Shown here: piece after piece, positions 1 to 64,000 of the stretch | Layout: each line of letters begins with the position of its first letter | Numbering within the stretch: the stretch's first letter is position 1 | Origin: Escherichia phage kaset | Length of the DNA stretch: 64,000 bases | Direction: 5' to 3' (one strand) | Sequence record: PV245935.1 | Position numbers and translations under genes: made by a program | Notes under the pieces: generated by a model | What the model was told of the DNA's origin: nothing | The model's input: the letters and a program-made list of their open reading frames with translations, nothing else | Databases searched by the model: none

Positions 1-1461
1 ATGAATAAAATATTAACACATAATTGGAAAGTCATGTACCAGTTGAATCCTGCTTTAAGAGAAGTCTGGAAGACGAAAGCGCGATACAAAGTGATATACG
101 GCGGTCGTGCATCTTCCAAATCGCATGATGCCGCTGGTTTTGCTATTTATTTGGCGGCAAACTTCAAATTAAAATTCCTTTGCGTTCGACAATTCCAGAA
201 CAAGATTTCTGAATCAGTATATACGCTACTAAAAGACAAAATAGAAATTTCTGATTTCAAAGATGAGTTTAACTTATTAAAGAACTCTATTGAACACAAA
301 AGAACAAAATCTGAATTCTTATTTTACGGTATCGCACGCAACGTTGACGAAATCAAATCAACAGAGGGCGTTGATGTTCTTTGGCTTGAGGAAGCGCATG
401 CACTGACTGAAGAGCAATGGGATATTATTGAGCCGACAATTCGTAAGGAAGGGTCCGAAATATGGATCATATTTAACCCTGATGAAGAGGCTGATTTCGT
501 CTACCAGAACTTTGTCATGCGACCGCCGAAGAATGCCATCGTTAAGAAGATTAACTGGCAGGACAATCCATTCTTGTCGCAAACAATGCTTGATGTTATC
601 GCTGGAATGTATGATCGTGACCCGAAAAAGGCAGAACACGTTTATGGCGGAGTACCGAAGACTGGCGGCGACAAGTCGGTAATCAACCGTGCATTTGTCA
701 AGGCCGCGCTAAACCTCCACAAACACCCTACGCTGGGATGGAGCTTGTCAGGGTCTAACCGTATAGGCTTTGACGTGGCGGACGACGGCGACGACTTAAA
801 CGCCACAGCATTTGTCACTGGCAACGTATTGCGCGGCATCAAGACATGGGAAGGTCTTGAAGATGAGTTGCTTAAGTCCGCAAGCGGAGTCTGGAAAGAT
901 GCATTGACATTCGGCGCATCAATTACCTATGACGCCATCGGTGTTGGTGCATTTGCTGGTTCAAAATTTGATGAGCTTAATGAGTATGCAATCCATGAAA
1001 ATCCAACATTCCCAAGAATCGAATTTAATGCGTTCAACGCGCAAGGTGCTGTTGATGATCCTGATGACGTCTTCCTTGAGTTACCACACGTTGAAATACT
1101 CAATAAAGACCATTTCGCAAACATAAAAGCGCAAAAATGGACTGAGATTGCCGAACGATTCAGGAAGACATATGAGTATGCGACAGGGCAGGCCGTATAT
1201 CCGACTGATGAGTTGATTTCCATCGACACGGACGGCATTCCAGAACTTGGTATTCCTGCTTGGACTGCGGAAGAGATTGAGACGTTTCTTTTTGAGATGT
1301 CAGCGCCGCGCAAAGACACGTCTGTTCTTGGTAAGTTCAAAGTTGAATCGAAAAAAGATATGGCAAAGCGTGGAGTCAAATCGCCTAACAAAGCGGACGC
1401 CGCAATTATGGCATTGATGAAACCAATTGTTGCAGCATCCGGCTTCTTCTCTAACCTTTAA
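1..1461 (+). CDS. terL: terminase large subunit (ATPase + nuclease)
   Basis: 486 aa ORF starting at window position 1; P-loop-like YGGRASSKS, Walker B-like LWLEEAH, acidic C-terminal nuclease-like half; heads the morphogenesis block. Confidence 0.8.
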   Translation: MNKILTHNWKVMYQLNPALREVWKTKARYKVIYGGRASSKSHDAAGFAIYLAANFKLKFLCVRQFQNKISESVYTLLKDKIEISDFKDEFNLLKNSIEHKRTKSEFLFYGIARNVDEIKSTEGVDVLWLEEAHALTEEQWDIIEPTIRKEGSEIWIIFNPDEEADFVYQNFVMRPPKNAIVKKINWQDNPFLSQTMLDVIAGMYDRDPKKAEHVYGGVPKTGGDKSVINRAFVKAALNLHKHPTLGWSLSGSNRIGFDVADDGDDLNATAFVTGNVLRGIKTWEGLEDELLKSASGVWKDALTFGASITYDAIGVGAFAGSKFDELNEYAIHENPTFPRIEFNAFNAQGAVDDPDDVFLELPHVEILNKDHFANIKAQKWTEIAERFRKTYEYATGQAVYPTDELISIDTDGIPELGIPAWTAEEIETFLFEMSAPRKDTSVLGKFKVESKKDMAKRGVKSPNKADAAIMALMKPIVAASGFFSNL

Positions 1462-1464
1462 CAA

Positions 1465-1704
1465 TTAAAGCATTCCGTGCTGAAGGTCGAGCTTTCTTGC
1501 GGCAAACGACCTGGCACGGAATCGCTTACCCGCTCTTACTGCCTGTCGAATCTTCTTTTGCAAACACTTACGGTCAAAATCGTTGCGGTCGACGGCTTCG
1601 AGTAAATCGCGACGCAGCGCACCCAGTGTCGACTTATCGGAGACTTCAACGCCCAGCGCGGCTGCAACGTCTTTCAAAACATCGAGTTCGGTTAAAGTTC
1701 TCAT
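1465..1704 (-). CDS. hypothetical protein with HeH/Rho-N-like helix-hairpin motif
   Basis: 79 aa ORF; N-terminal LTELDVLKDVAAALGV resembles HeH/SAP DNA-binding motif; start overlaps stop of upstream minus gene (ATGA). Confidence 0.4.
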   Translation of the reverse strand: MRTLTELDVLKDVAAALGVEVSDKSTLGALRRDLLEAVDRNDFDRKCLQKKIRQAVRAGKRFRARSFAARKLDLQHGML

Positions 1705-2117
1705 TTGATAATCCCCTTGATGTCTGATTCTGCCATAAAAATTGGAGTGCCGCCGCCAGGAACAATCGAGCGCGTAACTTTGTCAAACATATCGTTTTCT
1801 TCAACTTGAATACGATAAAATTTATTTTTGGATGAAGATGGGCACAATCCCATAAATTTGCCGATGCCGCGAACGCATTCATCTTCAAAATATACTGTTT
1901 CACCTTGAATCGAGTCGATGTCTTCTACTGGATAGACCTTGCGACCCAACAACCACTCATCCAAAGTCGCCTGCAAGACGTTGCGCGCATCTAAAATCCA
2001 CGGGTCAATAGTAGCACCTTCGTATCGCGCAGCAGTAGCATTTGCCAGTTCTTCATATTCGCATACGTTGACGACTTCGCCTTTGTGCAAGACGACAAAT
2101 ACAATTGTTGTGCTCAT
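1701..2117 (-). CDS. hypothetical protein
   Basis: 138 aa ORF, opposite strand to the flanking terL and portal genes, preceded by AT-rich divergent promoter region. Confidence 0.5.
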   Translation of the reverse strand: MSTTIVFVVLHKGEVVNVCEYEELANATAARYEGATIDPWILDARNVLQATLDEWLLGRKVYPVEDIDSIQGETVYFEDECVRGIGKFMGLCPSSSKNKFYRIQVEENDMFDKVTRSIVPGGGTPIFMAESDIKGIIK

Positions 2118-2212
2118 TTCAATCTCCTTTCGTTTGGTTAACTAAAATATAACTCAAAATGATACAAAAGCAAAATATTTTATGAACTATTTATGATCAC
2201 CATACATATCAT

Positions 2213-2241
2213 TTGCTTACAAACACATGAATATTTATAAT
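2213..2241 (+). promoter_or_regulatory. sigma70-like promoter upstream of portal gene
   Basis: TTGCTT-N17-TATAAT in AT-rich intergenic region 2118-2279. Confidence 0.35.
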
Positions 2242-2279
2242 ATAGATTGATTCCCTTTCACTGTCAGGTGGCGTTAACA

Positions 2280-4655
2280 ATGAAAATTCTTGGCATAAAA
2301 CTCTGGGAGAAGACGCAACCAGAAGCCGAACCAGCGGAGATGCCGCCAGGCGACCCATTGGCACCGTTTGAACGCCTTGAAAGGCGCGGCAGCGGTCAAC
2401 GCTGGGACAAGACCGAAAGCAATCGACCGACCTTTAAAACGGTTGATGACTTCCCTTTATATGAGCCTGATATTAATGGCGACGGTGTTGCGATCATAAA
2501 AGGTCGCTCAGTCGATTCTGCAACAGTATCCAAAAAGGTCATGGACAATGCCTTAAAGAACATTAGTTCAGAAGGGCAGGTCAACCCATACACAGTACCT
2601 ATTCAACTTCAAAACTGGTATTTGTCACAGTCATTCATCGGCTATCAAGCTTGTGCCATTATCGCACAGCATTGGCTGGTGAACAAGGCGTGTTCCATGG
2701 TAGGACGCGATGCTGTCCGTAAAGGCTGGGAAGTTAAATCCAGTTCTGAGTCAGAATTGTCAGTACAGGCGAGCGAACGCCTAAAGCAAATTGATAAAGA
2801 ATTTAATATCAAAGAGCACTTAGTTGAAGCCGAACGATTCAAAAATATTTTTGGTATCCGCGTCATCATATTTGATGTGCGTAGCGATGACCCAGAATAC
2901 TACAGCAAGCCTTTTAACATTGATGGCGTGACAAAGGGGTCTTATAAGGGAATCATTCAGGTTGACCCTTATTGGATGATGCCATTTCTTACGTCTGAAA
3001 ACACCGCCGACCCTGCATCACAGCACTTCTATGATCCAGAATACTGGGTGATAAGCGGCCAGCGTTATCATCGCAGCCATCTAATCATCTTGCGCAATGA
3101 TGAACCAGCTGATATTCTCAAGCCGACTTATATCTATGGCGGCATTCCTTTGACTCAGCAGATTTATGAACGCATCTATGCCGCTGAACGTACCGCTAAC
3201 GAAGCCCCATTGCTGGCGATGTCCAAGCGTACGACCACGCTGCGGACCGACGTTGACAAAGCTATTGCCAATGAGCGTTCTTTCGCAGAGCGTTTGATGA
3301 TGTGGATTAAGTACCGCGACAACTATGCAGTCAAAGTGCTTGGTCAAAAAGAAGAGATGGACCAGTTCGACATAAACTTGTCAGACTTCGATAGCATCAT
3401 CATGAACCAGTACCAGCTGGTGGCCGCAATCGCAAAAGTTCCGTCAACCAAACTGCTTGGGACTTCGCCAAAAGGCTTTAACGCCACTGGTGAATTTGAG
3501 ATGGTCAGCTATCACGAAGAGTTGGAAACTTGCCAGCAGCATGACCTGACAAAAATTCTCGACCGCCATTACAAAATCCTTCTCAAATCAGAAGGGGTGG
3601 AAGTCGATGTTAAGGTTGCATGGGAACCAGTTGGCTCACTTACTGCCACTCAACTTGCGGAAATCAACGACAAGAGAGCTAACACTGGCAAAACTCTTAT
3701 TGATGCTGGCGTCATTTCTCCTGATGAAGAGCGCGACCGCATCAAAGACGACAAAAACAGCGGCTACAACCGCTTGCCGGAAGATGCAGCAGAAGAAACC
3801 CCAGGGATGTCTCCAGAGAATATGGCATTGCTTGGCAAGTCTGCTGGTGAAGTCCTGCAAGGTAAAGCCGATATTGAACAGGCGAAGGCTGATGTCGTTA
3901 AGATGGGCGGCCAGTTCTACAGCGAAACAGGTATTATGCCAGAAGGTGCCGCGCGTGGTGAGTTGGCGGAAAACCCTGACAGAGCGCCTGTCGAAATCAA
4001 CATGGACGATACCGATGATGAATCAAGCCATCAGGTTGATGTTCTAACGCAGCTGAAGGAAGGTCTGGAGGGTATTGCGGATTACTACCTGAAAGAAGGT
4101 CAGGATGTGGATTTTGACCCTCAAAAAGATTCACGGTCGGTGCAACCGTCTACCCTTCCAAGCGTCAAAGGTAATGTCGTTAACTTACGACACAACGTTG
4201 GAAAGATGGACGCAGCATCGTTACCTAAGATGAAGTTGCACGGGCTGATTCTTGGGATTGAGAATCCTCGCAACAGCATCCGTAGAGGGAACAGCCTTGA
4301 CGGTGAATGGGCAGTCAAGATGCCGCATCACTACGGATTCATCAAGGGCACTAAGGGCGCGGACGGCGATGAAGTCGACTGCTTTGTTGGTCCAAATATG
4401 AAGTCGCCGAAGGTCTTTATCGTTAACCAGAACGATAATTACTCTGGCGAGTTTGATGAACACAAGTGTATGCTTGGATTCGATTCAGCAGAAGAAGCGA
4501 AAGAAGCTTATCAAGCATCATTTGGTAACGGTTGGAATGGATTCGACTCAATCCACGAATTAGATGTGAACTCATTCAAGGAGTGGTTGAAGGGTGATTG
4601 CTCTCAAGCATACGGAGCACTCAATAATCCTACTAATTCACCGAAGCAAGGTTGA
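2280..4655 (+). CDS. portal protein with C-terminal extension
   Basis: 792 aa from ATG 2280 (RBS AGGTGG upstream; ORF track TTG 2247); position directly after terL, size and central region typical of portal proteins; C-terminal ~180 aa of unknown function. Confidence 0.6.
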   Translation: MKILGIKLWEKTQPEAEPAEMPPGDPLAPFERLERRGSGQRWDKTESNRPTFKTVDDFPLYEPDINGDGVAIIKGRSVDSATVSKKVMDNALKNISSEGQVNPYTVPIQLQNWYLSQSFIGYQACAIIAQHWLVNKACSMVGRDAVRKGWEVKSSSESELSVQASERLKQIDKEFNIKEHLVEAERFKNIFGIRVIIFDVRSDDPEYYSKPFNIDGVTKGSYKGIIQVDPYWMMPFLTSENTADPASQHFYDPEYWVISGQRYHRSHLIILRNDEPADILKPTYIYGGIPLTQQIYERIYAAERTANEAPLLAMSKRTTTLRTDVDKAIANERSFAERLMMWIKYRDNYAVKVLGQKEEMDQFDINLSDFDSIIMNQYQLVAAIAKVPSTKLLGTSPKGFNATGEFEMVSYHEELETCQQHDLTKILDRHYKILLKSEGVEVDVKVAWEPVGSLTATQLAEINDKRANTGKTLIDAGVISPDEERDRIKDDKNSGYNRLPEDAAEETPGMSPENMALLGKSAGEVLQGKADIEQAKADVVKMGGQFYSETGIMPEGAARGELAENPDRAPVEINMDDTDDESSHQVDVLTQLKEGLEGIADYYLKEGQDVDFDPQKDSRSVQPSTLPSVKGNVVNLRHNVGKMDAASLPKMKLHGLILGIENPRNSIRRGNSLDGEWAVKMPHHYGFIKGTKGADGDEVDCFVGPNMKSPKVFIVNQNDNYSGEFDEHKCMLGFDSAEEAKEAYQASFGNGWNGFDSIHELDVNSFKEWLKGDCSQAYGALNNPTNSPKQG

Positions 4656-4656
4656 T

Positions 4657-5508
4657 ATGGCTTTTAAAGCTTCGAAAAAACGTGAGCGCCGCTCACCCGA
4701 TAGAATCGGGCGCGGCAGTCCGATAATCCCATCAAACGCTATTGCGATGGCCTACCGTCGTGAGATGAAAGGTCTTTGCTATGCGATGATTGATGACTAT
4801 CAGGAAGGCATTTCAGAATGGCTTGACAAGAAGCAGGTGCAGAAGTTTTTTGCGCAAGACTCTGCTGATTCGACATTCCAGACCCTTATGAAACGGCTGC
4901 AGCTGAAATGGGCAAAGGCGTTTGCACGTGTTGGGTCGAAGATTGCTGCTGATTTTGTCAAATCGGTCGAAAAGGGTGCCACTTCTGCTACATTCGCCAG
5001 CCTTAAGTCCGCAGGCATAGAAGCGCCAAAGGCCACGTACAACAAATTCGTTGAGAACACTCTTAGAACAAGCGAGACATTTAACACGACTCTAGTGACC
5101 AAGGTCGGCGAGGATATTCACAACAGAGTGTACGAAGCAGTAATGCTTTCACTGACTTCGCCCGACCCAGCCAAACAAGGCACGTCAGGCATTCAGGCGG
5201 CGCTGCGAAACGTCAAACACTTTTCTGCAAAGAGAGTCGATTTAATCGCTAAAGATCAAACAAGTAAATTGTATTGCGTTCTAAGCGATGAAAGAATGCG
5301 CCAGAATGGAGTTGAAGAATTTGAGTGGGCGCACTCAGGAGCAGGAAAGGAGCCGCGAATCTCTCATGAACACGTCGACGGAATGAGATTCAAACTTGAT
5401 GACAAGCGTCTATGGGAAGTTGGCGGAGAATTGAAGTTCAAAAAGGGCGACATCGGTCCTCCTGGATGGGCGATACACTGCAAGTGCAGGAAAATACCAA
5501 TCATTTGA
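4657..5508 (+). CDS. minor head / head morphogenesis protein (Mu F / SPP1 gp7-like)
   Basis: 284 aa; starts 2 nt after portal stop; typical gene order portal then MuF-like protein. Confidence 0.5.
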   Translation: MAFKASKKRERRSPDRIGRGSPIIPSNAIAMAYRREMKGLCYAMIDDYQEGISEWLDKKQVQKFFAQDSADSTFQTLMKRLQLKWAKAFARVGSKIAADFVKSVEKGATSATFASLKSAGIEAPKATYNKFVENTLRTSETFNTTLVTKVGEDIHNRVYEAVMLSLTSPDPAKQGTSGIQAALRNVKHFSAKRVDLIAKDQTSKLYCVLSDERMRQNGVEEFEWAHSGAGKEPRISHEHVDGMRFKLDDKRLWEVGGELKFKKGDIGPPGWAIHCKCRKIPII

Positions 5509-5515
5509 GGTCATT

Positions 5516-6436
5516 ATGACGATACCAATCAGCACGTTTCCTCTATCTGGACAAACGCCAGTATTACCTGCTGTATATGCGAACGGTTTGGCGATTGTTT
5601 CAGAATTTACATCCGATAAAAATTTGATTGTTCCATTGAGTCCGCCATTGGCATCTGGATACAATTCAGTCGGACAATTCTTTATGATCGGTAATGATGG
5701 AGATTCTACCAGCAAACCGAATCTGACCCTTTCAGTCCCCAAAATGAACATAACAGACGTGCAGACTGGTTTGACTGCATCTACAATCACCATCGCTTTT
5801 GGAGAAGCAGTGATTATAGGCATGGAGTCTGGAGGGTCCAAGAATGCTGTCGCCGTTAAAGTAGTCAAATCCAGCGGCAACCAATACACATTACCAGCAG
5901 CAACGGCTTCTGTTCTTGGCGGAGTCAAAATAGGGAGTGGCATAAGCGTTGCAGGTGACGGTACAATTAGCGTGACTCAATACTCATTACCGATTGCATC
6001 AGCATCAACCTTGGGTGGCATAAAGGTAGGTACGACACTATCAATTGATGGTTCTGGAGTTCTCAATGCTGCTGCAAGCACTGTGCAGAACGCAAGCAAC
6101 AGCGTAAGCAATCCTCCGACAACTCTGGTGAATCTGGCAACCTTAAACCTGCCTGCAGGGAAATGGCTTGTGACAGCAAGTCAGTTGACTGTTGCGACAG
6201 AAGGAGTTCAAGCGAATACCGGAATTACAGTCAAACTGTCAACAAGTAATTCAGATATTACGGATGATGCATTTACGATGTCAGCTGGCATTCGGGCTGC
6301 AGGTCGTTTCGGCGGCAATATTCCAACAAAAATAATTACTCTTGCCGCGCCTGGCAACGTGTATCTAAACTATCAATGCACAGACGCATTGACATCTACC
6401 GTTTACGGACAGATCACCGCAATTAAGTTGAACTAA
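5516..6436 (+). CDS. hypothetical virion protein with internal Gly/Ser/Thr-rich repeats
   Basis: 306 aa; repeated segments ASVLGGVKIGSGISVAGDGTISV and ASTLGGIKVGTTLSIDGSGVL. Confidence 0.5.
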   Translation: MTIPISTFPLSGQTPVLPAVYANGLAIVSEFTSDKNLIVPLSPPLASGYNSVGQFFMIGNDGDSTSKPNLTLSVPKMNITDVQTGLTASTITIAFGEAVIIGMESGGSKNAVAVKVVKSSGNQYTLPAATASVLGGVKIGSGISVAGDGTISVTQYSLPIASASTLGGIKVGTTLSIDGSGVLNAAASTVQNASNSVSNPPTTLVNLATLNLPAGKWLVTASQLTVATEGVQANTGITVKLSTSNSDITDDAFTMSAGIRAAGRFGGNIPTKIITLAAPGNVYLNYQCTDALTSTVYGQITAIKLN

Positions 6437-6446
6437 AGAGGAAGTT

Positions 6447-6584
6447 ATGCAAAAGATTATTCAGTCACGTTACGTTAAAGTGCGAAATATTAATTGCAAC
6501 TCTTTGCTTTCTTGGAAATGGGCTGTTTACGACTCGATGCTGATTGGCGTTTTAGTTGCTGGAGTGCTTTTTAATATTCACTGA
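6447..6584 (+). CDS. small hypothetical protein (45 aa, hydrophobic C-terminus)
   Basis: ATG 6447 preceded by AGAGGAAG RBS; not in ORF track (under 60 aa); C-terminal MLIGVLVAGVLF hydrophobic stretch. Confidence 0.35.
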   Translation: MQKIIQSRYVKVRNINCNSLLSWKWAVYDSMLIGVLVAGVLFNIH

Positions 6585-6589
6585 ATCGC

Positions 6590-6960
6590 CTGGCAGTGGA
6601 TTGCCGCAGGATTTTACGCGTATAATGACGTATCATCCGTATCAAGTAAGTAGTTGTTTTCAAAAGAATCTTACGGATGATACGGATGATACGCGTTGCC
6701 GCGATACTTTATAGGAATTCAAATAAATTAATTTAAAATTATATATCTAATTTAATTTTATTTTTTTATAAACTCTTATATATGAAAAGTATCCGTATCA
6801 TCCGTATCATCCGTAGCACACCAGTGATAGCGCGGCTTATACACCGATACGGATAAAAATACGCCTCATTTTATCCGTATCATCCGTATCACACTAATTA
6901 AGGCGCGGCTATATCGGTTGTTATACATATTCAAACCATAATTATTGTTTGCCTAAGTTT
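6590..6960. repeat. noncoding region with 9-bp ATCATCCGT/ACGGATGAT repeats in both orientations plus CGTATAATGACGTA box (copy A)
   Basis: tandem copies at 6631-6644, 6672-6695 (inverted), 6791-6816, 6872-6890; a ~45 bp core is nearly identical to 58758-58800. Confidence 0.7.
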
Positions 6961-6977
6961 TTTTCATTAGATATAAT
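6949..6977 (+). promoter_or_regulatory. sigma70-like promoter upstream of protease/scaffold gene
   Basis: TTGCCT-N17-TATAAT, 24 bp upstream of ATG 7001. Confidence 0.4.
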
Positions 6978-7000
6978 ACACAATACTTATTTGAGGGTGG

Positions 7001-8422
7001 ATGCGAATGCAAACGGCACGCGAAATTGACAAAAATGGATTCTTGACGATTGTGGGTTGTCCCATTTCGTCATTTGGCATTTTTGATTATTCTGCAGGTC
7101 AGGTTGGACTTGATGGTGATCCGAATCGCATCGTAAAAGTTTATCGCCCAGAGTCAGCGGTGAAAGACCCCGAAGCGATAGATTCATTCAAAAATATCCC
7201 TTTCATCGACAATCACGAAATGCTTTCTGGATTCGAAGGTGATGAGGATAACACGGCACCCGAAGAGTATGGCGTTGATGGAGTTCTAACTGGCAATGTT
7301 TATTATGACAAGCCATGGATGCGCGGCGACCTTAAAGTTTTTAGCCGTCGTCTGAAGAAAGCCATCGATTCTGGAAAGGTTGACTTGTCTTTGGGCTATG
7401 ACTGTGAATTCATCATACAGTCTGGAGAGTTTGACGGGCAGCCGTATGAAGTGGTACAGACAACTCTTCGCGGCAACCACATTGCTCTCGTGGACGTTGG
7501 TCGAGTACCAGGTGCACGGGTGCTGGATGGTCGTTGCTTTGACCATCTTTGTTTGACGACTGTAACACCATCCAACGAGGATTTAGATATGCCAAAACCG
7601 TTAAAAGGTAAAGCGCGTGATAATGCTGTTGAACAGCTGAAATCACTGATCCCTGCGCTCGAACAATTTCTGAATGAAGAGAGCACCGAAGCTGCTCATC
7701 AGGATGAAGTTGAAGTGAAAGCAGAAGAGAAGGATTCAACCGAAGAACGTGAAGAAGTGATGGTTGATCCAGAAGTCAAAGCAGAAGCTGAAGAGACTCC
7801 AGAAGGTGAAGAGAAGTTTGAAGTTGAAACTGAATCTCACGCTGGTGGCGAGCTTCCGCAACTGATCAGCCAAATCGAAGCACTTATTGCAAAACTGAAA
7901 GGTGGCGCGGTAGGTGATGAAGAAGAAGTTGAAGCCGAAGTCAAAGACGAAGAAGAAGTTGAAGTCAAGGCTGAAGATGTATCACCTTGCGACAAAGCTG
8001 AAGATGTGGTTAGCGGCCTGCAAAACAGCAACGTAAAGGGGGCTTCGGTCGAAAAAGATGACAAACCGACAAAAGCGGCGAAAGCGTCGCCAGGTCCAGC
8101 AAAAGGGGAACACTCAATGGCATCTGATTCAGCAGTTGCTGCTTTCTACGCTGATTCTGCTCGTAAGAATAGCCTCTACCAGCGCCTGTCTAAAGTTGTT
8201 GGTGCCTTTGATCATGCAACTATGGACTCCAAGTCCGTAGCGAAATATGGCGCTAAAAAGTTAGGCTTGAAGTGCGTTGATGGCGCTGAGTTTGACGTTG
8301 TGGATAACTATCTGCGCGGCGTTGAACACGGTCAAAAACAGCGTGTAGTCGCAAAACAAAAGGCCGCTGCGGATTCTGCAGCAACTGACGAAGCATTTGA
8401 AGCTTGGTTGAAAGGGGAATAA
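7001..8422 (+). CDS. prohead protease / scaffolding fusion protein
   Basis: 473 aa; globular N-terminal domain followed by highly acidic Glu/Val/Lys-rich coiled-coil region (EEVEAEVKDEEEVEVKAED) typical of scaffolds; lies before the capsid gene. Confidence 0.5.
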   Translation: MRMQTAREIDKNGFLTIVGCPISSFGIFDYSAGQVGLDGDPNRIVKVYRPESAVKDPEAIDSFKNIPFIDNHEMLSGFEGDEDNTAPEEYGVDGVLTGNVYYDKPWMRGDLKVFSRRLKKAIDSGKVDLSLGYDCEFIIQSGEFDGQPYEVVQTTLRGNHIALVDVGRVPGARVLDGRCFDHLCLTTVTPSNEDLDMPKPLKGKARDNAVEQLKSLIPALEQFLNEESTEAAHQDEVEVKAEEKDSTEEREEVMVDPEVKAEAEETPEGEEKFEVETESHAGGELPQLISQIEALIAKLKGGAVGDEEEVEAEVKDEEEVEVKAEDVSPCDKAEDVVSGLQNSNVKGASVEKDDKPTKAAKASPGPAKGEHSMASDSAVAAFYADSARKNSLYQRLSKVVGAFDHATMDSKSVAKYGAKKLGLKCVDGAEFDVVDNYLRGVEHGQKQRVVAKQKAAADSAATDEAFEAWLKGE

Positions 8423-8424
8423 AC

Positions 8425-9042
8425 ATGACTTTCCAAACTAGTGTAGGCCGTCAATATACAACTGGCTTTCCTGGCGACATCGTTCGCGACGGCCCACAGC
8501 GTGGGAAGCCAGGCCGAATTGCCAACGCTAACGAAGGCGCAAACGTAAACGCCATCAGCCGTGTGTTCGGTTTTAAGACTGACGTATCCTTAATGGGTAC
8601 TGGTCAAACCAAAACTTTGGGCGCGCAGGACTTTGAAGTTGAGCTGGGCGGCACTAACTACTACGGCATCCTCGGTAATAGCAAGCGTTACGCGCTGTAT
8701 GGCAACTCTACTGGTCCTTTAGGTGCCAGCATGGTTCTGCCTCAATATAGCGAAGGCGAGTTTTACGATATGTGCACGGGCCTTGTAGTTGAAGTATTCA
8801 ACCCAAGCACCAGCCCGCAGACGCTTAACTATGGCGACCTGCTCGCTTATGTACCTAAAGGCATTTCCGGCGCGAACAACCCGAACAACTTGCCTATTGG
8901 CGCAATTATCGCCTATACTGGCTCACTGCCAACTGGCATGGTTGCCATCCCAGGCGGTATTGTGATTGACCCGACTGCTATTGCCCTTTCCGGTCCAAGC
9001 GTCCAGTCTTCCACTTATACCATTGTACAATTGACTCGTTAA
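8425..9042 (+). CDS. hypothetical head protein (possible decoration protein)
   Basis: 205 aa between scaffold and major capsid genes; Gly-rich. Confidence 0.4.
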   Translation: MTFQTSVGRQYTTGFPGDIVRDGPQRGKPGRIANANEGANVNAISRVFGFKTDVSLMGTGQTKTLGAQDFEVELGGTNYYGILGNSKRYALYGNSTGPLGASMVLPQYSEGEFYDMCTGLVVEVFNPSTSPQTLNYGDLLAYVPKGISGANNPNNLPIGAIIAYTGSLPTGMVAIPGGIVIDPTAIALSGPSVQSSTYTIVQLTR

Positions 9043-9056
9043 TAGGCAGGTGAATA

Positions 9057-10196
9057 ATGACTCGCATTAGCCAAACACACTCTCGCCTCCCAGCGAGCAA
9101 GGTGCGCCCTTTTGATATGCAATCCGTTACCGACGCGGCTGTTTCCCAGCTTGCTCGTATCGGTATTGTGTTTGATTCCGCGATTGTGCGTGATCAGATT
9201 GAGCACTTAAACCGTGCAGGCGCTTTCCGCGTAGGTGACGCCGCGTTTACTGCACCGCAGACCACGCCATCAATCCCGACCCCGCTGCAGTTCCTGCAAC
9301 AGTGGCTGCCTGGCTTCGTCAAAATCATGACCGCTGCTCGTAAAATTGACGAGCTGGTTGGTATTGACACCGTTGGCCAGTGGGAAGATGCAGAAATCGT
9401 TCAGGGCATTGTTGAACCAGCTGGCACCGCAGTTGAATATGGTGATTTCACCGCCATTCCTCTGGCAAGCTGGAACGTAAACTTTGAACGCCGTTCCATC
9501 GTTCGCGGTGAAATGGGCATGGCAGTCGGCATGCTGGAAGAAGGTCGCGCGTCTGCGATGCGTCTGAACTCCGCAGAAACCAAGCGCCAGCAGGCTGCTG
9601 TATCTCTGGAAATCATGCGTAACGCAATCGGCTTCTATGGTTGGTACAACGGGAACAACCGCACGTTCGGCTTCCTGAATGATCCAAACCTGCCAGCGGC
9701 GATGACTTCAAACACCACTTCCGGCTGGGCTACTGCGACCTTCCAACAGGTGACTGCAGACATCCGTTTGATGGTTCGTCAAATTCGTGTAAACTCTCAG
9801 GACCAGATTGATCCAGAGAAGGTTGACATGACTCTGGCGCTGCCGACCAACTCTATTGATTGGCTGTCAAACACCACCGACTTCGGTATTTCTGTACGTG
9901 ACTGGATCACCCAGACTTATCCGAAGATGAAGATCAAATCTGCACCGGAACTCAACGGCGCACTTGGCAGTGACCCGACTTTCCTGAACGTGGCATATCT
10001 GTACGCTGATCACATCGATTCCTCAATTGATGGCTCAAGCGATGATGGTTCCGTATTCAGTCAGCTGGTCCAGACTAAGTTTATGACTCTGGGCGTTGAG
10101 AAACGTGCTAAGAGCTACGTTGAAGACTACGCAAACGCAACAGCAGGCGTTCTGCTCAAGCGTCCTTTCGCAGTCGTCCGTATGACTGGTATCTAA
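9057..10196 (+). CDS. major capsid protein
   Basis: 379 aa; follows scaffold; host-preferred codons (CTG, CGT, GGT, GAA) consistent with high expression; size typical of HK97-fold capsid proteins. Confidence 0.65.
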
Positions 10197-10311
10197 TTGC
10201 TGTGATTACACAGTAAAACACATGGGGCGTGGTCGAAAGGCTTCGCCCCATATCAATAGACCTCAAGGGCTGTAGGGGCTTATCTGAGGCTTATATAAAT
10301 AGGACTACAAA

Positions 10312-10776
10312 ATGCCAAAATATATCGTTTCAACTATGTCTATGTCAGTCAACTACACTTTCTATACTGAAGTGAAAGAAAACCCGAACGCAAAAGCTGG
10401 TTCAGGCGCTCTTCCAAATATTCGCAAACAGATTCTGATTAAGGGCGGCGCTGGCCTTACTTCGGCAACCTCCGGCTTTGGTGAAATGGCAAAAGGCGCT
10501 GATGGTGCACCTTTGTGGACTCCTGAAGGAATCGTCACCGTTGTAAGCGATGCTGATTTTGAACATCTAAAAGATCATCACGTATTCAAGCAACACCTTG
10601 AAAAAGGTCTGGTTAAAGTCGTAAATCACGACATTGTTGGCAATCACAAAGCTGTCGCTAAAGAAGTGCGCGGCATGTCAGATGACCCGTTCGCACCTAT
10701 GACGCGTGAGACGGCTGACAAGCGCATCAAGGTTAAATTGAGCGGCGACCAAGAAGATGATTTGTTCCGCGTTTAA
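10312..10776 (+). CDS. hypothetical structural protein
   Basis: 154 aa ORF downstream of capsid gene. Confidence 0.45.
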   Translation: MPKYIVSTMSMSVNYTFYTEVKENPNAKAGSGALPNIRKQILIKGGAGLTSATSGFGEMAKGADGAPLWTPEGIVTVVSDADFEHLKDHHVFKQHLEKGLVKVVNHDIVGNHKAVAKEVRGMSDDPFAPMTRETADKRIKVKLSGDQEDDLFRV

Positions 10777-10790
10777 ATAAGGTGAATGCC

Positions 10791-11246
10791 ATGTCATTAG
10801 ATTACGAAAAGTTCAGAATAAAATTTCCACAGTTTGCTGATCAGGTCAAATTCCCTGACACAACGCTTCAAGTATTCTATGACATGGCATGTGAATTTAT
10901 TGAATCACAAGACAGTCCTTGTCGTGTTTTAAATGGCAGTAAATTGGAGCTGGCATTGGAATATATGACGGCTCATCTTTTATGCATAGCCGCAGACCAA
11001 CAGGTGTCTGTGTCTTCTGGTGACGGAGTTGAACAAGGCGGTTTCGTGACTGGTGCAACAATCGGTGACATCACCGTGAATAAAGTAGCGCCGCCTGCGA
11101 GTGATGGTTGGGAATACTGGCTGTCAAGCACTCCTTATGGCATGGCGTTGTGGGCGCTTCTTCAAGCACTGGCCGTTGGCGGCTTGTCATTCGGTGGGCT
11201 TCCAGAGCGCGAAGGATTTCGTAAAATTGGTGGGGTATTCTGGTGA
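10791..11246 (+). CDS. hypothetical head-tail connector region protein
   Basis: ORF with AAGGTGA RBS; in head-tail joining gene block. Confidence 0.45.
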   Translation: MSLDYEKFRIKFPQFADQVKFPDTTLQVFYDMACEFIESQDSPCRVLNGSKLELALEYMTAHLLCIAADQQVSVSSGDGVEQGGFVTGATIGDITVNKVAPPASDGWEYWLSSTPYGMALWALLQALAVGGLSFGGLPEREGFRKIGGVFW

Positions 11247-11629
11247 GGATTCCTGGCGTAAACTTATATCGAGTTGCGACAAAGGTCATCGGTCGCCAAC
11301 CGATTCAATATTACATGTACAAGGGGCGCACTCTTGATAAAATGCGCAACTACGTTACAACTTATGAAGAACCAATCACGCTACTTGCTTCGGTGCAGGC
11401 TGTTCTTCGAAATCAATACGTCGAGCTTGGATTAGAGCTTCAAAAGAACTATGTCAAAATCTGGGTAGACAAAGACATTGTTGACCTTGACCGCGATGCT
11501 TCCGGCGACTATTTTGTGTTTGGTGGGAAAAAGTATAAAATGGAAGATGAAACGACATGGTTTGACCAAGATGGTTGGACGTCTTGCCTTGCCGTGGAAG
11601 TAAAACAAAGCTTTCCAGTGTCTACTTGA
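11243..11629 (+). CDS. hypothetical head-tail connector region protein
   Basis: 128 aa; GTG start overlapping upstream stop. Confidence 0.4.
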   Translation: MRIPGVNLYRVATKVIGRQPIQYYMYKGRTLDKMRNYVTTYEEPITLLASVQAVLRNQYVELGLELQKNYVKIWVDKDIVDLDRDASGDYFVFGGKKYKMEDETTWFDQDGWTSCLAVEVKQSFPVST

Positions 11630-11636
11630 GGTGTAT

Positions 11637-12212
11637 ATGACAGATGTCGACCTGATTGACATGCTGGCAACGCGAATTGAAGAAGGTCTGGCGGCGTATA
11701 GTCGTGCAGACCTTTCTGCTGTTCCGGTCCAGAAAAAGTATCAACCGACTCAACAGGGCATTCCGACTGGTGATCAAATTTGGTTTAACCTTTTATTCTC
11801 AGTTCCTTTTGGATGGTCCATGAGGAAAAGTGAATTTGCCAATGATGAGTCTCAATTCGTAAACGGCAAATTTAAAGATATTGAAGATCAGATATACGCA
11901 ACACGTTTTCAAATCAGCGGCTTATTTCCAGAAGTTCCTGGCAATCCAGAAAAGCCTACTGCTAATGACGTGTTGACTTATTTGGCAAGATTCATAACTC
12001 ATAAAGCTAATCTGAGAGATTGGTTCAAAAAGCATCAGGCATCAGTATATCGAATCGACATGAATAATAATGAAAAGTTTTATGATGACATGTCACAATT
12101 CGAATCATTCCCTTCTTTTGATTTAGTAATACTTCACAGAAACGCAATTTCAATTGATACTCCTGCAGTGGCAAGAGCTGTTAATAATGATTTGGGTGAC
12201 GTTCCGGTGTAA
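11637..12212 (+). CDS. hypothetical protein
   Basis: ATG 11637 after GAGGTG RBS (ORF track GTG 11631). Confidence 0.4.
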   Translation: MTDVDLIDMLATRIEEGLAAYSRADLSAVPVQKKYQPTQQGIPTGDQIWFNLLFSVPFGWSMRKSEFANDESQFVNGKFKDIEDQIYATRFQISGLFPEVPGNPEKPTANDVLTYLARFITHKANLRDWFKKHQASVYRIDMNNNEKFYDDMSQFESFPSFDLVILHRNAISIDTPAVARAVNNDLGDVPV

Positions 12213-12213
12213 T

Positions 12214-12699
12214 ATGACAAAATCAAAAATGATAGAAAAACAGATTAAGGCACTTCAATCTATGAAGGGTCTTACTGTTGAGGCAGGATGGTTTGATTCT
12301 ACCAGATACCCTTCAGAAACTGGTGGAGAAGGCATGCTGGTGTCAGAAGTCGCGCGGCTTAACGAGTTTGGTCACATAGCCGTTTTGAACTTTGGACAAG
12401 GCCCAGTCAGGGTAGAAGTGCCACCCAGACCATTCATGAGATATGCCTATGAATTATTCGTTAGTGAGCGCAGTGAAATAGAGAATAAAATTGCTAAAAA
12501 GATTTTTTCCGGTAAAATAGACGCTAGACAGGCATTGGGTCAAATTGGGCTTGCGATGGAAGCAAAGATTGTCGAATCAATTAAAAACGGACCGTGGCAA
12601 CCAAACGCCAGATATACTGTACGTGTGAAGGGATTCGACAAGCCTTTGATTCACACTAGCCTCATGTGGCAATCTGTCAGCAGCCAAGTCATTAAATAA
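12214..12699 (+). CDS. hypothetical protein (possible virion morphogenesis / tail completion)
   Basis: internal ATG of ORF 12154-12699 right after upstream stop; position before putative sheath. Confidence 0.4.
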   Translation: MTKSKMIEKQIKALQSMKGLTVEAGWFDSTRYPSETGGEGMLVSEVARLNEFGHIAVLNFGQGPVRVEVPPRPFMRYAYELFVSERSEIENKIAKKIFSGKIDARQALGQIGLAMEAKIVESIKNGPWQPNARYTVRVKGFDKPLIHTSLMWQSVSSQVIK

Positions 12700-12711
12700 G
12701 AGGACACCGAC

Positions 12712-14250
12712 GTGATCAGTCAATCTCGTTATATTAAAATTGTATCAGGGGTCGGAGCAGGCGCGGCTGTTGCAGTTCGCAAACTGTCGCTTCGCGTCAT
12801 GACTTCTAATACAGTTCTGCCGCCAGGCATTGTAGCAGAATTTTCAACGGCTGATGCTGTTGGATCATATTTCGGTTATTCTTCCGAAGAATATAAGCGC
12901 GCAGCATTATATTTTGGATTCATCAGCAAGCAAATTAACTCGCCTGATTCAATCAGCTTCTCGCGTATTGTTTCAACTGCGATCCCAGCAATGGTCATCG
13001 GTGATACTGAGCCTAAAGTGCTTGCTACGTTTCAAGCATTCACTGGCGCTATCTTAAGCATCACTTATGATGGCACAGACTACCTGACTGACGCAATTAA
13101 CCTTTCAGCGGCAACAAGCCTGGCAAATGTGGCTGAACTTCTGGAAACGGCAATCAATACTAAATTTGCAGCAGAAGGTGGCACGTCGGTGCCTGCACTT
13201 GCTGATGCAGAAGTGTATTGGAACGCTAATACTCAGCAGTTCACGCTGGAAGCAGCGCCGTCGACCGCTGGTGCAGGCAATCTGTCTATCAACGTCACAG
13301 GCCAACCGACCGACCCGTCTCAGGCATTGGGTTGGACCACCACTGGCACCGTAACCGTTGCAGGCCAGGGCGTTTCAAGTCCGGTAGAAGCCATCGCGGC
13401 ATCTGTGGAAATCTCCAACAACTTTGGCTCATTCCTTTTTGCTGGGGCTGACCGAACTCTGGAAGAAATTACCGCTGTGGCAGCGTGGACTCATTCGCAG
13501 AATAATATGTACATGTATTTATTCTCGACTTCGTTCGCTAATATCGGGTCATACTACACCGCTCTGAAAGGGTACTCAGGCGTTGGCATGATGATTCGCG
13601 CAACTAACCTTGCCAACGATTACATCGACCAAGCACCTGCTGAAATCCTCGCGGCAACAAACTATAATACTGTGAATGCGACTCAAAACTACATGTATTA
13701 TCAGTTTGATACTCGCAACGTGACTGTTTCAACTGACTCTCGCGCAGATACTGCTGATCAAAACCGTGCGAACTACATCGGTGCTACTCAGCAGGCCGGA
13801 CAAACCTTGGCATTCTTCCAGCGCGGCGTATTGATGGGCGGGTCAACAGCAGCAGTTGATATGAACACTTATGCCAACGAAATGTGGCTCAAGTCTGCTA
13901 TTACATCTCAGCTGTTCAGCATGTTCTTGAATCTTGGTCGCGTCCCTGCTAACGAAGAAGGGAAAGCGACTGTGCAAGCCATGATTCAGGTTGCTGTGGA
14001 TAACGCAAAAGTGAACGGCACCATCTCTGTTGGCAAGGCGCTGACTGAGATTCAGAAACAATACATCACGCAAACTTCCGGTGACAACACTGCTTGGCGG
14101 CAGGTTGAAACTATCGGTTACTGGCTGACTGTAGATTTTGATACTGAAACCACTTCCGATGGGCGCACCGAATACTATGCAACATACACGCTAATCTACT
14201 CTAAAGATGATGCTGTGCGTCGCGTTGAAGGTCGTGACGTTCTTATCTAA
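12712..14250 (+). CDS. putative tail sheath protein
   Basis: 512 aa, GTG start with AGAGGA RBS; followed by small tube-like paralogs and a short tape measure, consistent with a contractile tail. Confidence 0.4.
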   Translation: MISQSRYIKIVSGVGAGAAVAVRKLSLRVMTSNTVLPPGIVAEFSTADAVGSYFGYSSEEYKRAALYFGFISKQINSPDSISFSRIVSTAIPAMVIGDTEPKVLATFQAFTGAILSITYDGTDYLTDAINLSAATSLANVAELLETAINTKFAAEGGTSVPALADAEVYWNANTQQFTLEAAPSTAGAGNLSINVTGQPTDPSQALGWTTTGTVTVAGQGVSSPVEAIAASVEISNNFGSFLFAGADRTLEEITAVAAWTHSQNNMYMYLFSTSFANIGSYYTALKGYSGVGMMIRATNLANDYIDQAPAEILAATNYNTVNATQNYMYYQFDTRNVTVSTDSRADTADQNRANYIGATQQAGQTLAFFQRGVLMGGSTAAVDMNTYANEMWLKSAITSQLFSMFLNLGRVPANEEGKATVQAMIQVAVDNAKVNGTISVGKALTEIQKQYITQTSGDNTAWRQVETIGYWLTVDFDTETTSDGRTEYYATYTLIYSKDDAVRRVEGRDVLI

Positions 14251-14256
14251 ATAATT

Positions 14257-14274
14257 GCCGCCGTAACTGGCGGC
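14257..14274 (+). other. stem-loop between putative sheath and tube genes
   Basis: GCCGCC-gtaact-GGCGGC perfect 6-bp stem; no T-tract, so attenuator or RNA-stability element rather than a classical terminator. Confidence 0.3.
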
Positions 14275-14297
14275 CATCTCTCTGAGAGGAATCTGTA

Positions 14298-14765
14298 ATG
14301 ATTAACGTTTCCGGTTTTGGCGCTTCGATTCGTTTAGTGGCATCAAACACTTTTCCAAATGGTGTAACTCTTTCTGATTTCGCAGATGATGCTGATCCGA
14401 TTGACGCGCCTGATCTTCAAATCTCTGAAGCAGCAATGGGATTGAACGGTGACCTGGTAGTATGGAACCGTGCCAACCCTCTTGAAGTAGGCGTCAACAT
14501 CATCCCTACTTCTGAAAGCGATGTGAACTTAGATGTTCTGGCAGCGGCTAACCGTGTAGGCAAGCGAAAGAACTCTGCGAAAGACGTGATCACCCTTATT
14601 CTGACCTACCCTTCTGGCATGGTCATTACACTGAACAAGGGCACTTTGACGACTGGCTCAGTAATTCCTGGCATCCAGTCTCAGGGTCGTGTAAAAACAC
14701 GTCAATATCGCTTTAAGTTTGAGAACGTAGTCAAAACTGGCGTGAGCAACCAAGAGATTTTATAA
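14298..14765 (+). CDS. putative tail tube protein
   Basis: 155 aa; N-terminus MINVSGFGASIRLVA paralogous to MVNISGFGTSIRIVA of ORF 15716-16213. Confidence 0.45.
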   Translation: MINVSGFGASIRLVASNTFPNGVTLSDFADDADPIDAPDLQISEAAMGLNGDLVVWNRANPLEVGVNIIPTSESDVNLDVLAAANRVGKRKNSAKDVITLILTYPSGMVITLNKGTLTTGSVIPGIQSQGRVKTRQYRFKFENVVKTGVSNQEIL

Positions 14766-15094
14766 TGTATCAAATACCACTTGACAGCGTACCTAACCAG
14801 AATATCAGCTTTAACGTTGACGGTGCTTATTGGCAGCTGCACATATTCGCCGCAATTGAGCACATGTGCGCAGATGTTTACCGCAATGGCGAATTGTTGA
14901 TTCAGGGGGTACGTTGTTTTGGTGGTATACCAATGGTGCCTTATAAATATCTCATGATTGGGTACGGCAATTTTATTTTTGACAGCACACCCGATTATGA
15001 GAATTTTAACTCTGGCGGCTGTAATTTATATTACATGTCAGAATCTGAGTTGGCTGAATTCCAGAAAACTGCTGAAGCGGAGTTTGCAATTTGA
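14765..15094 (+). CDS. hypothetical protein
   Basis: 109 aa; ATG overlaps upstream TAA. Confidence 0.4.
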   Translation: MYQIPLDSVPNQNISFNVDGAYWQLHIFAAIEHMCADVYRNGELLIQGVRCFGGIPMVPYKYLMIGYGNFIFDSTPDYENFNSGGCNLYYMSESELAEFQKTAEAEFAI

Positions 15095-15447
15095 CAACTC
15101 TAACGATTGAAGTTAATGATAACAACGACCTGTTTCTGCCTGATGGAAGAAATTTGAATATTCTGTCAGGAGAAAAGGCCATGGTACAAGTTATCAAGGC
15201 GGCGCATCAAATGCGACTTGGTGAAGACTTGTACGATGTTGAAAACGGAGTCGATTATTTAGGCACTGTTTTCAAATCGCCCGTTGATGAAGACGGTGCG
15301 AGAAAGTCGATTGCAGATGCTATTCTGAAGAAAGCAGACGTTGCCGGAATCGACTCATTGACTGTCACCATCCAAAACGGTATTCTTGGATTCACCGCTG
15401 AAGTGGTGACTATTTATGGCGAACGTATAAAGGTGAGTAATCAATAA
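15091..15447 (+). CDS. hypothetical protein
   Basis: 118 aa; non-ATG (TTG) start per ORF track. Confidence 0.35.
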   Translation: MTTLTIEVNDNNDLFLPDGRNLNILSGEKAMVQVIKAAHQMRLGEDLYDVENGVDYLGTVFKSPVDEDGARKSIADAILKKADVAGIDSLTVTIQNGILGFTAEVVTIYGERIKVSNQ

Positions 15448-15713
15448 TGGCACAAGTAATTCATTTTGCTAATGGCGTCATGAAATTTGGCGAAAAATTT
15501 GAAGACGCATCTGAATTATTTAACAAGACTTCAAAGCCTGTTGCGGAGAAGAAAGAACAGGTCGAAGAGAAGACATTAGAGTCGAAAGTTGATTTTGATT
15601 CAATGAGTGTCTCTGAATTGAAGGCTTATGCAAAGGAACATGAGATTGACATCAAAGGTCTTTCTTATAAGGATGAAATTCTTGCGGCAGTTAAATCTGC
15701 ATCTGCGGAGTAA
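15447..15713 (+). CDS. hypothetical protein with HeH-like motif
   Basis: 88 aa; C-terminal SVSELKAYAKEHEIDIKGL resembles Rho-N/HeH motif. Confidence 0.4.
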   Translation: MAQVIHFANGVMKFGEKFEDASELFNKTSKPVAEKKEQVEEKTLESKVDFDSMSVSELKAYAKEHEIDIKGLSYKDEILAAVKSASAE

Positions 15714-15715
15714 AC

Positions 15716-16213
15716 ATGGTCAATATTAGTGGATTTGGCACAAGCATTAGAATTGTCGCTCTCCAATCTTTTCCTGTTGGGCTGAACATCAGTTCTTTGT
15801 CTGATGACCAGGATTCGCTAATTATTGAGGAAGTTGAATCAGTAGGCTATCAACTTACTTATGACGGCGGCATTTGTATTTACGACAAGGCCGCCGTCGT
15901 TCGCGTATCCATTTCGGTGATCCCAAACACTGAAGACGACATAAACCTAAAGCTTTTGCTTTCCGCTCGTAAAGGCGGATTCAAGTGGCTTCCTATACAG
16001 GATGTCACGTCAATGCTTATTACATATCCTGATGGCGGCAGAGTGGCATTTTCAAACGGAACCATCATCAGCGGTCCGCTTGGCGACTCCATTGAGCAAT
16101 CCGGTCGTCGTAAGACAAACAGATACACATTCGTGTTTGCCAGCTACGGCGGCGCACAGAGCACATCGCAAATTGCAAAAGGCGTGGTGCAGAGCATATT
16201 GGGGTCAATTTAA
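15716..16213 (+). CDS. putative tail tube protein (paralog of 14298-14765)
   Basis: 165 aa; shared N-terminal motif and similar length. Confidence 0.45.
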   Translation: MVNISGFGTSIRIVALQSFPVGLNISSLSDDQDSLIIEEVESVGYQLTYDGGICIYDKAAVVRVSISVIPNTEDDINLKLLLSARKGGFKWLPIQDVTSMLITYPDGGRVAFSNGTIISGPLGDSIEQSGRRKTNRYTFVFASYGGAQSTSQIAKGVVQSILGSI

Positions 16214-16746
16214 TGGCTATCGATTTATTGTCATATAGTCTTTCCAACAGAAGCTTCACAATAAGAAGCTTCAACCTTGGGGAAGTGTCAACGCTTGGTT
16301 GGGCAATTGTTAACGTTAAAATAAGACTCCAAGCAAAGATATTCAAGAACCAAAGGGAAGATGGAAGCTATATTGTCGATGGCAGAGTCAAAATGCCTAG
16401 AATATTGACTGTGACTGTAATAGCACAGACAAAAAGCGCATCCGACGCAATCGCAAAGATGTTGCAGAACAGGTCCACGATATACACAATAAATTCTCGT
16501 GGGCTAATATTTGAACGTATGGTGCTGCAAAATAACAATTTCAGCCAAGACGCTGACAATATAACTTCACAACCCATACAACTGGTCTTCCATGAGATAT
16601 TAACACAGCAGGACGTGTCTATTCAAACAGCGCAAGCAGCCGACTCCACTGTCATTGAGCGCGGCATCGCTTATATAAAAGAGACTACTGCCAGCGTCAC
16701 TGGCGTTGCAACAAAGGTGATGAATGGCATCAAGGGGATGTTCTGA
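16213..16746 (+). CDS. hypothetical tail protein
   Basis: 177 aa; stop-start overlap with neighbours. Confidence 0.4.
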   Translation: MAIDLLSYSLSNRSFTIRSFNLGEVSTLGWAIVNVKIRLQAKIFKNQREDGSYIVDGRVKMPRILTVTVIAQTKSASDAIAKMLQNRSTIYTINSRGLIFERMVLQNNNFSQDADNITSQPIQLVFHEILTQQDVSIQTAQAADSTVIERGIAYIKETTASVTGVATKVMNGIKGMF

Positions 16747-17306
16747 TGGACTTTGTTTCGATTCTGCTTTCTGGTCAATCTCTGACCATAACGAATGAGT
16801 CGACAGGGCTTCCTGTCTGGACAAGGCTTTCTCCAGTGTCTGCAGAAATAACATCACCAGCAGAAACTACTCAATTTCCACTTGCTGGAACGGCGATGCA
16901 GGTGGTGGAAGTATCAAGCACATCCTCAGTAAGCAATTTACAGGCGGCAAAAGTAATAATGCCAGCGCACATGGCGCTAAACGTAATTTGCAACGACCAA
17001 TCGACTATTGAAAACATAATTAATACATTCGACAATGATGAAGTCACATTTTCGATAACTTCTCGAAGCATAATTGCAAGCAAAATGTCGATGTCTGATG
17101 TCGAAATAACTCAGTCAGAAGAAAACCTGAATGGAGTCTCAATTGTAATAACATTTGAACAGACGTCATTTAGTATTCAAGGAAGCTTTGACCCTAAACA
17201 GTCCGCAGATGAATCGTCAAATGGCGTGGCTATTAAAGAGCCAGTCAGTTTGACTACAACTGTGAGTTCGTTATATAATAAAATAAAATCAACAGTAGGA
17301 ATATAA
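16746..17306 (+). CDS. hypothetical tail protein
   Basis: 186 aa, Ser/Thr-rich. Confidence 0.4.
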   Translation: MDFVSILLSGQSLTITNESTGLPVWTRLSPVSAEITSPAETTQFPLAGTAMQVVEVSSTSSVSNLQAAKVIMPAHMALNVICNDQSTIENIINTFDNDEVTFSITSRSIIASKMSMSDVEITQSEENLNGVSIVITFEQTSFSIQGSFDPKQSADESSNGVAIKEPVSLTTTVSSLYNKIKSTVGI

Positions 17307-17307
17307 A

Positions 17308-17724
17308 ATGAAGATCACCAATAAACAAACTGGTCGCAAAGTAGAAATTAAAATCAGCAAAATGACTGCGATGGAAGGTTGGAACATACAGCGACGATTC
17401 ATCGAATTTGCGATGTCAAAAGACCCTGCCTTTCGTTCAGAATATACAATGGAAGTATTAAGCTTTGCGAAGGTTGAACTTGATGTCGGGCAAGAAATTC
17501 CTCTGAGCACTGGCGCACTTATTGACAACCATCTTGGCGACTGGGAAAACTTGAAATTGGTTTTCGAAGCGGTGTTGATGGAAAACGGAATCAACCCAGA
17601 GACTCACGCTGAACGTGAAGGATACTGGGAACAAGCTGGCGGCGAAATGGCTGCAGCATTTATTGGCGAATCGATGCGATTAATCGCGCCATTCCTCAGC
17701 GGCGAGACTCCAAACAAGGGGTAA
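17308..17724 (+). CDS. putative tail assembly chaperone
   Basis: 138 aa acidic protein immediately upstream of tape measure gene. Confidence 0.35.
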   Translation: MKITNKQTGRKVEIKISKMTAMEGWNIQRRFIEFAMSKDPAFRSEYTMEVLSFAKVELDVGQEIPLSTGALIDNHLGDWENLKLVFEAVLMENGINPETHAEREGYWEQAGGEMAAAFIGESMRLIAPFLSGETPNKG

Positions 17725-17727
17725 ACT

Positions 17728-19908
17728 GTGTCTGACTCATTAGAAAAATTTGTTCTTCAATATACGGTGGACTTGAAAGAGTCCATCAATCGTCTTGAGC
17801 AATTGCAAGATAAGGTTGATCAGACAAACAAAAAGGCAAAGTCCGCTGGTAAAGACTTCACCGGAGCATTCAAAGATGTATTTGGTGAGTTGAAGCCTCT
17901 CACAGCTGAACTGGGGTCTATTGACGGAATCCTTGCGCGGCTTACTTATCGCTTTGCCGCGCTCGTTCCTGTTGTCGCAGGATTGGCTGTTGTAGTTAAA
18001 TCAATCGTTGATGTTCGAAAAGAATATGAAGCGCAAAGGAAGCTTGGATTTGAAGCAGGACTTTCACCAATCGGAGTGGAGCAACTACAGCGACAATTGA
18101 ATGAAAGTTCAGGCGGCATCCTTGGTGCGCAGGGATCAAGGGATTTGATCAGCAAGGCTTCTAATCTCGCATTCAACGCATACACCAACCCCGATGTGAT
18201 GAACAAGGACAACTTGCTGCTGAACAAGATGGGGACCAGTCCTTTCAACAGTAACGGCGGCATCAAAGACACAAACCAGCTGCTTGATGAAATTGGCACA
18301 AAGCTGAGAAGTGTGAATGAGCAGACCGCTCGTGCTATTGGTGCTCTGGCAGGTTTTACCGCCGATGAAGTCCGTGCGCTTCGTGAGCGAAATCAATCAG
18401 TCAAAGAAAGTACCCGTATAAGCGACGAAGAAACCGCGAAGCTGCAAAGACAGCAGGCCGCGCTTGAAACGATACGAAACAGCATGGGCCAAATTCAAGA
18501 AGACTGGCGACGCATTGAACTGGTAATCGGTGAAAACGTGATGCCTGCATTCTCGACGCTTGTCAGCAAAACCGCCGATACAGTCGAAGGATTCCAGATG
18601 ATGTTCCAAAGAATGTCTGATGGATGGTCCGAATTTGTCGACAATTTCATTGCTGACTTGAAGCACCCGTTTGATAAACAGGCGGCTGTCAACGAGCGCC
18701 ACGAGCGTGCCGTTGATAGATGGATCACACAGATGGCAGACGGTGATGTGAAACGTCAGAGGAACCAGGAGCAAAACGCGGCTGAACAACGTTCTGCGCA
18801 AGCACTTTTCACTCGCGATATAAACCTGTTTTCAAGCGCCGTTTCAACCTTTGCTGGTGTTATTGATGAGCGACAAGCGTGGGCTGCATGGGCTGGTGAG
18901 ATAGGACGAAGCGCAGGTCAATCCGCAATGCCTGGCACGCCAGCACTAAGCACTGGTGCGACCGTAGGCAACAACTTGGGGTCAGGCAATCCGACTGCAT
19001 ATGACTCAATCTATGAGGAAGCCTCCAAGCGTTATGGAATCCCTGTTGCGATGATGAAGGCCGTCACAGAAGTTGAATCCGGATTCAACCCTAATGCTGT
19101 GAGCGGAGCAGGCGCAACCGGATTGATGCAAATAATGCCTTCCAACTTCAAAGGTCTTGGAATCACGGACGGTAACGACCCAAGACAAAACATTATGGGA
19201 GGCGCTCAACTTCTCAAGGAATATTTAACTGCTGCCAATGGCGATTGGAATCTTGCTCTGACGATGTATCACGGCGGATACGACCGCAGCGGATGGGGGA
19301 AGAACACACGTGCATATCCTGGCAAGGTCATGGCTGCTCTCGACCGACAGGCGAATGGAGAATACGCCACAGGAGCGCCGCAAGGTGCACCAGTAACTCC
19401 AGTCCTTAGCGGTAGCGGAGCAGAAGCGCCGAAAGGCAGTTACGCACCAGTACAAGGCCAATCCCGCCAAACGGTGCAATACAGACAGTTGCAAGAAGCC
19501 ATTGCAGGATACCTAAATGTGCCAGTTGAGCAGTTGATGCAAGGGCAAGTTAACAAAGGCGATATTGACTTTGCTCAAACTTACCTTAAACTTGGAACGC
19601 AAAGGGATTATATTAAAAACATGCAGCTGGCTTCAACTCCAGGCGTAAGACCGAACATTCAGGCCGAAGCGATGAAGAATGCTCGTCTTGCGGCATTCCA
19701 GCTTGAGGCATTCCAGAAATACGGCAGCGACCTTTCCGCTAATAGTCGACCTGGTGGGCGTGATATTACTATGGGTCAGAAAAACGTTGTCATCAACGTC
19801 AACGGCGCTCAAGACCCAAGAAGCACGGCATTCGAAACAAAACGAGTGCTTGAACAAGATGATATCAATGACATAAACAACCTTACTGCTACACCTTTGA
19901 AGTGGTGA
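17728..19908 (+). CDS. tail tape measure protein with C-terminal lytic transglycosylase (SLT) domain
   Basis: 726 aa, GTG start; coiled-coil N-terminal part; C-terminal motif MMKAVTEVESGFNPNAVSGAGATGLMQIMPSNF matches the SLT catalytic region. Confidence 0.75.
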   Translation: MSDSLEKFVLQYTVDLKESINRLEQLQDKVDQTNKKAKSAGKDFTGAFKDVFGELKPLTAELGSIDGILARLTYRFAALVPVVAGLAVVVKSIVDVRKEYEAQRKLGFEAGLSPIGVEQLQRQLNESSGGILGAQGSRDLISKASNLAFNAYTNPDVMNKDNLLLNKMGTSPFNSNGGIKDTNQLLDEIGTKLRSVNEQTARAIGALAGFTADEVRALRERNQSVKESTRISDEETAKLQRQQAALETIRNSMGQIQEDWRRIELVIGENVMPAFSTLVSKTADTVEGFQMMFQRMSDGWSEFVDNFIADLKHPFDKQAAVNERHERAVDRWITQMADGDVKRQRNQEQNAAEQRSAQALFTRDINLFSSAVSTFAGVIDERQAWAAWAGEIGRSAGQSAMPGTPALSTGATVGNNLGSGNPTAYDSIYEEASKRYGIPVAMMKAVTEVESGFNPNAVSGAGATGLMQIMPSNFKGLGITDGNDPRQNIMGGAQLLKEYLTAANGDWNLALTMYHGGYDRSGWGKNTRAYPGKVMAALDRQANGEYATGAPQGAPVTPVLSGSGAEAPKGSYAPVQGQSRQTVQYRQLQEAIAGYLNVPVEQLMQGQVNKGDIDFAQTYLKLGTQRDYIKNMQLASTPGVRPNIQAEAMKNARLAAFQLEAFQKYGSDLSANSRPGGRDITMGQKNVVINVNGAQDPRSTAFETKRVLEQDDINDINNLTATPLKW

Positions 19909-19912
19909 TAAT

Positions 19913-20785
19913 TTGAAAAAGAGAATCCTTAAAGTCACCTTATCCATGCCGGATGGCACAAGCCAAGTGCTTGATGAAGGGTTGATGCTTAGATGCCGAA
20001 TCAAAAAGGCAGCACTTTCCGTTCAGAATAAGGCCACGATTGAAGTTGCAGGATTGACAGGGTACTTGAGAGAGTACCTGCTTTCTAACTTCACGGCATT
20101 CAACAAACGTCTGCGCGACCAAGGCCAGCTGGCGGCGAACTACGTCAACGTGACTATTGAAGCTGGATACAGAGAGGGGAGCGTAATCAGCAGCAACTTG
20201 GTATACAAGGGACAGGTGACGACGGTGGAGATAACAGCGCCGCCGCCGAATATCGTCATCAGAATCACGTGTTATACAAACCAAATAAACAGAACTAAGT
20301 TCATAACTCAAGCCGCGCCATCCAACCCGACTTTCAAAGAGTTTGTGGAATGGTCTGCAAAACAAATGGACATCGACACTGTTATTTGCGACACGTCGAT
20401 TAATAATCAGCGCCTTGTGAATCCAGGAAGAACGACATATGTTGCTGCTGCGCTGCTGCTTGAGATCCAGAACTATCAACGCAACTCAATCGCGGCATAC
20501 ATTGATGACGATACGTTAATTGTTAAGGATAAAGACAAAATTCTAAATCCAGACCAGATTACAGTCATTGAGGAATTTGTCGGAATACCGATGTGGAACG
20601 AGTGGGGTGCAGACTTCACTTGTATGTATAACGCAGATTTGAAGCTTGCACAAGGTGTTAAATTCAAATCAGTCTTAAACCCAAGCTTGAACGACACCAC
20701 ATTTGTCATCATGCAACTTGAATATGATTTAGCGAGTCGTGATGATATATTTACGGTGACGGGCGGCGTTGCACCATCGGCATAA
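19913..20785 (+). CDS. putative baseplate / distal tail protein
   Basis: 290 aa, immediately after tape measure. Confidence 0.4.
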   Translation: MKKRILKVTLSMPDGTSQVLDEGLMLRCRIKKAALSVQNKATIEVAGLTGYLREYLLSNFTAFNKRLRDQGQLAANYVNVTIEAGYREGSVISSNLVYKGQVTTVEITAPPPNIVIRITCYTNQINRTKFITQAAPSNPTFKEFVEWSAKQMDIDTVICDTSINNQRLVNPGRTTYVAAALLLEIQNYQRNSIAAYIDDDTLIVKDKDKILNPDQITVIEEFVGIPMWNEWGADFTCMYNADLKLAQGVKFKSVLNPSLNDTTFVIMQLEYDLASRDDIFTVTGGVAPSA

Positions 20786-20787
20786 AT

Positions 20788-21309
20788 ATGAGAAAGAATA
20801 AAATAATCGACTTGTTTGGCGTAACTTATGAAATTCATCAATTCAGCGCAATAGATGCATTTGAAATGGTCGATGACATAAGTATATTAACCCCACTTGA
20901 ATTATTGAGTGAATGTTATGTAATCAAATACGACGGGTCCAAAGTAAGGCTTAATTCTGAAAAAGTAATTAGCGAGGAAGTGAAAAGTATTCCTAATCAC
21001 TTGCCGCCTAATCTTGTGTTGAAAGTATTGATGGAAGCCGTTAAAAAGCACAACTTTGGATTCCTTAGCGATTGGAAAAGCACCAAAATTCCAAATAGAT
21101 TCTTGGCTGATGCACCGACAGTAGAGCCTAATTATCTTGAGCCAATGGTTGCAAGTCTAATAAATAACGGCCTTGCATCTTTAAAGGAGTTGGAAGAATA
21201 CTATTCACTGCGTGATGCATTTGCCATGTTTGATGGTTTAATAGCAAAATCACTTAATGAAGCCTACTCAAACGAAGCTGCCATTAAAGAATCAAAGTCA
21301 AATCGCTAA
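20788..21309 (+). CDS. hypothetical protein
   Basis: 173 aa, AT-rich codon usage within tail module. Confidence 0.4.
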   Translation: MRKNKIIDLFGVTYEIHQFSAIDAFEMVDDISILTPLELLSECYVIKYDGSKVRLNSEKVISEEVKSIPNHLPPNLVLKVLMEAVKKHNFGFLSDWKSTKIPNRFLADAPTVEPNYLEPMVASLINNGLASLKELEEYYSLRDAFAMFDGLIAKSLNEAYSNEAAIKESKSNR

Positions 21310-21366
21310 AATATTGCTTATAGACTCCTTATAGATTATAATTTGTTGATCAGATATAAGGAGTCT

Positions 21367-22095
21367 ATGATGGCAGAAAAGTTAACCCAACTTACAAGCC
21401 CCAACCAAACTGACAAATCAAGTATGTTTGCCGCGCTTCAGGGAATGCTGGACCGTGGCAAGTATACCACTGACGGCATGATTCCTGCGCAAGTAATATC
21501 TTATGACCGCGCTAAAAATTTAGCAGTCATAAAACCTGTAATTCATTTCGTAAGTCTTGATGATAAACCAGTGGAGCGTCAACCTTTGGTGTCAATTCCG
21601 GTATTGGCAATCGGCGGCGGCGGCTTCGTGATTAACTTCCCTTTGAAGGAAGGGGACTTGGGCTGGATATTCGCTGGCGACCGCGAGTTGTCGACATTCC
21701 TTGAAGAATTGAAGCCGACTGCGCCTACCAATGGCCGTGTAAAAACTTTCGCTGATGGACTGTTCATACCGGATGTATTCCGAAAATACACCATAAGCGG
21801 AGAGGATGCAGGGTCAATGGTAATTCAATCCCTCAGCGGCGCTGTGAGAATTGCACTAAGCGATGACTCAATAAACATAACTGCGTCTGCTGGAGTAAAC
21901 GTCAAGACCCCGATAACCACTATCGATCAACAATTGATAGTAAATGGAAAGGCAACATTCAATGGTGGGATAGAAGGCAAAGAAGGAACGACGGCAACGC
22001 TTCCGACTGGCACAACGGTCGGCGGCATTGATGTATCCACTCACGGGCATATCGGTAACGGGCCTGGAAACAGAACTGGGAATATGATAGAATGA
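21367..22095 (+). CDS. putative baseplate central spike / hub protein
   Basis: ATG 21367 after AAGGAG RBS; Gly-rich C-terminus with STHGHIGNGPG. Confidence 0.4.
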   Translation: MMAEKLTQLTSPNQTDKSSMFAALQGMLDRGKYTTDGMIPAQVISYDRAKNLAVIKPVIHFVSLDDKPVERQPLVSIPVLAIGGGGFVINFPLKEGDLGWIFAGDRELSTFLEELKPTAPTNGRVKTFADGLFIPDVFRKYTISGEDAGSMVIQSLSGAVRIALSDDSINITASAGVNVKTPITTIDQQLIVNGKATFNGGIEGKEGTTATLPTGTTVGGIDVSTHGHIGNGPGNRTGNMIE

Positions 22096-23363
22096 GTGCA
22101 CAATATTCTTACATAGTAAGCACTGGTGTGATCACCATTGACACGGCAGATTTATTGGCTGATGTTCAAGGTGAATGGATTGAGTCTTTAGGGGTCGGGC
22201 TTGATGTTGATGCTTCGACGCCGCAAGGCACGCTAATCGCAACAGAGACATTGGCAAGAACTTCAGTGATGAAGAACAATGCCGAATTGGGAAGTCTCAT
22301 CAACCCTAACTACTCATATGGAGTATATCTTGATGCAATCGCGGCGCTTCTTGGTATCGAGCGAACAAAGAACGTAAGCACGATGTTGAAAGGTGTGACT
22401 GCAGAGGGAACGCCGCTGCTGGAAATTCCTGCTGGAAGTCTTCTTACTGATTCAAATGGTACATACTGGTATGTTCTGGAAGACGTTCAAATCACTTCGA
22501 CTGGCAAGACAAGCAATATGACTCTTGCGTCAAAAGATTATGGATCATTCACTGTTGCGCCTGATGAAGAGTTTACAGTGGTGCAAGGTTATGACGTCAT
22601 CGGATGGTCAAGAACTTATTCAACGTCGGCAACAACGACCGTGCCAGGAACACAATACATGAGCGACGGAGCATTAAAGGCCGCTCGTGTTAAGCGTCTT
22701 TACCAGCAGGGCATTGCATCGCTTGGTGCCATTCGCGCTCGCGCCATGTCGGTCGACGGTGTAGAATCTGTGATGGTCGTGGAGAACGACACAGGAGCGC
22801 CTGGAACGGTGCGCGGCATCACCTTCTCAACGCCTAACGGTGTTTGGGTGTGCGCAAGCGGAACATTTGACAAGCAAGTGTTTGCGGAGACGATATTCAA
22901 GGCGAAGATGGGCGGTCAACCTTGGGACTTTGGCGCTGCTAATCAAGGTGATCCGGTAAACTCGCCTGATGGAATCGAAGTGGTCGATGCAGAATCACAG
23001 CTGTCTTATTTCGTCAAATTCAACACTGCAGTGATATATGATTTGTATGTTGATATAACCGTTTCAAGAGGAACGGCTACCGCTGATGCTGAGTCTATCA
23101 TTGCCGCTGTGCTGAATTACGGCAATGGCAATTTTAACGGTGAGCAGGGATATACAGTAGGCCAATCTCAATCTTCTTTTGAAATTGCTTCAGCAGTATC
23201 CTGTGAATATCCAGGACTTTATATCAAAGATTGCAAAATTGCAGCAGTCAAAAGCGGACAGGCAGCGCCAACTTATCCTTCCGATTATGGCAGCGAGTGG
23301 ATTGCCAATCCATGGGATAAGGCCAATACTATGCGCGGCTTCATCAACGTTAAATTTGTGTGA
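22092..23363 (+). CDS. putative baseplate wedge protein (gpJ-like)
   Basis: 423 aa; position between spike and fibre genes. Confidence 0.4.
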   Translation: MSAQYSYIVSTGVITIDTADLLADVQGEWIESLGVGLDVDASTPQGTLIATETLARTSVMKNNAELGSLINPNYSYGVYLDAIAALLGIERTKNVSTMLKGVTAEGTPLLEIPAGSLLTDSNGTYWYVLEDVQITSTGKTSNMTLASKDYGSFTVAPDEEFTVVQGYDVIGWSRTYSTSATTTVPGTQYMSDGALKAARVKRLYQQGIASLGAIRARAMSVDGVESVMVVENDTGAPGTVRGITFSTPNGVWVCASGTFDKQVFAETIFKAKMGGQPWDFGAANQGDPVNSPDGIEVVDAESQLSYFVKFNTAVIYDLYVDITVSRGTATADAESIIAAVLNYGNGNFNGEQGYTVGQSQSSFEIASAVSCEYPGLYIKDCKIAAVKSGQAAPTYPSDYGSEWIANPWDKANTMRGFINVKFV

Positions 23364-23369
23364 GGAACT

Positions 23370-26108
23370 ATGCAAAAGTTTGACACAAACCTGTTGCAAA
23401 ACCTTAAGTGGATGCAGAACAACGCGCCAAACATCACATCTTTGGTTCAGAAGAAGAGTGACTGGTATGAGCGATATCAAGATCAGTTTTGGATTGACTG
23501 GTACAAGAACATATTCAACATTGATACTTGTGATGCAATGGGCATCTATATTTGGTGTGACATCCTATGCATACCAAGGGATTTTGTTGACTTAAGCAAC
23601 TATGAGCACAACTGGGCGTTTGGACCCACACGCGACAACTTCGAAGGGCCGGACAATATCGGCGGCAACTTCTTTGGTGCTGGCGGAAAGGTTGTGAAAA
23701 ACATCGAAGAAGCCCGCATCCTTCTGAAGCTTCGTTATCTGACGCTTACAAGTGATGGCCGCATAGAAAGCATCAACCGTATGCTTAAGTGGATTTTCAA
23801 CCGTGGAGAAGATTGGGATTACTCTTCATCGCGCTACGCATATGTGACAGATAATACTCAAGGCGCGGTGTCTTCTTCTGAAGCAACAAACGGCTCATTC
23901 CTTCTGTACGACTGGCAGGGGTCAACTGAGATTCAGCACGATTATAAACAAGTCCTTTTGAGCCACGGCAACAACGCAGGACTTACCATAAGTGGGGTGG
24001 CAGGGACCGTTTCGCGAATGGCACACCCAGACTGGTATTCATGGGGTAATGGTTCCGGCGCTGGTATTGTCGGCGGCGATACACGACAATATGGCGGCCC
24101 TGACTATTACGGCCAACTGTGCGGTGACTACCCAGGAGAGGCCATAGAGAATTTCGCCAACGCAGTACGGGTCATCAAGACCGCTTCCAGCGGCGAGCCT
24201 GTGTATTCTTTGGCCAATAATCCAAGCGCCCAATCTATTGCGCTTCCTTCTCAGGCTGGTGTCAACGTTTGCTATAGCTTCTACATAAAAGTGCTTTCTG
24301 AAAACGTGGCTTCTGTTTCCGTAACAGAGAACAGTGATGCATCGAGTAATGGAAAACTTTTCGACCCAGTGACTGGTCAGTTCAATCTTGACTCTTCTTT
24401 GAGTTATTTCATCACAGGCAAGTTCGATGGTGTGAGAAGGGAATCAAACCGTGGTGGCATCAAGGCAATCGGCGGCGATTGGTACAGAATCTGGATTGTA
24501 GAGCAAACTGCAAACGCGACGGCTGGGGTGAAAACAAGCTTTTCAATTGAGTTGAAAGCAACTGCCGCTGGATCAACCCAGACTCGCGAATTGCCTGAAG
24601 GGTCTGATGCGCTTCTTTTTGGATACTCCATTTGCGTTTGCGACCCTGTTCAAAATCCTAATGGGCCTGAGCCTTATTTCTATGGGACTCAAAATCCTCC
24701 TGCAGATGGAACGGCAATCCTGTCTGTTACGGCAGGAACGCTCAACAACATATCTTGCGCAAACGGTCCGTTGACCACAAGGGATGGCGTGGTAGGTGAA
24801 TCATTCATGCAGCCTGGTTCATCGCTTGCATACTCTGGTTCAATCGGCGGCTACCCGTACCCAGGAAACGCAACATTGATTGCAGAGACAGATGGAATCA
24901 GACGCTCATGGAACGTTAGCCGACTGGACGGAGTACCGCCGCCGCCGACCGCTGACTATTACATGGAATATGTCATCGGACCTTATTTCGCCAACAACTT
25001 GTCTGATAACTTTAAGACGCTAGTTGGCGACAGGAATGAAGGATTCTTGCCAGCAAATGCCGGAATACGTTGGCAGCTTTACCAAGAAGTCGCAGACTTA
25101 TCTGATATTGATTTGACTGTCAGCAACATAACAGACACGCGAGTAGGATTTGAAACGGAAGGTGTCGCATGGATTAACACTGACGGCATCATCAGAGTTG
25201 GCGGCATAAACGAGTGGCCGTTGAACAACTTCAAAGGTGTTATACGACAGCTTGAATCTTTGAAAGGTGTGAACCAAGTTATCGACGGCGCACTTGTCAA
25301 CGACTATTCAATCTCAAAAGCATCAAGAGATGACTTTGGTCGTGAAATCCCACGTGCCGCGATCACAAACTACTGGCGATACACACAACCCAATGACGGC
25401 ACATCTTTTGGAAATATCGTCAAGGACGGAGATAACACGGTAACGGCGACGCCAATCAGCGGTGTTCCCAACCAGTTCCCATCATTCAAGCTTTCCGCTA
25501 CAATAGGGACTGTGCCAGCGTCCGGCTATGCACGTGCTGTACTTGCTACTAAATACACTGGCAACCTGACTGGTCCTTTGTCATTTATCGCAATAGTTAA
25601 AAACAACACGGCAAACGGTCAAAAACTTTTCGTAACCGTACCGGATGGTATGGGCGGCTATATCCCTAAATTCTACAGCATAGGCGCAGGTGATTTGCAA
25701 CGCATCGAAATTGACCTTGCCGCTGAGATTGTTGCAGGAACGACTTGGGATGGTTCGACAGGTGGAATCAGCATTGGTTTGATATCAGGGAAAGACTTGC
25801 CGACCGAAGTCGGTACGACTCTTGAACTTGATATTTTAAGCTTGATGCTTGTTTCTGGTAATACGATGAATGCGCTTGCGATTTCAACAAGCGAAGACTT
25901 TGCAAAGAAAACTGCAACTTCCATATACATCAAAAACCCAGGGTCACTGGCGACTGGAGTTCAATTGATAGCTTCGAATGGGGATGTTGTAGCGACAGTA
26001 AACTTTCCAAGAAGTGCTGCTGGCGGTTATGTTTCAAGCATGAATATAACTGACTTAACTGGTGATTGGGCATCGACCCTTTTATCAAAAATTAAATACA
26101 TCGTGTAG
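23370..26108 (+). CDS. tail fiber / baseplate-associated fibre protein
   Basis: 912 aa, Gly/Ser/Thr/Asn-rich, RBS GAGGAA. Confidence 0.5.
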   Translation: MQKFDTNLLQNLKWMQNNAPNITSLVQKKSDWYERYQDQFWIDWYKNIFNIDTCDAMGIYIWCDILCIPRDFVDLSNYEHNWAFGPTRDNFEGPDNIGGNFFGAGGKVVKNIEEARILLKLRYLTLTSDGRIESINRMLKWIFNRGEDWDYSSSRYAYVTDNTQGAVSSSEATNGSFLLYDWQGSTEIQHDYKQVLLSHGNNAGLTISGVAGTVSRMAHPDWYSWGNGSGAGIVGGDTRQYGGPDYYGQLCGDYPGEAIENFANAVRVIKTASSGEPVYSLANNPSAQSIALPSQAGVNVCYSFYIKVLSENVASVSVTENSDASSNGKLFDPVTGQFNLDSSLSYFITGKFDGVRRESNRGGIKAIGGDWYRIWIVEQTANATAGVKTSFSIELKATAAGSTQTRELPEGSDALLFGYSICVCDPVQNPNGPEPYFYGTQNPPADGTAILSVTAGTLNNISCANGPLTTRDGVVGESFMQPGSSLAYSGSIGGYPYPGNATLIAETDGIRRSWNVSRLDGVPPPPTADYYMEYVIGPYFANNLSDNFKTLVGDRNEGFLPANAGIRWQLYQEVADLSDIDLTVSNITDTRVGFETEGVAWINTDGIIRVGGINEWPLNNFKGVIRQLESLKGVNQVIDGALVNDYSISKASRDDFGREIPRAAITNYWRYTQPNDGTSFGNIVKDGDNTVTATPISGVPNQFPSFKLSATIGTVPASGYARAVLATKYTGNLTGPLSFIAIVKNNTANGQKLFVTVPDGMGGYIPKFYSIGAGDLQRIEIDLAAEIVAGTTWDGSTGGISIGLISGKDLPTEVGTTLELDILSLMLVSGNTMNALAISTSEDFAKKTATSIYIKNPGSLATGVQLIASNGDVVATVNFPRSAAGGYVSSMNITDLTGDWASTLLSKIKYIV

Positions 26109-26118
26109 AGGAACGGCA

Positions 26119-27906
26119 ATGCCAACACTTATTAACAGACCTTTCGCGCAAAGCGGTGATGTATCCGTGGTGCCGGATGCAAGCCCAAGCGGTTATGTGA
26201 ACTTCCAGCGCGGCTACACTCCTGACTATGCGCTTGCGCTGGAGGCCGGAAACGTCGCCGCGAAAGCTGTTGAGCGCGAATCGATGAACTGGTTGCTGAA
26301 TTTGATTACAGACAACCTTATGTTTATTCAAGATCATGGCGCTCAACAATATTTCTCTTCTGACTTGAAGCCGGATGGATACCCGAAAAACGCCATTGTT
26401 GTCAGCAACTCTGGAACGCCTTCAGCACCTGAGTGGCGCATCTTTCAAAGTGTGGTTGACGGCAACACAAGCGCAGTACCAGCTAACGGAGAAACGGAAT
26501 CTTGGCAGGAATTAACACTGCCCAGCGAAGCGCGAAAATACATTCCTATGCCTGCTGGCGGCGATGCGCAAAACCCGTATTTTGTTCGCGGATTGATTTC
26601 AAGCGTTGTCGACTTTGACAATATTACGACTTCCACAACTATTGTCATCCAATCCGATGCCGTTGCCGCTCTGTGCTCTAATATTCCGAATGCTGTTGGC
26701 GCGACGAAGGTTGCAGGTCGCCTTCAGGTTTGCGCTTGGCAGGTCGATGCGCAAACGTTTGCGCTGCAACAATACACGTCAATGAACGGATATGTTTTTA
26801 CCCGCTCTTATACGTCTGGTGCTTGGAGTGCTTGGATTCAAAATGCCACCGTTCAAGATGTGCAAATTGGAACGCCGAATCTTGCATCAGGTAAAGGCGC
26901 GCAAGATATAATCCTCACCGTTCCAGCAGGGTATTCATGGCCTCCGTCAGCAGGTAGTCGTTTGACAATCGTCAATGATGTAACGACTACCGGACCTGTC
27001 ACCGTGACCATTGGTGTAAACAAAGTTGCCGTTCTTGGATTCGACGGCGGCGAGCTGCCAGCTGGCGCTATCGTAGGCTTGTTGCCATTCACCATAATTT
27101 ATGACGGCACTGTTTGGCGTCTCCTTCAGGCGTTTGGCGCGGCGCAAATCGGCGTTGATGCTACTGAGCCGCAACAGTTTGTTACAAAGCGCCAACTCGA
27201 TGCTTTGGCTGCGAAATTGATCACTATGGGCGACGTATTCGAAGTCGGTGAGACTCGATTCCTCACCAACGGAACAGACCCGAATACTAAACTGGGCGCT
27301 TACGGCCAGGTATGGACACGACTTCCTGATAACATGGTCATCAGAACATCTGGCACGGCGCGAAACGGTCTTGCCACTGGCGGCGCGGACTCTGTTACTC
27401 TCACCGCTGCAATGCTTCCTCTCCACAATCACAGCGTGAACATTACCACGCGACAAAGTGGTCCATGGTCTAATACCACTGGAGATGCTGGAAATCACAA
27501 CCACACAGGTGATACAAGTCAAAACGGTGCTCACGTGCATGGAATGGATACGGCAGGCAACCATCACCATGACAGCAGCTGGGGTGAAGCCAATACTAGC
27601 GATGCGCGGTACGGCGTTTATGATGGGACACACAACAACTTCGGAAGTCGCAAAGGCGGCGACTGGGATAACTACAAATACAACACTTCGACTAACGGCA
27701 ACCACGTCCATAATATTCAATCTTCTGGATCACACACCCATGGATTGAATATAAATTACGCTGGCAATCACAGCCACAGTTATACCCTTCCCGCTCACAC
27801 TCACGATGTGGTCGGTAACACTGGCAACGCAGGGCAGTCGGTGCCAACGGCTGTTGCGACTTTGCCGCGATACGTTGTCTTGAATGGCTGGTACAGAAGC
27901 GCATAA
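26119..27906 (+). CDS. tail fiber protein with collar-like domain and His-rich repeats
   Basis: 595 aa from ATG 26119; C-terminal region has repeated HxH motifs (NHNHTGD, AHVHG, NHHHD, NHVHN, SHTHG, NHSHS, AHTHD). Confidence 0.6.
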   Translation: MPTLINRPFAQSGDVSVVPDASPSGYVNFQRGYTPDYALALEAGNVAAKAVERESMNWLLNLITDNLMFIQDHGAQQYFSSDLKPDGYPKNAIVVSNSGTPSAPEWRIFQSVVDGNTSAVPANGETESWQELTLPSEARKYIPMPAGGDAQNPYFVRGLISSVVDFDNITTSTTIVIQSDAVAALCSNIPNAVGATKVAGRLQVCAWQVDAQTFALQQYTSMNGYVFTRSYTSGAWSAWIQNATVQDVQIGTPNLASGKGAQDIILTVPAGYSWPPSAGSRLTIVNDVTTTGPVTVTIGVNKVAVLGFDGGELPAGAIVGLLPFTIIYDGTVWRLLQAFGAAQIGVDATEPQQFVTKRQLDALAAKLITMGDVFEVGETRFLTNGTDPNTKLGAYGQVWTRLPDNMVIRTSGTARNGLATGGADSVTLTAAMLPLHNHSVNITTRQSGPWSNTTGDAGNHNHTGDTSQNGAHVHGMDTAGNHHHDSSWGEANTSDARYGVYDGTHNNFGSRKGGDWDNYKYNTSTNGNHVHNIQSSGSHTHGLNINYAGNHSHSYTLPAHTHDVVGNTGNAGQSVPTAVATLPRYVVLNGWYRSA

Positions 27907-27914
27907 GGTGATTT

Positions 27915-28559
27915 ATGATTAATGCAAACGTAATATCTAAAGGGACCGGATGCAGCATGGATGTTGCAGAGAAATGGGTGGACCCTTTCAAGCAGGCTTG
28001 TGAGCACTACGGAATCAAAAGCAAGAATGCCATCGCGGCATTCCTTGCAAACGTAGGAGTAGAGACGGGCAGCTTGAAAACCTTTGTGGAAAATCTCAAC
28101 TACTCTGCTCAAGGTCTTGCCAATACATGGCCTAGTCGTTACAGCGTCAACGGTCGTTTCGGCGGCGCACCCAACTCCTTGGCATTGTCGATTGCCCGTA
28201 AACCAATGGAAATCGCCAATAATACATACGCAAACCGCATGGGCAACGGTTCAGTATCATCTGGCGACGGTTGGAAGTACCGTGGCCGTGGTGCCATTCA
28301 GCTAACCGGAAAGGCTAACTATGCTGAATATACGCGTCAATCAGGCTATGATGCATTGAACAATCCTGATATTCTGACTGAACCAAAATACATTGCTGAC
28401 AGCGCGGCGTGGTTCTTCAAGAACAGCGGTTGCATTCCACTTGCTGATGCAGGCGCATTTGATTCGACTGTGAAGAGGATTAACGGGGCCGCGCCGAATA
28501 CGGCTAACCATGGGGATTTGCGACGGAAGCGTTACAAGGATGCACTAGCAGTTATGTAA
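27915..28559 (+). CDS. endolysin, glycoside hydrolase family 19-like
   Basis: 214 aa; motifs FLANVGVETG and YRGRGAIQLTGKANY match GH19 catalytic signatures; AAGGTGA RBS. Confidence 0.8.
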   Translation: MINANVISKGTGCSMDVAEKWVDPFKQACEHYGIKSKNAIAAFLANVGVETGSLKTFVENLNYSAQGLANTWPSRYSVNGRFGGAPNSLALSIARKPMEIANNTYANRMGNGSVSSGDGWKYRGRGAIQLTGKANYAEYTRQSGYDALNNPDILTEPKYIADSAAWFFKNSGCIPLADAGAFDSTVKRINGAAPNTANHGDLRRKRYKDALAVM

Positions 28560-28560
28560 G

Positions 28561-28591
28561 AAAAAGGCCCATATGGGCCTTTGTTTATTTT
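28561..28591. terminator. bidirectional Rho-independent terminator
   Basis: AAAAAGGCCCatatGGGCCTTTGTTTATTTT; hairpin flanked by A-run and T-run; between convergent genes. Confidence 0.6.
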
Positions 28592-28815
28592 ACGGCTTCA
28601 ACTTGGACGGGCGGAGCGGAACTTGTATCAATGTCTGGCAAGTCGAAGTAATACCCCGCCATACCAATCACACCTACAATCGCGGCCCGTGCCACCTTGT
28701 TGCTAATTGACTCCCCAATAAGCTTTACCAACAGGGATAAGATTTGAGACGTCAAAGCCTTTTTCAGCCTTTTGTTTTCTTCCAAATCTTTCTGCATAAC
28801 TACCACCCATGTCAA
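28585..28815 (-). CDS. small membrane protein
   Basis: 76 aa; hydrophobic segment VARAAIVGVIGMAGYYF. Confidence 0.45.
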   Translation of the reverse strand: MTWVVVMQKDLEENKRLKKALTSQILSLLVKLIGESISNKVARAAIVGVIGMAGYYFDLPDIDTSSAPPVQVEAVK

Positions 28816-29354
28816 CGCACTTCCTGTGTCTTAACATTACCTGAAGCATCTCTCAAGGGCAGTGGATAGTAGGCCATTTGGTAGTCTGATACGCCTTCAA
28901 TGTGATAAAACACGATTACGTCTTTGCTGTTGATGAGCATGTTAACGACATCTGATTTATCTTCTGGAGTGAGTATTAGTGCGCCGCCTGTCCTGCTGTC
29001 TACTGCAACAGGGTATGTCTTGTCGACAAGGCCGCTGTCCAATGTATTATACCTGACAACGATTTCAGGGGCATCAACTTTTGCCATCGACATTCCGAAC
29101 ACAAACGACACGACCTGCCGACCGCGATCATTCATTACGCACATCTTTTCTTTGTCAAATCTTTCTTTTATTACGTCGTATTTATTCCAGCAAAACTCAA
29201 ATGACTGCCCATTGTTGAAATATCTTGTCAAAACTTTTGCACTTCCATTCGGCGGCGTAAACATATTTTCAGCCGATGCAGTCTTGGTGAAGAATATAAC
29301 TGTCAGCATAGCCATGATGATGATCAAAACAATCTTTAATTTGTTCGCTTTCAT
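28812..29354 (-). CDS. secreted / periplasmic protein
   Basis: 180 aa; N-terminal signal peptide MKANKLKIVLIIIMAMLTVIFFTKTASA. Confidence 0.5.
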   Translation of the reverse strand: MKANKLKIVLIIIMAMLTVIFFTKTASAENMFTPPNGSAKVLTRYFNNGQSFEFCWNKYDVIKERFDKEKMCVMNDRGRQVVSFVFGMSMAKVDAPEIVVRYNTLDSGLVDKTYPVAVDSRTGGALILTPEDKSDVVNMLINSKDVIVFYHIEGVSDYQMAYYPLPLRDASGNVKTQEVR

Positions 29355-29370
29355 TATAATTCACCTTTTG

Positions 29371-29398
29371 ATTATGAATATTAATAGTATAGGCTCAA
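29371..29398 (-). promoter_or_regulatory. sigma70-like promoter for the 29354-28585 two-gene unit
   Basis: on minus strand TTGAGC-N16-CATAAT followed by AAAAGGTGA RBS. Confidence 0.35.
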
Positions 29399-29419
29399 GG
29401 TTTTGAAAGTAAATACGCC

Positions 29420-29458
29420 GAAAGTAAATAAAAGAAAAGCCGGAAATTTCCGGCTTTA
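29420..29458 (-). terminator. Rho-independent terminator downstream of ligase gene
   Basis: perfect hairpin AGCCGGAAA/TTTCCGGCT followed on minus strand by TTTCTTTTATTT. Confidence 0.5.
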
Positions 29459-29529
29459 TGTATACACTGTATATTAAATTCTAGAAAACGGCGCGATAGA
29501 TTATACGCACCAATTATTTATCCAGTGTG

Positions 29530-30504
29530 TTAAAAATACTCCATATCGGTAATATCACGGAAGCATTTATACAAGGCAGAGCGCGGCACGTCAACGATGC
29601 CAAAGTTGAAGAATTTATATGTCAGATACTTGTTGCGATAATTCTCGCGATTCTCCCAAAGCATTTTTCTCTCTGCCATAGGCATTGAACCAGCGGAGAC
29701 GCGGAAAGGAATCATTTCACCTTTCTCATCAACATATTTTGGATTGACAACCACAAATGATCCAAGGTATCCTTTTGCAACTAAGCCTTCAGCCTCTTTC
29801 GAACGCTTAGTGCGACCCAACTCATCAATGAATGCTTCGTTGTTGTTCTCCATCATCTCAACGAAGTCTATGATCAGTCCTTCTTCATCGGTCCACGGCT
29901 TGTCCTTCCACACATCACGTGACTTTGGCGTCGCGCGACCATGCTTGTATTTGCCCGTCCAAGACTTGCCATACAAGCCTTCATAGCCAAGTTGGTCTGC
30001 TTCGATTTGCATTGCCGCGTACTGTTCCATATTTTCGATGTTGCGATATTCGAGAGCGCGAAGGAATGGACGTCGGCCATGGTCAATGAGATATTGATTG
30101 ACCTCAGCAACGCGTCGATTATACTGCTCATAACGTGCCGAGAAAGGCAAATCAGGTTCGCTAAAGTCATCAAACACCCACCATGTGAAGTTTGTTATAG
30201 CATCGGTATTCATGCAGGCGGTATAGGCTTGCTGCATTACGTTCTTATCATTCGGATTGCCGTCAATAAGCTCTCCATCAAGGCCGTGAATCAATTCACC
30301 CAAAAAGAGGAACTCTTTTTTAATCTGGACGTTTCGAAGCGCCATGCCGGACGTACCCATTGGCAAGTTGTCATACGCCATCGCGCGTATGCCATCGACC
30401 TTGAAGGACAACCCGCAAGGCAGCGGCACATCTTCGCCACGCTCGATAATTTGTTTACGCTGGCAACCTTTCATTGGTTTTAATGCTTTGATTTCCCCTG
30501 CCAT
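29530..30504 (-). CDS. ATP-dependent DNA ligase
   Basis: 324 aa; adenylation motif KVDGIR (KxDGxR). Confidence 0.8.
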   Translation of the reverse strand: MAGEIKALKPMKGCQRKQIIERGEDVPLPCGLSFKVDGIRAMAYDNLPMGTSGMALRNVQIKKEFLFLGELIHGLDGELIDGNPNDKNVMQQAYTACMNTDAITNFTWWVFDDFSEPDLPFSARYEQYNRRVAEVNQYLIDHGRRPFLRALEYRNIENMEQYAAMQIEADQLGYEGLYGKSWTGKYKHGRATPKSRDVWKDKPWTDEEGLIIDFVEMMENNNEAFIDELGRTKRSKEAEGLVAKGYLGSFVVVNPKYVDEKGEMIPFRVSAGSMPMAERKMLWENRENYRNKYLTYKFFNFGIVDVPRSALYKCFRDITDMEYF

Positions 30505-31097
30505 TACTCGCGACCCTCATTCATTACTTGTTCCATTGCGTAGGCATAAGCCTGATCAGTCGATTTGATAAACGTGCCGTTGTACATCACCCCTTTACGG
30601 TCCTTGATGTCTTCATAGGCGGCTTGAGCGCAATCAGACAGTCGAAGTCCATAATCATGCGCTACGCCGGAAAGATAATCGACTGCGGCCATGATAGTGA
30701 CATCAATATCCATGCTTTGATTTTTAGCAATGGCGTCACCAAGCCGTCCGAGAGTCTTCGCCAAGCGAAGGATAAAGGAATGAGGGTGAGCGCCTTTGTC
30801 AGCGCAACCGCCGCCGATGATGTCTTCGATTTTTGCACCATTTTGCGCGGCAAGAATAGTTAACACAACAAGGCAATCACCGATGTCGTCCTTGATTGCG
30901 GCTTGCAAATCACAAATGGCCTGCTCTGTATATCCGATTTCAGGGTCAAAGAACACAAGGTCATGGAGTTGATCCACGTGGTCGGTCAACTCCCCAAACT
31001 CGCTAATAAGCTTCGGGTATTGGTCTTTAAGGTCGCAACCTTTGATGATGTTACGGTCAGAAGCCCATTGGCGAATGTTTGCATAAATCTGGTTCAT
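30504..31097 (-). CDS. MazG-like nucleotide pyrophosphohydrolase (putative)
   Basis: 197 aa; all-alpha pattern KLISEFGEL ... IGDCLVVLTILAAQNG resembling MazG/NTP-PPase motifs. Confidence 0.4.
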   Translation of the reverse strand: MNQIYANIRQWASDRNIIKGCDLKDQYPKLISEFGELTDHVDQLHDLVFFDPEIGYTEQAICDLQAAIKDDIGDCLVVLTILAAQNGAKIEDIIGGGCADKGAHPHSFILRLAKTLGRLGDAIAKNQSMDIDVTIMAAVDYLSGVAHDYGLRLSDCAQAAYEDIKDRKGVMYNGTFIKSTDQAYAYAMEQVMNEGRE

Positions 31098-31612
31098 TTA
31101 TTTTCCTTTGATGCGTTGAATTGGTCGATTTTAATTTTAGCCTGATTATAAGTATCAATCAAGCTATTAACTTTCTCTTTTAATCGGTTCGTTTCTGCGG
31201 CGAACTGAACAAGAAATCGGACATCCTCTTCTGATAGTCCACAGTTTCCTTCTGGGATAGAGAGGCGTCCAGTGGTCGCAGAGTAGGGCACACTCCTGAG
31301 TAATTCACGGGAACAGCTGAGTTGCTCGCGCAGCTTGATATTCCCAGACTTGTAACGAGCAATAGTGTCATCAGCAACCAGTTGCGCTTCCTGGCGACCC
31401 TTCTCATATGCCGATGCCGATTCAACCTGTAAAGATGCAATTTGCTCTTCGAGTGCATTTATCTTGTCCTTACGCTCATTAAGCGATGTCAGATATTGAT
31501 TGTCCTTGGCCAGTGATGCGTTGGTTTGCTGAAGGTCTTCAACGTATGATCCAGCGGCGAACGCGCCAACAAGGGCCAGAATCTTCAGTAGCGGTACAAT
31601 TCTTTCTATCAT
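31094..31612 (-). CDS. Rz: i-spanin (Rz-like)
   Basis: 172 aa; N-terminal TM segment, coiled coils, C-terminal LREQLSCSRELLR region resembling lambda Rz; contains embedded lipoprotein ORF in another frame. Confidence 0.55.
   Translation of the reverse strand: MIERIVPLLKILALVGAFAAGSYVEDLQQTNASLAKDNQYLTSLNERKDKINALEEQIASLQVESASAYEKGRQEAQLVADDTIARYKSGNIKLREQLSCSRELLRSVPYSATTGRLSIPEGNCGLSEEDVRFLVQFAAETNRLKEKVNSLIDTYNQAKIKIDQFNASKENK
31180..31407 (-). CDS. Rz1: o-spanin (Rz1-like lipoprotein) embedded within Rz
   Basis: internal start of ORF 31180-31458; signal MRRVARKRNWLLMTLLLVTSLGISSC with lipobox ISSC; Pro-containing mature part. Confidence 0.5.
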   Translation of the reverse strand: MRRVARKRNWLLMTLLLVTSLGISSCASNSAVPVNYSGVCPTLRPLDASLSQKETVDYQKRMSDFLFSSPQKRTD

Positions 31613-31669
31613 GATGCACCAGATAAATAAAAGGCCGCCAATCGGCAGCCTTGTTGATTTGATTGTCGA

Positions 31670-32530
31670 TTAAAACTCTTCTGCGTCGGTCGGAGTTTCA
31701 TTGACAGGACCAGCGGCACCACTTGCTTCTTCCTGCTTGCTGCGGTCAATGTTAACGTTGCCGCCAACTACGTCGTTGTGGAACGCTTTGGCGACTTCGT
31801 ACAGGCCTTTGTCCTGCACCAGACCTTCCAGCTCAAACTTCAGGACGGACCAGGTGTTGCCGTCTTTGGACTGAGACGCAGTACCCATGCGAACGATGTT
31901 CATGAAGGTCGGCGGCATTTTCAGGCCCTGCGGAGTCTGAACTTTCTTCTGCTGCAGCGCGGTCATCAGCATGCGAGACGGCTTGATCATGGAAGAAGTC
32001 AGAGACAGCATTGCGCTACCAAATTCACCAGTTTCTTCGTTCAACAGGATCACAAAGTGGTTACGTGTATCTGCGTAGTAAGGTGATTTCTTCTCGTGCA
32101 CCTTGCCGTTTTCGTCTGGAACAAACACCTTACCGTTGATCTCAACAGCGCGGCCTGCCGCGACTTCTGCATCAACGTGCTCTTTGGTAAATTCACCTTT
32201 AAAGCCTTTATCGTCGGACTCGCGACCGCCCCAAAGGATGAAGGTGCGTTTGAATGCACAAGGGATGATCTGCACGCCTTTCTTGCCGTCATACAATTCA
32301 CCAGTAACGGTATTGTACAACATACCAGCTTTTGCGCCAGGAACGTGTTTTGGATCATCTTCGTCGACCATCGGAGACATCTTTTGCAGTACGACGATAA
32401 AAGGAATGGCATAAGCGTCGGCATCGGCACCTTCAAAACCAGCGCCAAAATCGGTCATATCGACAAAATCAGCCATAGCGGACATCTGGGTGTTTTTCAC
32501 TGCAACTTCGGTAGTTTCTTTCTTAGACAT
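31670..32530 (-). CDS. putative ssDNA-binding protein (acidic C-terminal tail)
   Basis: 286 aa ending in acidic tail ...ETPTDAEEF, as in T7 gp2.5-type SSBs; within replication module. Confidence 0.35.
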   Translation of the reverse strand: MSKKETTEVAVKNTQMSAMADFVDMTDFGAGFEGADADAYAIPFIVVLQKMSPMVDEDDPKHVPGAKAGMLYNTVTGELYDGKKGVQIIPCAFKRTFILWGGRESDDKGFKGEFTKEHVDAEVAAGRAVEINGKVFVPDENGKVHEKKSPYYADTRNHFVILLNEETGEFGSAMLSLTSSMIKPSRMLMTALQQKKVQTPQGLKMPPTFMNIVRMGTASQSKDGNTWSVLKFELEGLVQDKGLYEVAKAFHNDVVGGNVNIDRSKQEEASGAAGPVNETPTDAEEF

Positions 32531-32589
32531 TTGATGTTTTCCTATAGTATCAAGTTTCGTGGCAACCTGATTTCAAGATAAAGGTTAAA

Positions 32590-33147
32590 TTACTTTTTGC
32601 TTTTAGGCAAGGTTATTTTAGCTTCTTTATACTCAAAGACGCTAATATCTTCACTGACTGGATTACCCGCTTCCAGCTGTTCTTTTACGAATGACTTCAG
32701 TGTAGCAGAATGAACGCCTTGTTTCAACGTGGCTTCAATACCGTCTTCACGCAGCGCGGCAACAATCTCTTGCGCTTGCTCGATTTCTTCGCGACCGAAC
32801 TCAGCCGTGACGCTGGACTTGATCAAGCCGCCGTAACCGTTGTTGACAAGCCAATCGAATACTTTCAATTCATTTTCTTTCTTAATTGAAGCATTGACTT
32901 TTGACTCGACCTTGATTTTGGTCTTGTCTTCAAGCTTGATTTCGGACACGCCAAGCTCATCCATAACGCCAGGAAGCAGAACAGTTTTGATTTCACTGAT
33001 GCGCTGCTTTTGCATATCAGCTTCATCTTCAAGCTCTGTCAAAGCTTCTTGGCGTTCTGCCAATTCCGATACTAAGCGCGCAAGGCGCTCTTGGATGCTC
33101 TCAGGAGCGACCTGCGGCAAATCATCTTCCCAATTAATATTGCTCAT
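32590..33147 (-). CDS. hypothetical replication/recombination-associated protein
   Basis: 185 aa, coiled-coil N-terminus; start lies in copy 1 of a 52-bp tandem duplication. Confidence 0.45.
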   Translation of the reverse strand: MSNINWEDDLPQVAPESIQERLARLVSELAERQEALTELEDEADMQKQRISEIKTVLLPGVMDELGVSEIKLEDKTKIKVESKVNASIKKENELKVFDWLVNNGYGGLIKSSVTAEFGREEIEQAQEIVAALREDGIEATLKQGVHSATLKSFVKEQLEAGNPVSEDISVFEYKEAKITLPKSKK

Positions 33148-33240
33148 ATTTTACCTTCTTGCATTAGCCCTTCAACACGGGTCATTTGATATTGCTCATA
33201 TTTTACCTTCTTGCATTAGCCCTTCAACACGGGTCATTTG
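33137..33240. repeat. perfect tandem duplication, 2 x 52 bp
   Basis: 33137-33188 and 33189-33240 are identical (atattgctcatattttaccttcttgcattagcccttcaacacgggtcatttg). Confidence 0.85.
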
Positions 33241-33459
33241 ATAACGTTCAGGTTTCCAAGCCGCCAAAGCCTTCTCAGCGCCTTTTAAAGTTTTATATGC
33301 CTTGATGCCAGGCATAATGACGGTATTCACCCCAGCACCGTTGCCATAATCAAACTCTTTTACAACGCGGAACATGCCGTCAATTTCTTTGACCAAAAGA
33401 CGTTTGAACGCGATTGCGCCAGTAGCTTCATTTTTGTAACGTTCAAGGATGCGTACCAT
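33196..33459 (-). CDS. hypothetical protein
   Basis: 87 aa; stop lies in copy 2 of the 52-bp duplication. Confidence 0.45.
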   Translation of the reverse strand: MVRILERYKNEATGAIAFKRLLVKEIDGMFRVVKEFDYGNGAGVNTVIMPGIKAYKTLKGAEKALAAWKPERYQMTRVEGLMQEGKI

Positions 33460-33533
33460 TTTGTATTCTTCTATTTCGTTTCGATGAAGTAATTATGACT
33501 CATCTTCCGTGACAAGTCAAATTATTTTTGATA

Positions 33534-35057
33534 TTAATTCATCTTTTTGCCGTCGAGGATGTGATCAGCAAGCATAGACTTCATACTTAGTGAACGCTGA
33601 ATTTCTTCATCGATGGTGTCAACACCAATAAAATCAACATACAACACGCTTGATTTGGTGCCGATGCGGTGATTTCGGTCTTCGGATTGCTTGCGCAACT
33701 CGTTGTCGTAGTTGCAAGAATAATAAATTGCCAAGTCAGCGGCTGTAAGCGTGATGCCGATGCCTGCCGCAGCAGCGTGGCAGACCAATACTTGTGTTCC
33801 ACCATTCTCGACTGTGTTTTTCTGGAAGTCATCAATCAAGAACTCACGCTGCTCTTTTGACGTTTCACCGTTGTATACACCCGTGACCACGCCTTCAGAC
33901 TCAAGCCAATCCTTAATCTGGTTCATCTCTTCCTTAAAGATGGCCCAAACAATGAACTTGCGCTCTGGGTCGTCTTCCAGCACCCCTTCCACATAATCCT
34001 TAAAGGCCGTGAATCGTGGGTTGTCTTCCATGTAGACCATCTCATCATACACCTTAACAAAACCGGATGTCACCTGCTTCATCTTAGTGCGCGACGCGAT
34101 CATCTCAAACTTGACGTTTTCTTCTTCGCCCTTGTATTCCATCAAATAGTTGTACTCATTCTTGAGTTCATCGTAAACATCGCGTTGTTTAGGCGACAAC
34201 TCGAAGTCAATAAACTTGTACACCTTCTCTGGAAGGTCAGGCAAGTATTCTGCTTTTGTTGCACGAAAATAGTGCGGTTCCATCAGCCGGATAAGCTTGT
34301 CAAGGTTCTTGTACATCGGTCGGCCAAACTGGTCTTTGCGCGGCACTTGCGGAATCCCATAGCCATTGCCGCCGATTTTCTTGAGGATGGCTTGCATCTC
34401 TGGGTCGTGCGCTTCAAGCAGCACAGTGAATTCAGAGTTGAAGGCGCGGAAAGATTTGGTGCCGAGCAATCCTGCTTCAAGGAAGTGATATTGCATGTAA
34501 ATATCAGCAGGCGAGCGCGGCAACGGCGTGCCAGAAAGGATTCGACGGGCCTTTGCCAGCCGTCCCAATTCCACAACCTTGATGGAGCGTTTGGCTGTGT
34601 TATTCTTGATGCGCGTTGATTCGTCGATGATCATCAGGCAGCGGTACTTCTTCAAGACCGACTCGATGTGTTGATAACCGACTGGTGTGTTGACAGTATC
34701 GATGTTGAATGAGAAGATGCGCGCAGGCACTTCGCCTTCGGGGTAGTGATCAGCAAACATCTTCTCCCAAAGCGCCTTGCCCTTTTTAGTTTTCATCTTA
34801 TCATTGCCGCGCCAGTAGTGCCCAATCCACTTGATGGAAAGGTGTTCTGGTGCTTCACGACGAATCCAGTTTGAGTGGACGCCGTTTGGAGCGATGACGA
34901 CCATGGCATCGAACGCGCCAGCGGTGAAGTGCTTTTCAAACTCTGCCAAAGCGGTCCAAGTTTTACCAAGACCCTGTTCCATAAAATAGGCAAAGTATTT
35001 TCTGCGGCCTGCTTTATCAAGCGCCAATAGTTGGTGGCGCATTCCTTGTGTTTTCAT
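33534..35057 (-). CDS. SNF2-family (DEAD/DEAH-like) helicase
   Basis: 507 aa; GLGKT Walker A, IIDESTRIKN DExx box, LSGTPLPRSP motif, C-terminal QSEDRNHRIG. Confidence 0.75.
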   Translation of the reverse strand: MKTQGMRHQLLALDKAGRRKYFAYFMEQGLGKTWTALAEFEKHFTAGAFDAMVVIAPNGVHSNWIRREAPEHLSIKWIGHYWRGNDKMKTKKGKALWEKMFADHYPEGEVPARIFSFNIDTVNTPVGYQHIESVLKKYRCLMIIDESTRIKNNTAKRSIKVVELGRLAKARRILSGTPLPRSPADIYMQYHFLEAGLLGTKSFRAFNSEFTVLLEAHDPEMQAILKKIGGNGYGIPQVPRKDQFGRPMYKNLDKLIRLMEPHYFRATKAEYLPDLPEKVYKFIDFELSPKQRDVYDELKNEYNYLMEYKGEEENVKFEMIASRTKMKQVTSGFVKVYDEMVYMEDNPRFTAFKDYVEGVLEDDPERKFIVWAIFKEEMNQIKDWLESEGVVTGVYNGETSKEQREFLIDDFQKNTVENGGTQVLVCHAAAAGIGITLTAADLAIYYSCNYDNELRKQSEDRNHRIGTKSSVLYVDFIGVDTIDEEIQRSLSMKSMLADHILDGKKMN

Positions 35058-35476
35058 GACAATTCCTCTAAATACTTAATGATGTGATGAATAGTTCCCT
35101 TCACGATTATCTCACGTTGAACGTCTGCAATATTATAACGCTTTAATTCAATCGAAGGGTGGACTAAATAAAACATCTTCTCAGAATCGACTTTAAGCAA
35201 AACAAATGATGGGTATTTCCAATCATTCCACGAAGAAAGAAAGCTGCACTGACCTTTCTCAAATGCATTTCTGAAAGGTGCAGTGGTAGCCCTTGCAGGC
35301 CACGATTCAAAGAACTTCATTTCAAGCCAAAAGCCGCGCCCTTTCCGGTTGGTGCCGATTACATCCGGCACACCATCACCCGTCATGGATTCGATTCTTT
35401 GAAGCTTCAATACTGATTCCGAATGCTTCTTCAAAGGTACGAATATGTATTTCTGTTCACGGTTGTTTGTTGCCAT
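35054..35476 (-). CDS. VRR-NUC domain nuclease (putative)
   Basis: about 140 aa; GVPDVIG...GFWLEMKF pattern of PD-(D/E)xK VRR-NUC; 5' end overlaps DnaE-like gene so an internal start was chosen. Confidence 0.45.
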   Translation of the reverse strand: MATNNREQKYIFVPLKKHSESVLKLQRIESMTGDGVPDVIGTNRKGRGFWLEMKFFESWPARATTAPFRNAFEKGQCSFLSSWNDWKYPSFVLLKVDSEKMFYLVHPSIELKRYNIADVQREIIVKGTIHHIIKYLEELS

Positions 35477-38360
35477 CTGGATACACCTGTTTGATAACGT
35501 CGACGATGAACATGTCAATGCCTTCAAGTTTGCGACCTTTCATCAGGAAGAATGCACCGTTCCCGACGTTCTCTGCAATGTACTTCCCGTACTTCTGGAA
35601 CTTCTCTGGGCGAATCCTGAAACGCATTGGCGAATCGGTCGAATCGTCTTTGCACATAAGGTCGATGAACTGAGTTTCAAGCTTGTTTCCATACTGGTCA
35701 AACTCTGCGTAGCGGCCATCGGCCTGAAGACCCTTTTTAAGTTTGCCGTGCTTTGTATAAATGCCGCGCTCAAGACGTTTACGGATTCGTGTTGCTTCGT
35801 TCTCGTCTGCCAGCACTTTCTTGGTCAACTTGCCGATTACTATTGCACGCTCATCATCGCCTACTTCCTTCATCTGGCGTATTGAAGCACCGGAAGTAAC
35901 GCCAATCAGATAGGGGTCATTATACGCCCAGCCGAACTTGGTGTGCATCTCTGTAAGGTCGCCGTATTTGACTTCAGCATTGGCCAATGCATCCTTTTGC
36001 TTTTGCGTTAAGGTTCCGGCTTCACGTGCTTCGATATACTTCATCGCCTTCACCATTCCGTACCCTTTAGCGTTCATGATGCCGCCGATTAGCTTTCCGT
36101 TAGCGATGGTCCAGTTCATTGAAGAGTGATCAGGGTCGATTGGCACATAATCCACGCCTTCCTTCGCAAGTTCACGTAATATCGCAATCGTCTGGTCTTC
36201 GTCCTTAGCAGCGCGTAAGCAGGCAGCGGCAAATTCCAACGGGTAGTGTCGTTTAAGCCACAAGGTCCAGTAGGTCACGACCGCGTATGATACGGAGTGT
36301 GACTTGTTAAAGCCCCATGACCCGAACGTCGCCATCGCTTGCCAAAGCTTTCTTGCATCCGCTTCCGGTACGCCGTTATTTATTGCGCCTGCAACGAAGT
36401 CTTCGCCAAGCTTGTTAAAGTATTCCTCACCCTTACGGCCTGACATCGCCTTACGTACAGCGGATGTCTTCGCCCAGTCAAATGAACCAATCTCTTTCAC
36501 CACGGCCATGATTTGCTCTTGGTAAAGAAACACGCCGTAAGTCTCTTTTAAGTACGGCTCAAGCTGCGGCACGTCGTACTCAATCGGCGCACGTCCTGCC
36601 GCGCGTTCAATGTATTTCTGGGCCATACCGGATGACAACGGGCCAGGTCGACCAAGTGCTGTCAGGTTATCGATTTTGTTAAAGTTATCAACGTGCACAA
36701 AGTTGGTTACTGAGCGTACAGCATCGCCTTCGAACTGGAAGATGCCTGACATCTTATTTTCGTTAAGGATGTCAAGGACGCTTTGATCATTGAGCTTGAT
36801 TCCGTACAGCGTTTCAGCATCTATCACGCCAGTATCGGAAATTATTCCGAGTGTGCGGAGGCCCAGCGCATCAAGCTTCAAAAGGTTAAGGTATTCGCTG
36901 TCAGGCTTATCAATTTGCGCAATCCCTTCCGCCGTTACCGTACAGTAATCAGAGATTGGATCATTACACACGATGATTCCCGCTGCGTGAACGCCAGTGT
37001 GGGAAGGGTGAATCTCAAGGTCACCCATGCATCGCGCGGCGTCAGGATATTTCGCCACGAACTCTTGGCCCGTGGTCGTGGTTGCAAAGGTATCCTCCAG
37101 GCCGTGACCATAACGGGCGTCACCGGATGAGTATTCAAGCAATGCGTTTTTAATGTTGGCCGTTTCGTGATAGCCGATGTTGAACTTCTTACCAACCTGA
37201 GCCATTACTGAGTTGGCCTTAAGCGTGTTGATGTTGCCAAGTTTTGCAACGTTCATTTCGCCGTATTTTTCTTTAAGGTAATCAAACACCATATAGCGTT
37301 TGGTATCCTCAAAGTCAATATCAATATCAGGAAGGTCGGCGCGGCTTACGTCGATGAATCGGGCAAACAACAGCTTATACGGGATTGGGTCAACTTCCGT
37401 GATGCCGAGACAATAGCAAACCAGTGAACCAGCCGATGAGCCGCGAGCGGGTCCGACGAGCATTTTTGTCTTTGCGAATCGTACAAGGTCTGCTACCACC
37501 AGAAAGTATGAGTCGAAATCTTTCAGCTGAATCTGGTGAATCTCTTCGTTGAATCGGTCCTCATATTCCTGAGTCCATTCTTTGATGTGGCCTGCCTTGA
37601 GGCGGTACTCCATCCCCTCACGAGCAAGTTTAACCATGTCACCAGCAAGGTGAATAATCGGTGCCTTGCGCAACTTCAGGCCAAGCCCCACGATTCCGTT
37701 TGCGATATCAACAGCATTGGACGTTGCTTGATTCAACTCATCTTCGGTAAGGATTCCTTCAAGCTGTTTTCGCAAGTCTTCCGCGTCAACGATGCAATGC
37801 GGCTTAACTGTGTCGCGAACTTCCCACGCATAAGCAAAGTCGACGTGCTCAGGTGAAGGCATATGGTTGTATCCGGTTAAAACCAGCGGCCTTCCGTTGC
37901 TGCGGTGAGCCAATGCCTGGCGCTTAGCCAAAAGGAACGATGATGGGTTGACGTCTATATAATCGTAGTCCTCTGGCAGCAGCAACTCCACGGCACCGCC
38001 ACAGAATTTAACGACTCCATCGAGCGCCCCGAACTCTGCACGGGTCAGTCCGCCGCGCTGTGTTGCAAGTGTCGTAGCGTTGTAAAAAGATTTCAGGTCA
38101 AGGGCCAATATCCAAGCCTTCGGTTTGAATCCCTTTTTCGGGTCCGCATCAGGGTCAATGATTGGAATCTCCATGCCGAACATAGGCTTGATATCATTCT
38201 TCTGACATTCCTTTTCCCAGCGAACGTGACCCCATGTATTGTTGTCAACTAATGCCGCGACTTCGCAGCCCAACTCTTTGAGCCGTGCTATAATTTCAGG
38301 ATGCCGTCCATATACTTCTTTGAACGTGTAACCGCTGCGAACTCTCAATTGTGGAAACAT
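35457..38360 (-). CDS. dnaE: DNA polymerase III alpha subunit-like replicative polymerase (DnaE family)
   Basis: 967 aa; N-terminal PHP-like region; palm motif GPARGSSAGSLVCYCLGITEVDP. Confidence 0.85.
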   Translation of the reverse strand: MFPQLRVRSGYTFKEVYGRHPEIIARLKELGCEVAALVDNNTWGHVRWEKECQKNDIKPMFGMEIPIIDPDADPKKGFKPKAWILALDLKSFYNATTLATQRGGLTRAEFGALDGVVKFCGGAVELLLPEDYDYIDVNPSSFLLAKRQALAHRSNGRPLVLTGYNHMPSPEHVDFAYAWEVRDTVKPHCIVDAEDLRKQLEGILTEDELNQATSNAVDIANGIVGLGLKLRKAPIIHLAGDMVKLAREGMEYRLKAGHIKEWTQEYEDRFNEEIHQIQLKDFDSYFLVVADLVRFAKTKMLVGPARGSSAGSLVCYCLGITEVDPIPYKLLFARFIDVSRADLPDIDIDFEDTKRYMVFDYLKEKYGEMNVAKLGNINTLKANSVMAQVGKKFNIGYHETANIKNALLEYSSGDARYGHGLEDTFATTTTGQEFVAKYPDAARCMGDLEIHPSHTGVHAAGIIVCNDPISDYCTVTAEGIAQIDKPDSEYLNLLKLDALGLRTLGIISDTGVIDAETLYGIKLNDQSVLDILNENKMSGIFQFEGDAVRSVTNFVHVDNFNKIDNLTALGRPGPLSSGMAQKYIERAAGRAPIEYDVPQLEPYLKETYGVFLYQEQIMAVVKEIGSFDWAKTSAVRKAMSGRKGEEYFNKLGEDFVAGAINNGVPEADARKLWQAMATFGSWGFNKSHSVSYAVVTYWTLWLKRHYPLEFAAACLRAAKDEDQTIAILRELAKEGVDYVPIDPDHSSMNWTIANGKLIGGIMNAKGYGMVKAMKYIEAREAGTLTQKQKDALANAEVKYGDLTEMHTKFGWAYNDPYLIGVTSGASIRQMKEVGDDERAIVIGKLTKKVLADENEATRIRKRLERGIYTKHGKLKKGLQADGRYAEFDQYGNKLETQFIDLMCKDDSTDSPMRFRIRPEKFQKYGKYIAENVGNGAFFLMKGRKLEGIDMFIVDVIKQVYPDGNKQP

Positions 38361-38902
38361 TATTTACTCCATATGTCATATACGCCAATTTGTTGGCAGA
38401 CTTTGTGCAGTAATATTACGTCGTCTAATGCACGGTGCTTCTGTTCATATTTTCCGAAATATAATTCATACAACTCTTGAAGCTTAACTCTTCGGCCAAA
38501 AATAGGCAAGGTTTGCTCGACTGTACAAATGTTTATTTCTGGAAAATTAACATCACCAAGTGTAAGACCTTCGCGCTGTAATGCATAGTCAAGAATGTTT
38601 TTATCAAACGCATGGTTGTGCGCGATAGTTGCATCCGTCTTCTTGAATATTTCTTTTAGCTGCGGAACGAAATGAATAAATGGTGGATTGCACTCAAGGT
38701 CTTCGTTGGTTAATCCGGTAATCTTCGTGATGATTTCTTCAATCACAATTTCAGGATTAATTATGAACTCGAACGTTTCAAGAATCTCTTTGCCGTCCGT
38801 CAACAGGCCTGCAAATTCAATAGGGCGCGGCTGCATTCCAAGCGGCGCTTTCGGGTGCACGGTTAATCCGGTTGTTTCGAAGTCATAAGGGAGAAATAAC
38901 AC
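38360..38902 (-). CDS. DnaQ-like 3'-5' exonuclease (DEDDh)
   Basis: 180 aa; Exo I YDFETTG, Exo II IAHNHAFD, Exo III HRALDDV; 1-nt overlap with DnaE-like gene start. Confidence 0.8.
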   Translation of the reverse strand: MLFLPYDFETTGLTVHPKAPLGMQPRPIEFAGLLTDGKEILETFEFIINPEIVIEEIITKITGLTNEDLECNPPFIHFVPQLKEIFKKTDATIAHNHAFDKNILDYALQREGLTLGDVNFPEINICTVEQTLPIFGRRVKLQELYELYFGKYEQKHRALDDVILLHKVCQQIGVYDIWSK

Positions 38903-38913
38903 ATTGGCCTCCT

Positions 38914-38940
38914 ACAAAAAGGCCGCCCATTAGGACGGCC
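38914..38940 (-). terminator. hairpin plus U-tract (attenuator/terminator) upstream of exonuclease gene
   Basis: on minus strand GGCCGUCC-UAAU-GGGCGGCC then UUUUUG, then AGGAGG RBS. Confidence 0.35.
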
Positions 38941-38956
38941 ACAGATTCAAGATTCG

Positions 38957-39508
38957 TTATGCAGTGTACGGAGTGCCGTCTTGATTCAACCGCACGATGA
39001 ATTTAAGGTCTACACCGATGATTTCACGCGTATCAAAGATCACATAGTTGTAACGACGCTGACCAGCAATATTTGGGTTGGTGTGAGAGTCAGTTACGAC
39101 TTCCTGCGCAACCTGAATGCCTTCTTCTTTAAAGAACTTACGCCATTCAGCAAGTTCAGCGACAGTCACGTGCATACCAAGATGGCTGACCTGATTATCG
39201 TGCGCATCGAGCATGTCGATGTTTTCGTTGATCCAGTTGCAACCTTTTGTGTAGTCAAGAATTTCAAGTTCAAGAGGCTTGCCAGCGCCGCCATCGGTGC
39301 CGTTGCCAGCCTGATAGTTGAAGCGCAAGTCAGCTTCATTGGTGCAATCGTCGCGACGACCTTTAAATTCATCAGCTTCAAATACGCGACCAGTAGCAAC
39401 AACATGATCATGGAACCATTCTGTCAGGCCGATTTTGGCCAGAAAATCCTGTGCACGCTGAGCATCTGGAATTGACAGGGCGATTTGTTCAATTTTAAAG
39501 TGTGGCAT
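38957..39508 (-). CDS. hypothetical protein (possible VOC/glyoxalase-like fold)
   Basis: 183 aa; tentative fold assignment from His/Glu spacing only. Confidence 0.3.
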   Translation of the reverse strand: MPHFKIEQIALSIPDAQRAQDFLAKIGLTEWFHDHVVATGRVFEADEFKGRRDDCTNEADLRFNYQAGNGTDGGAGKPLELEILDYTKGCNWINENIDMLDAHDNQVSHLGMHVTVAELAEWRKFFKEEGIQVAQEVVTDSHTNPNIAGQRRYNYVIFDTREIIGVDLKFIVRLNQDGTPYTA

Positions 39509-39528
39509 TTTGTTTCCTTAATTAAATA

Positions 39529-39744
39529 TTATTGATTAATTACTGTGTTGTCTTCGTCCTGTTTCTTTTCAGGAGCGGGTGTGACAACTTCAAATTTAGG
39601 TTTGGGCAATTCACCTTTAGCACCTGGGACTTCAACGACAATCTTTTTGTCAGGCTCAACAGGATTTGGAACTTCAAATTTGATCGTGTATCCTAATACA
39701 ACAAGAAGCACTAAACCGATTACCGCTACCCAGGCTTTGTTCAT
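39529..39744 (-). CDS. small membrane-anchored protein
   Basis: 71 aa; N-terminal TM helix AWVAVIGLVLLVVLGY then Pro/Lys/Glu-rich tail. Confidence 0.4.
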   Translation of the reverse strand: MNKAWVAVIGLVLLVVLGYTIKFEVPNPVEPDKKIVVEVPGAKGELPKPKFEVVTPAPEKKQDEDNTVINQ

Positions 39745-39747
39745 GAT

Positions 39748-40431
39748 TTATTTCCCAAATGGAATATCAGTACCAGACATAAAGCGCCATGCGCCCGTAA
39801 TTAAGATATGGCGAATGAAGTCAGCAATTACTTGCGGCTCAGTCTCCAATCCATTCATCAACGCCTTTTTCTGGTATTCAGCAGCATACTCAGGAGTCCA
39901 GCCGCGAGTCGCGCAAACAGCATCTTCAATCTGTTTAGACATACCAGTGCCGCGCAACTTGTTAGGACTAATAGAGAATACCGTGATCCCGTATTTAGGC
40001 GTAAGTTCGTGGGCCATCTGCTTACTGATCATAAGCGCAGCGGCCTTGGAAGCATTATAACACAAGCTGGACGTCATAGGAATATGCGCAGCGTTGGAAA
40101 CGATATTGATCACAAAACCTTTGTTGTCGATAAGACTTTTCAGTGTCGCCTGAGTCGTGTTAACGAAAGAGAAAGCGTTGGTATGCATAACGCGGTTAAA
40201 TTCTTCGTAGTTGACATCTTCAAACCAGTTGTTGGAGTTTACGCCAGCACAGTTGATCAAGCCTTCTACATCATATGGGCTTAAAATTTCTTTCATCTGT
40301 TTAGCGTCGCGGACGTCATATCCGTATGCTGAATCGATGCCAAGCACGTTATGACCGTAAGCGCCAAGGGTGTCAAAAATAGATTTACCAAGACCAGAAT
40401 TGGAACCTGTTACAACAATTACTTTTTTCAT
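39748..40431 (-). CDS. short-chain dehydrogenase/reductase (SDR)
   Basis: 227 aa; Rossmann motif VVTGSNSGLGKS, NCAGV, catalytic YNASK (YxxxK). Confidence 0.75.
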   Translation of the reverse strand: MKKVIVVTGSNSGLGKSIFDTLGAYGHNVLGIDSAYGYDVRDAKQMKEILSPYDVEGLINCAGVNSNNWFEDVNYEEFNRVMHTNAFSFVNTTQATLKSLIDNKGFVINIVSNAAHIPMTSSLCYNASKAAALMISKQMAHELTPKYGITVFSISPNKLRGTGMSKQIEDAVCATRGWTPEYAAEYQKKALMNGLETEPQVIADFIRHILITGAWRFMSGTDIPFGK

Positions 40432-40452
40432 TTATTTATCCTTTTTGGACTT

Positions 40453-40486
40453 CGTTTCGATGAGATAAATATAACTCATCGAAACG
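40453..40486. promoter_or_regulatory. perfect 12-bp inverted repeat with AT-rich loop
   Basis: CGTTTCGATGAG-ataaatataa-CTCATCGAAACG between HAD and SDR genes. Confidence 0.5.
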
Positions 40487-40496
40487 CACAAGTAAA

Positions 40497-41369
40497 CTAT
40501 TTATTGAAATTAATATTGTGGGTGTTGACGAGACGTTCACACATGGCGCTGTAAACACCATCATCGTGTATAGAGTCTTCGTGCTTCAGGCCGCTGATTG
40601 CGAAGCGTGTAAGCTTGACAATCTTAAGCTCGAACAGATGCCACATGTGGTAGTCTTCCGGCGTTTTCAACGTTACGCCATTAGGGAAAAGCACCTGCAT
40701 AACCTGGCCAACCATCACGGCGTTATCGCCATAGACAGCGTTGCGCTCACGGAAGGTTGCCGCCATTGCATCAAGAATATCGGCGGCAGTGGCCGGAGAT
40801 TGTTCAATTTCCACAGCCTTAGTCTCTTCTTGCCCTGTTGCGCTTGGATCAATTGCTAATTGTTGCACCACTTCACCTGCCTTGCAAAGATTAAATGTAA
40901 AAGCGATTTTATTTTGAGCAACGGAATTATAATACAATGCTTCATCTTGCATCCGCGCGAGCACGTCTTGTCGGTCGTCGAATACATTGATGATTCGATA
41001 ATCGCCGTGCCGCAATGCGTGCGATAGCCATGCAGATTTCATAATAGTTGATGGACGTTTGTCGCCATAGTCTCTCATCTTGATTGTAAATTCATCAAAA
41101 GGAAAAACATTGTCCAGACGTTCAAAAGTCACTTGTCTGTATTTTTCTGGCCTTGCAGTCCAATATTCAACCGCCTCACCGCGAAGAGATGCCGACTCTA
41201 CTGCTGATGCAATGTGAGGATAGAACTGATCATAACCAATACCGCTGTGATAGTCATCATAGTCTGACAACGGACCTGCCACCTTGATGCGGTCTAAGCG
41301 CCAACGGTCATCAAACAGCGTTCCGTCAAGGTCGAATACGTTTAAGATTTCGCTGTTTTTAATGCTCAT
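40497..41369 (-). CDS. HAD-superfamily phosphatase-like protein with C-terminal extension
   Basis: 290 aa; motif I FDLDGTLFDD, later VFDDRQDV; C-terminal ~130 aa of unknown function. Confidence 0.5.
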   Translation of the reverse strand: MSIKNSEILNVFDLDGTLFDDRWRLDRIKVAGPLSDYDDYHSGIGYDQFYPHIASAVESASLRGEAVEYWTARPEKYRQVTFERLDNVFPFDEFTIKMRDYGDKRPSTIMKSAWLSHALRHGDYRIINVFDDRQDVLARMQDEALYYNSVAQNKIAFTFNLCKAGEVVQQLAIDPSATGQEETKAVEIEQSPATAADILDAMAATFRERNAVYGDNAVMVGQVMQVLFPNGVTLKTPEDYHMWHLFELKIVKLTRFAISGLKHEDSIHDDGVYSAMCERLVNTHNINFNK

Positions 41370-42211
41370 CCTTTTGATACTCCATCTTTAGCGACTGGAT
41401 TGTTGGTGATTGGCATCGCACTCCAAAACTGGATGCGCAACTCTTCTTGCTGTGCCGTGGTATCCATCCAATCACGATACCAAGGGCAATGTGCTTTACC
41501 GTGACGGGGAAATGCGCACTTACCCATACCGATGCATTGCGGCTGTAGTAAAGGATTAGCCCAAGGGTGCACCTTGAGGACTTCCGCAACCATTGCACGA
41601 AATACTTCTTGATACTCGCCTTGAGTGCGCGTGCACAAGCGGTTTGACGCCATCTGCTGCAGCGTGCGCAAGTTGAACTTTGCCATGATATGCGTTTGCA
41701 TATTAGAAGGCAACACGGCACGTGCATCCTGAATCTCTGCGCCAGCCGCGCGAAGTTCTTGGTATAGGGCGTCAATGGTTGCCATTGCATCATCCCACTT
41801 CTCTGCCAGCACACTTCTTTTTTCAGAGTCCCAGTATCCTTCTTCATCCTGGTCGAAAAAGTCTTTTTTACCAAGATCATCTAAACTATCAAAATCACCA
41901 TCCCTTTCAAATGCCTTCGGACGAATTGCATCAAACGCAGACGACTCCTGAGCGCGGCTAGTGCGTTCTTGATATGCGCCTGTGCGTGTGCGCACCATCT
42001 GATGGGTCATGTTCTTTGAAACATCAGTGATGTCAAAGATATAGTCCACAAAGTCAAAGGGCGACTTGATTGTATCAAGCATGTAGCGCCAGTGCTCTTG
42101 CTTCTCTGATTCTGTCATCTCAGAGACAGGCTTGCCAGTCATGCGCGTGTTCTTTGTTTCCAGCAAAAGGTCAAGTGCATCTTGGGTGTATCGAATTAAT
42201 TCAACTTTCAT
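41366..42211 (-). CDS. thyX: ThyX-like flavin-dependent thymidylate synthase (variant RTR motif)
   Basis: 281 aa; VRTRTGAYQERTSR aligns with the ThyX signature RHR-x7/8-S but with His replaced by Thr. Confidence 0.55.
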   Translation of the reverse strand: MKVELIRYTQDALDLLLETKNTRMTGKPVSEMTESEKQEHWRYMLDTIKSPFDFVDYIFDITDVSKNMTHQMVRTRTGAYQERTSRAQESSAFDAIRPKAFERDGDFDSLDDLGKKDFFDQDEEGYWDSEKRSVLAEKWDDAMATIDALYQELRAAGAEIQDARAVLPSNMQTHIMAKFNLRTLQQMASNRLCTRTQGEYQEVFRAMVAEVLKVHPWANPLLQPQCIGMGKCAFPRHGKAHCPWYRDWMDTTAQQEELRIQFWSAMPITNNPVAKDGVSKG

Positions 42212-42225
42212 TTTAATTATTCCTA

Positions 42226-42672
42226 TTAACGGTAATTCACTAATTGCTGATCACCAGAGAAGGTGCAATGATAAACGAATTGTGCGTTGTAAAGCAACTG
42301 AAAACTTTTCTTTGGTTCACTATTAGCACTCATCGATGTGAATACTTCTGCACCGGAACGGTTTTCACCAATCAGATTGATAAAGCCGCCAGTTGAACGA
42401 GGTTGAACGAAAGTGAAACGTTGCATCCACGGAGTCCGGTTGGCACCTTTACCCGTGAATCCTTGAATCTGAATATTCAGACCTTCTTGCTCATTCACAC
42501 CGATGTAAGTGGTAATCTTCGCACCAGTCGTTGCTGCGGTCTTGCCGTCCATCGCTTCGCAATCGTAAACAGCGATTGAATCGGAAGTACGGATGGCAGC
42601 TTCAGTCGCTTCCATATACATGGTGCCGAGAATAGCAGTTGCGGCAAGCGCGATTCCAGTGATTCGTTTCAT
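42226..42672 (-). CDS. secreted protein of unknown function
   Basis: 148 aa; signal peptide MKRITGIALAATAILGTMYMEATEAA. Confidence 0.5.
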   Translation of the reverse strand: MKRITGIALAATAILGTMYMEATEAAIRTSDSIAVYDCEAMDGKTAATTGAKITTYIGVNEQEGLNIQIQGFTGKGANRTPWMQRFTFVQPRSTGGFINLIGENRSGAEVFTSMSANSEPKKSFQLLYNAQFVYHCTFSGDQQLVNYR

Positions 42673-42689
42673 TTCGTTTCCTCTATGAG

Positions 42690-42730
42690 TTCTGCTTCAA
42701 TGATTAAAGTATACGCCCATTGAAGCAGAA
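42690..42730. promoter_or_regulatory. perfect 13-bp inverted repeat
   Basis: TTCTGCTTCAATG-N15-CATTGAAGCAGAA; loop contains TATACT; directly upstream of secreted-protein gene. Confidence 0.5.
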
Positions 42731-42736
42731 AGCAAA

Positions 42737-43732
42737 TTATTTATTGGCAATATAAGCAAATTTTTGATAGTTATTTGCTTTGATGAGTTTTTCAACTTCA
42801 ACAAGGTCATGAGCGACGTCATCAAGCAAAATGTTGCGCCAGGTAGCGAATCGACCAACACTAAACACGTTCAAATCCATAGTCAGCTGCAGGAGTAGGG
42901 CGTGTCGCAAGTCTTTCGGAATGTCGACAATCTTGCCATATTTCTGGTCGACCTTTTCAACTTCTTCAAGAGCAATGTCACTCCATGAAAGGCCAAAGGC
43001 CGTCAACACTTCGTCGACTTCTGCGCGAAGCTTTATGTCACGGTAACGAGTGATGCCGCCAGCGGCTTCAACTGCAGCTTCACTTACGCTGACCAAAGGA
43101 ATTGTTTCAATGATAAGCGTGTCACCAGTAATTGATGCGCGGTAAGTTCTGACTGAGTAGTCAGGGAAGTAAATTGTTTGATACAACTCACACTTACGTT
43201 TAATCTTAAAGCGGTAAACACGAATGTTTGCTTTATCAAATGAGAAATCAAGCTTTTGATCAATCCCAGCAAGCTTCAGCATGACTGGCAGCGGCGATGT
43301 GTTGATGATTGGCGTCTCGCTATAGCCGCAAAGAGTATCAACCGGAGTATTAAAGAATATGCGGTCACCCAGTTTGTCGACAAGCTGATCATAAAAGTCA
43401 TCAGGCGCAATATAACGCGTTGCAGTTTTAAGCTTCATGATTGAACGGCTGCCAAACTGATTGGTGACCTTCATGGAATACATATTGGCAAGGTTAATTG
43501 GGCAATGGTCGTGGTAGTAGTTGCCGCGAAAATACACAGCCTTGTCAACTGTCACGGCCTTAAAGGGGATTCCGGTAATACGGCTTACTTCTTCGCCACG
43601 GAAGCGTAGCAACGCCTTGTGCTGTTGCGCCCGTTCCCCTGCTTCGTACACAATAGAGTTCGGGAAGTGACACGCTGTGATAAGTCCTGCCAGTCCGCCG
43701 CCGATAATCATTACAGGTTGTTTCATGTTCAT
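42737..43732 (-). CDS. FAD/NAD(P)-binding oxidoreductase
   Basis: 331 aa; N-terminal dinucleotide-binding motif VMIIGGGLAGL. Confidence 0.5.
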   Translation of the reverse strand: MNMKQPVMIIGGGLAGLITACHFPNSIVYEAGERAQQHKALLRFRGEEVSRITGIPFKAVTVDKAVYFRGNYYHDHCPINLANMYSMKVTNQFGSRSIMKLKTATRYIAPDDFYDQLVDKLGDRIFFNTPVDTLCGYSETPIINTSPLPVMLKLAGIDQKLDFSFDKANIRVYRFKIKRKCELYQTIYFPDYSVRTYRASITGDTLIIETIPLVSVSEAAVEAAGGITRYRDIKLRAEVDEVLTAFGLSWSDIALEEVEKVDQKYGKIVDIPKDLRHALLLQLTMDLNVFSVGRFATWRNILLDDVAHDLVEVEKLIKANNYQKFAYIANK

Positions 43733-43810
43733 TTGTCCTTTGTGGGTGATATGAGAAGTATAATAGCTAAATTATTTTACAGCAACAAGTCATTTTATTT
43801 AGTACAGATG

Positions 43811-43837
43811 AAAAAAGACCCACAACAAGTGTGGGTC
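43811..43837 (-). terminator. Rho-independent terminator after KAE-rich protein gene
   Basis: minus strand GACCCACAcuugUUGUGGGUC then UUUUUUC. Confidence 0.55.
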
Positions 43838-43864
43838 AATTACCGCTGCATAACCGTCCTAAGG

Positions 43865-44710
43865 TTATTCCGCTTGATCACCGTCTTCGGCATCGTCGTT
43901 GGATTCAACATCGACAAACTCGATGTGGCCCATCTCTTCCAGCTTGCTCAGGTAGGAGCGAACGGAAGCGCCAAACAGTTGATCTTTAACTTTTTCGCCC
44001 AGCTCATCGATAGACTGCGCCACGCCAACTTCGCCTTCTTTGATCGCCGCTAGAACGCGTCCACGGGTGGAATGCTCTTGCGGCTGGCTCAGGCCATTGC
44101 CAGTGTAGATGAAGTGGGTTGCTTTTGCACGACGCTGACCGTTTGCCTTTTTAGCAGCCTTACGTTCTGCGATGGCTTTGCGACGTTCTTCAGCTTCTTG
44201 CTTACGCTGTTCTTTCTGCTGTTCTGCAGCTTCTTTTGCCGCAATCTTAGCAGCTTCACGCTCTGCCTTGCGTTTCGCTTTAGCTTCTTCTTTGGCCTTC
44301 TCTTTTTCGGCCTTCGCTGCAGCACGGGCTTGATCACGCTCTGCTTTCTTAGCAGCAGCTTGTTCAGCTTTCAGGCGCTTGGCTTCTTCTTTAGCCTTTG
44401 CCTTTTCGATTTCTTTCGCTGCTTTAGCGGCTTCACGCTCTGCTTTCTTAGCAGCAGCCTTTTCTGCGCGCTCTTTGGCCTTCTTAGCTGCTTCTTCAGC
44501 ACGCTTCTGAGCCTTCTCATCAGCAGCCTGCTTGCGTTTCAGTGCAGCTTCTTCACGCTTGGCTTGTTTTTCCTGCTCACGCTTCTGGCGTTTTTCTTCG
44601 GCTTCTTTCTTTTTAGCCAGGCGTTTTTCTTCAGCCACGCGACGACGTTCTGCTGCAGCTGCTTGTTTTTCTTCTTTAGATAATACTTTGATTGCTTCGG
44701 CCATGTTCAC
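43865..44710 (-). CDS. Lys/Ala/Glu-rich helical-repeat protein with C-terminal winged-helix-like domain
   Basis: 281 aa; ~200 aa of KAE/R-rich low-complexity helix (TolA domain II-like) then ~80 aa globular C-terminus. Confidence 0.55.
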   Translation of the reverse strand: MNMAEAIKVLSKEEKQAAAAERRRVAEEKRLAKKKEAEEKRQKREQEKQAKREEAALKRKQAADEKAQKRAEEAAKKAKERAEKAAAKKAEREAAKAAKEIEKAKAKEEAKRLKAEQAAAKKAERDQARAAAKAEKEKAKEEAKAKRKAEREAAKIAAKEAAEQQKEQRKQEAEERRKAIAERKAAKKANGQRRAKATHFIYTGNGLSQPQEHSTRGRVLAAIKEGEVGVAQSIDELGEKVKDQLFGASVRSYLSKLEEMGHIEFVDVESNDDAEDGDQAE

Positions 44711-44863
44711 AGTCCTTAAATAAATTAGTTTATTTTATATTCCCCGTTTGGGATAACTTAATTATGCCTTCAGTCGCCGCCAGTAGCAACTAAAAACTCT
44801 GGCGGCAATGCCACTTTAATTAAACTGATTTTCAGTTTTATTTTTCGTAAATTTACGTCAACA

Positions 44864-46048
44864 TTAACGCGCTTTCAAATCACGGTACACGGTCAGATTC
44901 TTTTTAGCGCGGGTGATGGCGGTGTACATCATCTTGGAGTACGGAACGCCGCGCAAGATTTCTTCCAGCACGCACACATTGTCCCACTCGCTGCCTTGCG
45001 ATTTGTGCACCGTTATGACATAGCCATAGTCCATGCCTCCAACAGCGCGTTGGGCCTCTTTGCGCACTTCCTGATCAGTAGAGAAGGAAAGAGGATTTAT
45101 CTTCACCTTTATATCTTTGCCATCGGTAAGCGAGCGCAAATTGACATACATTATTTCATTGGACTCGTCTTCATCCCTTTCAAAGTCCGGTACTGGCTCA
45201 TAACTAATAACAATCCCTTGCTCGCCATTACAGAATCCTGGACCGTGTTGGTTGAATGTGCAAATAACTTTCTCGCCGATTCCTGGCATTGGCGTTATAC
45301 GTCCGCTCACTTGGCGCAATAATGAATTCCATTTATCTTTGGTGCTATTATATGAGCAAATAATTTGATCATCTTCGCCCATGAATTTCTTCAACGCAGT
45401 AACGCGCGGCGATTCAGCCAAAACCTTGACGTCATCGTATTCACGCGGAGGAAGTCGGTTGCCCTGTCGCACGAAGAAGGAAGCGCGGATTATGTTTGAC
45501 TCTTTTCCTTGCCGCATGATTTCGGTTAACAGTACGTCAACGGCATCTTCAGTAAAGTAGGCGGCGGCTTTTACCGGAGGGACTTGTCCAATGTCGCCTA
45601 ATGCCAGAACAGGGATGCGGTGATCAAGAAGGCGCTCTGTGTCCCACTCGCCAACCATTGAAGCTTCATCAAGGACGACAAGATGCGGCCTTTCATCAAG
45701 CGTTGACTTCCTTGCAAAGATTGGTTCATTGTCATCGTTAACGCCGCGCACGTTATAGATGAACTGATGAAGGGTCTTAGCGCCACGACACCCTTTCTGC
45801 TTCAATCGGCTGGCGGCCTTTCCGGTCGGCGCAATATAAATGGCACCGTACTCACCGACACAACGGCGCACAATCTCACGCGCAATAGATGTTTTACCTG
45901 TTCCTGCATAGCCAGCGATGAAAAACACGCGCTTCGTTGTTTTACCGTCCTGCAATCGCTTGTACCATGCAACGGCCTTTTCGATGGCATCAATTTGTTG
46001 CGCGTTGAACTGAATCACTGGCTCATTATTAAATTCTGGAATGTTCAT
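44864..46048 (-). CDS. dda: Dda/RecD-like SF1 DNA helicase
   Basis: 394 aa; Walker A GYAGTGKTS, HLVVLDEASM, TVHKSQGSEWDNV, YTAITRAKKNL. Confidence 0.8.
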   Translation of the reverse strand: MNIPEFNNEPVIQFNAQQIDAIEKAVAWYKRLQDGKTTKRVFFIAGYAGTGKTSIAREIVRRCVGEYGAIYIAPTGKAASRLKQKGCRGAKTLHQFIYNVRGVNDDNEPIFARKSTLDERPHLVVLDEASMVGEWDTERLLDHRIPVLALGDIGQVPPVKAAAYFTEDAVDVLLTEIMRQGKESNIIRASFFVRQGNRLPPREYDDVKVLAESPRVTALKKFMGEDDQIICSYNSTKDKWNSLLRQVSGRITPMPGIGEKVICTFNQHGPGFCNGEQGIVISYEPVPDFERDEDESNEIMYVNLRSLTDGKDIKVKINPLSFSTDQEVRKEAQRAVGGMDYGYVITVHKSQGSEWDNVCVLEEILRGVPYSKMMYTAITRAKKNLTVYRDLKAR

Positions 46049-46374
46049 TATAACTCCACTACGCTTTCAAGGTCCAGATATACTGGAATAAAATGGCAAT
46101 CTTCTTTTCGTTCAAACATCTCGCCGTCAACGTGACTGAAGAAGACAGTTGTGTTTGGTATCTTCCACCCTTTCTCGTCGCGCACCAGGTACGCCATGGA
46201 TTCAACAGGGATGTAAAGCGATACCGGATTCGCGGCAAAGATGAATTTGATTCTGTCTGGTTGACCCAGGAATCGCATAATTGTAAGACTTGAATTCAGT
46301 CTTGTATTAAGGAAGGACTCAACAATGCCGACGTGTGTTGCACGTTCGCGTTGCTTCGTATCTTTTTCGTTCAT
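46048..46374 (-). CDS. hypothetical protein (first gene of leftward operon)
   Basis: 108 aa; start faces divergent promoter region 46375-46534. Confidence 0.45.
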   Translation of the reverse strand: MNEKDTKQRERATHVGIVESFLNTRLNSSLTIMRFLGQPDRIKFIFAANPVSLYIPVESMAYLVRDEKGWKIPNTTVFFSHVDGEMFERKEDCHFIPVYLDLESVVEL

Positions 46375-46477
46375 TTCAGGCGACCTTTGTTAGTGCGGAA
46401 ATATTTTCTGATAGTATAATTGCAGATATAGTATAAAGCAAAGTAAATCGAAATTGTGAACTAAATGGTAAATATTG

Positions 46478-46505
46478 TTGACTTTGTATCACTCAATATT
46501 ATACT
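46478..46505 (+). promoter_or_regulatory. sigma70-like promoter for rightward early operon
   Basis: TTGACT-N16-TATACT, 30 bp upstream of ATG 46535. Confidence 0.45.
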
Positions 46506-46534
46506 GCAGGTATTGATCACCGAAGGAAAGAAAG

Positions 46535-47617
46535 ATGGCTAGTTTAAGAGAAGAAGCAAAAATAATCGAAGAGTTTTTGACGGAACTCCAAAGAGGCATT
46601 CCAGAAGATGAACGCGTCATGACTGTGTTTGCGCCTGAAGCAACGGTGCAGACCGACGAGCGCGGCAAAAAGATTAACAGCAGCTTCTGGCCTAAGCCTT
46701 GGAAGCTTGGCAAGCCGCTGATGCAACATCAGAACGGTTACGCCTGCATAAGTTCAATGCGCAAGTCTCCCAACCCAAAGACAGGCGAGATGCGATACTG
46801 GCGCACGGAATCGGCTTTCGGTCATGGCATGGCAATGATGGTCGACGACATCGGACACGGTAAAGGGTCAAAGGGCGATTTAGATTTGGAGTTCTTTTTC
46901 GAGCGTCTGAAGCCAACCGTTATCGTTGAGACTTCACCGAACAACCATCAGCTGTGGTACTTCTTTAAAGAACCGATTGACCATCTTATTCAGTTCAAAG
47001 CATTCCTTGGGTCTTTCGTAAACATGGTACTCAAGAAGGGCGGCGACAACACGATTAAAGACGTGACGCGCGTGGGCCGTGTTCCTGGGTGCATCAACAA
47101 TAAGCGTGTGACTCACGACGGCCCCTATAAATATGTCGATGAGAACGGCGACCCGTTCCGCTGCCGACTTGTTCATGCAGACTATTCTTTGCGCTACACA
47201 ATCGAAGAGATTTGCCAAGCATTCGGTTTCCACGTCGTTATGCCGCAAAAGCGTGAAATTCAAATCGACGTTGACGAATACAAATATGACGCTGTTTGGT
47301 ATAAGATAGCCCAGCAAATCCTTGCGCGCAATAAGATGGGCGAAGGGTCCGATGGCGATGTGGTTGAAAACATGTCAGGTAAATGCCGCATCATCTGTCC
47401 TTGGGGTGAAGAGCACACCAACGGCGACCCATACGGCGCTTATTTTCGCGGCCCAATCCCTGGCGCTGAACATGAATTCGTTTTCGGTTGCGCTCACGAC
47501 TGTCACCGGAAAGGGGAAGGCAAGAAAGGCTGGACCGCTTTTGTTGAAGCAGTAGTCATGCCTTATATTGAGAATCAACTTGATATGATAAATCGTCGCG
47601 CAGGTGGCATAAAATAG
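46535..47617 (+). CDS. primase-polymerase-like protein (AEP family) with C-terminal zinc-binding region
   Basis: 360 aa; MVDDIGHG (DxD-like), NHQLWYF (His motif), Cys/His cluster CRIICPWGEEH...CAHDCH. Confidence 0.5.
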   Translation: MASLREEAKIIEEFLTELQRGIPEDERVMTVFAPEATVQTDERGKKINSSFWPKPWKLGKPLMQHQNGYACISSMRKSPNPKTGEMRYWRTESAFGHGMAMMVDDIGHGKGSKGDLDLEFFFERLKPTVIVETSPNNHQLWYFFKEPIDHLIQFKAFLGSFVNMVLKKGGDNTIKDVTRVGRVPGCINNKRVTHDGPYKYVDENGDPFRCRLVHADYSLRYTIEEICQAFGFHVVMPQKREIQIDVDEYKYDAVWYKIAQQILARNKMGEGSDGDVVENMSGKCRIICPWGEEHTNGDPYGAYFRGPIPGAEHEFVFGCAHDCHRKGEGKKGWTAFVEAVVMPYIENQLDMINRRAGGIK

Positions 47618-47664
47618 TTTGCTTTTATTTTTCTAGCAACTATAATCATTTTATGAACTGAAGC

Positions 47665-47822
47665 AGAGGTGATTTATGAAAAGCGAAGAATTGAATATCG
47701 AGCTTGAAGGTCTGTTAAAGTCGTTAGAACCTAAGCCCGTAGAGCTTCCCACCCTTGAAGGTGTCATGGCTCACCACCAATCGGCTGCGGCCAAACACTA
47801 CTATGAATTTGTTAAGGAATAA
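47665..47822 (+). CDS. small hypothetical protein (52 aa)
   Basis: ATG 47665 with AGAGGTG RBS; below ORF-track size cutoff. Confidence 0.3.
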
Positions 47823-47824
47823 AA

Positions 47825-48115
47825 ATGAACGAACCAAAAATGATGACTCCTGAAGAAGCGCAAAAACTTCGCGTGGAGAACGAGCTTAAGCTTGTCAATG
47901 AAATCCTTCCTCTGTTTAAAGGCTATGCGGTTGAAGAAGTCGTTGGCGCAATCCTTAATGTGTCGACGCACGTGGCGATGAATCTGAATGCAGAGCGTTT
48001 CAATACTTTGCTGACGATTAACAACTTTACTGTCAGTGCAACGTTTACCGTTGAGCCAGTGAATTTTGAAGAAGCTGCAGCCGCGATTCAACAACAGCGA
48101 GATCAAGAGGTGTAG
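47825..48115 (+). CDS. hypothetical protein
   Basis: 96 aa; AAGGAA RBS. Confidence 0.4.
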   Translation: MNEPKMMTPEEAQKLRVENELKLVNEILPLFKGYAVEEVVGAILNVSTHVAMNLNAERFNTLLTINNFTVSATFTVEPVNFEEAAAAIQQQRDQEV

Positions 48116-48116
48116 C

Positions 48117-48380
48117 ATGGGTGCTTTCCGCAACGAGTTCGTTTGGAACGTCACAAGCAGTCTTTCGACTTGTCCTAACTGTGCAAGTGATGTGATCAAG
48201 GTGCGGCAGCATCGCAATGCAGAGGAAGGTGCCTGGGAGGACGGCGACCTTGTAGAGTGCCAGTGTTGCTCTCACGAAGGCGTGGTGGAGCTTTACGCCG
48301 GAGAAGGTTGTCCACCAGCAGAACGTACAGCACGCGTTGAATGGGATGCGACAGACTCCATTGGTGATCCTCAACAGTAA
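48117..48380 (+). CDS. small zinc-ribbon protein
   Basis: 88 aa from ATG 48117 (RBS AGAGGTG); CPNC ... CQCC. Confidence 0.4.
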   Translation: MGAFRNEFVWNVTSSLSTCPNCASDVIKVRQHRNAEEGAWEDGDLVECQCCSHEGVVELYAGEGCPPAERTARVEWDATDSIGDPQQ

Positions 48381-48398
48381 ATTTAGGTATAGATACAT

Positions 48399-48503
48399 AT
48401 GAAAGCCGTAAAGAAATACACATTAATCATTTCCCTTGTTATCATCCTGGGGCTATTATATGTATTGGATATGGCATATTATTTGGCAGGGGTGAGTAAA
48501 TGA
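48399..48503 (+). CDS. small hydrophobic peptide (34 aa)
   Basis: MKAVKKYTLIISLVIILGLLYVLDMAYYLAGVSK; stop overlaps next ATG (ATGA); weak RBS. Confidence 0.3.
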   Translation: MKAVKKYTLIISLVIILGLLYVLDMAYYLAGVSK

Positions 48504-48790
48504 ATATTGTAATTCTTTATGGTGAGAATATCAGCGATGACGACATCGAAGTTGCCGTTGATGTTTACGGTATCGATGAGGTGAAACGTGTTGAAGAAAT
48601 TAATGGCGCAAATCTTAACGAGATTGTCAAAGAAGCTGGTTGCCCTTCGGAAGAGATTCTGGTGGTTACTAACGATGACCTGTCTTCTATGGATTGTTTG
48701 CGCCGCATCTTCACCGATTGCCAATACCTTCATGCTGTTCAGTCAGTAAACAAATTGAGAAAGACATACGCTGACCAATTTCCTTGCTGA
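48500..48790 (+). CDS. hypothetical protein
   Basis: 96 aa acidic protein. Confidence 0.4.
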   Translation: MNIVILYGENISDDDIEVAVDVYGIDEVKRVEEINGANLNEIVKEAGCPSEEILVVTNDDLSSMDCLRRIFTDCQYLHAVQSVNKLRKTYADQFPC

Positions 48791-48840
48791 TAGTTCACCA
48801 GTTATATTGCTTTAAACTGAGTTTTACTATATTAATATAC

Positions 48841-48866
48841 AACGCCAGATTTCTGGCGTTTATTTA
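48841..48866 (+). terminator. Rho-independent terminator
   Basis: AACGCCAGAtttcTGGCGTT followed by TATTTA. Confidence 0.5.
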
Positions 48867-48926
48867 CCGCACCCTGAAAGGATATATCCATGCAACAATA
48901 TAACAAAGCCGTATCAGGAGGATTAA

Positions 48927-50597
48927 ATGTCAATTGAACATGACAATCTTCCAGAGGATACAGGTGATGAATTTGGTGCAATCTTTGACGAAATTCAAGA
49001 TGCTGGTGTTTCAGAAGAAATGCAAGCGGCAGAGCAGCAAGGCACCAGAGCTAAAATAAGCCTTCAGCACAAGGCTGTTGAGAAAGATGCAGAGCGCATG
49101 GAATGCTACGGTGAAGAAGACTTGGTTGAAAGAGCACGTTTGCTCGCCTCACTTCAGGTAATCAAGTTCCCTCACTACAAACCGACGAAAGATGATTTTG
49201 TTCTTCAGGCGGACCGGACGAGTGACATGAACCGTTATGCGGTTTTCGACGCGTTGTTTGATAAGGGAAGCGGCATCGTCCCATTCCCTCACAAAGATAC
49301 TTTTCGTGGACGCTTAGTCGACCATCGCGGCGAAACATTCACCGACCGGACATTGGAAGTCACAGAGATAGTTGCCGCTGTCGACGCAGCAGGTCTGTCC
49401 AACCCAAACTCACGTCAGGTCGCTCAATCCTATAAGGAATGGGCCATGCGTTATCAGCGCGACGACCTGATGGACTTCTTCTACAAGAAGCTGCCTGAAT
49501 GGGACGGTACTGCGCGCATTGAAAAATACCTTATCGAGCTATTCCGACCGTTCGATACAGAGTTAAACCGACAAATCGGTGTGTATTTTTGGCTATCGCT
49601 CTATAACCGCCTGACCAATCCTGGCTGTCAAGCGCCAATCTCCATTGCGCTCATCGGCGGCCAGAACGCAGGGAAGAGTTATTTTAGTAAGCTGCTTTGC
49701 GAAGCTATTATGAACGACCGCCACGCAACACCGATTCCGTTGAACTTGGCCGCGCAAAACTTCAACCCGTTCTTGCGAGCTATTACGGGTCGCTCAATTA
49801 TCGCGAACGTTGGCGAGATGACAGGCTTTAAAAAGGCTGACATCGAAAACATGAAAGCATTCCTGACTAAGACGGAAGATGACCTGGACTTCAAATTTGA
49901 AGATACGCAGGTTAAACCACGCCAGTGGATTGCTATCATGGACGGCAACGAATACGCAGGCATGCAGCGTGACGATACGGGCAACCGTCGTGTGTATCCT
50001 ATCTTTGTTGGCCAACTCGCCGACAAGGACGGGCAACCGAACTGGTCTAAAGACTTCCAAGCTGACCTTTCCACTTTGAAAGAAGACGTTTGGCAGCTGA
50101 TGGCTGAGTGCGCTGCGTGGATGGAGAAGCACGGCGAAGCAGGTTACAACGCCTTTGTTGGTGAAACATCTCGTATGCTTACTGAGTTCAGTAAGAACGA
50201 AATGGAACGTGCGCGCGGCGTTATCCGTGATGAGATGGTCGACAACGACCTTGTTGAAGTCATCATCACCGCGCCTTATGACCGACATCACAGCGGACGC
50301 TGGCACATCACCAGTGGGGCAATCGCTATGGGATTCAGAGCTAAGTGCGGCAAGTCGCCTTTCTCACGTACCCTTGCGCCGCACATGTCGAAGCTTGGAT
50401 TTGAGCCTGCAACCTATCGCAACCAGCGTGGCTACTTTACGCCGCTGATTAAGAATGAAGCAGGGGAATACATTTCTGACTTGATGACCATCTTAGCGTA
50501 TCTTATTCGCGACGAGTCTGACCCTGAAGATATTGAATTCTTGAAGAAGGTTATTGAACGCAAACGTTCTTTAGGAAGAGATAAGGATGAATTCTGA
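48927..50597 (+). CDS. VirE/D5-like primase-associated P-loop NTPase (putative replicative helicase)
   Basis: 556 aa; Walker A IALIGGQNAGKSY; follows primase gene. Confidence 0.55.
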   Translation: MSIEHDNLPEDTGDEFGAIFDEIQDAGVSEEMQAAEQQGTRAKISLQHKAVEKDAERMECYGEEDLVERARLLASLQVIKFPHYKPTKDDFVLQADRTSDMNRYAVFDALFDKGSGIVPFPHKDTFRGRLVDHRGETFTDRTLEVTEIVAAVDAAGLSNPNSRQVAQSYKEWAMRYQRDDLMDFFYKKLPEWDGTARIEKYLIELFRPFDTELNRQIGVYFWLSLYNRLTNPGCQAPISIALIGGQNAGKSYFSKLLCEAIMNDRHATPIPLNLAAQNFNPFLRAITGRSIIANVGEMTGFKKADIENMKAFLTKTEDDLDFKFEDTQVKPRQWIAIMDGNEYAGMQRDDTGNRRVYPIFVGQLADKDGQPNWSKDFQADLSTLKEDVWQLMAECAAWMEKHGEAGYNAFVGETSRMLTEFSKNEMERARGVIRDEMVDNDLVEVIITAPYDRHHSGRWHITSGAIAMGFRAKCGKSPFSRTLAPHMSKLGFEPATYRNQRGYFTPLIKNEAGEYISDLMTILAYLIRDESDPEDIEFLKKVIERKRSLGRDKDEF

Positions 50598-51244
50598 TGA
50601 ATAAAGCAATCAACATCGCTAAATTCTTTCAACATCTCGGTGAACTGAACAAAGAGAGTGACGTTCACGGAGAAGAAATGAACCGGATGATTTCAACCGT
50701 GTTGCGTGGTTTTGGGTACGATAAGGACTCCATCACCTGTAAACGCACGAAGCTTGTCGATGAGACATACCTTTACTACGTTGAATTGCGCGTAGGCAAG
50801 GATTTGATGATCATCGACCCTAAATTGGAAGGGGCGCACTGTTTTGGCGCTCACCCTCGTGCGAGTGAATTCAAGGGGCGCGGTCGCAACCGACTCCAGA
50901 AGCTTGATGATGCAGGCGACCTGAACATCTCGATGTTCCTCAAAGAGTTCCTTGCTCTGCCGAAGGTTGCATCCTCAACAGGTCGTGATGACCTGTGCAA
51001 GATTGGATTCAGAACTAAAGATTTGCGCAATGCGCTACGCAAGAAGGGATTTGTGCCTTCTTATGATAACGTCGCCGCGCTGATGGCTTCCATGGAGGAA
51101 GCTGAAGCAATGGATAAAGTGCGCGGCTATTTCCTGAATACAGGCTACACAATGTATGAGTGGCACACCAAAGGATTGACTGTCGCCGACTTCATCTATT
51201 CATTAGAGCAGAAGTATGTACGCAATATGCAGGCCACAGGATAA
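50597..51244 (+). CDS. hypothetical protein
   Basis: 215 aa; ATGA overlap with upstream stop. Confidence 0.45.
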   Translation: MNKAINIAKFFQHLGELNKESDVHGEEMNRMISTVLRGFGYDKDSITCKRTKLVDETYLYYVELRVGKDLMIIDPKLEGAHCFGAHPRASEFKGRGRNRLQKLDDAGDLNISMFLKEFLALPKVASSTGRDDLCKIGFRTKDLRNALRKKGFVPSYDNVAALMASMEEAEAMDKVRGYFLNTGYTMYEWHTKGLTVADFIYSLEQKYVRNMQATG

Positions 51245-51283
51245 TTATCATCAAAATATTTGCTTTTCTGACGAGGTGATATT

Positions 51284-51508
51284 ATGATTAATTTAGACAG
51301 GATTGAGTTAGCACTTAGTACCTTAATCAAATATTACCAGTTTGCTTTTAAGGCTAGTTTGTTTGGCTTGTTCAATCCTCATCAAGCAGCAAAGGCTCGA
51401 AGCAATGCCAACCGCCTGCGCTGCACTGGTATAGTCATCCACGACCGGATATTGACAGAGGGTAGATTCAGCCATGAATACACAAGGGAGAATAACAAAG
51501 CAACGTAG
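51284..51508 (+). CDS. hypothetical protein
   Basis: 74 aa; GAGGTGA RBS. Confidence 0.35.
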   Translation: MINLDRIELALSTLIKYYQFAFKASLFGLFNPHQAAKARSNANRLRCTGIVIHDRILTEGRFSHEYTRENNKAT

Positions 51509-51683
51509 GGCTTTACAAGTCCTCATCTACTACCTGACACGCCTTTATCCAACGGCGCACGAGCAGAATCCATCAACGGGTCACCTGTTTAAGCGCCGTA
51601 ACCTTTCGTTGAAAACATTCGCTTTAATCCAATACGACCGCTACCTGGACGGGCGCTACTGCGGCCCGAAGGACTCACTATGA
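51474..51683 (+). CDS. hypothetical protein
   Basis: 69 aa; stop overlaps next start (ATGA); overlaps previous ORF by 35 nt, so true start uncertain. Confidence 0.3.
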   Translation: MNTQGRITKQRRALQVLIYYLTRLYPTAHEQNPSTGHLFKRRNLSLKTFALIQYDRYLDGRYCGPKDSL

Positions 51684-51958
51684 TTACTACATACAAAGTA
51701 TTCTTTGTCAAATGCACATCATCGATTGATGACCAGTTTACTGCTGGAAAGAATTATCCCGTGATTTCTGAGTCAATACTAGATATAATCTTGAACGATC
51801 ATGAAATCTATGAGCCGATGCCAGCGACTGCGTTTGATGTTATCGGTCACGTTCGGATTAAGACGAATGTTGAAACGATGCATGACCCGTTGTTCAAGAA
51901 GCAAATTAAGAATGCCATGCAAGACTTTTGCGCGGCTATGTTCAAATACTATAAGTGA
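51680..51958 (+). CDS. hypothetical protein
   Basis: 92 aa. Confidence 0.4.
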   Translation: MITTYKVFFVKCTSSIDDQFTAGKNYPVISESILDIILNDHEIYEPMPATAFDVIGHVRIKTNVETMHDPLFKKQIKNAMQDFCAAMFKYYK

Positions 51959-51965
51959 GTTGAAG

Positions 51966-52187
51966 ATGAGCAAGAAAACTCTTAAGGCTGGCGACCGTAT
52001 CCGTTGGATGTCAGGGCAGAATATGCGCGCAGGCACCATCCTTGAGCTGGACCAATACCTTACTGATTCACGCGGTCGCAATCATTACCGCGTTCGAATC
52101 GATACGGTAAAAGAAGATGACAAGTCACTTGTTGGTGAAGTGGTCATCGTTACTCCACGTCAAATTAAGGCGGCTTGTGAAGCATGA
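51966..52187 (+). CDS. hypothetical protein
   Basis: 73 aa from internal ATG of ORF 51801-52187. Confidence 0.4.
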   Translation: MSKKTLKAGDRIRWMSGQNMRAGTILELDQYLTDSRGRNHYRVRIDTVKEDDKSLVGEVVIVTPRQIKAACEA

Positions 52188-52339
52188 ATAAATTTCAGTT
52201 TAACGATAACAAGGTTAGTAAAGCAGACGCAATCAAGCAGCTTCGCCGCGTGCTTGAAGCCAGCGGCCACACGAAAGAGCGCGCACGCGTCTTAGCCAAA
52301 GAACATTATAAACGTTTCGTGTCACAAATCAGAGGTTGA
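52184..52339 (+). CDS. small hypothetical protein (51 aa)
   Basis: ATGA overlap with upstream stop; below ORF-track cutoff. Confidence 0.3.
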   Translation: MNKFQFNDNKVSKADAIKQLRRVLEASGHTKERARVLAKEHYKRFVSQIRG

Positions 52340-52341
52340 CC

Positions 52342-52689
52342 ATGGCTCATGTTAAAGACGAAGTGCTGTTTGGCGCAGAGATTAAGAAGCGTGTCAGAGA
52401 AATGGCAGGAGAAGAAAGAATGAAGCCACTGCGAAAAGGTTTTGATCACATCAATGGCGTATCCGGCACGAAGGAGATGGGTGTGTTGGTAAAAGACATT
52501 CGCGTTGGCGATGTCATGGTCATCGACCGACAAGCGCGAGTCGTTATCCAGGTGCAACCGAACGATGATGAAGGATGTGTCCTATTGAAGCTGAAGAAGC
52601 TTTCATCCAGCCCAGCAAAGGCCGTCATCAAGAAGGTCTGGCCAGAAGGATTACGCAAACTCATTCGTCGACCCGTGGAGAATGTGTGA
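52342..52689 (+). CDS. hypothetical protein
   Basis: ATG 52342 after AGAGGT RBS. Confidence 0.4.
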   Translation: MAHVKDEVLFGAEIKKRVREMAGEERMKPLRKGFDHINGVSGTKEMGVLVKDIRVGDVMVIDRQARVVIQVQPNDDEGCVLLKLKKLSSSPAKAVIKKVWPEGLRKLIRRPVENV

Positions 52690-52925
52690 TGGAAGATTAT
52701 ATCAATTCTATGTACATGGCATTCTATGTCGTACAACTTCCCAATGGCGCGGTATTTTATGGCGAGTATACCTTTGACGTTCAATATGACGTCTCAGAGC
52801 GTACAGTGTTAACAAGGGAGTTGATTGCGGACCTTAAGGACGACATCAAGCGCGTCGCGCGGCAGCAGTTCAATTTGGATGACACCGTCATCGTTCGAAT
52901 TACCGGAATAACAGAGGTGCAGTGA
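52689..52925 (+). CDS. hypothetical protein
   Basis: 78 aa; start overlaps upstream stop. Confidence 0.4.
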   Translation: MEDYINSMYMAFYVVQLPNGAVFYGEYTFDVQYDVSERTVLTRELIADLKDDIKRVARQQFNLDDTVIVRITGITEVQ

Positions 52926-53254
52926 TGACCCGTGATCAGATACTCGCCGCGCATGAGCGTGAAAAGGCGAAAGAAATCTGGAAAAGACACAACGCCTTTG
53001 CCGAGTCCTATTACTTCTTAAAGAGGTGCATAAAAGAGAATGTGAGGATGGGTGATACCGTTTTGACATTTAACATTTTGTCTTATGGTAATAAGCTTAA
53101 TGCAATATATGCTTGTCGACTAGCCAACATGAAGTTCGATAGAGGAGGTGACGGAGAGTTGACCATCTATCGATTCTCTCACCGGACGGGTGATACAAAG
53201 ATAACAAGGACACGTGAACAGATAGAGATTGACTTACTTCACTATGTAAAATGA
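52922..53254 (+). CDS. hypothetical protein
   Basis: 110 aa; ATGA overlap. Confidence 0.4.
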   Translation: MMTRDQILAAHEREKAKEIWKRHNAFAESYYFLKRCIKENVRMGDTVLTFNILSYGNKLNAIYACRLANMKFDRGGDGELTIYRFSHRTGDTKITRTREQIEIDLLHYVK

Positions 53255-53259
53255 ATATC

Positions 53260-53292
53260 AAAAAGGTGAGCTAAATGCTTGCCTTTTCTTTT
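53260..53292 (+). terminator. hairpin + T-tract (copy 1 of repeated terminator-promoter cassette)
   Basis: AAAAAGGTGAGCtaaatGCTTGCCTTTT then CTTTTAT; same element at 54522-54553. Confidence 0.5.
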
Positions 53293-53339
53293 ATCAATAC
53301 TTATACTCTTTTCATCAAGACTAACAAGCGAGGTGAATT

Positions 53340-53657
53340 ATGATTTACTTAGGCATCGACCAGGAACAAGATGAGCAGTTAGGAAGCGTGTTAAACGTAG
53401 AATTAAACACAGCTGTACACGTCAAGCCTTGGCCAGAGGCGCACCCCGACGTAGTTGTACCCGTTGCACCTTGGACGCGTTACGTTGCCATTGACGATAA
53501 CGGCCTTGTCCATTGTTACTCAGAAAAGCCGACATACTTCGAAAAGTATCACCAATGGCTTATGACTGGTTGGGCAAAGGTGCGCTGTTGCGGCGAAGTC
53601 GGCCTGGAAGGATGGGGCTTCAAGGCTAGTGAATCATGCGTCGAGGTGCAATTATGA
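53340..53657 (+). CDS. hypothetical protein
   Basis: 105 aa; RBS GAGGTGA. Confidence 0.4.
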   Translation: MIYLGIDQEQDEQLGSVLNVELNTAVHVKPWPEAHPDVVVPVAPWTRYVAIDDNGLVHCYSEKPTYFEKYHQWLMTGWAKVRCCGEVGLEGWGFKASESCVEVQL

Positions 53658-53872
53658 ATGCCGCGCTGGGTAAGCTGTCTTTCAACAAACGCAATGAGCT
53701 GCGCATGGTATCGCTCTTTCAACAAACGCATTTATCACTAATCAAGATTGCAAACAAGGCCTACTCTCTAAATTGTCCTGAAGAAGAATGGAAAGAATTG
53801 AATGAGCGTCGTAAACAATTACAAAAGGCTGCATTCAAGCTGCAGCAATATGCCATGGAGTATGCAAAATGA
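53654..53872 (+). CDS. hypothetical protein
   Basis: 72 aa; ATGA overlap. Confidence 0.4.
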   Translation: MNAALGKLSFNKRNELRMVSLFQQTHLSLIKIANKAYSLNCPEEEWKELNERRKQLQKAAFKLQQYAMEYAK

Positions 53873-54261
53873 GAATGAAACGTTGCCCGTATTGCCACGA
53901 TGTGATGCATCTTCCACATGAAGAGTTTGTGCAGCACATGACTCATTGTGATAAGAATCCTAAAAGCGAGAGTCAACTTGAAGAAAGAATGTTTCTGGTT
54001 TCGTTCAAGTATTCAGCTTATGACGCGCAACTGGCTTACGGTGCGAGCGGTGCACCAAATGCTATTTACCGACCAACAACATTGAGAAGCGACATAGACT
54101 CAATACAGCTTGTGGCCTGGATTAACGTTAAGGAAGGAATCACGGCGCACTTTATCGCGCGCATCCAATCCGAGATTCTACGAATCAAGCGCGAATACAA
54201 CCGTGACATTACTGAAGTGAAGGTGCTGACCATCACACCGATGAATAAGGAGTTGCTGTGA
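53869..54261 (+). CDS. hypothetical Cys/His-rich protein
   Basis: 130 aa; N-terminal CPYCHDVMHLPHEEFVQHMTHC. Confidence 0.4.
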   Translation: MRMKRCPYCHDVMHLPHEEFVQHMTHCDKNPKSESQLEERMFLVSFKYSAYDAQLAYGASGAPNAIYRPTTLRSDIDSIQLVAWINVKEGITAHFIARIQSEILRIKREYNRDITEVKVLTITPMNKELL

Positions 54262-54518
54262 ACAAGGGTCCGATGACTAAGCTGGCCGTTGCCGCGCGGA
54301 AGCTTCGACAAGCTGTTAATGGGTCGCGGCCCGTGGTGTTAACACTCGACGACGCGAAGGCGCTGGTAGAGCTGCTCGACGAGCACAACCGACGAAAGAA
54401 TCTGGAGAACACATTACGCTGGCGCGTCACCCCAGCCGGGCGGGAGAGCGAGAAGAAAGCTTACTTGCGACGCAAACTAAGGTCAGTCGGCCTTCACGAA
54501 GAGGCGAAGAATATTTAA
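54258..54518 (+). CDS. hypothetical protein
   Basis: 86 aa basic protein. Confidence 0.4.
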   Translation: MNKGPMTKLAVAARKLRQAVNGSRPVVLTLDDAKALVELLDEHNRRKNLENTLRWRVTPAGRESEKKAYLRRKLRSVGLHEEAKNI

Positions 54519-54521
54519 TTC

Positions 54522-54553
54522 AAAAAGGTGAGCTAAATGCTTGCCTTTTTATT
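54522..54553 (+). terminator. hairpin + T-tract (copy 2 of repeated terminator-promoter cassette)
   Basis: CAAAAAGGTGAGCtaaatGCTTGCCTTTTTATTT; followed by TATACT and AAGGAG RBS. Confidence 0.5.
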
Positions 54554-54596
54554 TGCCTGTATTATACTTAGTTCATCAAGCAAAGGAGAATTGATT

Positions 54597-54893
54597 ATGA
54601 GTTACGACGAAAGGTTTGGCAGAAGCGGGCTGTTTCATGATGCTGTATACAAAGACAGCCAAGATGTCGTCTGCGTATTGAGAAATGATTCTTACGGCGT
54701 GCTCAAGCCGTTTAAGGTCGGTGAGACATACGAATTGTTTCACGGATGGATTACGCAACCAAACAACCTTCCTGATATGGAAGTCTGGTGGATAGAATAC
54801 AAGGGCCAGGCGCATCGTTGCAAGGTCGTAGAAATACGCGGCGTGACACACTATCAATCTATTATCAGCGGATTTGTTTTTAAGGAGATTTGA
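54597..54893 (+). CDS. hypothetical protein
   Basis: 98 aa; FKVGETYELF motif shared with ORF 56345-56686. Confidence 0.4.
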   Translation: MSYDERFGRSGLFHDAVYKDSQDVVCVLRNDSYGVLKPFKVGETYELFHGWITQPNNLPDMEVWWIEYKGQAHRCKVVEIRGVTHYQSIISGFVFKEI

Positions 54894-54895
54894 TT

Positions 54896-55198
54896 ATGAG
54901 TACCGAAGCGATGAAGAAAAAGGTTTTGAACGCTTTGCAAGAAGCCGTGAACTGTGGTGCCATTAAAGTATTTCATGAATTGCAATTTGGTGAAGGTGAC
55001 GCGGTAGAATTTTACAGCAATAAAGACGGTCTTGCGACAATTTTCTTTTCAGAGCAAAGGGTTGGTGAGTGCATCCTGCAAATTGGTGGATATAGGCTTG
55101 TCGTCGACGATGCATTTATCACCTGCGCTGATGGCCTTAATCCGATGTTGACGTTTGAGCGTCGCGGCATCCGTGTTGCAACATTTGGAGGACAGTGA
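54896..55198 (+). CDS. hypothetical protein
   Basis: ATG 54896 after TAAGGAGA RBS. Confidence 0.4.
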   Translation: MSTEAMKKKVLNALQEAVNCGAIKVFHELQFGEGDAVEFYSNKDGLATIFFSEQRVGECILQIGGYRLVVDDAFITCADGLNPMLTFERRGIRVATFGGQ

Positions 55199-55383
55199 TG
55201 AGCACCGAAGTACACAACGCATCAGCCTTGGTAAGCTTTTACCGTAACAAAGGCGTGTCGCTCGTTAAAACGCCGCAAGGGATGTTGTTCTTTGGCACGC
55301 GATTCCTTAAAGCATCGGAGCGTGAAACGCTGTCCAAGTTCGACCAGAAAACATTACACGCAGTTTGGAGAAGACAACAATGA
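55198..55383 (+). CDS. hypothetical protein
   Basis: 61 aa; RBS GGAGG. Confidence 0.35.
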   Translation: MSTEVHNASALVSFYRNKGVSLVKTPQGMLFFGTRFLKASERETLSKFDQKTLHAVWRRQQ

Positions 55384-55673
55384 GACTAAGCCTAGCGCAA
55401 ATTCAAACATTATACCGAATGGAAGACGGCACGCCATACATGCTGCGCGGCGACCGCAAGAAGGCTTATGAAAAGCGGCCATCACTATTTCACGACATCA
55501 ATGCGCCATCAATACCTGTCTTATTCCGGCTTGGTCTTGTTGATTGGGCGGTGCCAGGAGAGAAAGACCCGACGCGTTATTCATCCGTGGTGATGACAAA
55601 AGCAGGTCGCGCGGCATTAAAAGAAATTAAAGAGAATATGGCTGGAGGTAAATATTATGACATCAAATCTTAA
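55380..55673 (+). CDS. hypothetical protein
   Basis: 97 aa; ATGA overlap. Confidence 0.4.
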   Translation: MRLSLAQIQTLYRMEDGTPYMLRGDRKKAYEKRPSLFHDINAPSIPVLFRLGLVDWAVPGEKDPTRYSSVVMTKAGRAALKEIKENMAGGKYYDIKS

Positions 55674-55839
55674 GGCCCGTTTATTATTCATCAATCCGCA
55701 TGTGCCGTATAAGATTAGCAAGCGCACCTGGCTTAATATTTACAACCGCAGCGGCGACCGTTGCTTGTACAAGGCGAAGCGACGCAATAAAAGATACTTT
55801 CGTGTAGCGCAACCAAGTTTTCTCGGAGTAAAGAAATGA
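55657..55839 (+). CDS. small basic protein
   Basis: 60 aa; GGAGG RBS; stop overlaps next ATG; overlaps previous gene by 17 nt. Confidence 0.35.
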   Translation: MTSNLKARLLFINPHVPYKISKRTWLNIYNRSGDRCLYKAKRRNKRYFRVAQPSFLGVKK

Positions 55840-56345
55840 AAATCGAACAACTCGAAGCAGTACTGGAAATGGCTGTAAAGGCAGGCGCAATCAAAAGCTA
55901 TCGTCGCGAGAAGTCTGAGGATTCTGCACACTTTTGTCGCAACTTCTATATCGTCGGCAACCTTAACGACCACTACACCATCGAGTGGTATATTAACATA
56001 ATGACCCTTAAGTCGCGCAGCATGGAGCTTTGGTGTGATGACATCTGTCTTTCGAATACTCACCCAAGCTATGATGTCGCCCTGGCGTTCTATCACGGAA
56101 GCCGTCAACCTGTCGCCCACATCGGTGAGAAGCATGAGCAATTGAAGGAGAAACCAACGGCAGCTGACGGCTGGGTTGATTGGGACGGCGGCGACTTGAA
56201 TCCAGTACCAGGAAAGAAGGTGCTTTACATTCTGCGCGACGGTGCTACAGCTACAAAGCCGATTGCATCAAATGAATTGCGCTGGGAAAAGATTGAGCGC
56301 CACCGCGATGGCGATGTCATCAAATACAAAGTCGTGGAGGAATAA
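55836..56345 (+). CDS. hypothetical protein with W-x-W-GG-NPVPGK C-terminal module
   Basis: 169 aa; C-terminal WVDWDGGDLNPVPGKKV paralogous to C-terminus of ORF 57229-57897. Confidence 0.45.
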   Translation: MKIEQLEAVLEMAVKAGAIKSYRREKSEDSAHFCRNFYIVGNLNDHYTIEWYINIMTLKSRSMELWCDDICLSNTHPSYDVALAFYHGSRQPVAHIGEKHEQLKEKPTAADGWVDWDGGDLNPVPGKKVLYILRDGATATKPIASNELRWEKIERHRDGDVIKYKVVEE

Positions 56346-56686
56346 TGGAAGAGCAAGAAGGCCGTGAGCTAACGTTCGACGAGCAAATGAAAGAGCTTCA
56401 GCGCACATCGCCGCTGCGCGGTAAGGTTGTTGACATTGAGGCGAGCGAATCCAATCTCACCAAGTGGCGAATCAAGTGCACCAGCACAAGCAAGGATATG
56501 TTAAGCTTCAAAGTCGGTCAGACTTATTTGCTTTATGAGGCAAAAGGACTTATTATTGATGGAAGGCAAATTGTCTTCACGGTAGTCAACGGCATGCGTT
56601 GGTTCGTGAAGCGTGATGTAGAGGGTCGTGACATGTTTGTCGCAGGCTTCCCAGAAACAAGATTCAAATTGGAGAAGGTTAAATGA
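56345..56686 (+). CDS. hypothetical protein
   Basis: 113 aa; RBS GGAGGA. Confidence 0.4.
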   Translation: MEEQEGRELTFDEQMKELQRTSPLRGKVVDIEASESNLTKWRIKCTSTSKDMLSFKVGQTYLLYEAKGLIIDGRQIVFTVVNGMRWFVKRDVEGRDMFVAGFPETRFKLEKVK

Positions 56687-57012
56687 AATTGAAATGGTAC
56701 GTGGACCCTGAGCCAACAGGCCAATACAGGTCATTCCAACGTCGCGGCTGGCCGACTTGTTACAGCGGTAATCCCGATAAAGAAGATTGCGAGCTGCTTG
56801 CCGCTATCGTAAGCCTCGACCGTCACGGCTATGAAGGCCACTACGCGAGAGCAACCAACCTTCGGCTTAAGGTGCGCATCCATTTCAAGGTCGCAGGCGA
56901 GGACCGCACCGGACTCTCCAAGGAAGAGTTCAGCAGCATCGCTGAAGCAAAGGCATGGCTCAAGGCGTTCTATAAGAACAACCCTAAATTCTATCCAACT
57001 AAGGATGCATAA
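56683..57012 (+). CDS. hypothetical protein
   Basis: 109 aa; ATGA overlap. Confidence 0.4.
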   Translation: MKLKWYVDPEPTGQYRSFQRRGWPTCYSGNPDKEDCELLAAIVSLDRHGYEGHYARATNLRLKVRIHFKVAGEDRTGLSKEEFSSIAEAKAWLKAFYKNNPKFYPTKDA

Positions 57013-57245
57013 TGACCGATAAACAATACGCAGTCGGGCAACGTGACATCGAGCAACTCGACGAGGGCGGCTATTATACGCGCCACATCTATGCCATGAC
57101 GCATGAAGGACTTTACAGCAAGTCGGACATCGCCGCTGAACTGGCCCATCGTGACTTGCAAATTGACGTGTTGCGTCTCGCGCTTGAGAAGCAAACGCAA
57201 ATCGCTATTGAAATTTTGGAGAAGTTAAATGATACAACGTTATGA
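57012..57245 (+). CDS. hypothetical protein
   Basis: 77 aa. Confidence 0.4.
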   Translation: MTDKQYAVGQRDIEQLDEGGYYTRHIYAMTHEGLYSKSDIAAELAHRDLQIDVLRLALEKQTQIAIEILEKLNDTTL

Positions 57246-57897
57246 TGTTGATTATTGCACGCAGCACGCTTGTACATGCGAAGTTGTAAAGGATGATGAA
57301 GGCGGCTACGTTGAATATGAGGACTATGCCGCGCTGGAAGCGAAATATAGTTCTCTTACGTACATTGACAGCGAACCGTTTGCATACATCATTCAGGACA
57401 AGTATGAAAGGGAGAAAGGATTAGATGGTCATCTCAGTCGCAGTCATGTATCCAAATATGTTAGCCAGGAAGACATCAACGAGCATGAAATAACTTGCAT
57501 CCCGCTCTATCGCCAAGCACAGTTGGCGATAGCAATAAAACCGTTGGCAAAAACCGATGATGAGGACTACGCCGCGCTGGAAGCGAAATATGGTGAAGCG
57601 CAACGCGAGTTGGTTGCATTACGCTCACAGGTCCGTGATGCGTCGGCGCTCGTTAAGCAGTTGCACGACGTTGTTGCTACTATAGGCGTGGATGTTGATG
57701 CTTGCGAAAAGCAGGAAGAAGCGTGGACCGCGTGGTTTGGTGGAGAGAATCCGGTGCCTGGGAAGATGGTTGTGTTTGAGTTGTTAAACGGTTACAAATC
57801 AAAAGAGGCTGTGCCTTCGGATAATTTGAACTGGGGTGCAGTGGCAAGCCCTTTTGGCGAAGACATTGTTGCTTATCGGGTCGTTAAGGAGGGGTGA
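57229..57897 (+). CDS. hypothetical protein with internal repeat and W-x-W-GG-NPVPGK C-terminal module
   Basis: 222 aa; EDYAALEAKY occurs twice; C-terminal WTAWFGGENPVPGKMV. Confidence 0.45.
   Translation: MIQRYDVDYCTQHACTCEVVKDDEGGYVEYEDYAALEAKYSSLTYIDSEPFAYIIQDKYEREKGLDGHLSRSHVSKYVSQEDINEHEITCIPLYRQAQLAIAIKPLAKTDDEDYAALEAKYGEAQRELVALRSQVRDASALVKQLHDVVATIGVDVDACEKQEEAWTAWFGGENPVPGKMVVFELLNGYKSKEAVPSDNLNWGAVASPFGEDIVAYRVVKEG

Positions 57898-64000: not shown

Follow-up and report, generated by a model that had tools for sequence, protein, structure and literature searches.

An AEP primase, an SF3 helicase and two paralogous iteron elements as a candidate replication initiation module of a Wifcevirus

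Results

A primase and a helicase on separate genes

The window analysed here, 64,000 nucleotides of sequence record PV245935.1, comes from a Wifcevirus, an E. coli myophage of ~68 kb related to Pseudomonas PB1. Two plus-strand open reading frames with ATG starts, 46535-47617 (360 amino acids) and 48927-50597 (556 amino acids), lie exactly where a sequence-only reading had placed a primase gene and a helicase-like NTPase gene. A consensus scan predicts a sigma-70-like promoter on the same strand (TTGACT-16-TATACT, 46478..46505, 10/12 matches), 30 nt before the primase start in a divergent intergenic region common with a Dda-like helicase operon. Between the two genes lie six small plus-strand ORFs (47676..48905), none of which gained a functional assignment from Pfam and PHROG scans or from the annotation of the orthologous region of Bas100; the scans gave a weak zinc-ribbon match for one of them, 48066-48380. 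Upstream of the helicase gene we read a plus-strand terminator-like hairpin, ACGCCAGA-TT-TCTGGCGT followed by TTATTTA (48842..48866), which suggests that this gene is a transcription unit of its own. The hairpin is missing from the terminator scan listing because its loop is under 3 nt.

The interval between the primase and helicase genes varies in length among relatives, from a 4-nt overlap up to 5.8 kb, and the two functions reside on two genes in every relative examined. The earlier description of a primase-helicase split into two genes fits the arrangement, but not as a local event. RefSeq labels both orthologous genes 'DNA primase' in Pbunavirus and Wifcevirus, and the pair itself is ordinary, having been annotated before in relatives.

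The protein encoded by 46535..47617 matches Pfam RepB_primase PF16793 (E 1.6e-36, 126.4 bits against a cut-off of 24.3) over amino acids 40-237 (nt 46652-47245; profile positions 4-181 of 186), and phrog_4861 'DNA primase' at 2e-198. It has the AEP catalytic fold, and its best structural match is the AEP domain of S-2L PrimPol. In an alignment of 36 homologues D104, D105 (nt 46844-46849) and D171, within G169-G170-D171, are invariant. The catalytic aspartates of RSF1010 RepB' are D77, D78 and D134 (PMC8567376); the phmmer register sets the primase DD pair opposite 77/78, so that this pair is conserved between the two proteins, and we infer the full correspondence to D104/D105/D171 with the third aspartate placed by spacing only. 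On this combined evidence the protein is a RepB'/S-2L-type AEP primase, in agreement with the AEP-like motifs first noticed in it.

The C-terminal Cys/His cluster noticed alongside those motifs is equally real. It forms a zinc module, C288-x5-H294-x24-C319-x-H321-x2-H324 (nt 47396-47506), and a long helix comes after it. The pattern C-x5-H-x24-C-x-H-x2-[C/H] is conserved: none of C288, H294, C319 and H321 varies across the 36 homologues, and position 324 is always C or H; C284 and C323 show no conservation. With 70-98% identity across relatives, the module is the most conserved part of the primase. The C-terminal helix-bundle accessory domain that the RepB' family requires for dinucleotide formation was not found in the protein. 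The HMM annotation originally proposed as a check (PrimPol, PriCT, D5_N, VirE) recovered the VirE family, now VapE-like_dom, while neither PriCT nor D5_N was detected in a domain scan of the window proteins.

That VapE-like_dom match (PF05272; 1.6e-28, 100.1 bits against a cut-off of 25) lies in the protein encoded by 48927..50597 on the plus strand; a DUF5906 match in the same Pfam scan falls under its cut-off. The ATPase core spans amino acids 186-430 and carries a Walker A of the form G244-x4-G249-K250-S251 (amino acids 244-251, nt 49656-49679), a Walker B, a motif C asparagine and an arginine finger; 39 homologues all share G244, G249, K250, S251, E297, N341, R354 and R355. The fold is that of SF3 enzymes related to D5, E1 and Rep40, with SaPI Rep as the nearest solved relative. 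Judged by domain, PHROG and alignment evidence, the protein is an SF3 helicase of the VapE/VirE-D5 class, as its first description as a VirE/D5-like P-loop NTPase had implied, and putatively a hexamer that unwinds DNA in the 3'-5' direction. The genome has no other candidate for a hexameric helicase, its remaining helicases being Dda-like SF1B and SNF2-like, and the phage encodes its own DnaE-type polymerase.

C-terminal to the core, amino acids 436-504 (nt 50232-50438) form a winged-helix DNA-binding domain, which is a candidate origin-binding domain. Across relatives it is 14-54% identical, against 49-83% for the ATPase core; in Bas100 it is 99% identical to that of the window and the iteron described below is unchanged. 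Fast divergence of a C-terminal domain can also mean mere weaker constraint. SaPI Rep has been established by experiment as an initiator that binds iterons (PMC9371898), and the Pbunavirus orthologue of the helicase was named a candidate replication initiator in 2025 by homology to SaPI Reps (PMC12390725).

Two paralogous iteron elements

The 9-bp word ACGGATGAT occurs in 12 exact copies in the window, ten of them in clusters at 6632-6887 and 58761-58946. Allowing up to one mismatch raises the count to 33, where 14.4 are expected; 0/100 shuffles reach this number. What is new here is that these repeats mark two paralogous elements, A (6600..6920) and B (58610..59010), delimited by repeat and composition scans and by comparison with each other. 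Their common core reads CTTACGGATGATACGGATGATACGCGTyGCCGC..ATACTTTATA, and in both, oppositely oriented iterons flank an AT-rich centre with a GC content of 10-23%.

Element A contains a perfect 22-nt inverted repeat, TACGGATGATACGGATGATACG (6672-6693 / 6794-6815), around a 100-nt spacer whose central 80 nt are 10% GC, together with extra iteron copies. TTGCCGC motifs flank the centre in polar fashion, on the top strand at 6603 and 6698 and on the bottom strand at 6832 and 6905. Across the 28 Wifcevirus records the identity of the element never falls below 92.8%. It lies just 5' of a promoter-like site for head genes. Element B has the same inverted iterons, with GCCGC on the top strand at 58614 and 58733 and on the bottom strand at 58930, 58976 and 59004, and lies 5' of predicted early promoters. 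The ACGGATGAT repeats had been proposed as a single candidate origin region; the layout is exactly that of a SaPI ori, but it is present in two separate regions. Comparison with related phages makes elements A and B likely replication origins.

Cumulative GC skew tracks gene orientation and leaves A and B unmarked. Skew minima were located in the replication-gene region in the Banzai paper, and the Pbunavirus paper (PMC12390725), in which no iterons are described, sets the origin at such minima in the replication genes. The sole published origin suggestion, from GC skew, falls inside the polymerase gene.

Host DnaA might in principle recognize the elements in place of a phage protein. The iteron complement TTATCCGTA looks like a DnaA box, and element A has two one-mismatch boxes where 0.3 are expected. 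A search for a perfect box found none, and the iterons vary by lineage, unlike the DnaA box consensus, which to our knowledge is universal among the hosts of these phages. We regard recognition by DnaA as extremely improbable.

Conservation of the elements and their distance from the helicase gene

All eight lineages examined have the architecture of element B, and that of element A was found in all three genomes that are complete, those of Wifcevirus, Kyle and PB1. Nowhere in the PB1 genome is GC content lower than at these two elements. The iteron word changes from lineage to lineage, yet is the same in both elements of one genome, and 9 of 11 copies genome-wide in Wifcevirus and 5 of 6 in PB1 fall inside A or B. 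Because the words are lineage-specific, common to A and B and nearly confined to both, they point to a phage-encoded specific binder. GCCGC around the centres takes one orientation in 58/60 sites of 11 elements (binomial p 3e-15, for a core of just 5 nt and elements that are homologous, not independent). A polarity score reaches its genome-wide maximum at A or B in 3/3 complete genomes. The searchable literature yielded no mention of paired iteron elements, of the polar GCCGC motif or of the coincidence with a genome terminus described below.

The helicase gene is followed by element B after 443 nt in PB1, 301 in XcP1, 352 in Karil-Mokiny-1 and 438 in MyoSmar; the distance is 8.2 kb in the window and 5.9 kb in Kyle. 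This bears on whether the primase and helicase choose the origin at all. They could be fork components only, priming the lagging strand and unwinding, with initiation left to another phage protein, to transcription or to recombination. R-loop or recombination initiation is common among phages, the region is rich in small ORFs without assignment, and 8 kb separate the helicase gene from element B in the window phage. The origin could then be chosen by, for example, a small early protein or the conserved 215-aa ORF (50597-51244) that overlaps the helicase stop codon and has similar-sized counterparts at the equivalent place in Kyle, L017 and L018. Against such a division of labour, the winged-helix domain of the helicase resembles those of the SaPI and P4 initiators and is its fastest-evolving part, in step with iteron turnover, and element B adjoins the helicase gene in four genera. 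A role confined to the fork is possible but rather unlikely.

The terminal repeat and its repeat array

Record ends of relatives and published PhageTerm and coverage statements (PMC6563267, PMC6753283) define a direct terminal repeat of 3.7 kb at 58828..62497. Its physical left end falls between 58827 and 58828 (AACTCC before it, ATTTTG after it), within the AT-rich centre of element B; the records of WFH, Ro157lw, WFC and Mansfield each have an end at this site. The left end also lies inside the centre of element B in Kyle, and within ~60 nt of it in MyoSmar.

Rather than origins, A and B could accordingly be sites where DNA is packaged or termini are generated, or regions where a bound phage regulator controls transcription; the promoter-like sites directly 3' of both elements would suit the latter. 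Element A, however, is built in the same way, and still the four Wifcevirus terminus records all place the end at B. Both elements are also kept in Pbunavirus, whose genome, the subject of contradictory earlier reports on its ends, is described in recent ones as headful-packaged and circularly permuted (PMC12390725). Mirror symmetry at the lowest-GC spot with strand-polar flanking motifs typifies bidirectional origins, not promoters. We consider a packaging or regulatory role in place of an origin unlikely.

A second repeat family, ATTTGCACTAT with core TTGCACTA, was located by motif scan on the plus strand at 59165..60372. The sequence-only reading had taken this array as noncoding and as another candidate origin for the primase-helicase pair. 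Its eight exact copies (59165-60370), and nine matches at up to one mismatch against 1.85 expected, far exceed chance, and the core is kept at the equivalent place in Kyle and L017. Every copy, however, is on one strand, at uneven spacings of 14 to 486 nt, with several copies inside ORFs, so the array is not simply noncoding; it has no AT-rich centre and stays within the terminal repeat, in its first 1.6 kb. PB1, with the same primase and helicase, lacks the array. That it serves as an iteron origin is very improbable.

A proposed initiation module

Taken as a whole, an initiation module of the phage's own, in which the AEP primase and the SF3 initiator helicase would act on origins A and B, is in our judgement a reasonably probable explanation. 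The primase would be of the RepB'/S-2L type with the zinc module replacing the usual helix-bundle accessory domain, and the helicase, of the SaPI-Rep/VapE class, would combine initiation and unwinding in one protein. Its C-terminal winged helix would bind the ACGGATGAT iterons oppositely oriented around the AT-rich unwinding centres of A (~6750) and B (~58825). The helicase would then melt the centre and load itself as a hexamer. First primers would then come from the primase, perhaps at the polar TTGCCGC sites that flank each centre on the template strand for outward synthesis, and the DnaE-type polymerase would extend them. Counting for the module are the intact catalytic motifs, the SaPI-ori layout, the conserved elements, the variable winged helix and the GCCGC polarity. 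Counting against it are the 8.2 kb between the helicase gene and element B in the window, the promoter-like sites 3' of both elements, which make a transcriptional role possible, the position of B at a genome end, where it could serve packaging instead, and a cumulative GC skew that gives no mark at A or B.

A more detailed version is speculative, and we hold it to be rather improbable: A and B would be bidirectional origins of a previously undescribed layout, with the winged helix reading the iterons, the zinc module reading TTGCCGC, and B acting as the left-end site. If true, polar TTGCCGC would start two leading strands, an RSF1010-like site-specific priming in a lytic phage, and origin B would double as the left-end site of the 3.7-kb terminal repeat, coupling initiation to repeat formation.

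Wifceviruses are reported to be unusually fast replicators (PMC11990801), and PB1-like phages (Pbunavirus) rank with the most widely used Pseudomonas phages in therapy. For the whole phage group, the paired iteron elements offer concrete candidate origins, of use in phage engineering, rebooting and minimal replicons. They also bring the further ideas of the winged helix as candidate initiator domain, TTGCCGC as candidate primase motif and a possible link between origin and terminal-repeat end.

Comparison with known systems

In P4 alpha, primase and SF3 helicase share one polypeptide with an iteron-binding winged helix at its C terminus; its primase is of the Toprim/DnaG type, not AEP, and it requires two iteron regions, ori and crr. 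The initial classification of the pair as P4-alpha-type captures the functional logic of the proposed module, but not the class: the primase is AEP, Toprim, Prim_Zn_Ribbon and D5_N were undetected, and two genes are involved. SaPI Pri/Rep and S-2L PrimPol are the better comparators.

As in SaPI1, the primase here has a separate gene, and the SaPI ori, like A and B, has an AT-rich centre flanked by oppositely oriented iterons. The SaPI origin lies directly 3' of the helicase gene, a position matched by element B in PB1, XcP1, Karil-Mokiny-1 and MyoSmar but unmatched in the window and Kyle. By this analogy the helicase is a candidate self-loading initiator of the SaPI-Rep type, with putative iteron binding and ATP-independent melting. 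Sequence identity is just 19%, and SaPI iterons measure 5-6 bp against 8-11 bp in this phage group. The module here also sits in a lytic 68-kb myophage with its own DnaE-type polymerase, and has two paralogous origin-like elements instead of one origin, with B coinciding with the terminal-repeat boundary.

RSF1010 RepB' primes at specific sites on opposite oriV strands for leading-strand-only synthesis (PMC8567376), and its action on ssiA/ssiB offers a model for the polar TTGCCGC sites. The ssi are 40-nt hairpins, whereas the candidate phage sites are short, occur in several copies and show no obvious hairpins. RepB' has a helix-bundle accessory domain where the window primase has its zinc module, and the two share ~16% identity at a phmmer E of just 0.4-0.8. 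Cyanophage S-2L PrimPol joins AEP, PriCT-2 and a VirE-type helicase in one chain (PMC8065100) and is thus the fused counterpart of the split pair; it has PriCT-2 as accessory domain in place of the zinc module, and it is the sole polymerase of its phage, whereas the window phage has a DnaE-type replicase.

The primase and helicase genes

Both open reading frames were exactly as the sequence-only reading had described them: a primase of 360 aa (46535-47617, + strand) and a P-loop NTPase of 556 aa (48927-50597, + strand), here called the helicase. The 5-kb stretch around the pair is 93-98% identical to 28 Wifcevirus phage records (E. coli/Shigella myoviruses of 66-72 kb, for example WFH, WFC, FEC19, ECML-117, Ro157lw and Bas98-101), and RefSeq names both genes 'DNA primase'. 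The sequence-only reading identified the pair correctly; replication modules of this kind are known, and this one is ordinary and already annotated.

The primase matched Pfam RepB_primase over aa 40-237 (126 bits; cut-off 24.3) and phrog_4861 (2e-198). Its homologues, at 53-81% identity, come from Pantoea, Pseudomonas, Burkholderia, Xanthomonas, Erwinia and Luteibacter phages and from metagenomes. A 36-sequence homologue alignment identified the invariant residues as D104-D105, T133-S134-x2-N137-x-Q139, G169-G170-D171, D176, R179, R182 and N188-N189-K190. The Cys/His cluster noticed earlier proved real in this alignment as C288-x5-H294-x24-C319-x-H321-x2-[C/H]324; C284 and C323 of the window primase were not conserved among the homologues. 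Catalysis by RepB' involves D77, D78 and D134 and needs a helix-bundle accessory domain (PMC8567376). The window primase keeps the aspartate pair together with a third invariant aspartate, whereas its accessory position is occupied not by a helix bundle but by a zinc-type module of three strands, with a long helix after it. This module is the most conserved part of the primase across genera (70-98% identity). As an isolated segment it had no match in Pfam, a profile of 30 homologues gave chance matches only against PDB sequences, hhalign against the E. coli DnaG zinc-binding domain returned a probability of 1.3%, and Foldseek yielded AEP-domain matches only. A UL52/PrimPol-type CHC2 finger, whose basis was the spacing alone, was dropped as a claim. 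In Pseudomonas phages 6917 (OL362268.1 54467-56720) and SMS12 (MN615700.1 56100-57252) the primase orthologue appeared as two tblastn pieces; those of 6917 span 2.25 kb compared with ~1.03 kb, suggesting an intron, intein or homing-endonuclease insertion inside the gene.

The helicase matched Pfam VapE-like_dom (formerly the VirE family) at 100 bits. Its invariant residues comprise the Walker A motif G244..G249-K250-S251, E297, the motif-C asparagine N341 and R354/R355. The predicted structure (pLDDT 85.7) has a C-terminal winged helix (H-E-H-H-E-E, aa 436-504). PriCT and D5_N, profiles that had been proposed as checks, were not detected, and a search of the helicase N-terminus for PriCT, D5_N and VirE_N domains found none. 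No NCBIfam model matched either protein.

The pair had been interpreted as a split P4-alpha-type primase-helicase. The split is right in concept but was not a local event, and all relatives examined have two separate genes: they overlap by 4 nt in Xanthomonas phage XcP1 and are 338 nt apart in Pseudomonas phage PB1, 1.3 kb in the window phage, 1.8 and 2.1 kb in the metagenomic contigs L017 and L018, 2.5 kb in Pantoea phage Kyle, 2.7 kb in Burkholderia phage Karil-Mokiny-1 and 5.8 kb in Serratia phage MyoSmar. P4 alpha has a Toprim-type primase domain, so 'P4-alpha-type' describes the logic of the pair and not its family, and membership of the P4 alpha family was rejected on primase fold. The AEP domain closest to the window primase is that of S-2L PrimPol, a single chain of AEP, PriCT-2 and VirE-type helicase (PMC8065100). 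Among SaPIs, SaPI1 has separate primase and rep genes, and in SaPI5 the two are fused (PMC9371898).

Two paralogous iteron elements

The ACGGATGAT repeats, previously regarded as one candidate origin region, were recovered as two paralogous elements. Element A (6600-6920) is placed between structural genes, with the head-maturation protease gene downstream of it. A perfect inverted repeat of 22 nt (TACGGATGATACGGATGATACG) encloses a 100-nt spacer, the central 80 nt has 10% GC and further iteron copies are present; the element is at least 92.8% identical across all 28 Wifcevirus records. Element B (58610-59010) has a 45-nt core in common with A, an AT-rich centre and inverted copies.

We compared element B across eight lineages (the window phage, Kyle, PB1, MyoSmar, Karil-Mokiny-1, XcP1, L017 and L018) and element A in the three complete genomes (the window phage, Kyle and PB1). 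Kyle and PB1 have both elements at the map positions seen in the window, and in PB1 these are the two lowest-GC spots of the genome. Element B is also present in MyoSmar, Karil-Mokiny-1, XcP1, L017 and L018. In PB1, XcP1, Karil-Mokiny-1 and MyoSmar it is located 300-450 nt downstream of the helicase gene, resembling the position of the SaPI ori downstream of rep.

The iteron word varies with the lineage, being ACGGATGAT in Wifcevirus, GGAATAACC in Kyle, GGTAATTT in PB1, GATAACTAA in Karil-Mokiny-1, the ATGATACGT type in L017 and TATCCGCAAGA in L018. Within a genome the word is common to A and B and nearly confined to them, and the elements of other genera lack it. That two distant loci have changed in concert argues for a single sequence-specific iteron binder encoded by the phage. 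SaPI Reps read their iterons by a winged-helix domain (PMC9371898). Between the window helicase and those of the seven other lineages the ATPase core is 49-83% identical, compared with 14-54% for the winged helix; in Bas100, which has the same iteron, the values are 100% and 99%. The faster divergence of the winged helix fits a co-evolving specificity but does not prove it. A link between the primase-helicase pair and the ACGGATGAT repeats as candidate origins is plausible and has comparative support; the same link to the second proposed repeat region, the ATTTGCACTAT array, found no support.

A 215-aa ORF (50597-51244, + strand) has a start codon that overlaps the helicase stop codon (ATGA). 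It had no Pfam or PHROG match, and an ORF of similar size occupies the matching position in Kyle, L017 and L018; its product is a possible partner of the helicase, or another candidate for origin binding.

Two one-mismatch DnaA-box-like sequences, TTATACACC (6837-6845) and TTATACATA (6921-6929), occur in the right arm of element A (2 compared with 0.3 expected per 400 nt). No perfect DnaA boxes were found, and the IHF consensus had a single match, in element B. Strong sigma-70-like promoters are predicted directly downstream of both elements: TTGCCT-17-TATAAT at 6949-6977 for A, and the tandem TTGAAC/TTGAAT-17-TATAAT at 59107-59153 for B. Transcription may run out of, or activate, these putative origins.

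A polar GCCGC motif flanks the AT-rich centres

In the 250-nt flanks of 11 elements, the top strand left of the AT centre carries 26 GCCGC and 2 GCGGC, and that to the right 32 GCGGC and 0 GCCGC. One polarity thus accounts for 58/60 sites (binomial p 3e-15, although the elements are homologous and the trials therefore not independent), where each orientation has a background of ~0.5-0.7 per 250 nt. Once oriented, the sites have the consensus TTGCCGC[A/G]AG, and the sequence around the sites is otherwise unalignable between genera. The polarity score peaked genome-wide at one of the elements A or B in 3/3 complete genomes.

One idea is that this polar motif, TTGCCGCAAG, is a candidate site for primase starts, and we infer that the conserved zinc module of the primase would be the part that reads it. 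Reading of GCCGC on the template strand would give primers that grow outward from the melted centre, as leading-strand starts behind outward-moving 3'-5' SF3 helicases require. RepB' of RSF1010, which primes at ssiA and ssiB on opposite strands, is a proposed parallel for such outward priming.

Element B coincides with the end of the terminal repeat

The ends of four Wifcevirus records map to 58827/58828 (AACTCC/ATTTTG): the first base of WFH, Ro157lw and WFC and the last base of Mansfield. This point falls inside the AT-rich centre of element B. The direct terminal repeat runs to 62497, or to 62578 in WFC (PMC6563267, PMC6753283). Kyle ends at 69566 (69565/69566) with its element B centre at 69571, and in MyoSmar (L014 ~11054) the repeat boundary, taken from PhageTerm, is ~60 nt from the centre. 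In Wifcevirus, Kyle and MyoSmar the terminal repeat measures 3.5-3.8 kb, with its left end in or near the element B centre. AACTCCATTTTGAA recurs in the centre of the L017 element B, and AACTCC/ATTTTGAA is conserved between Wifcevirus and L017.

Element B could be purely a packaging site. However, none of the four Wifcevirus records with a physical end has it at element A, and Pbunavirus, described as headful-packaged in recent reports (earlier genome-end reports were contradictory), keeps both elements. We therefore favour a putative origin co-opted as repeat boundary over a pure packaging site.

The ATTTGCACTAT array (59165-60372) lies within the first 1.6 kb of the terminal repeat, partly inside ORFs, and comprises 8 exact copies, every one on the + strand, spaced 14-486 nt apart. 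Of the 11 window copies of its core, TTGCACTA, 10 fall in the array region. In Kyle the core is restricted to the terminal repeat, with 5 copies per repeat on one strand (Kyle L010 580-1476); it is present in L017 (15197-16083) and absent from PB1. Being one-stranded, irregularly spaced, partly coding and terminal-repeat-bound, the array was rejected as an origin. The ATTTGCACTAT array is a conserved, polar, repeat-specific signal without iteron-origin features, and the TTGCACTA motif may serve in ejection, packaging or early regulation.

Other origin markers and replication genes

A Pbunavirus paper used GC skew to place origins in the replication-gene region (PMC12390725). In the window, GC skew tracks gene orientation (turns at ~28 kb, 46 kb and 60 kb) and was uninformative. 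The divergent intergenic region at 46374-46535 was rejected as an origin, having promoter-like sequence only and no iterons, and Rfam structured RNAs had no matches in the window. Searching the literature on Lindbergviridae or Pbunavirus for iterons gave no results. Earlier descriptions appear to be lacking for the paired origin-like elements, for the GCCGC polarity of their flanks and for the match of element B with the end of the terminal repeat, and all three are open to direct testing.

The genome encodes replication proteins of its own, namely a DnaE-type Pol III alpha homologue, a separate epsilon-like exonuclease, a SNF2-like translocase, a Dda-like SF1B helicase and a ligase. At 35457-38902 (- strand) the replicase is the 967-aa alpha homologue, with a separate 3'-5' exonuclease, and the gene at 33534-35057, annotated 'DNA helicase', is SNF2-like and not a replicative helicase. 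Adjoining the Dda-like helicase gene, 43865-44710 (- strand) encodes a 281-aa protein of phrog_4765, in which ~200 residues of extreme Lys/Ala/Glu-rich low complexity precede a small globular C-terminus.

Follow-up and report, generated by a model that had tools for sequence, protein, structure and literature searches.

How is a long array of overlapping genes divided for transcription, and can a pair of related intergenic segments within it mark the divisions? The question is raised by the window analyzed here, a stretch of 64,000 nucleotides from Escherichia phage kaset (sequence record PV245935.1). The phage, a myovirus of E. coli, belongs to the genus Wifcevirus and has WFH, WFC, and FEC19 among its relatives. 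Its rightward arm spans 46.5 to 58.35 kb (11.8 kb), is headed by the primase gene, and also encodes a helicase-like ATPase. According to the BASEL study, Pbunavirus is a distant relative of Wifcevirus, and Wifcevirus replication has been reported to be unusually fast (PMC11990801). A literature search found no transcriptome of any Wifcevirus.

Two related segments in the rightward arm

An earlier note on this DNA had described a tightly overlapping gene array with two intergenic segments, each containing a hairpin, a T-tract, TTATACT, TTCATCAAG, a ribosome-binding site, and an ATG. All of these elements are present, and the genes adjoining the segments overlap or abut. Cassette A (53255-53339) lies between a stop codon at 53252-53254 and the ATG at 53340, and cassette B (54519-54596) lies between a stop codon at 54516-54518 and the ATG at 54597 (Table 1). 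A PHROGs search matched the genes around the cassettes only to families of "unknown function."

Table 1. Positions of the cassette elements and of related features in the window
Feature	Position	Strand	Details
Main promoter-like site at arm head	46478..46505	+	TTGACT-16-TATACT; -10 hexamer common to the cassettes
Gene upstream of cassette A	52922-53254	+	TGA stop at 53252-53254; orthologous CDS end identical in relatives
Hairpin A	53261..53287	+	11-bp stem AAAAGGUGAGC/GCUUGCCUUUU; two G.U pairs; 5-nt loop UAAAU
-35-like hexamer A	53279..53284	+	TTGCCT; within hairpin 3' arm; invariant in all copies
Remainder of T-rich tail, predicted terminator A	53288..53296	+	CTTTTATCA; doubles as part of the predicted promoter spacer
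-10 hexamer A (predicted)	53302..53307	+	TATACT; invariant in all copies, adjacent bases vary
TTCATCAAG in A	53311..53319	+	Spans predicted start site and first transcribed bases
Shine-Dalgarno and ATG of first module gene	53330..53342	+	GAGGTGA; ATG at 53340; RBS annotated in phage Mansfield
Module between A and B	53340..54518	+	Four small overlapping genes: 53340-53657, 53654-53872, 53869-54261, 54258-54518
Hairpin B	54522..54550	+	12 pairs; stem and loop as in A
-35-like hexamer B	54541..54546	+	TTGCCT; within hairpin 3' arm
-10 hexamer B (predicted)	54563..54568	+	TATACT; invariant
TTCATCAAG in B	54572..54580	+	Predicted start A at 54575
Shine-Dalgarno and ATG of gene 3' of B	54583..54599	+	AAGGAG; ATG at 54597
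Predicted arm-end terminator	58365..58393	+	GGGCCAATCGGCCC and T-tract

Cassettes A and B share an exact 30-nt block, TCAAAAAGGTGAGCTAAATGCTTGCCTTTT, at 53258-53287 and 54520-54549, respectively. When up to 3 mismatches were allowed, the window contained these two copies only, compared with 0 matches in 100 shuffles and a chance expectation of 0. The earlier description of the two ∼80-bp segments as near-identical holds for this block but not for the segments as wholes, which are 76.5% identical over the entire intergenic regions and 65% identical in the part after the hairpin. The conserved islands in that part are TTATACT, TTCATCAAG, and ATTATG. From the hairpin onward, both cassettes have the same order of elements: TTGCCT, 17 (A) or 16 (B) nucleotides, TATACT, TTCATCAAG, a Shine-Dalgarno sequence, and the ATG.

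A search of the window with an nhmmer profile found no further true copies, and the only weak matches (E = 0.07 to 0.17) fell at two other promoter regions of the rightward arm. The predicted arm-end terminator could be a third, degenerate relative of the cassettes, because its 3' flank, CCTTTTTGTTTGCCTGT, matches the segment after the stem of B (a shared 17-mer, with 0.02 expected). A third full cassette at 58365-58413 was rejected despite the 17-mer, as the arm-end terminator is not conserved in WFH, including the TTGCCT in this interval. No match to the cassette was found in 5,426 E. coli genomes or in PLSDB, which were searched for a host or plasmid source.

Predicted terminator, promoter, and leader

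Each segment is probably a composite cassette in which an intrinsic (Rho-independent) terminator is fused to a host sigma-70-type promoter. The hairpins fold with energies of -14.2 kcal/mol in A (z = -4.7) and -14.7 kcal/mol in B (z = -3.8). The fold is strand specific, being weaker on the opposite strand (-11.8 kcal/mol) because the hairpin contains two G.U pairs. On the transcribed strand, and downstream of a stop codon, each cassette has a G+C-containing stem, a short loop, and a U-rich tail that begins directly 3' of the stem, as expected of an intrinsic terminator; in A, the first four T's of the T-tract belong to the stem end. The stem was invariant in 38 copies, and the covariation test (0 compensatory pairs) is uninformative because the stem never varies. 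In the GenBank records of WFH and WFC, both orthologous hairpins are annotated as "putative transcriptional terminator, -10.10" (ARNold; Korf et al. 2019, PMC6563267). In Asteriusvirus jumbo phages, convergent genes are separated by terminators with nearly identical stems; these matches, and others in unrelated bacteria, were rejected as relatives of the cassette and are instead generic terminators. Termination at the cassettes may be only partial, since the stem is short and has two G.U pairs. The 5' arm of the stem also resembles a ribosome-binding site.

The predicted promoters have the form TTGCCT-17-TATACT in A and TTGCCT-16-TATACT in B. Both hexamers were invariant in 42 copies, while the spacer sequence differs between A and B. 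The promoter score is only 9/12, with a -35 match of 4/6, and a generic promoter scan was near background (37 matches versus 29 expected). At least 7 of the 12 sense-strand copies of TATACT are intergenic, and noncoding sequence makes up 3.9% of the window (P = 9e-8). The hexamer also precedes other gene blocks of the phage, among them the head of the arm, where 130 nt at the promoter-like site are identical in four genomes. As judged from sequence, TATACT is the preferred and recurrent candidate -10 box of this phage, and both predicted cassette promoters look like ordinary constitutive host-type promoters. Their spacing places the predicted start sites at the A at 53314, 7 nt after the -10 hexamer, and at the A at 54575. 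A longer open reading frame called from 54537, the start of which lies inside the hairpin, is probably not real.

TTCATCAAG is identical in 42/42 copies, even though its surroundings vary, both in the 3 nt that precede it and in the leader that follows; the lone variant, TTCATCAAT, was found in a metagenome contig. A plain sigma-70 promoter does not account for this invariance. A role for TTCATCAAG in a structured leader or in anti-Shine-Dalgarno pairing was rejected, as the leader folds no better than shuffled sequences (z = -0.05 to -0.9). With up to 1 mismatch, TTCATCAAG occurs 58 times in the window versus 24 expected, but it was rejected as a dispersed motif because the excess stems from coding sequence. 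Its seven further exact copies in the window all fall within genes, five of them in antisense orientation, and read as Leu-Asp-Glu codons. TTCATCAAG is absent at the other TATACT promoters of the phage.

In the proposed mechanism, transcripts arriving from upstream would form the GGUGAGC/GCUUGCC hairpin, lengthened by A.U pairs and followed by the U-tract, at which a fraction of them would terminate. Host RNA polymerase would restart ∼25 nt downstream from TTGCCT-N16/17-TATACT, at the A of TTCATCAAG, which would give the new transcript a short leader containing a strong Shine-Dalgarno sequence. The predicted terminator and promoter would be physically interlocked, since the 3' arm of the stem doubles as the -35 hexamer and the T-tract supplies the spacer between the two hexamers. 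The paralogous cassettes would bracket a putatively dispensable block of four to five genes and split the arm into three units, each shielded from upstream read-through. Termination, initiation, and the start site at the cassettes are what we infer from these sequences. The earlier note had already favored a terminator-plus-promoter reading, which is supported by the anatomy, the genus-wide conservation, the recurrent TATACT, and the ARNold annotations; because of this support, subdivision of the long rightward transcript by the cassettes is a reasonable inference. The note's further suggestions, that the operon is early and that its subdivision perhaps gives temporal control, find no support in the sequences; both predicted promoters have the constitutive, host-type look described above.

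Conservation and rearrangement across Wifcevirus

Exactly two cassette copies are present in each of the 28 Wifcevirus genomes in the database (28/28), and matches in a search of a phage collection were confined to this genus. Pairwise identity in cassette columns is 0.98 to 1.00, versus 0.66 to 0.95 in the flanking genes, for which the mean p-distance is 0.15 to 0.2. Other boundaries in the arm are also highly conserved (0.99 at 53642-53661 and 0.97 at 52922-52941). The flanks of the 30-nt block are specific to A or to B and stably distinct in all genomes, and therefore there is no sign of ongoing homogenization between the two; variants of the B loop were not copied into A.

The gene content of the module between the cassettes varies among relatives. 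A foreign source for the module was rejected, as its GC content and skews are not deviant. Several genomes carry recombination scars on the cassettes. In WFC, an extra gene is bracketed by a 21-nt perfect direct repeat on the cassette, and in Bas101, an extra gene lies between 14-nt perfect (27-nt imperfect) repeats on the cassette. In six genomes, there is a gene replacement directly 3' of the ATG of B. A single contig of 943 bp, L044, which comes from a draft assembly labeled Xanthomonas (X. pisi DSM 18956, JPLE01), lacks the module and carries one A/B hybrid cassette, whose crossover falls between TATACT and TTCATCAAG.

Five kinds of junction fall on cassette edges, some with 14- to 21-nt direct repeats, and almost all gene boundaries of the arm are junctions too. 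At nearly all of these boundaries, the distance matrices of the two adjoining genes show no correlation (r of about 0 to 0.2). Recombination is therefore not enriched at the cassettes, and they were rejected as recombination hotspots; linkage across cassette B is the highest in the arm (r = 0.65). As conserved 80-nt patches in a highly mosaic region, the cassettes could still serve as substrates for homologous recombination, which would insert, swap, or delete small genes.

Alternative readings and known systems

The hairpin might act only as a terminator or 3'-end stabilizer, in which case the hexamers would not function as a promoter and the genes downstream would depend on read-through or on processed transcripts for their expression. 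A -35 match of 4/6, a promoter scan near background, and GenBank annotators who labeled terminators alone are all in keeping with this. Several observations make it distinctly unlikely: TATACT is invariant in 42 copies amid varying neighbors, the spacers of A and B have diverged in sequence while their length has been held at 16 to 17, and TATACT is strongly enriched in intergenic regions before genes. Without re-initiation in the middle of the 11.8-kb arm, moreover, ∼18 downstream genes would be starved. It is extremely improbable that the segment instead encodes a leader peptide of 22 codons, which would start at an ATG in the hairpin (53275) and end at a stop overlapping the next ATG. This ATG does follow an SD-like AAGGTGA at a short spacing, and 30-aa CDSs have been annotated in Bas98 and Bas99, but both signals would be hidden in the hairpin, and the same ATG in B shares the reading frame of the gene that follows. 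The peptide was rejected because the frame in which TTCATCAAG would be read differs between A and B and because single-nucleotide indels in RCIP0319, SP13, and Bas99 disrupt the frame.

The invariance of TTCATCAAG (42/42) next to varying sequence, together with a hairpin loop and G.U pairs conserved beyond purely structural need, could point to a phage or host factor that coregulates the cassettes through TTCATCAAG, the hairpin, or both, as an operator, activator site, or pause site, and so exerts temporal control. A subset of the promoters of phage 14-1 requires a phage factor (PMC10914365). We regard this idea as unlikely: no candidate regulator was found, the flanking genes match only families of unknown function, TTCATCAAG is missing from other TATACT promoters while its other copies in the window are intragenic, leader RNA structure is not significant, and the needs of the start site and initial transcript alone could explain the conservation. 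Coregulation by such a factor is compatible with the composite cassette and does not exclude it. It is very improbable that the segments are recombination linkers or duplication remnants that are homogenized by exchange and have little regulatory role. The rearrangement scars inside them, the existence of an A × B deletion product, and the unusual conservation of other gene boundaries in the arm would fit such an origin, but the flanks of A and B are stably different, B loop variants have not passed to A, and recombination across the cassettes is no more common than elsewhere. The conserved islands, furthermore, coincide exactly with the predicted promoter and terminator positions.

As composite terminator-promoter units, the cassettes are best seen as analogues of the PeSL (promoter-early stem-loop) cassettes of T4-like myoviruses (Arbiol, Comeau & Krisch 2010, PMC2839356; Comeau et al. 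2014, PMC4122927), and not as homologues, because the window is from a Wifcevirus and, within the phage collection, the cassette matches Wifcevirus only. PeSLs likewise have a sigma-70-like -35/-10 pair ∼17 bp apart and a stem-loop acting as a terminator or attenuator; in one subclass the stem-loop overlaps the -35 hexamer, as it does here, and G.T pairs have been noted in PeSL stems too. Both kinds of cassette are found in plastic regions, surrounded by small genes without known function. PeSLs sit beside indels or gene replacements, and so do the Wifcevirus cassettes, in common with almost all gene boundaries of their arm. Recombination between neighboring PeSLs removes the genes between them, for which the L044 hybrid (a single contig) is a parallel. 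Unlike the T4-like phages, Wifcevirus is related to Pbunavirus, and its cassettes have no sequence homology to published PeSLs. There are two copies per Wifcevirus genome versus dozens of PeSLs, yet both are in the most plastic arm; these copies are far more conserved and are orthologous genus-wide, and they show no recombination enrichment relative to other gene boundaries. The location of the -35 hexamer inside the terminator stem, the likeness to PeSLs, and the recombination scars had been missed by the earlier note. The WFH and WFC records annotate only a 19-nt hairpin at each site and make no mention of the promoter fused to it, the paralogous relationship between the sites, the invariant TTCATCAAG, or the scars.

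In Pbunavirus 14-1, ONT-cappable-seq mapped 26 sigma-70-like promoters, several of them active in E. coli, as well as 14 terminators, and its transcription is organized in 55 short units of ∼1 kb that overlap (Putzeys et al. 2024, PMC10914365). For a related genus, then, experiments have established that internal promoters and terminators subdivide gene arrays. Phage 14-1 has no DNA similarity to the cassette, and no repeated terminator-promoter cassette has been reported there.

Morons, found in lambdoid and other phages, are genes with their own promoter and terminator. The block between A and B resembles a moron in that it would be a transcriptionally autonomous, dispensable unit between a predicted promoter and terminator. 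It differs in being co-oriented with its neighbors, in its nondeviant composition, and in being flanked by two copies of one conserved cassette instead of block-specific signals. Morons have been compared with PeSLs before (PMC2839356).

The cassette pair is a real and strongly conserved element of a known, PeSL-like type and not a new kind of system. A bolder proposal, which we consider doubtful, is that PeSL-style mobile regulatory cassettes exist beyond the T4-like phages, with the Wifcevirus unit acting as a landing pad at which homologous recombination captures and excises small genes, possibly through mini-circles, and with TTCATCAAG recognized by a coregulating factor. Wifceviruses are candidates for biocontrol or therapy against E. 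coli O157 and Shigella. Most of their small genes without known function lie in the rightward arm, where the cassettes stand out as the clearest predicted internal signals for transcription; they can guide annotators to the starts and ends of transcription units, and they flag a putatively dispensable block that may be replaceable in phage engineering. They also extend the PeSL idea, that compact terminator-promoter units may double as recombination patches, to a lineage unrelated to T4, which is a modest but useful generalization.

Two cassettes in the rightward gene arm

All 28 phage records matched by the segment 52000-56000 belong to Wifcevirus, a little-studied genus of Escherichia/Shigella myoviruses distantly related to Pbunavirus (PMC11990801; PMC6563267), and they include WFH, WFC, FEC19, ECML-117, and Bas98-101. 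Identity to these records was 87-91% across this variable region, rising to 95-98% in the better-conserved genes immediately upstream. The rightward arm opens with a primase gene (phrog_4861) and also contains a P-loop ATPase/helicase-like gene, after which ∼25 small, closely abutting genes of unknown function fill the remainder. Both cassettes are located in this arm.

Coordinates of gene blocks, cassettes, promoter-like sites, and repeats in the window
Feature	Position	Detail
Structural genes	1-28.5 kb	rightward
Second gene block	28.8-46.4 kb	leftward
Arm	46.5-58.35 kb	rightward
Gap A (cassette A)	53255-53339	upstream stop 53252-53254; next ATG 53340
Module between A and B	53340-54518	four small overlapping genes
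Gap B (cassette B)	54519-54596	upstream stop 54516-54518; next ATG 54597
Exact 30-nt block	53258-53287; 54520-54549	common to both gaps
ORF call	54537-54893	begins within B hairpin
TATACT site, head of arm	46478-46505	TTGACT-16-TATACT
Main promoter region of arm	46443-46539	
TATACT sites, leftward block	29386-29391; 42708-42713; 43757-43762; 46413-46430	- strand
TTTACT-16/17-TATACT pair	61222-61270; 61619-61668	
Arm-closing terminator region	58365-58413	
66-nt repeat	6668-6733; 58756-58821	85% identical
Inverted copies (ATCCGTATCATCCGTATC) of repeat units	6791-6910; 58935-58960	near 66-nt repeats
23-nt CCACTAGCCAATTTGCACTATAA-like motifs	59169-60372	four copies, right of arm
52-nt tandem duplication	33131-33234	96% identical

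An earlier note had described the two gaps as near-identical segments carrying a hairpin with T-tract, TTATACT, a conserved motif, a ribosome-binding site, and the ATG. Every one of these features was found at both cassettes, and near-identity holds for the first 35 nt; it does not extend to the remainder, as A and B are 76.5% identical over the whole gap and 65% identical 3' of the hairpin, where TTATACT, TTCATCAAG, and ATTATG form conserved islands. The 30-nt block occurred only twice in a search of the window allowing up to three mismatches and was absent from 100 shuffles. The search for further copies that the note had proposed yielded no third cassette in the window when run with an nhmmer profile of 42 aligned cassettes, and exactly two matches were present in each of the 28 Wifcevirus records, at 96-100% identity. 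Wifcevirus contigs from IMG/VR and metagenomes contained the same two-copy pattern. We conclude that the cassette pair is real and functional-looking.

In Bas98 (locus L011, 4495-4587) and Bas99 (locus L021, 4502-4594), annotated 30-aa CDSs lie wholly inside cassette A and are probably spurious ORF calls across the terminator-promoter region. One ORF call in the window likewise begins within the B hairpin.

Hairpin and overlapping predicted promoter

As RNA, the 30-nt block forms a stem of 11-12 bp, AAAAGGUGAGC/GCUUGCCUUUU, capped by a 5-nt loop, with a free energy of -14.2 (A) or -14.7 (B) kcal/mol (z = -4.7 and -3.8 versus shuffles), followed immediately by a U-rich tail, UUUUCUUUU in A and UUUUUAUUU in B. 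The complementary strand folds worse (-11.8 kcal/mol, with an internal loop) because two of the stem pairs are G.U, which ties the hairpin signal to the transcribed strand. Among 38 hairpin copies, the only changes were at two loop positions, in the length of the A-run, and at one disruptive stem position (SP13). None of these copies contained compensatory pairs, and covariation therefore argues neither for nor against the fold. In Asteriusvirus jumbo phages and in unrelated bacteria, nearly identical stems separate convergent genes as ordinary terminators, an analogy that supports a terminator reading of the cassettes; these stems are not homologues of the cassettes. Database searches found no cassette match in E. 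coli genomes or plasmids.

A consensus scan identified TTGCCT-17-TATACT at A and TTGCCT-16-TATACT at B, such that the 3' arm of the stem is the -35 hexamer and the T-tract is the promoter spacer. The A of TTCATCAAG, 7 nt past the -10, is the likely start site, followed by a leader of 25 nt (A) or 22 nt (B), GAGGTGA or AAGGAG, and the ATG. A consensus match alone is insufficient evidence of a promoter, as 37 such matches were found over 19 kb versus 29 expected. Two observations strengthen the case: TATACT is the recurrent -10 hexamer of this phage, and the hexamers of the cassettes are invariant. With an automatic mask, 7 of the 12 sense-strand TATACT copies in the first 58 kb were intergenic, with non-coding DNA making up only 3.9% of the sequence (binomial p = 9e-8); inspection raised this to 9 of 12 by adding cassette B (54563) and a site at 42708, both missed because over-long ORF calls covered them. 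Correctly oriented genes follow the intergenic copies, which include sites at the heads of both the arm and the leftward block and in three more gaps. TTGCCT and TATACT were unchanged in all 42 cassette copies (21 genomes), while the A and B spacers differ and -10-adjacent bases are variable.

In the leftward block, intergenic TATACT boxes mostly have TTGCTT, TTGCTG, or TTTACT as their -35 partner, and the recurring pairs thus form a recognizable promoter dialect of the phage's own, TTGCYT/TTTACT ... TATACT. Four genomes are 100% identical across 130 nt at the main promoter region of the arm. There, GTGAACTAAATGG lies upstream of the -35, about one helical turn farther from the -35 than is the hairpin GTGAGCTAAATGC that it resembles (nhmmer E = 0.07). 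Another pair of related, promoter-like elements consists of two TTTACT-16/17-TATACT sites that have a 27-nt segment, TATACTTGTTTATATCGAGACGGGCGA, in common just after them (89% identical). The arm closes with a terminator, GGGCCAATCGGCCC plus T-tract, then CCTTTTTGTTTGCCTGT, a match to the part of cassette B that follows the stem (chance expectation, 0.02), and TTGCCT-16-TATTAT, of which TTGCCT is not conserved in WFH; this region may be a decayed third cassette. The four 23-nt motifs, spaced 180-515 nt apart, may be phage-specific promoters or binding sites. Both 66-nt repeat copies, which contain tandem ACGGATGATACGGATGATACG units, lie in AT-rich non-coding DNA, one preceding structural genes and the other near the expected start of the ∼3.7-kb terminal repeat reported for WFH/WFC; these units may represent an array of the operator, origin, or packaging type. 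The 52-nt tandem duplication is in perfect register at the end of a leftward gene.

In GenBank, WFH and WFC already have a putative terminator annotated at each of the two hairpins (ARNold, -10.10), and the vB_Eco4M-7 paper mentions promoters and terminators solely as software predictions. At these sites, terminators alone have been annotated before; neither the fused promoter nor the A/B paralogy has been described. A search found no transcriptome for Wifcevirus.

Conservation and rearrangement across Wifcevirus

In genomes with both flanks in common, mean pairwise identity was 0.98-1.00 in cassette columns versus 0.66-0.95 in adjacent genes (mean p-distance of 0.15-0.21). Around the 30-nt block, A and B each keep their own flanks, unchanged genus-wide, and no B loop variant was copied into A among the 38 hairpin copies; A and B are thus old paralogues maintained by selection, not by ongoing conversion.

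TTCATCAAG was unchanged in 42 of 42 copies, although both the 3 preceding bases and the leader that follows are variable, and was replaced by TTCATCAAT in one metagenome contig. Of all the features, it alone is left unexplained by a plain promoter. Tests led to the rejection of leader RNA structure or anti-SD pairing via TTCATCAAG and of a foreign composition of the module. A leader peptide starting within the hairpin was dropped on account of the A/B frame conflict and indels, and a dispersed-motif role for TTCATCAAG was dropped because its other copies are coding and mostly antisense.

The A-to-B distance is about 1252, 1262, 1513, 1539, or 2700 nt depending on the genome, and several rearrangement junctions coincide with cassettes. 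WFC, Bas100, and SP13 carry an additional 195-nt gene inside the 5' arm of cassette A, bounded in WFC by a direct repeat of 21 nt without mismatches, AAATGAATATCAAAAAGGTGA; the first half-hairpin copy now serves as the ribosome-binding site of the additional gene. Bas101 has an extra gene 3' of B between copies of TCAAGCAAAGGAGA (a repeat perfect over 14 nt and imperfect over 27 nt), CWP003 has one immediately past the ATG of A, RCIP0319 has a 1.4-kb insertion ahead of B, and six genomes have a different gene immediately past the ATG of B. The draft assembly of Xanthomonas pisi DSM 18956 includes a 943-bp contig, L044 (NZ_JPLE01000312.1), that consists of Wifcevirus DNA ∼94-98% identical to TH32 and AV128 and is presumably a contaminant. 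It begins like cassette A, with the upstream gene of A followed by the hairpin, the A-type spacer, and TATACTC, and continues with the B-type AGTTCATCAAGCAAAGGAG leader, which leads into the gene found after B in FEC19-type genomes. This order, seen in one short contig, is what would be expected of an A-by-B crossover deleting the module. A k-mer assembly artefact is unlikely because A and B share ≤9 nt at the junction, not the 30-nt repeat.

As a control, indels at ordinary gene boundaries overlapped by only 7 nt. Adjacent-gene pairwise distance matrices in 52000-58350 (loci L001 and L007-L023) were almost uncorrelated at nearly all boundaries (Spearman r = 0.01-0.23; r = 0.06 across A, but 0.65 across B), which means that most small genes in the arm, almost without exception, have separate histories. 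The gene boundaries themselves are strongly conserved. Recombination uses the cassettes, yet they are not demonstrable hotspots, as mosaicism is general in the arm.

Resemblance to described systems

Among elements described so far, the promoter-early stem-loop (PeSL) cassette of T4-like phages comes closest. Its stem-loop is a terminator or attenuator that can overlap the -35; PeSLs sit among small genes of unknown function and accompany indels, and recombination between copies can excise the genes between them (PMC2839356, PMC4122927). The Wifcevirus cassettes agree with PeSLs in anatomy and probably in behavior. However, Wifcevirus is unrelated to T4-like phages, and its cassettes lack sequence homology to PeSLs, number two rather than dozens, and are much more strongly conserved. 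By analogy, they would work like PeSLs without being members by descent.

According to long-read transcriptomics, Pbunavirus 14-1 has 55 short, overlapping transcription units, served by 26 sigma-70-like promoters and 14 terminators (PMC10914365). Experiments have thus established that gene arrays are subdivided internally in a genus distantly related to Wifcevirus. The "early" timing and "temporal control" put forward in the earlier note are not supported by any of this evidence. The two cassettes are best read as a predicted PeSL-type terminator-promoter pair that partitions the rightward arm and brackets a presumably dispensable gene block.
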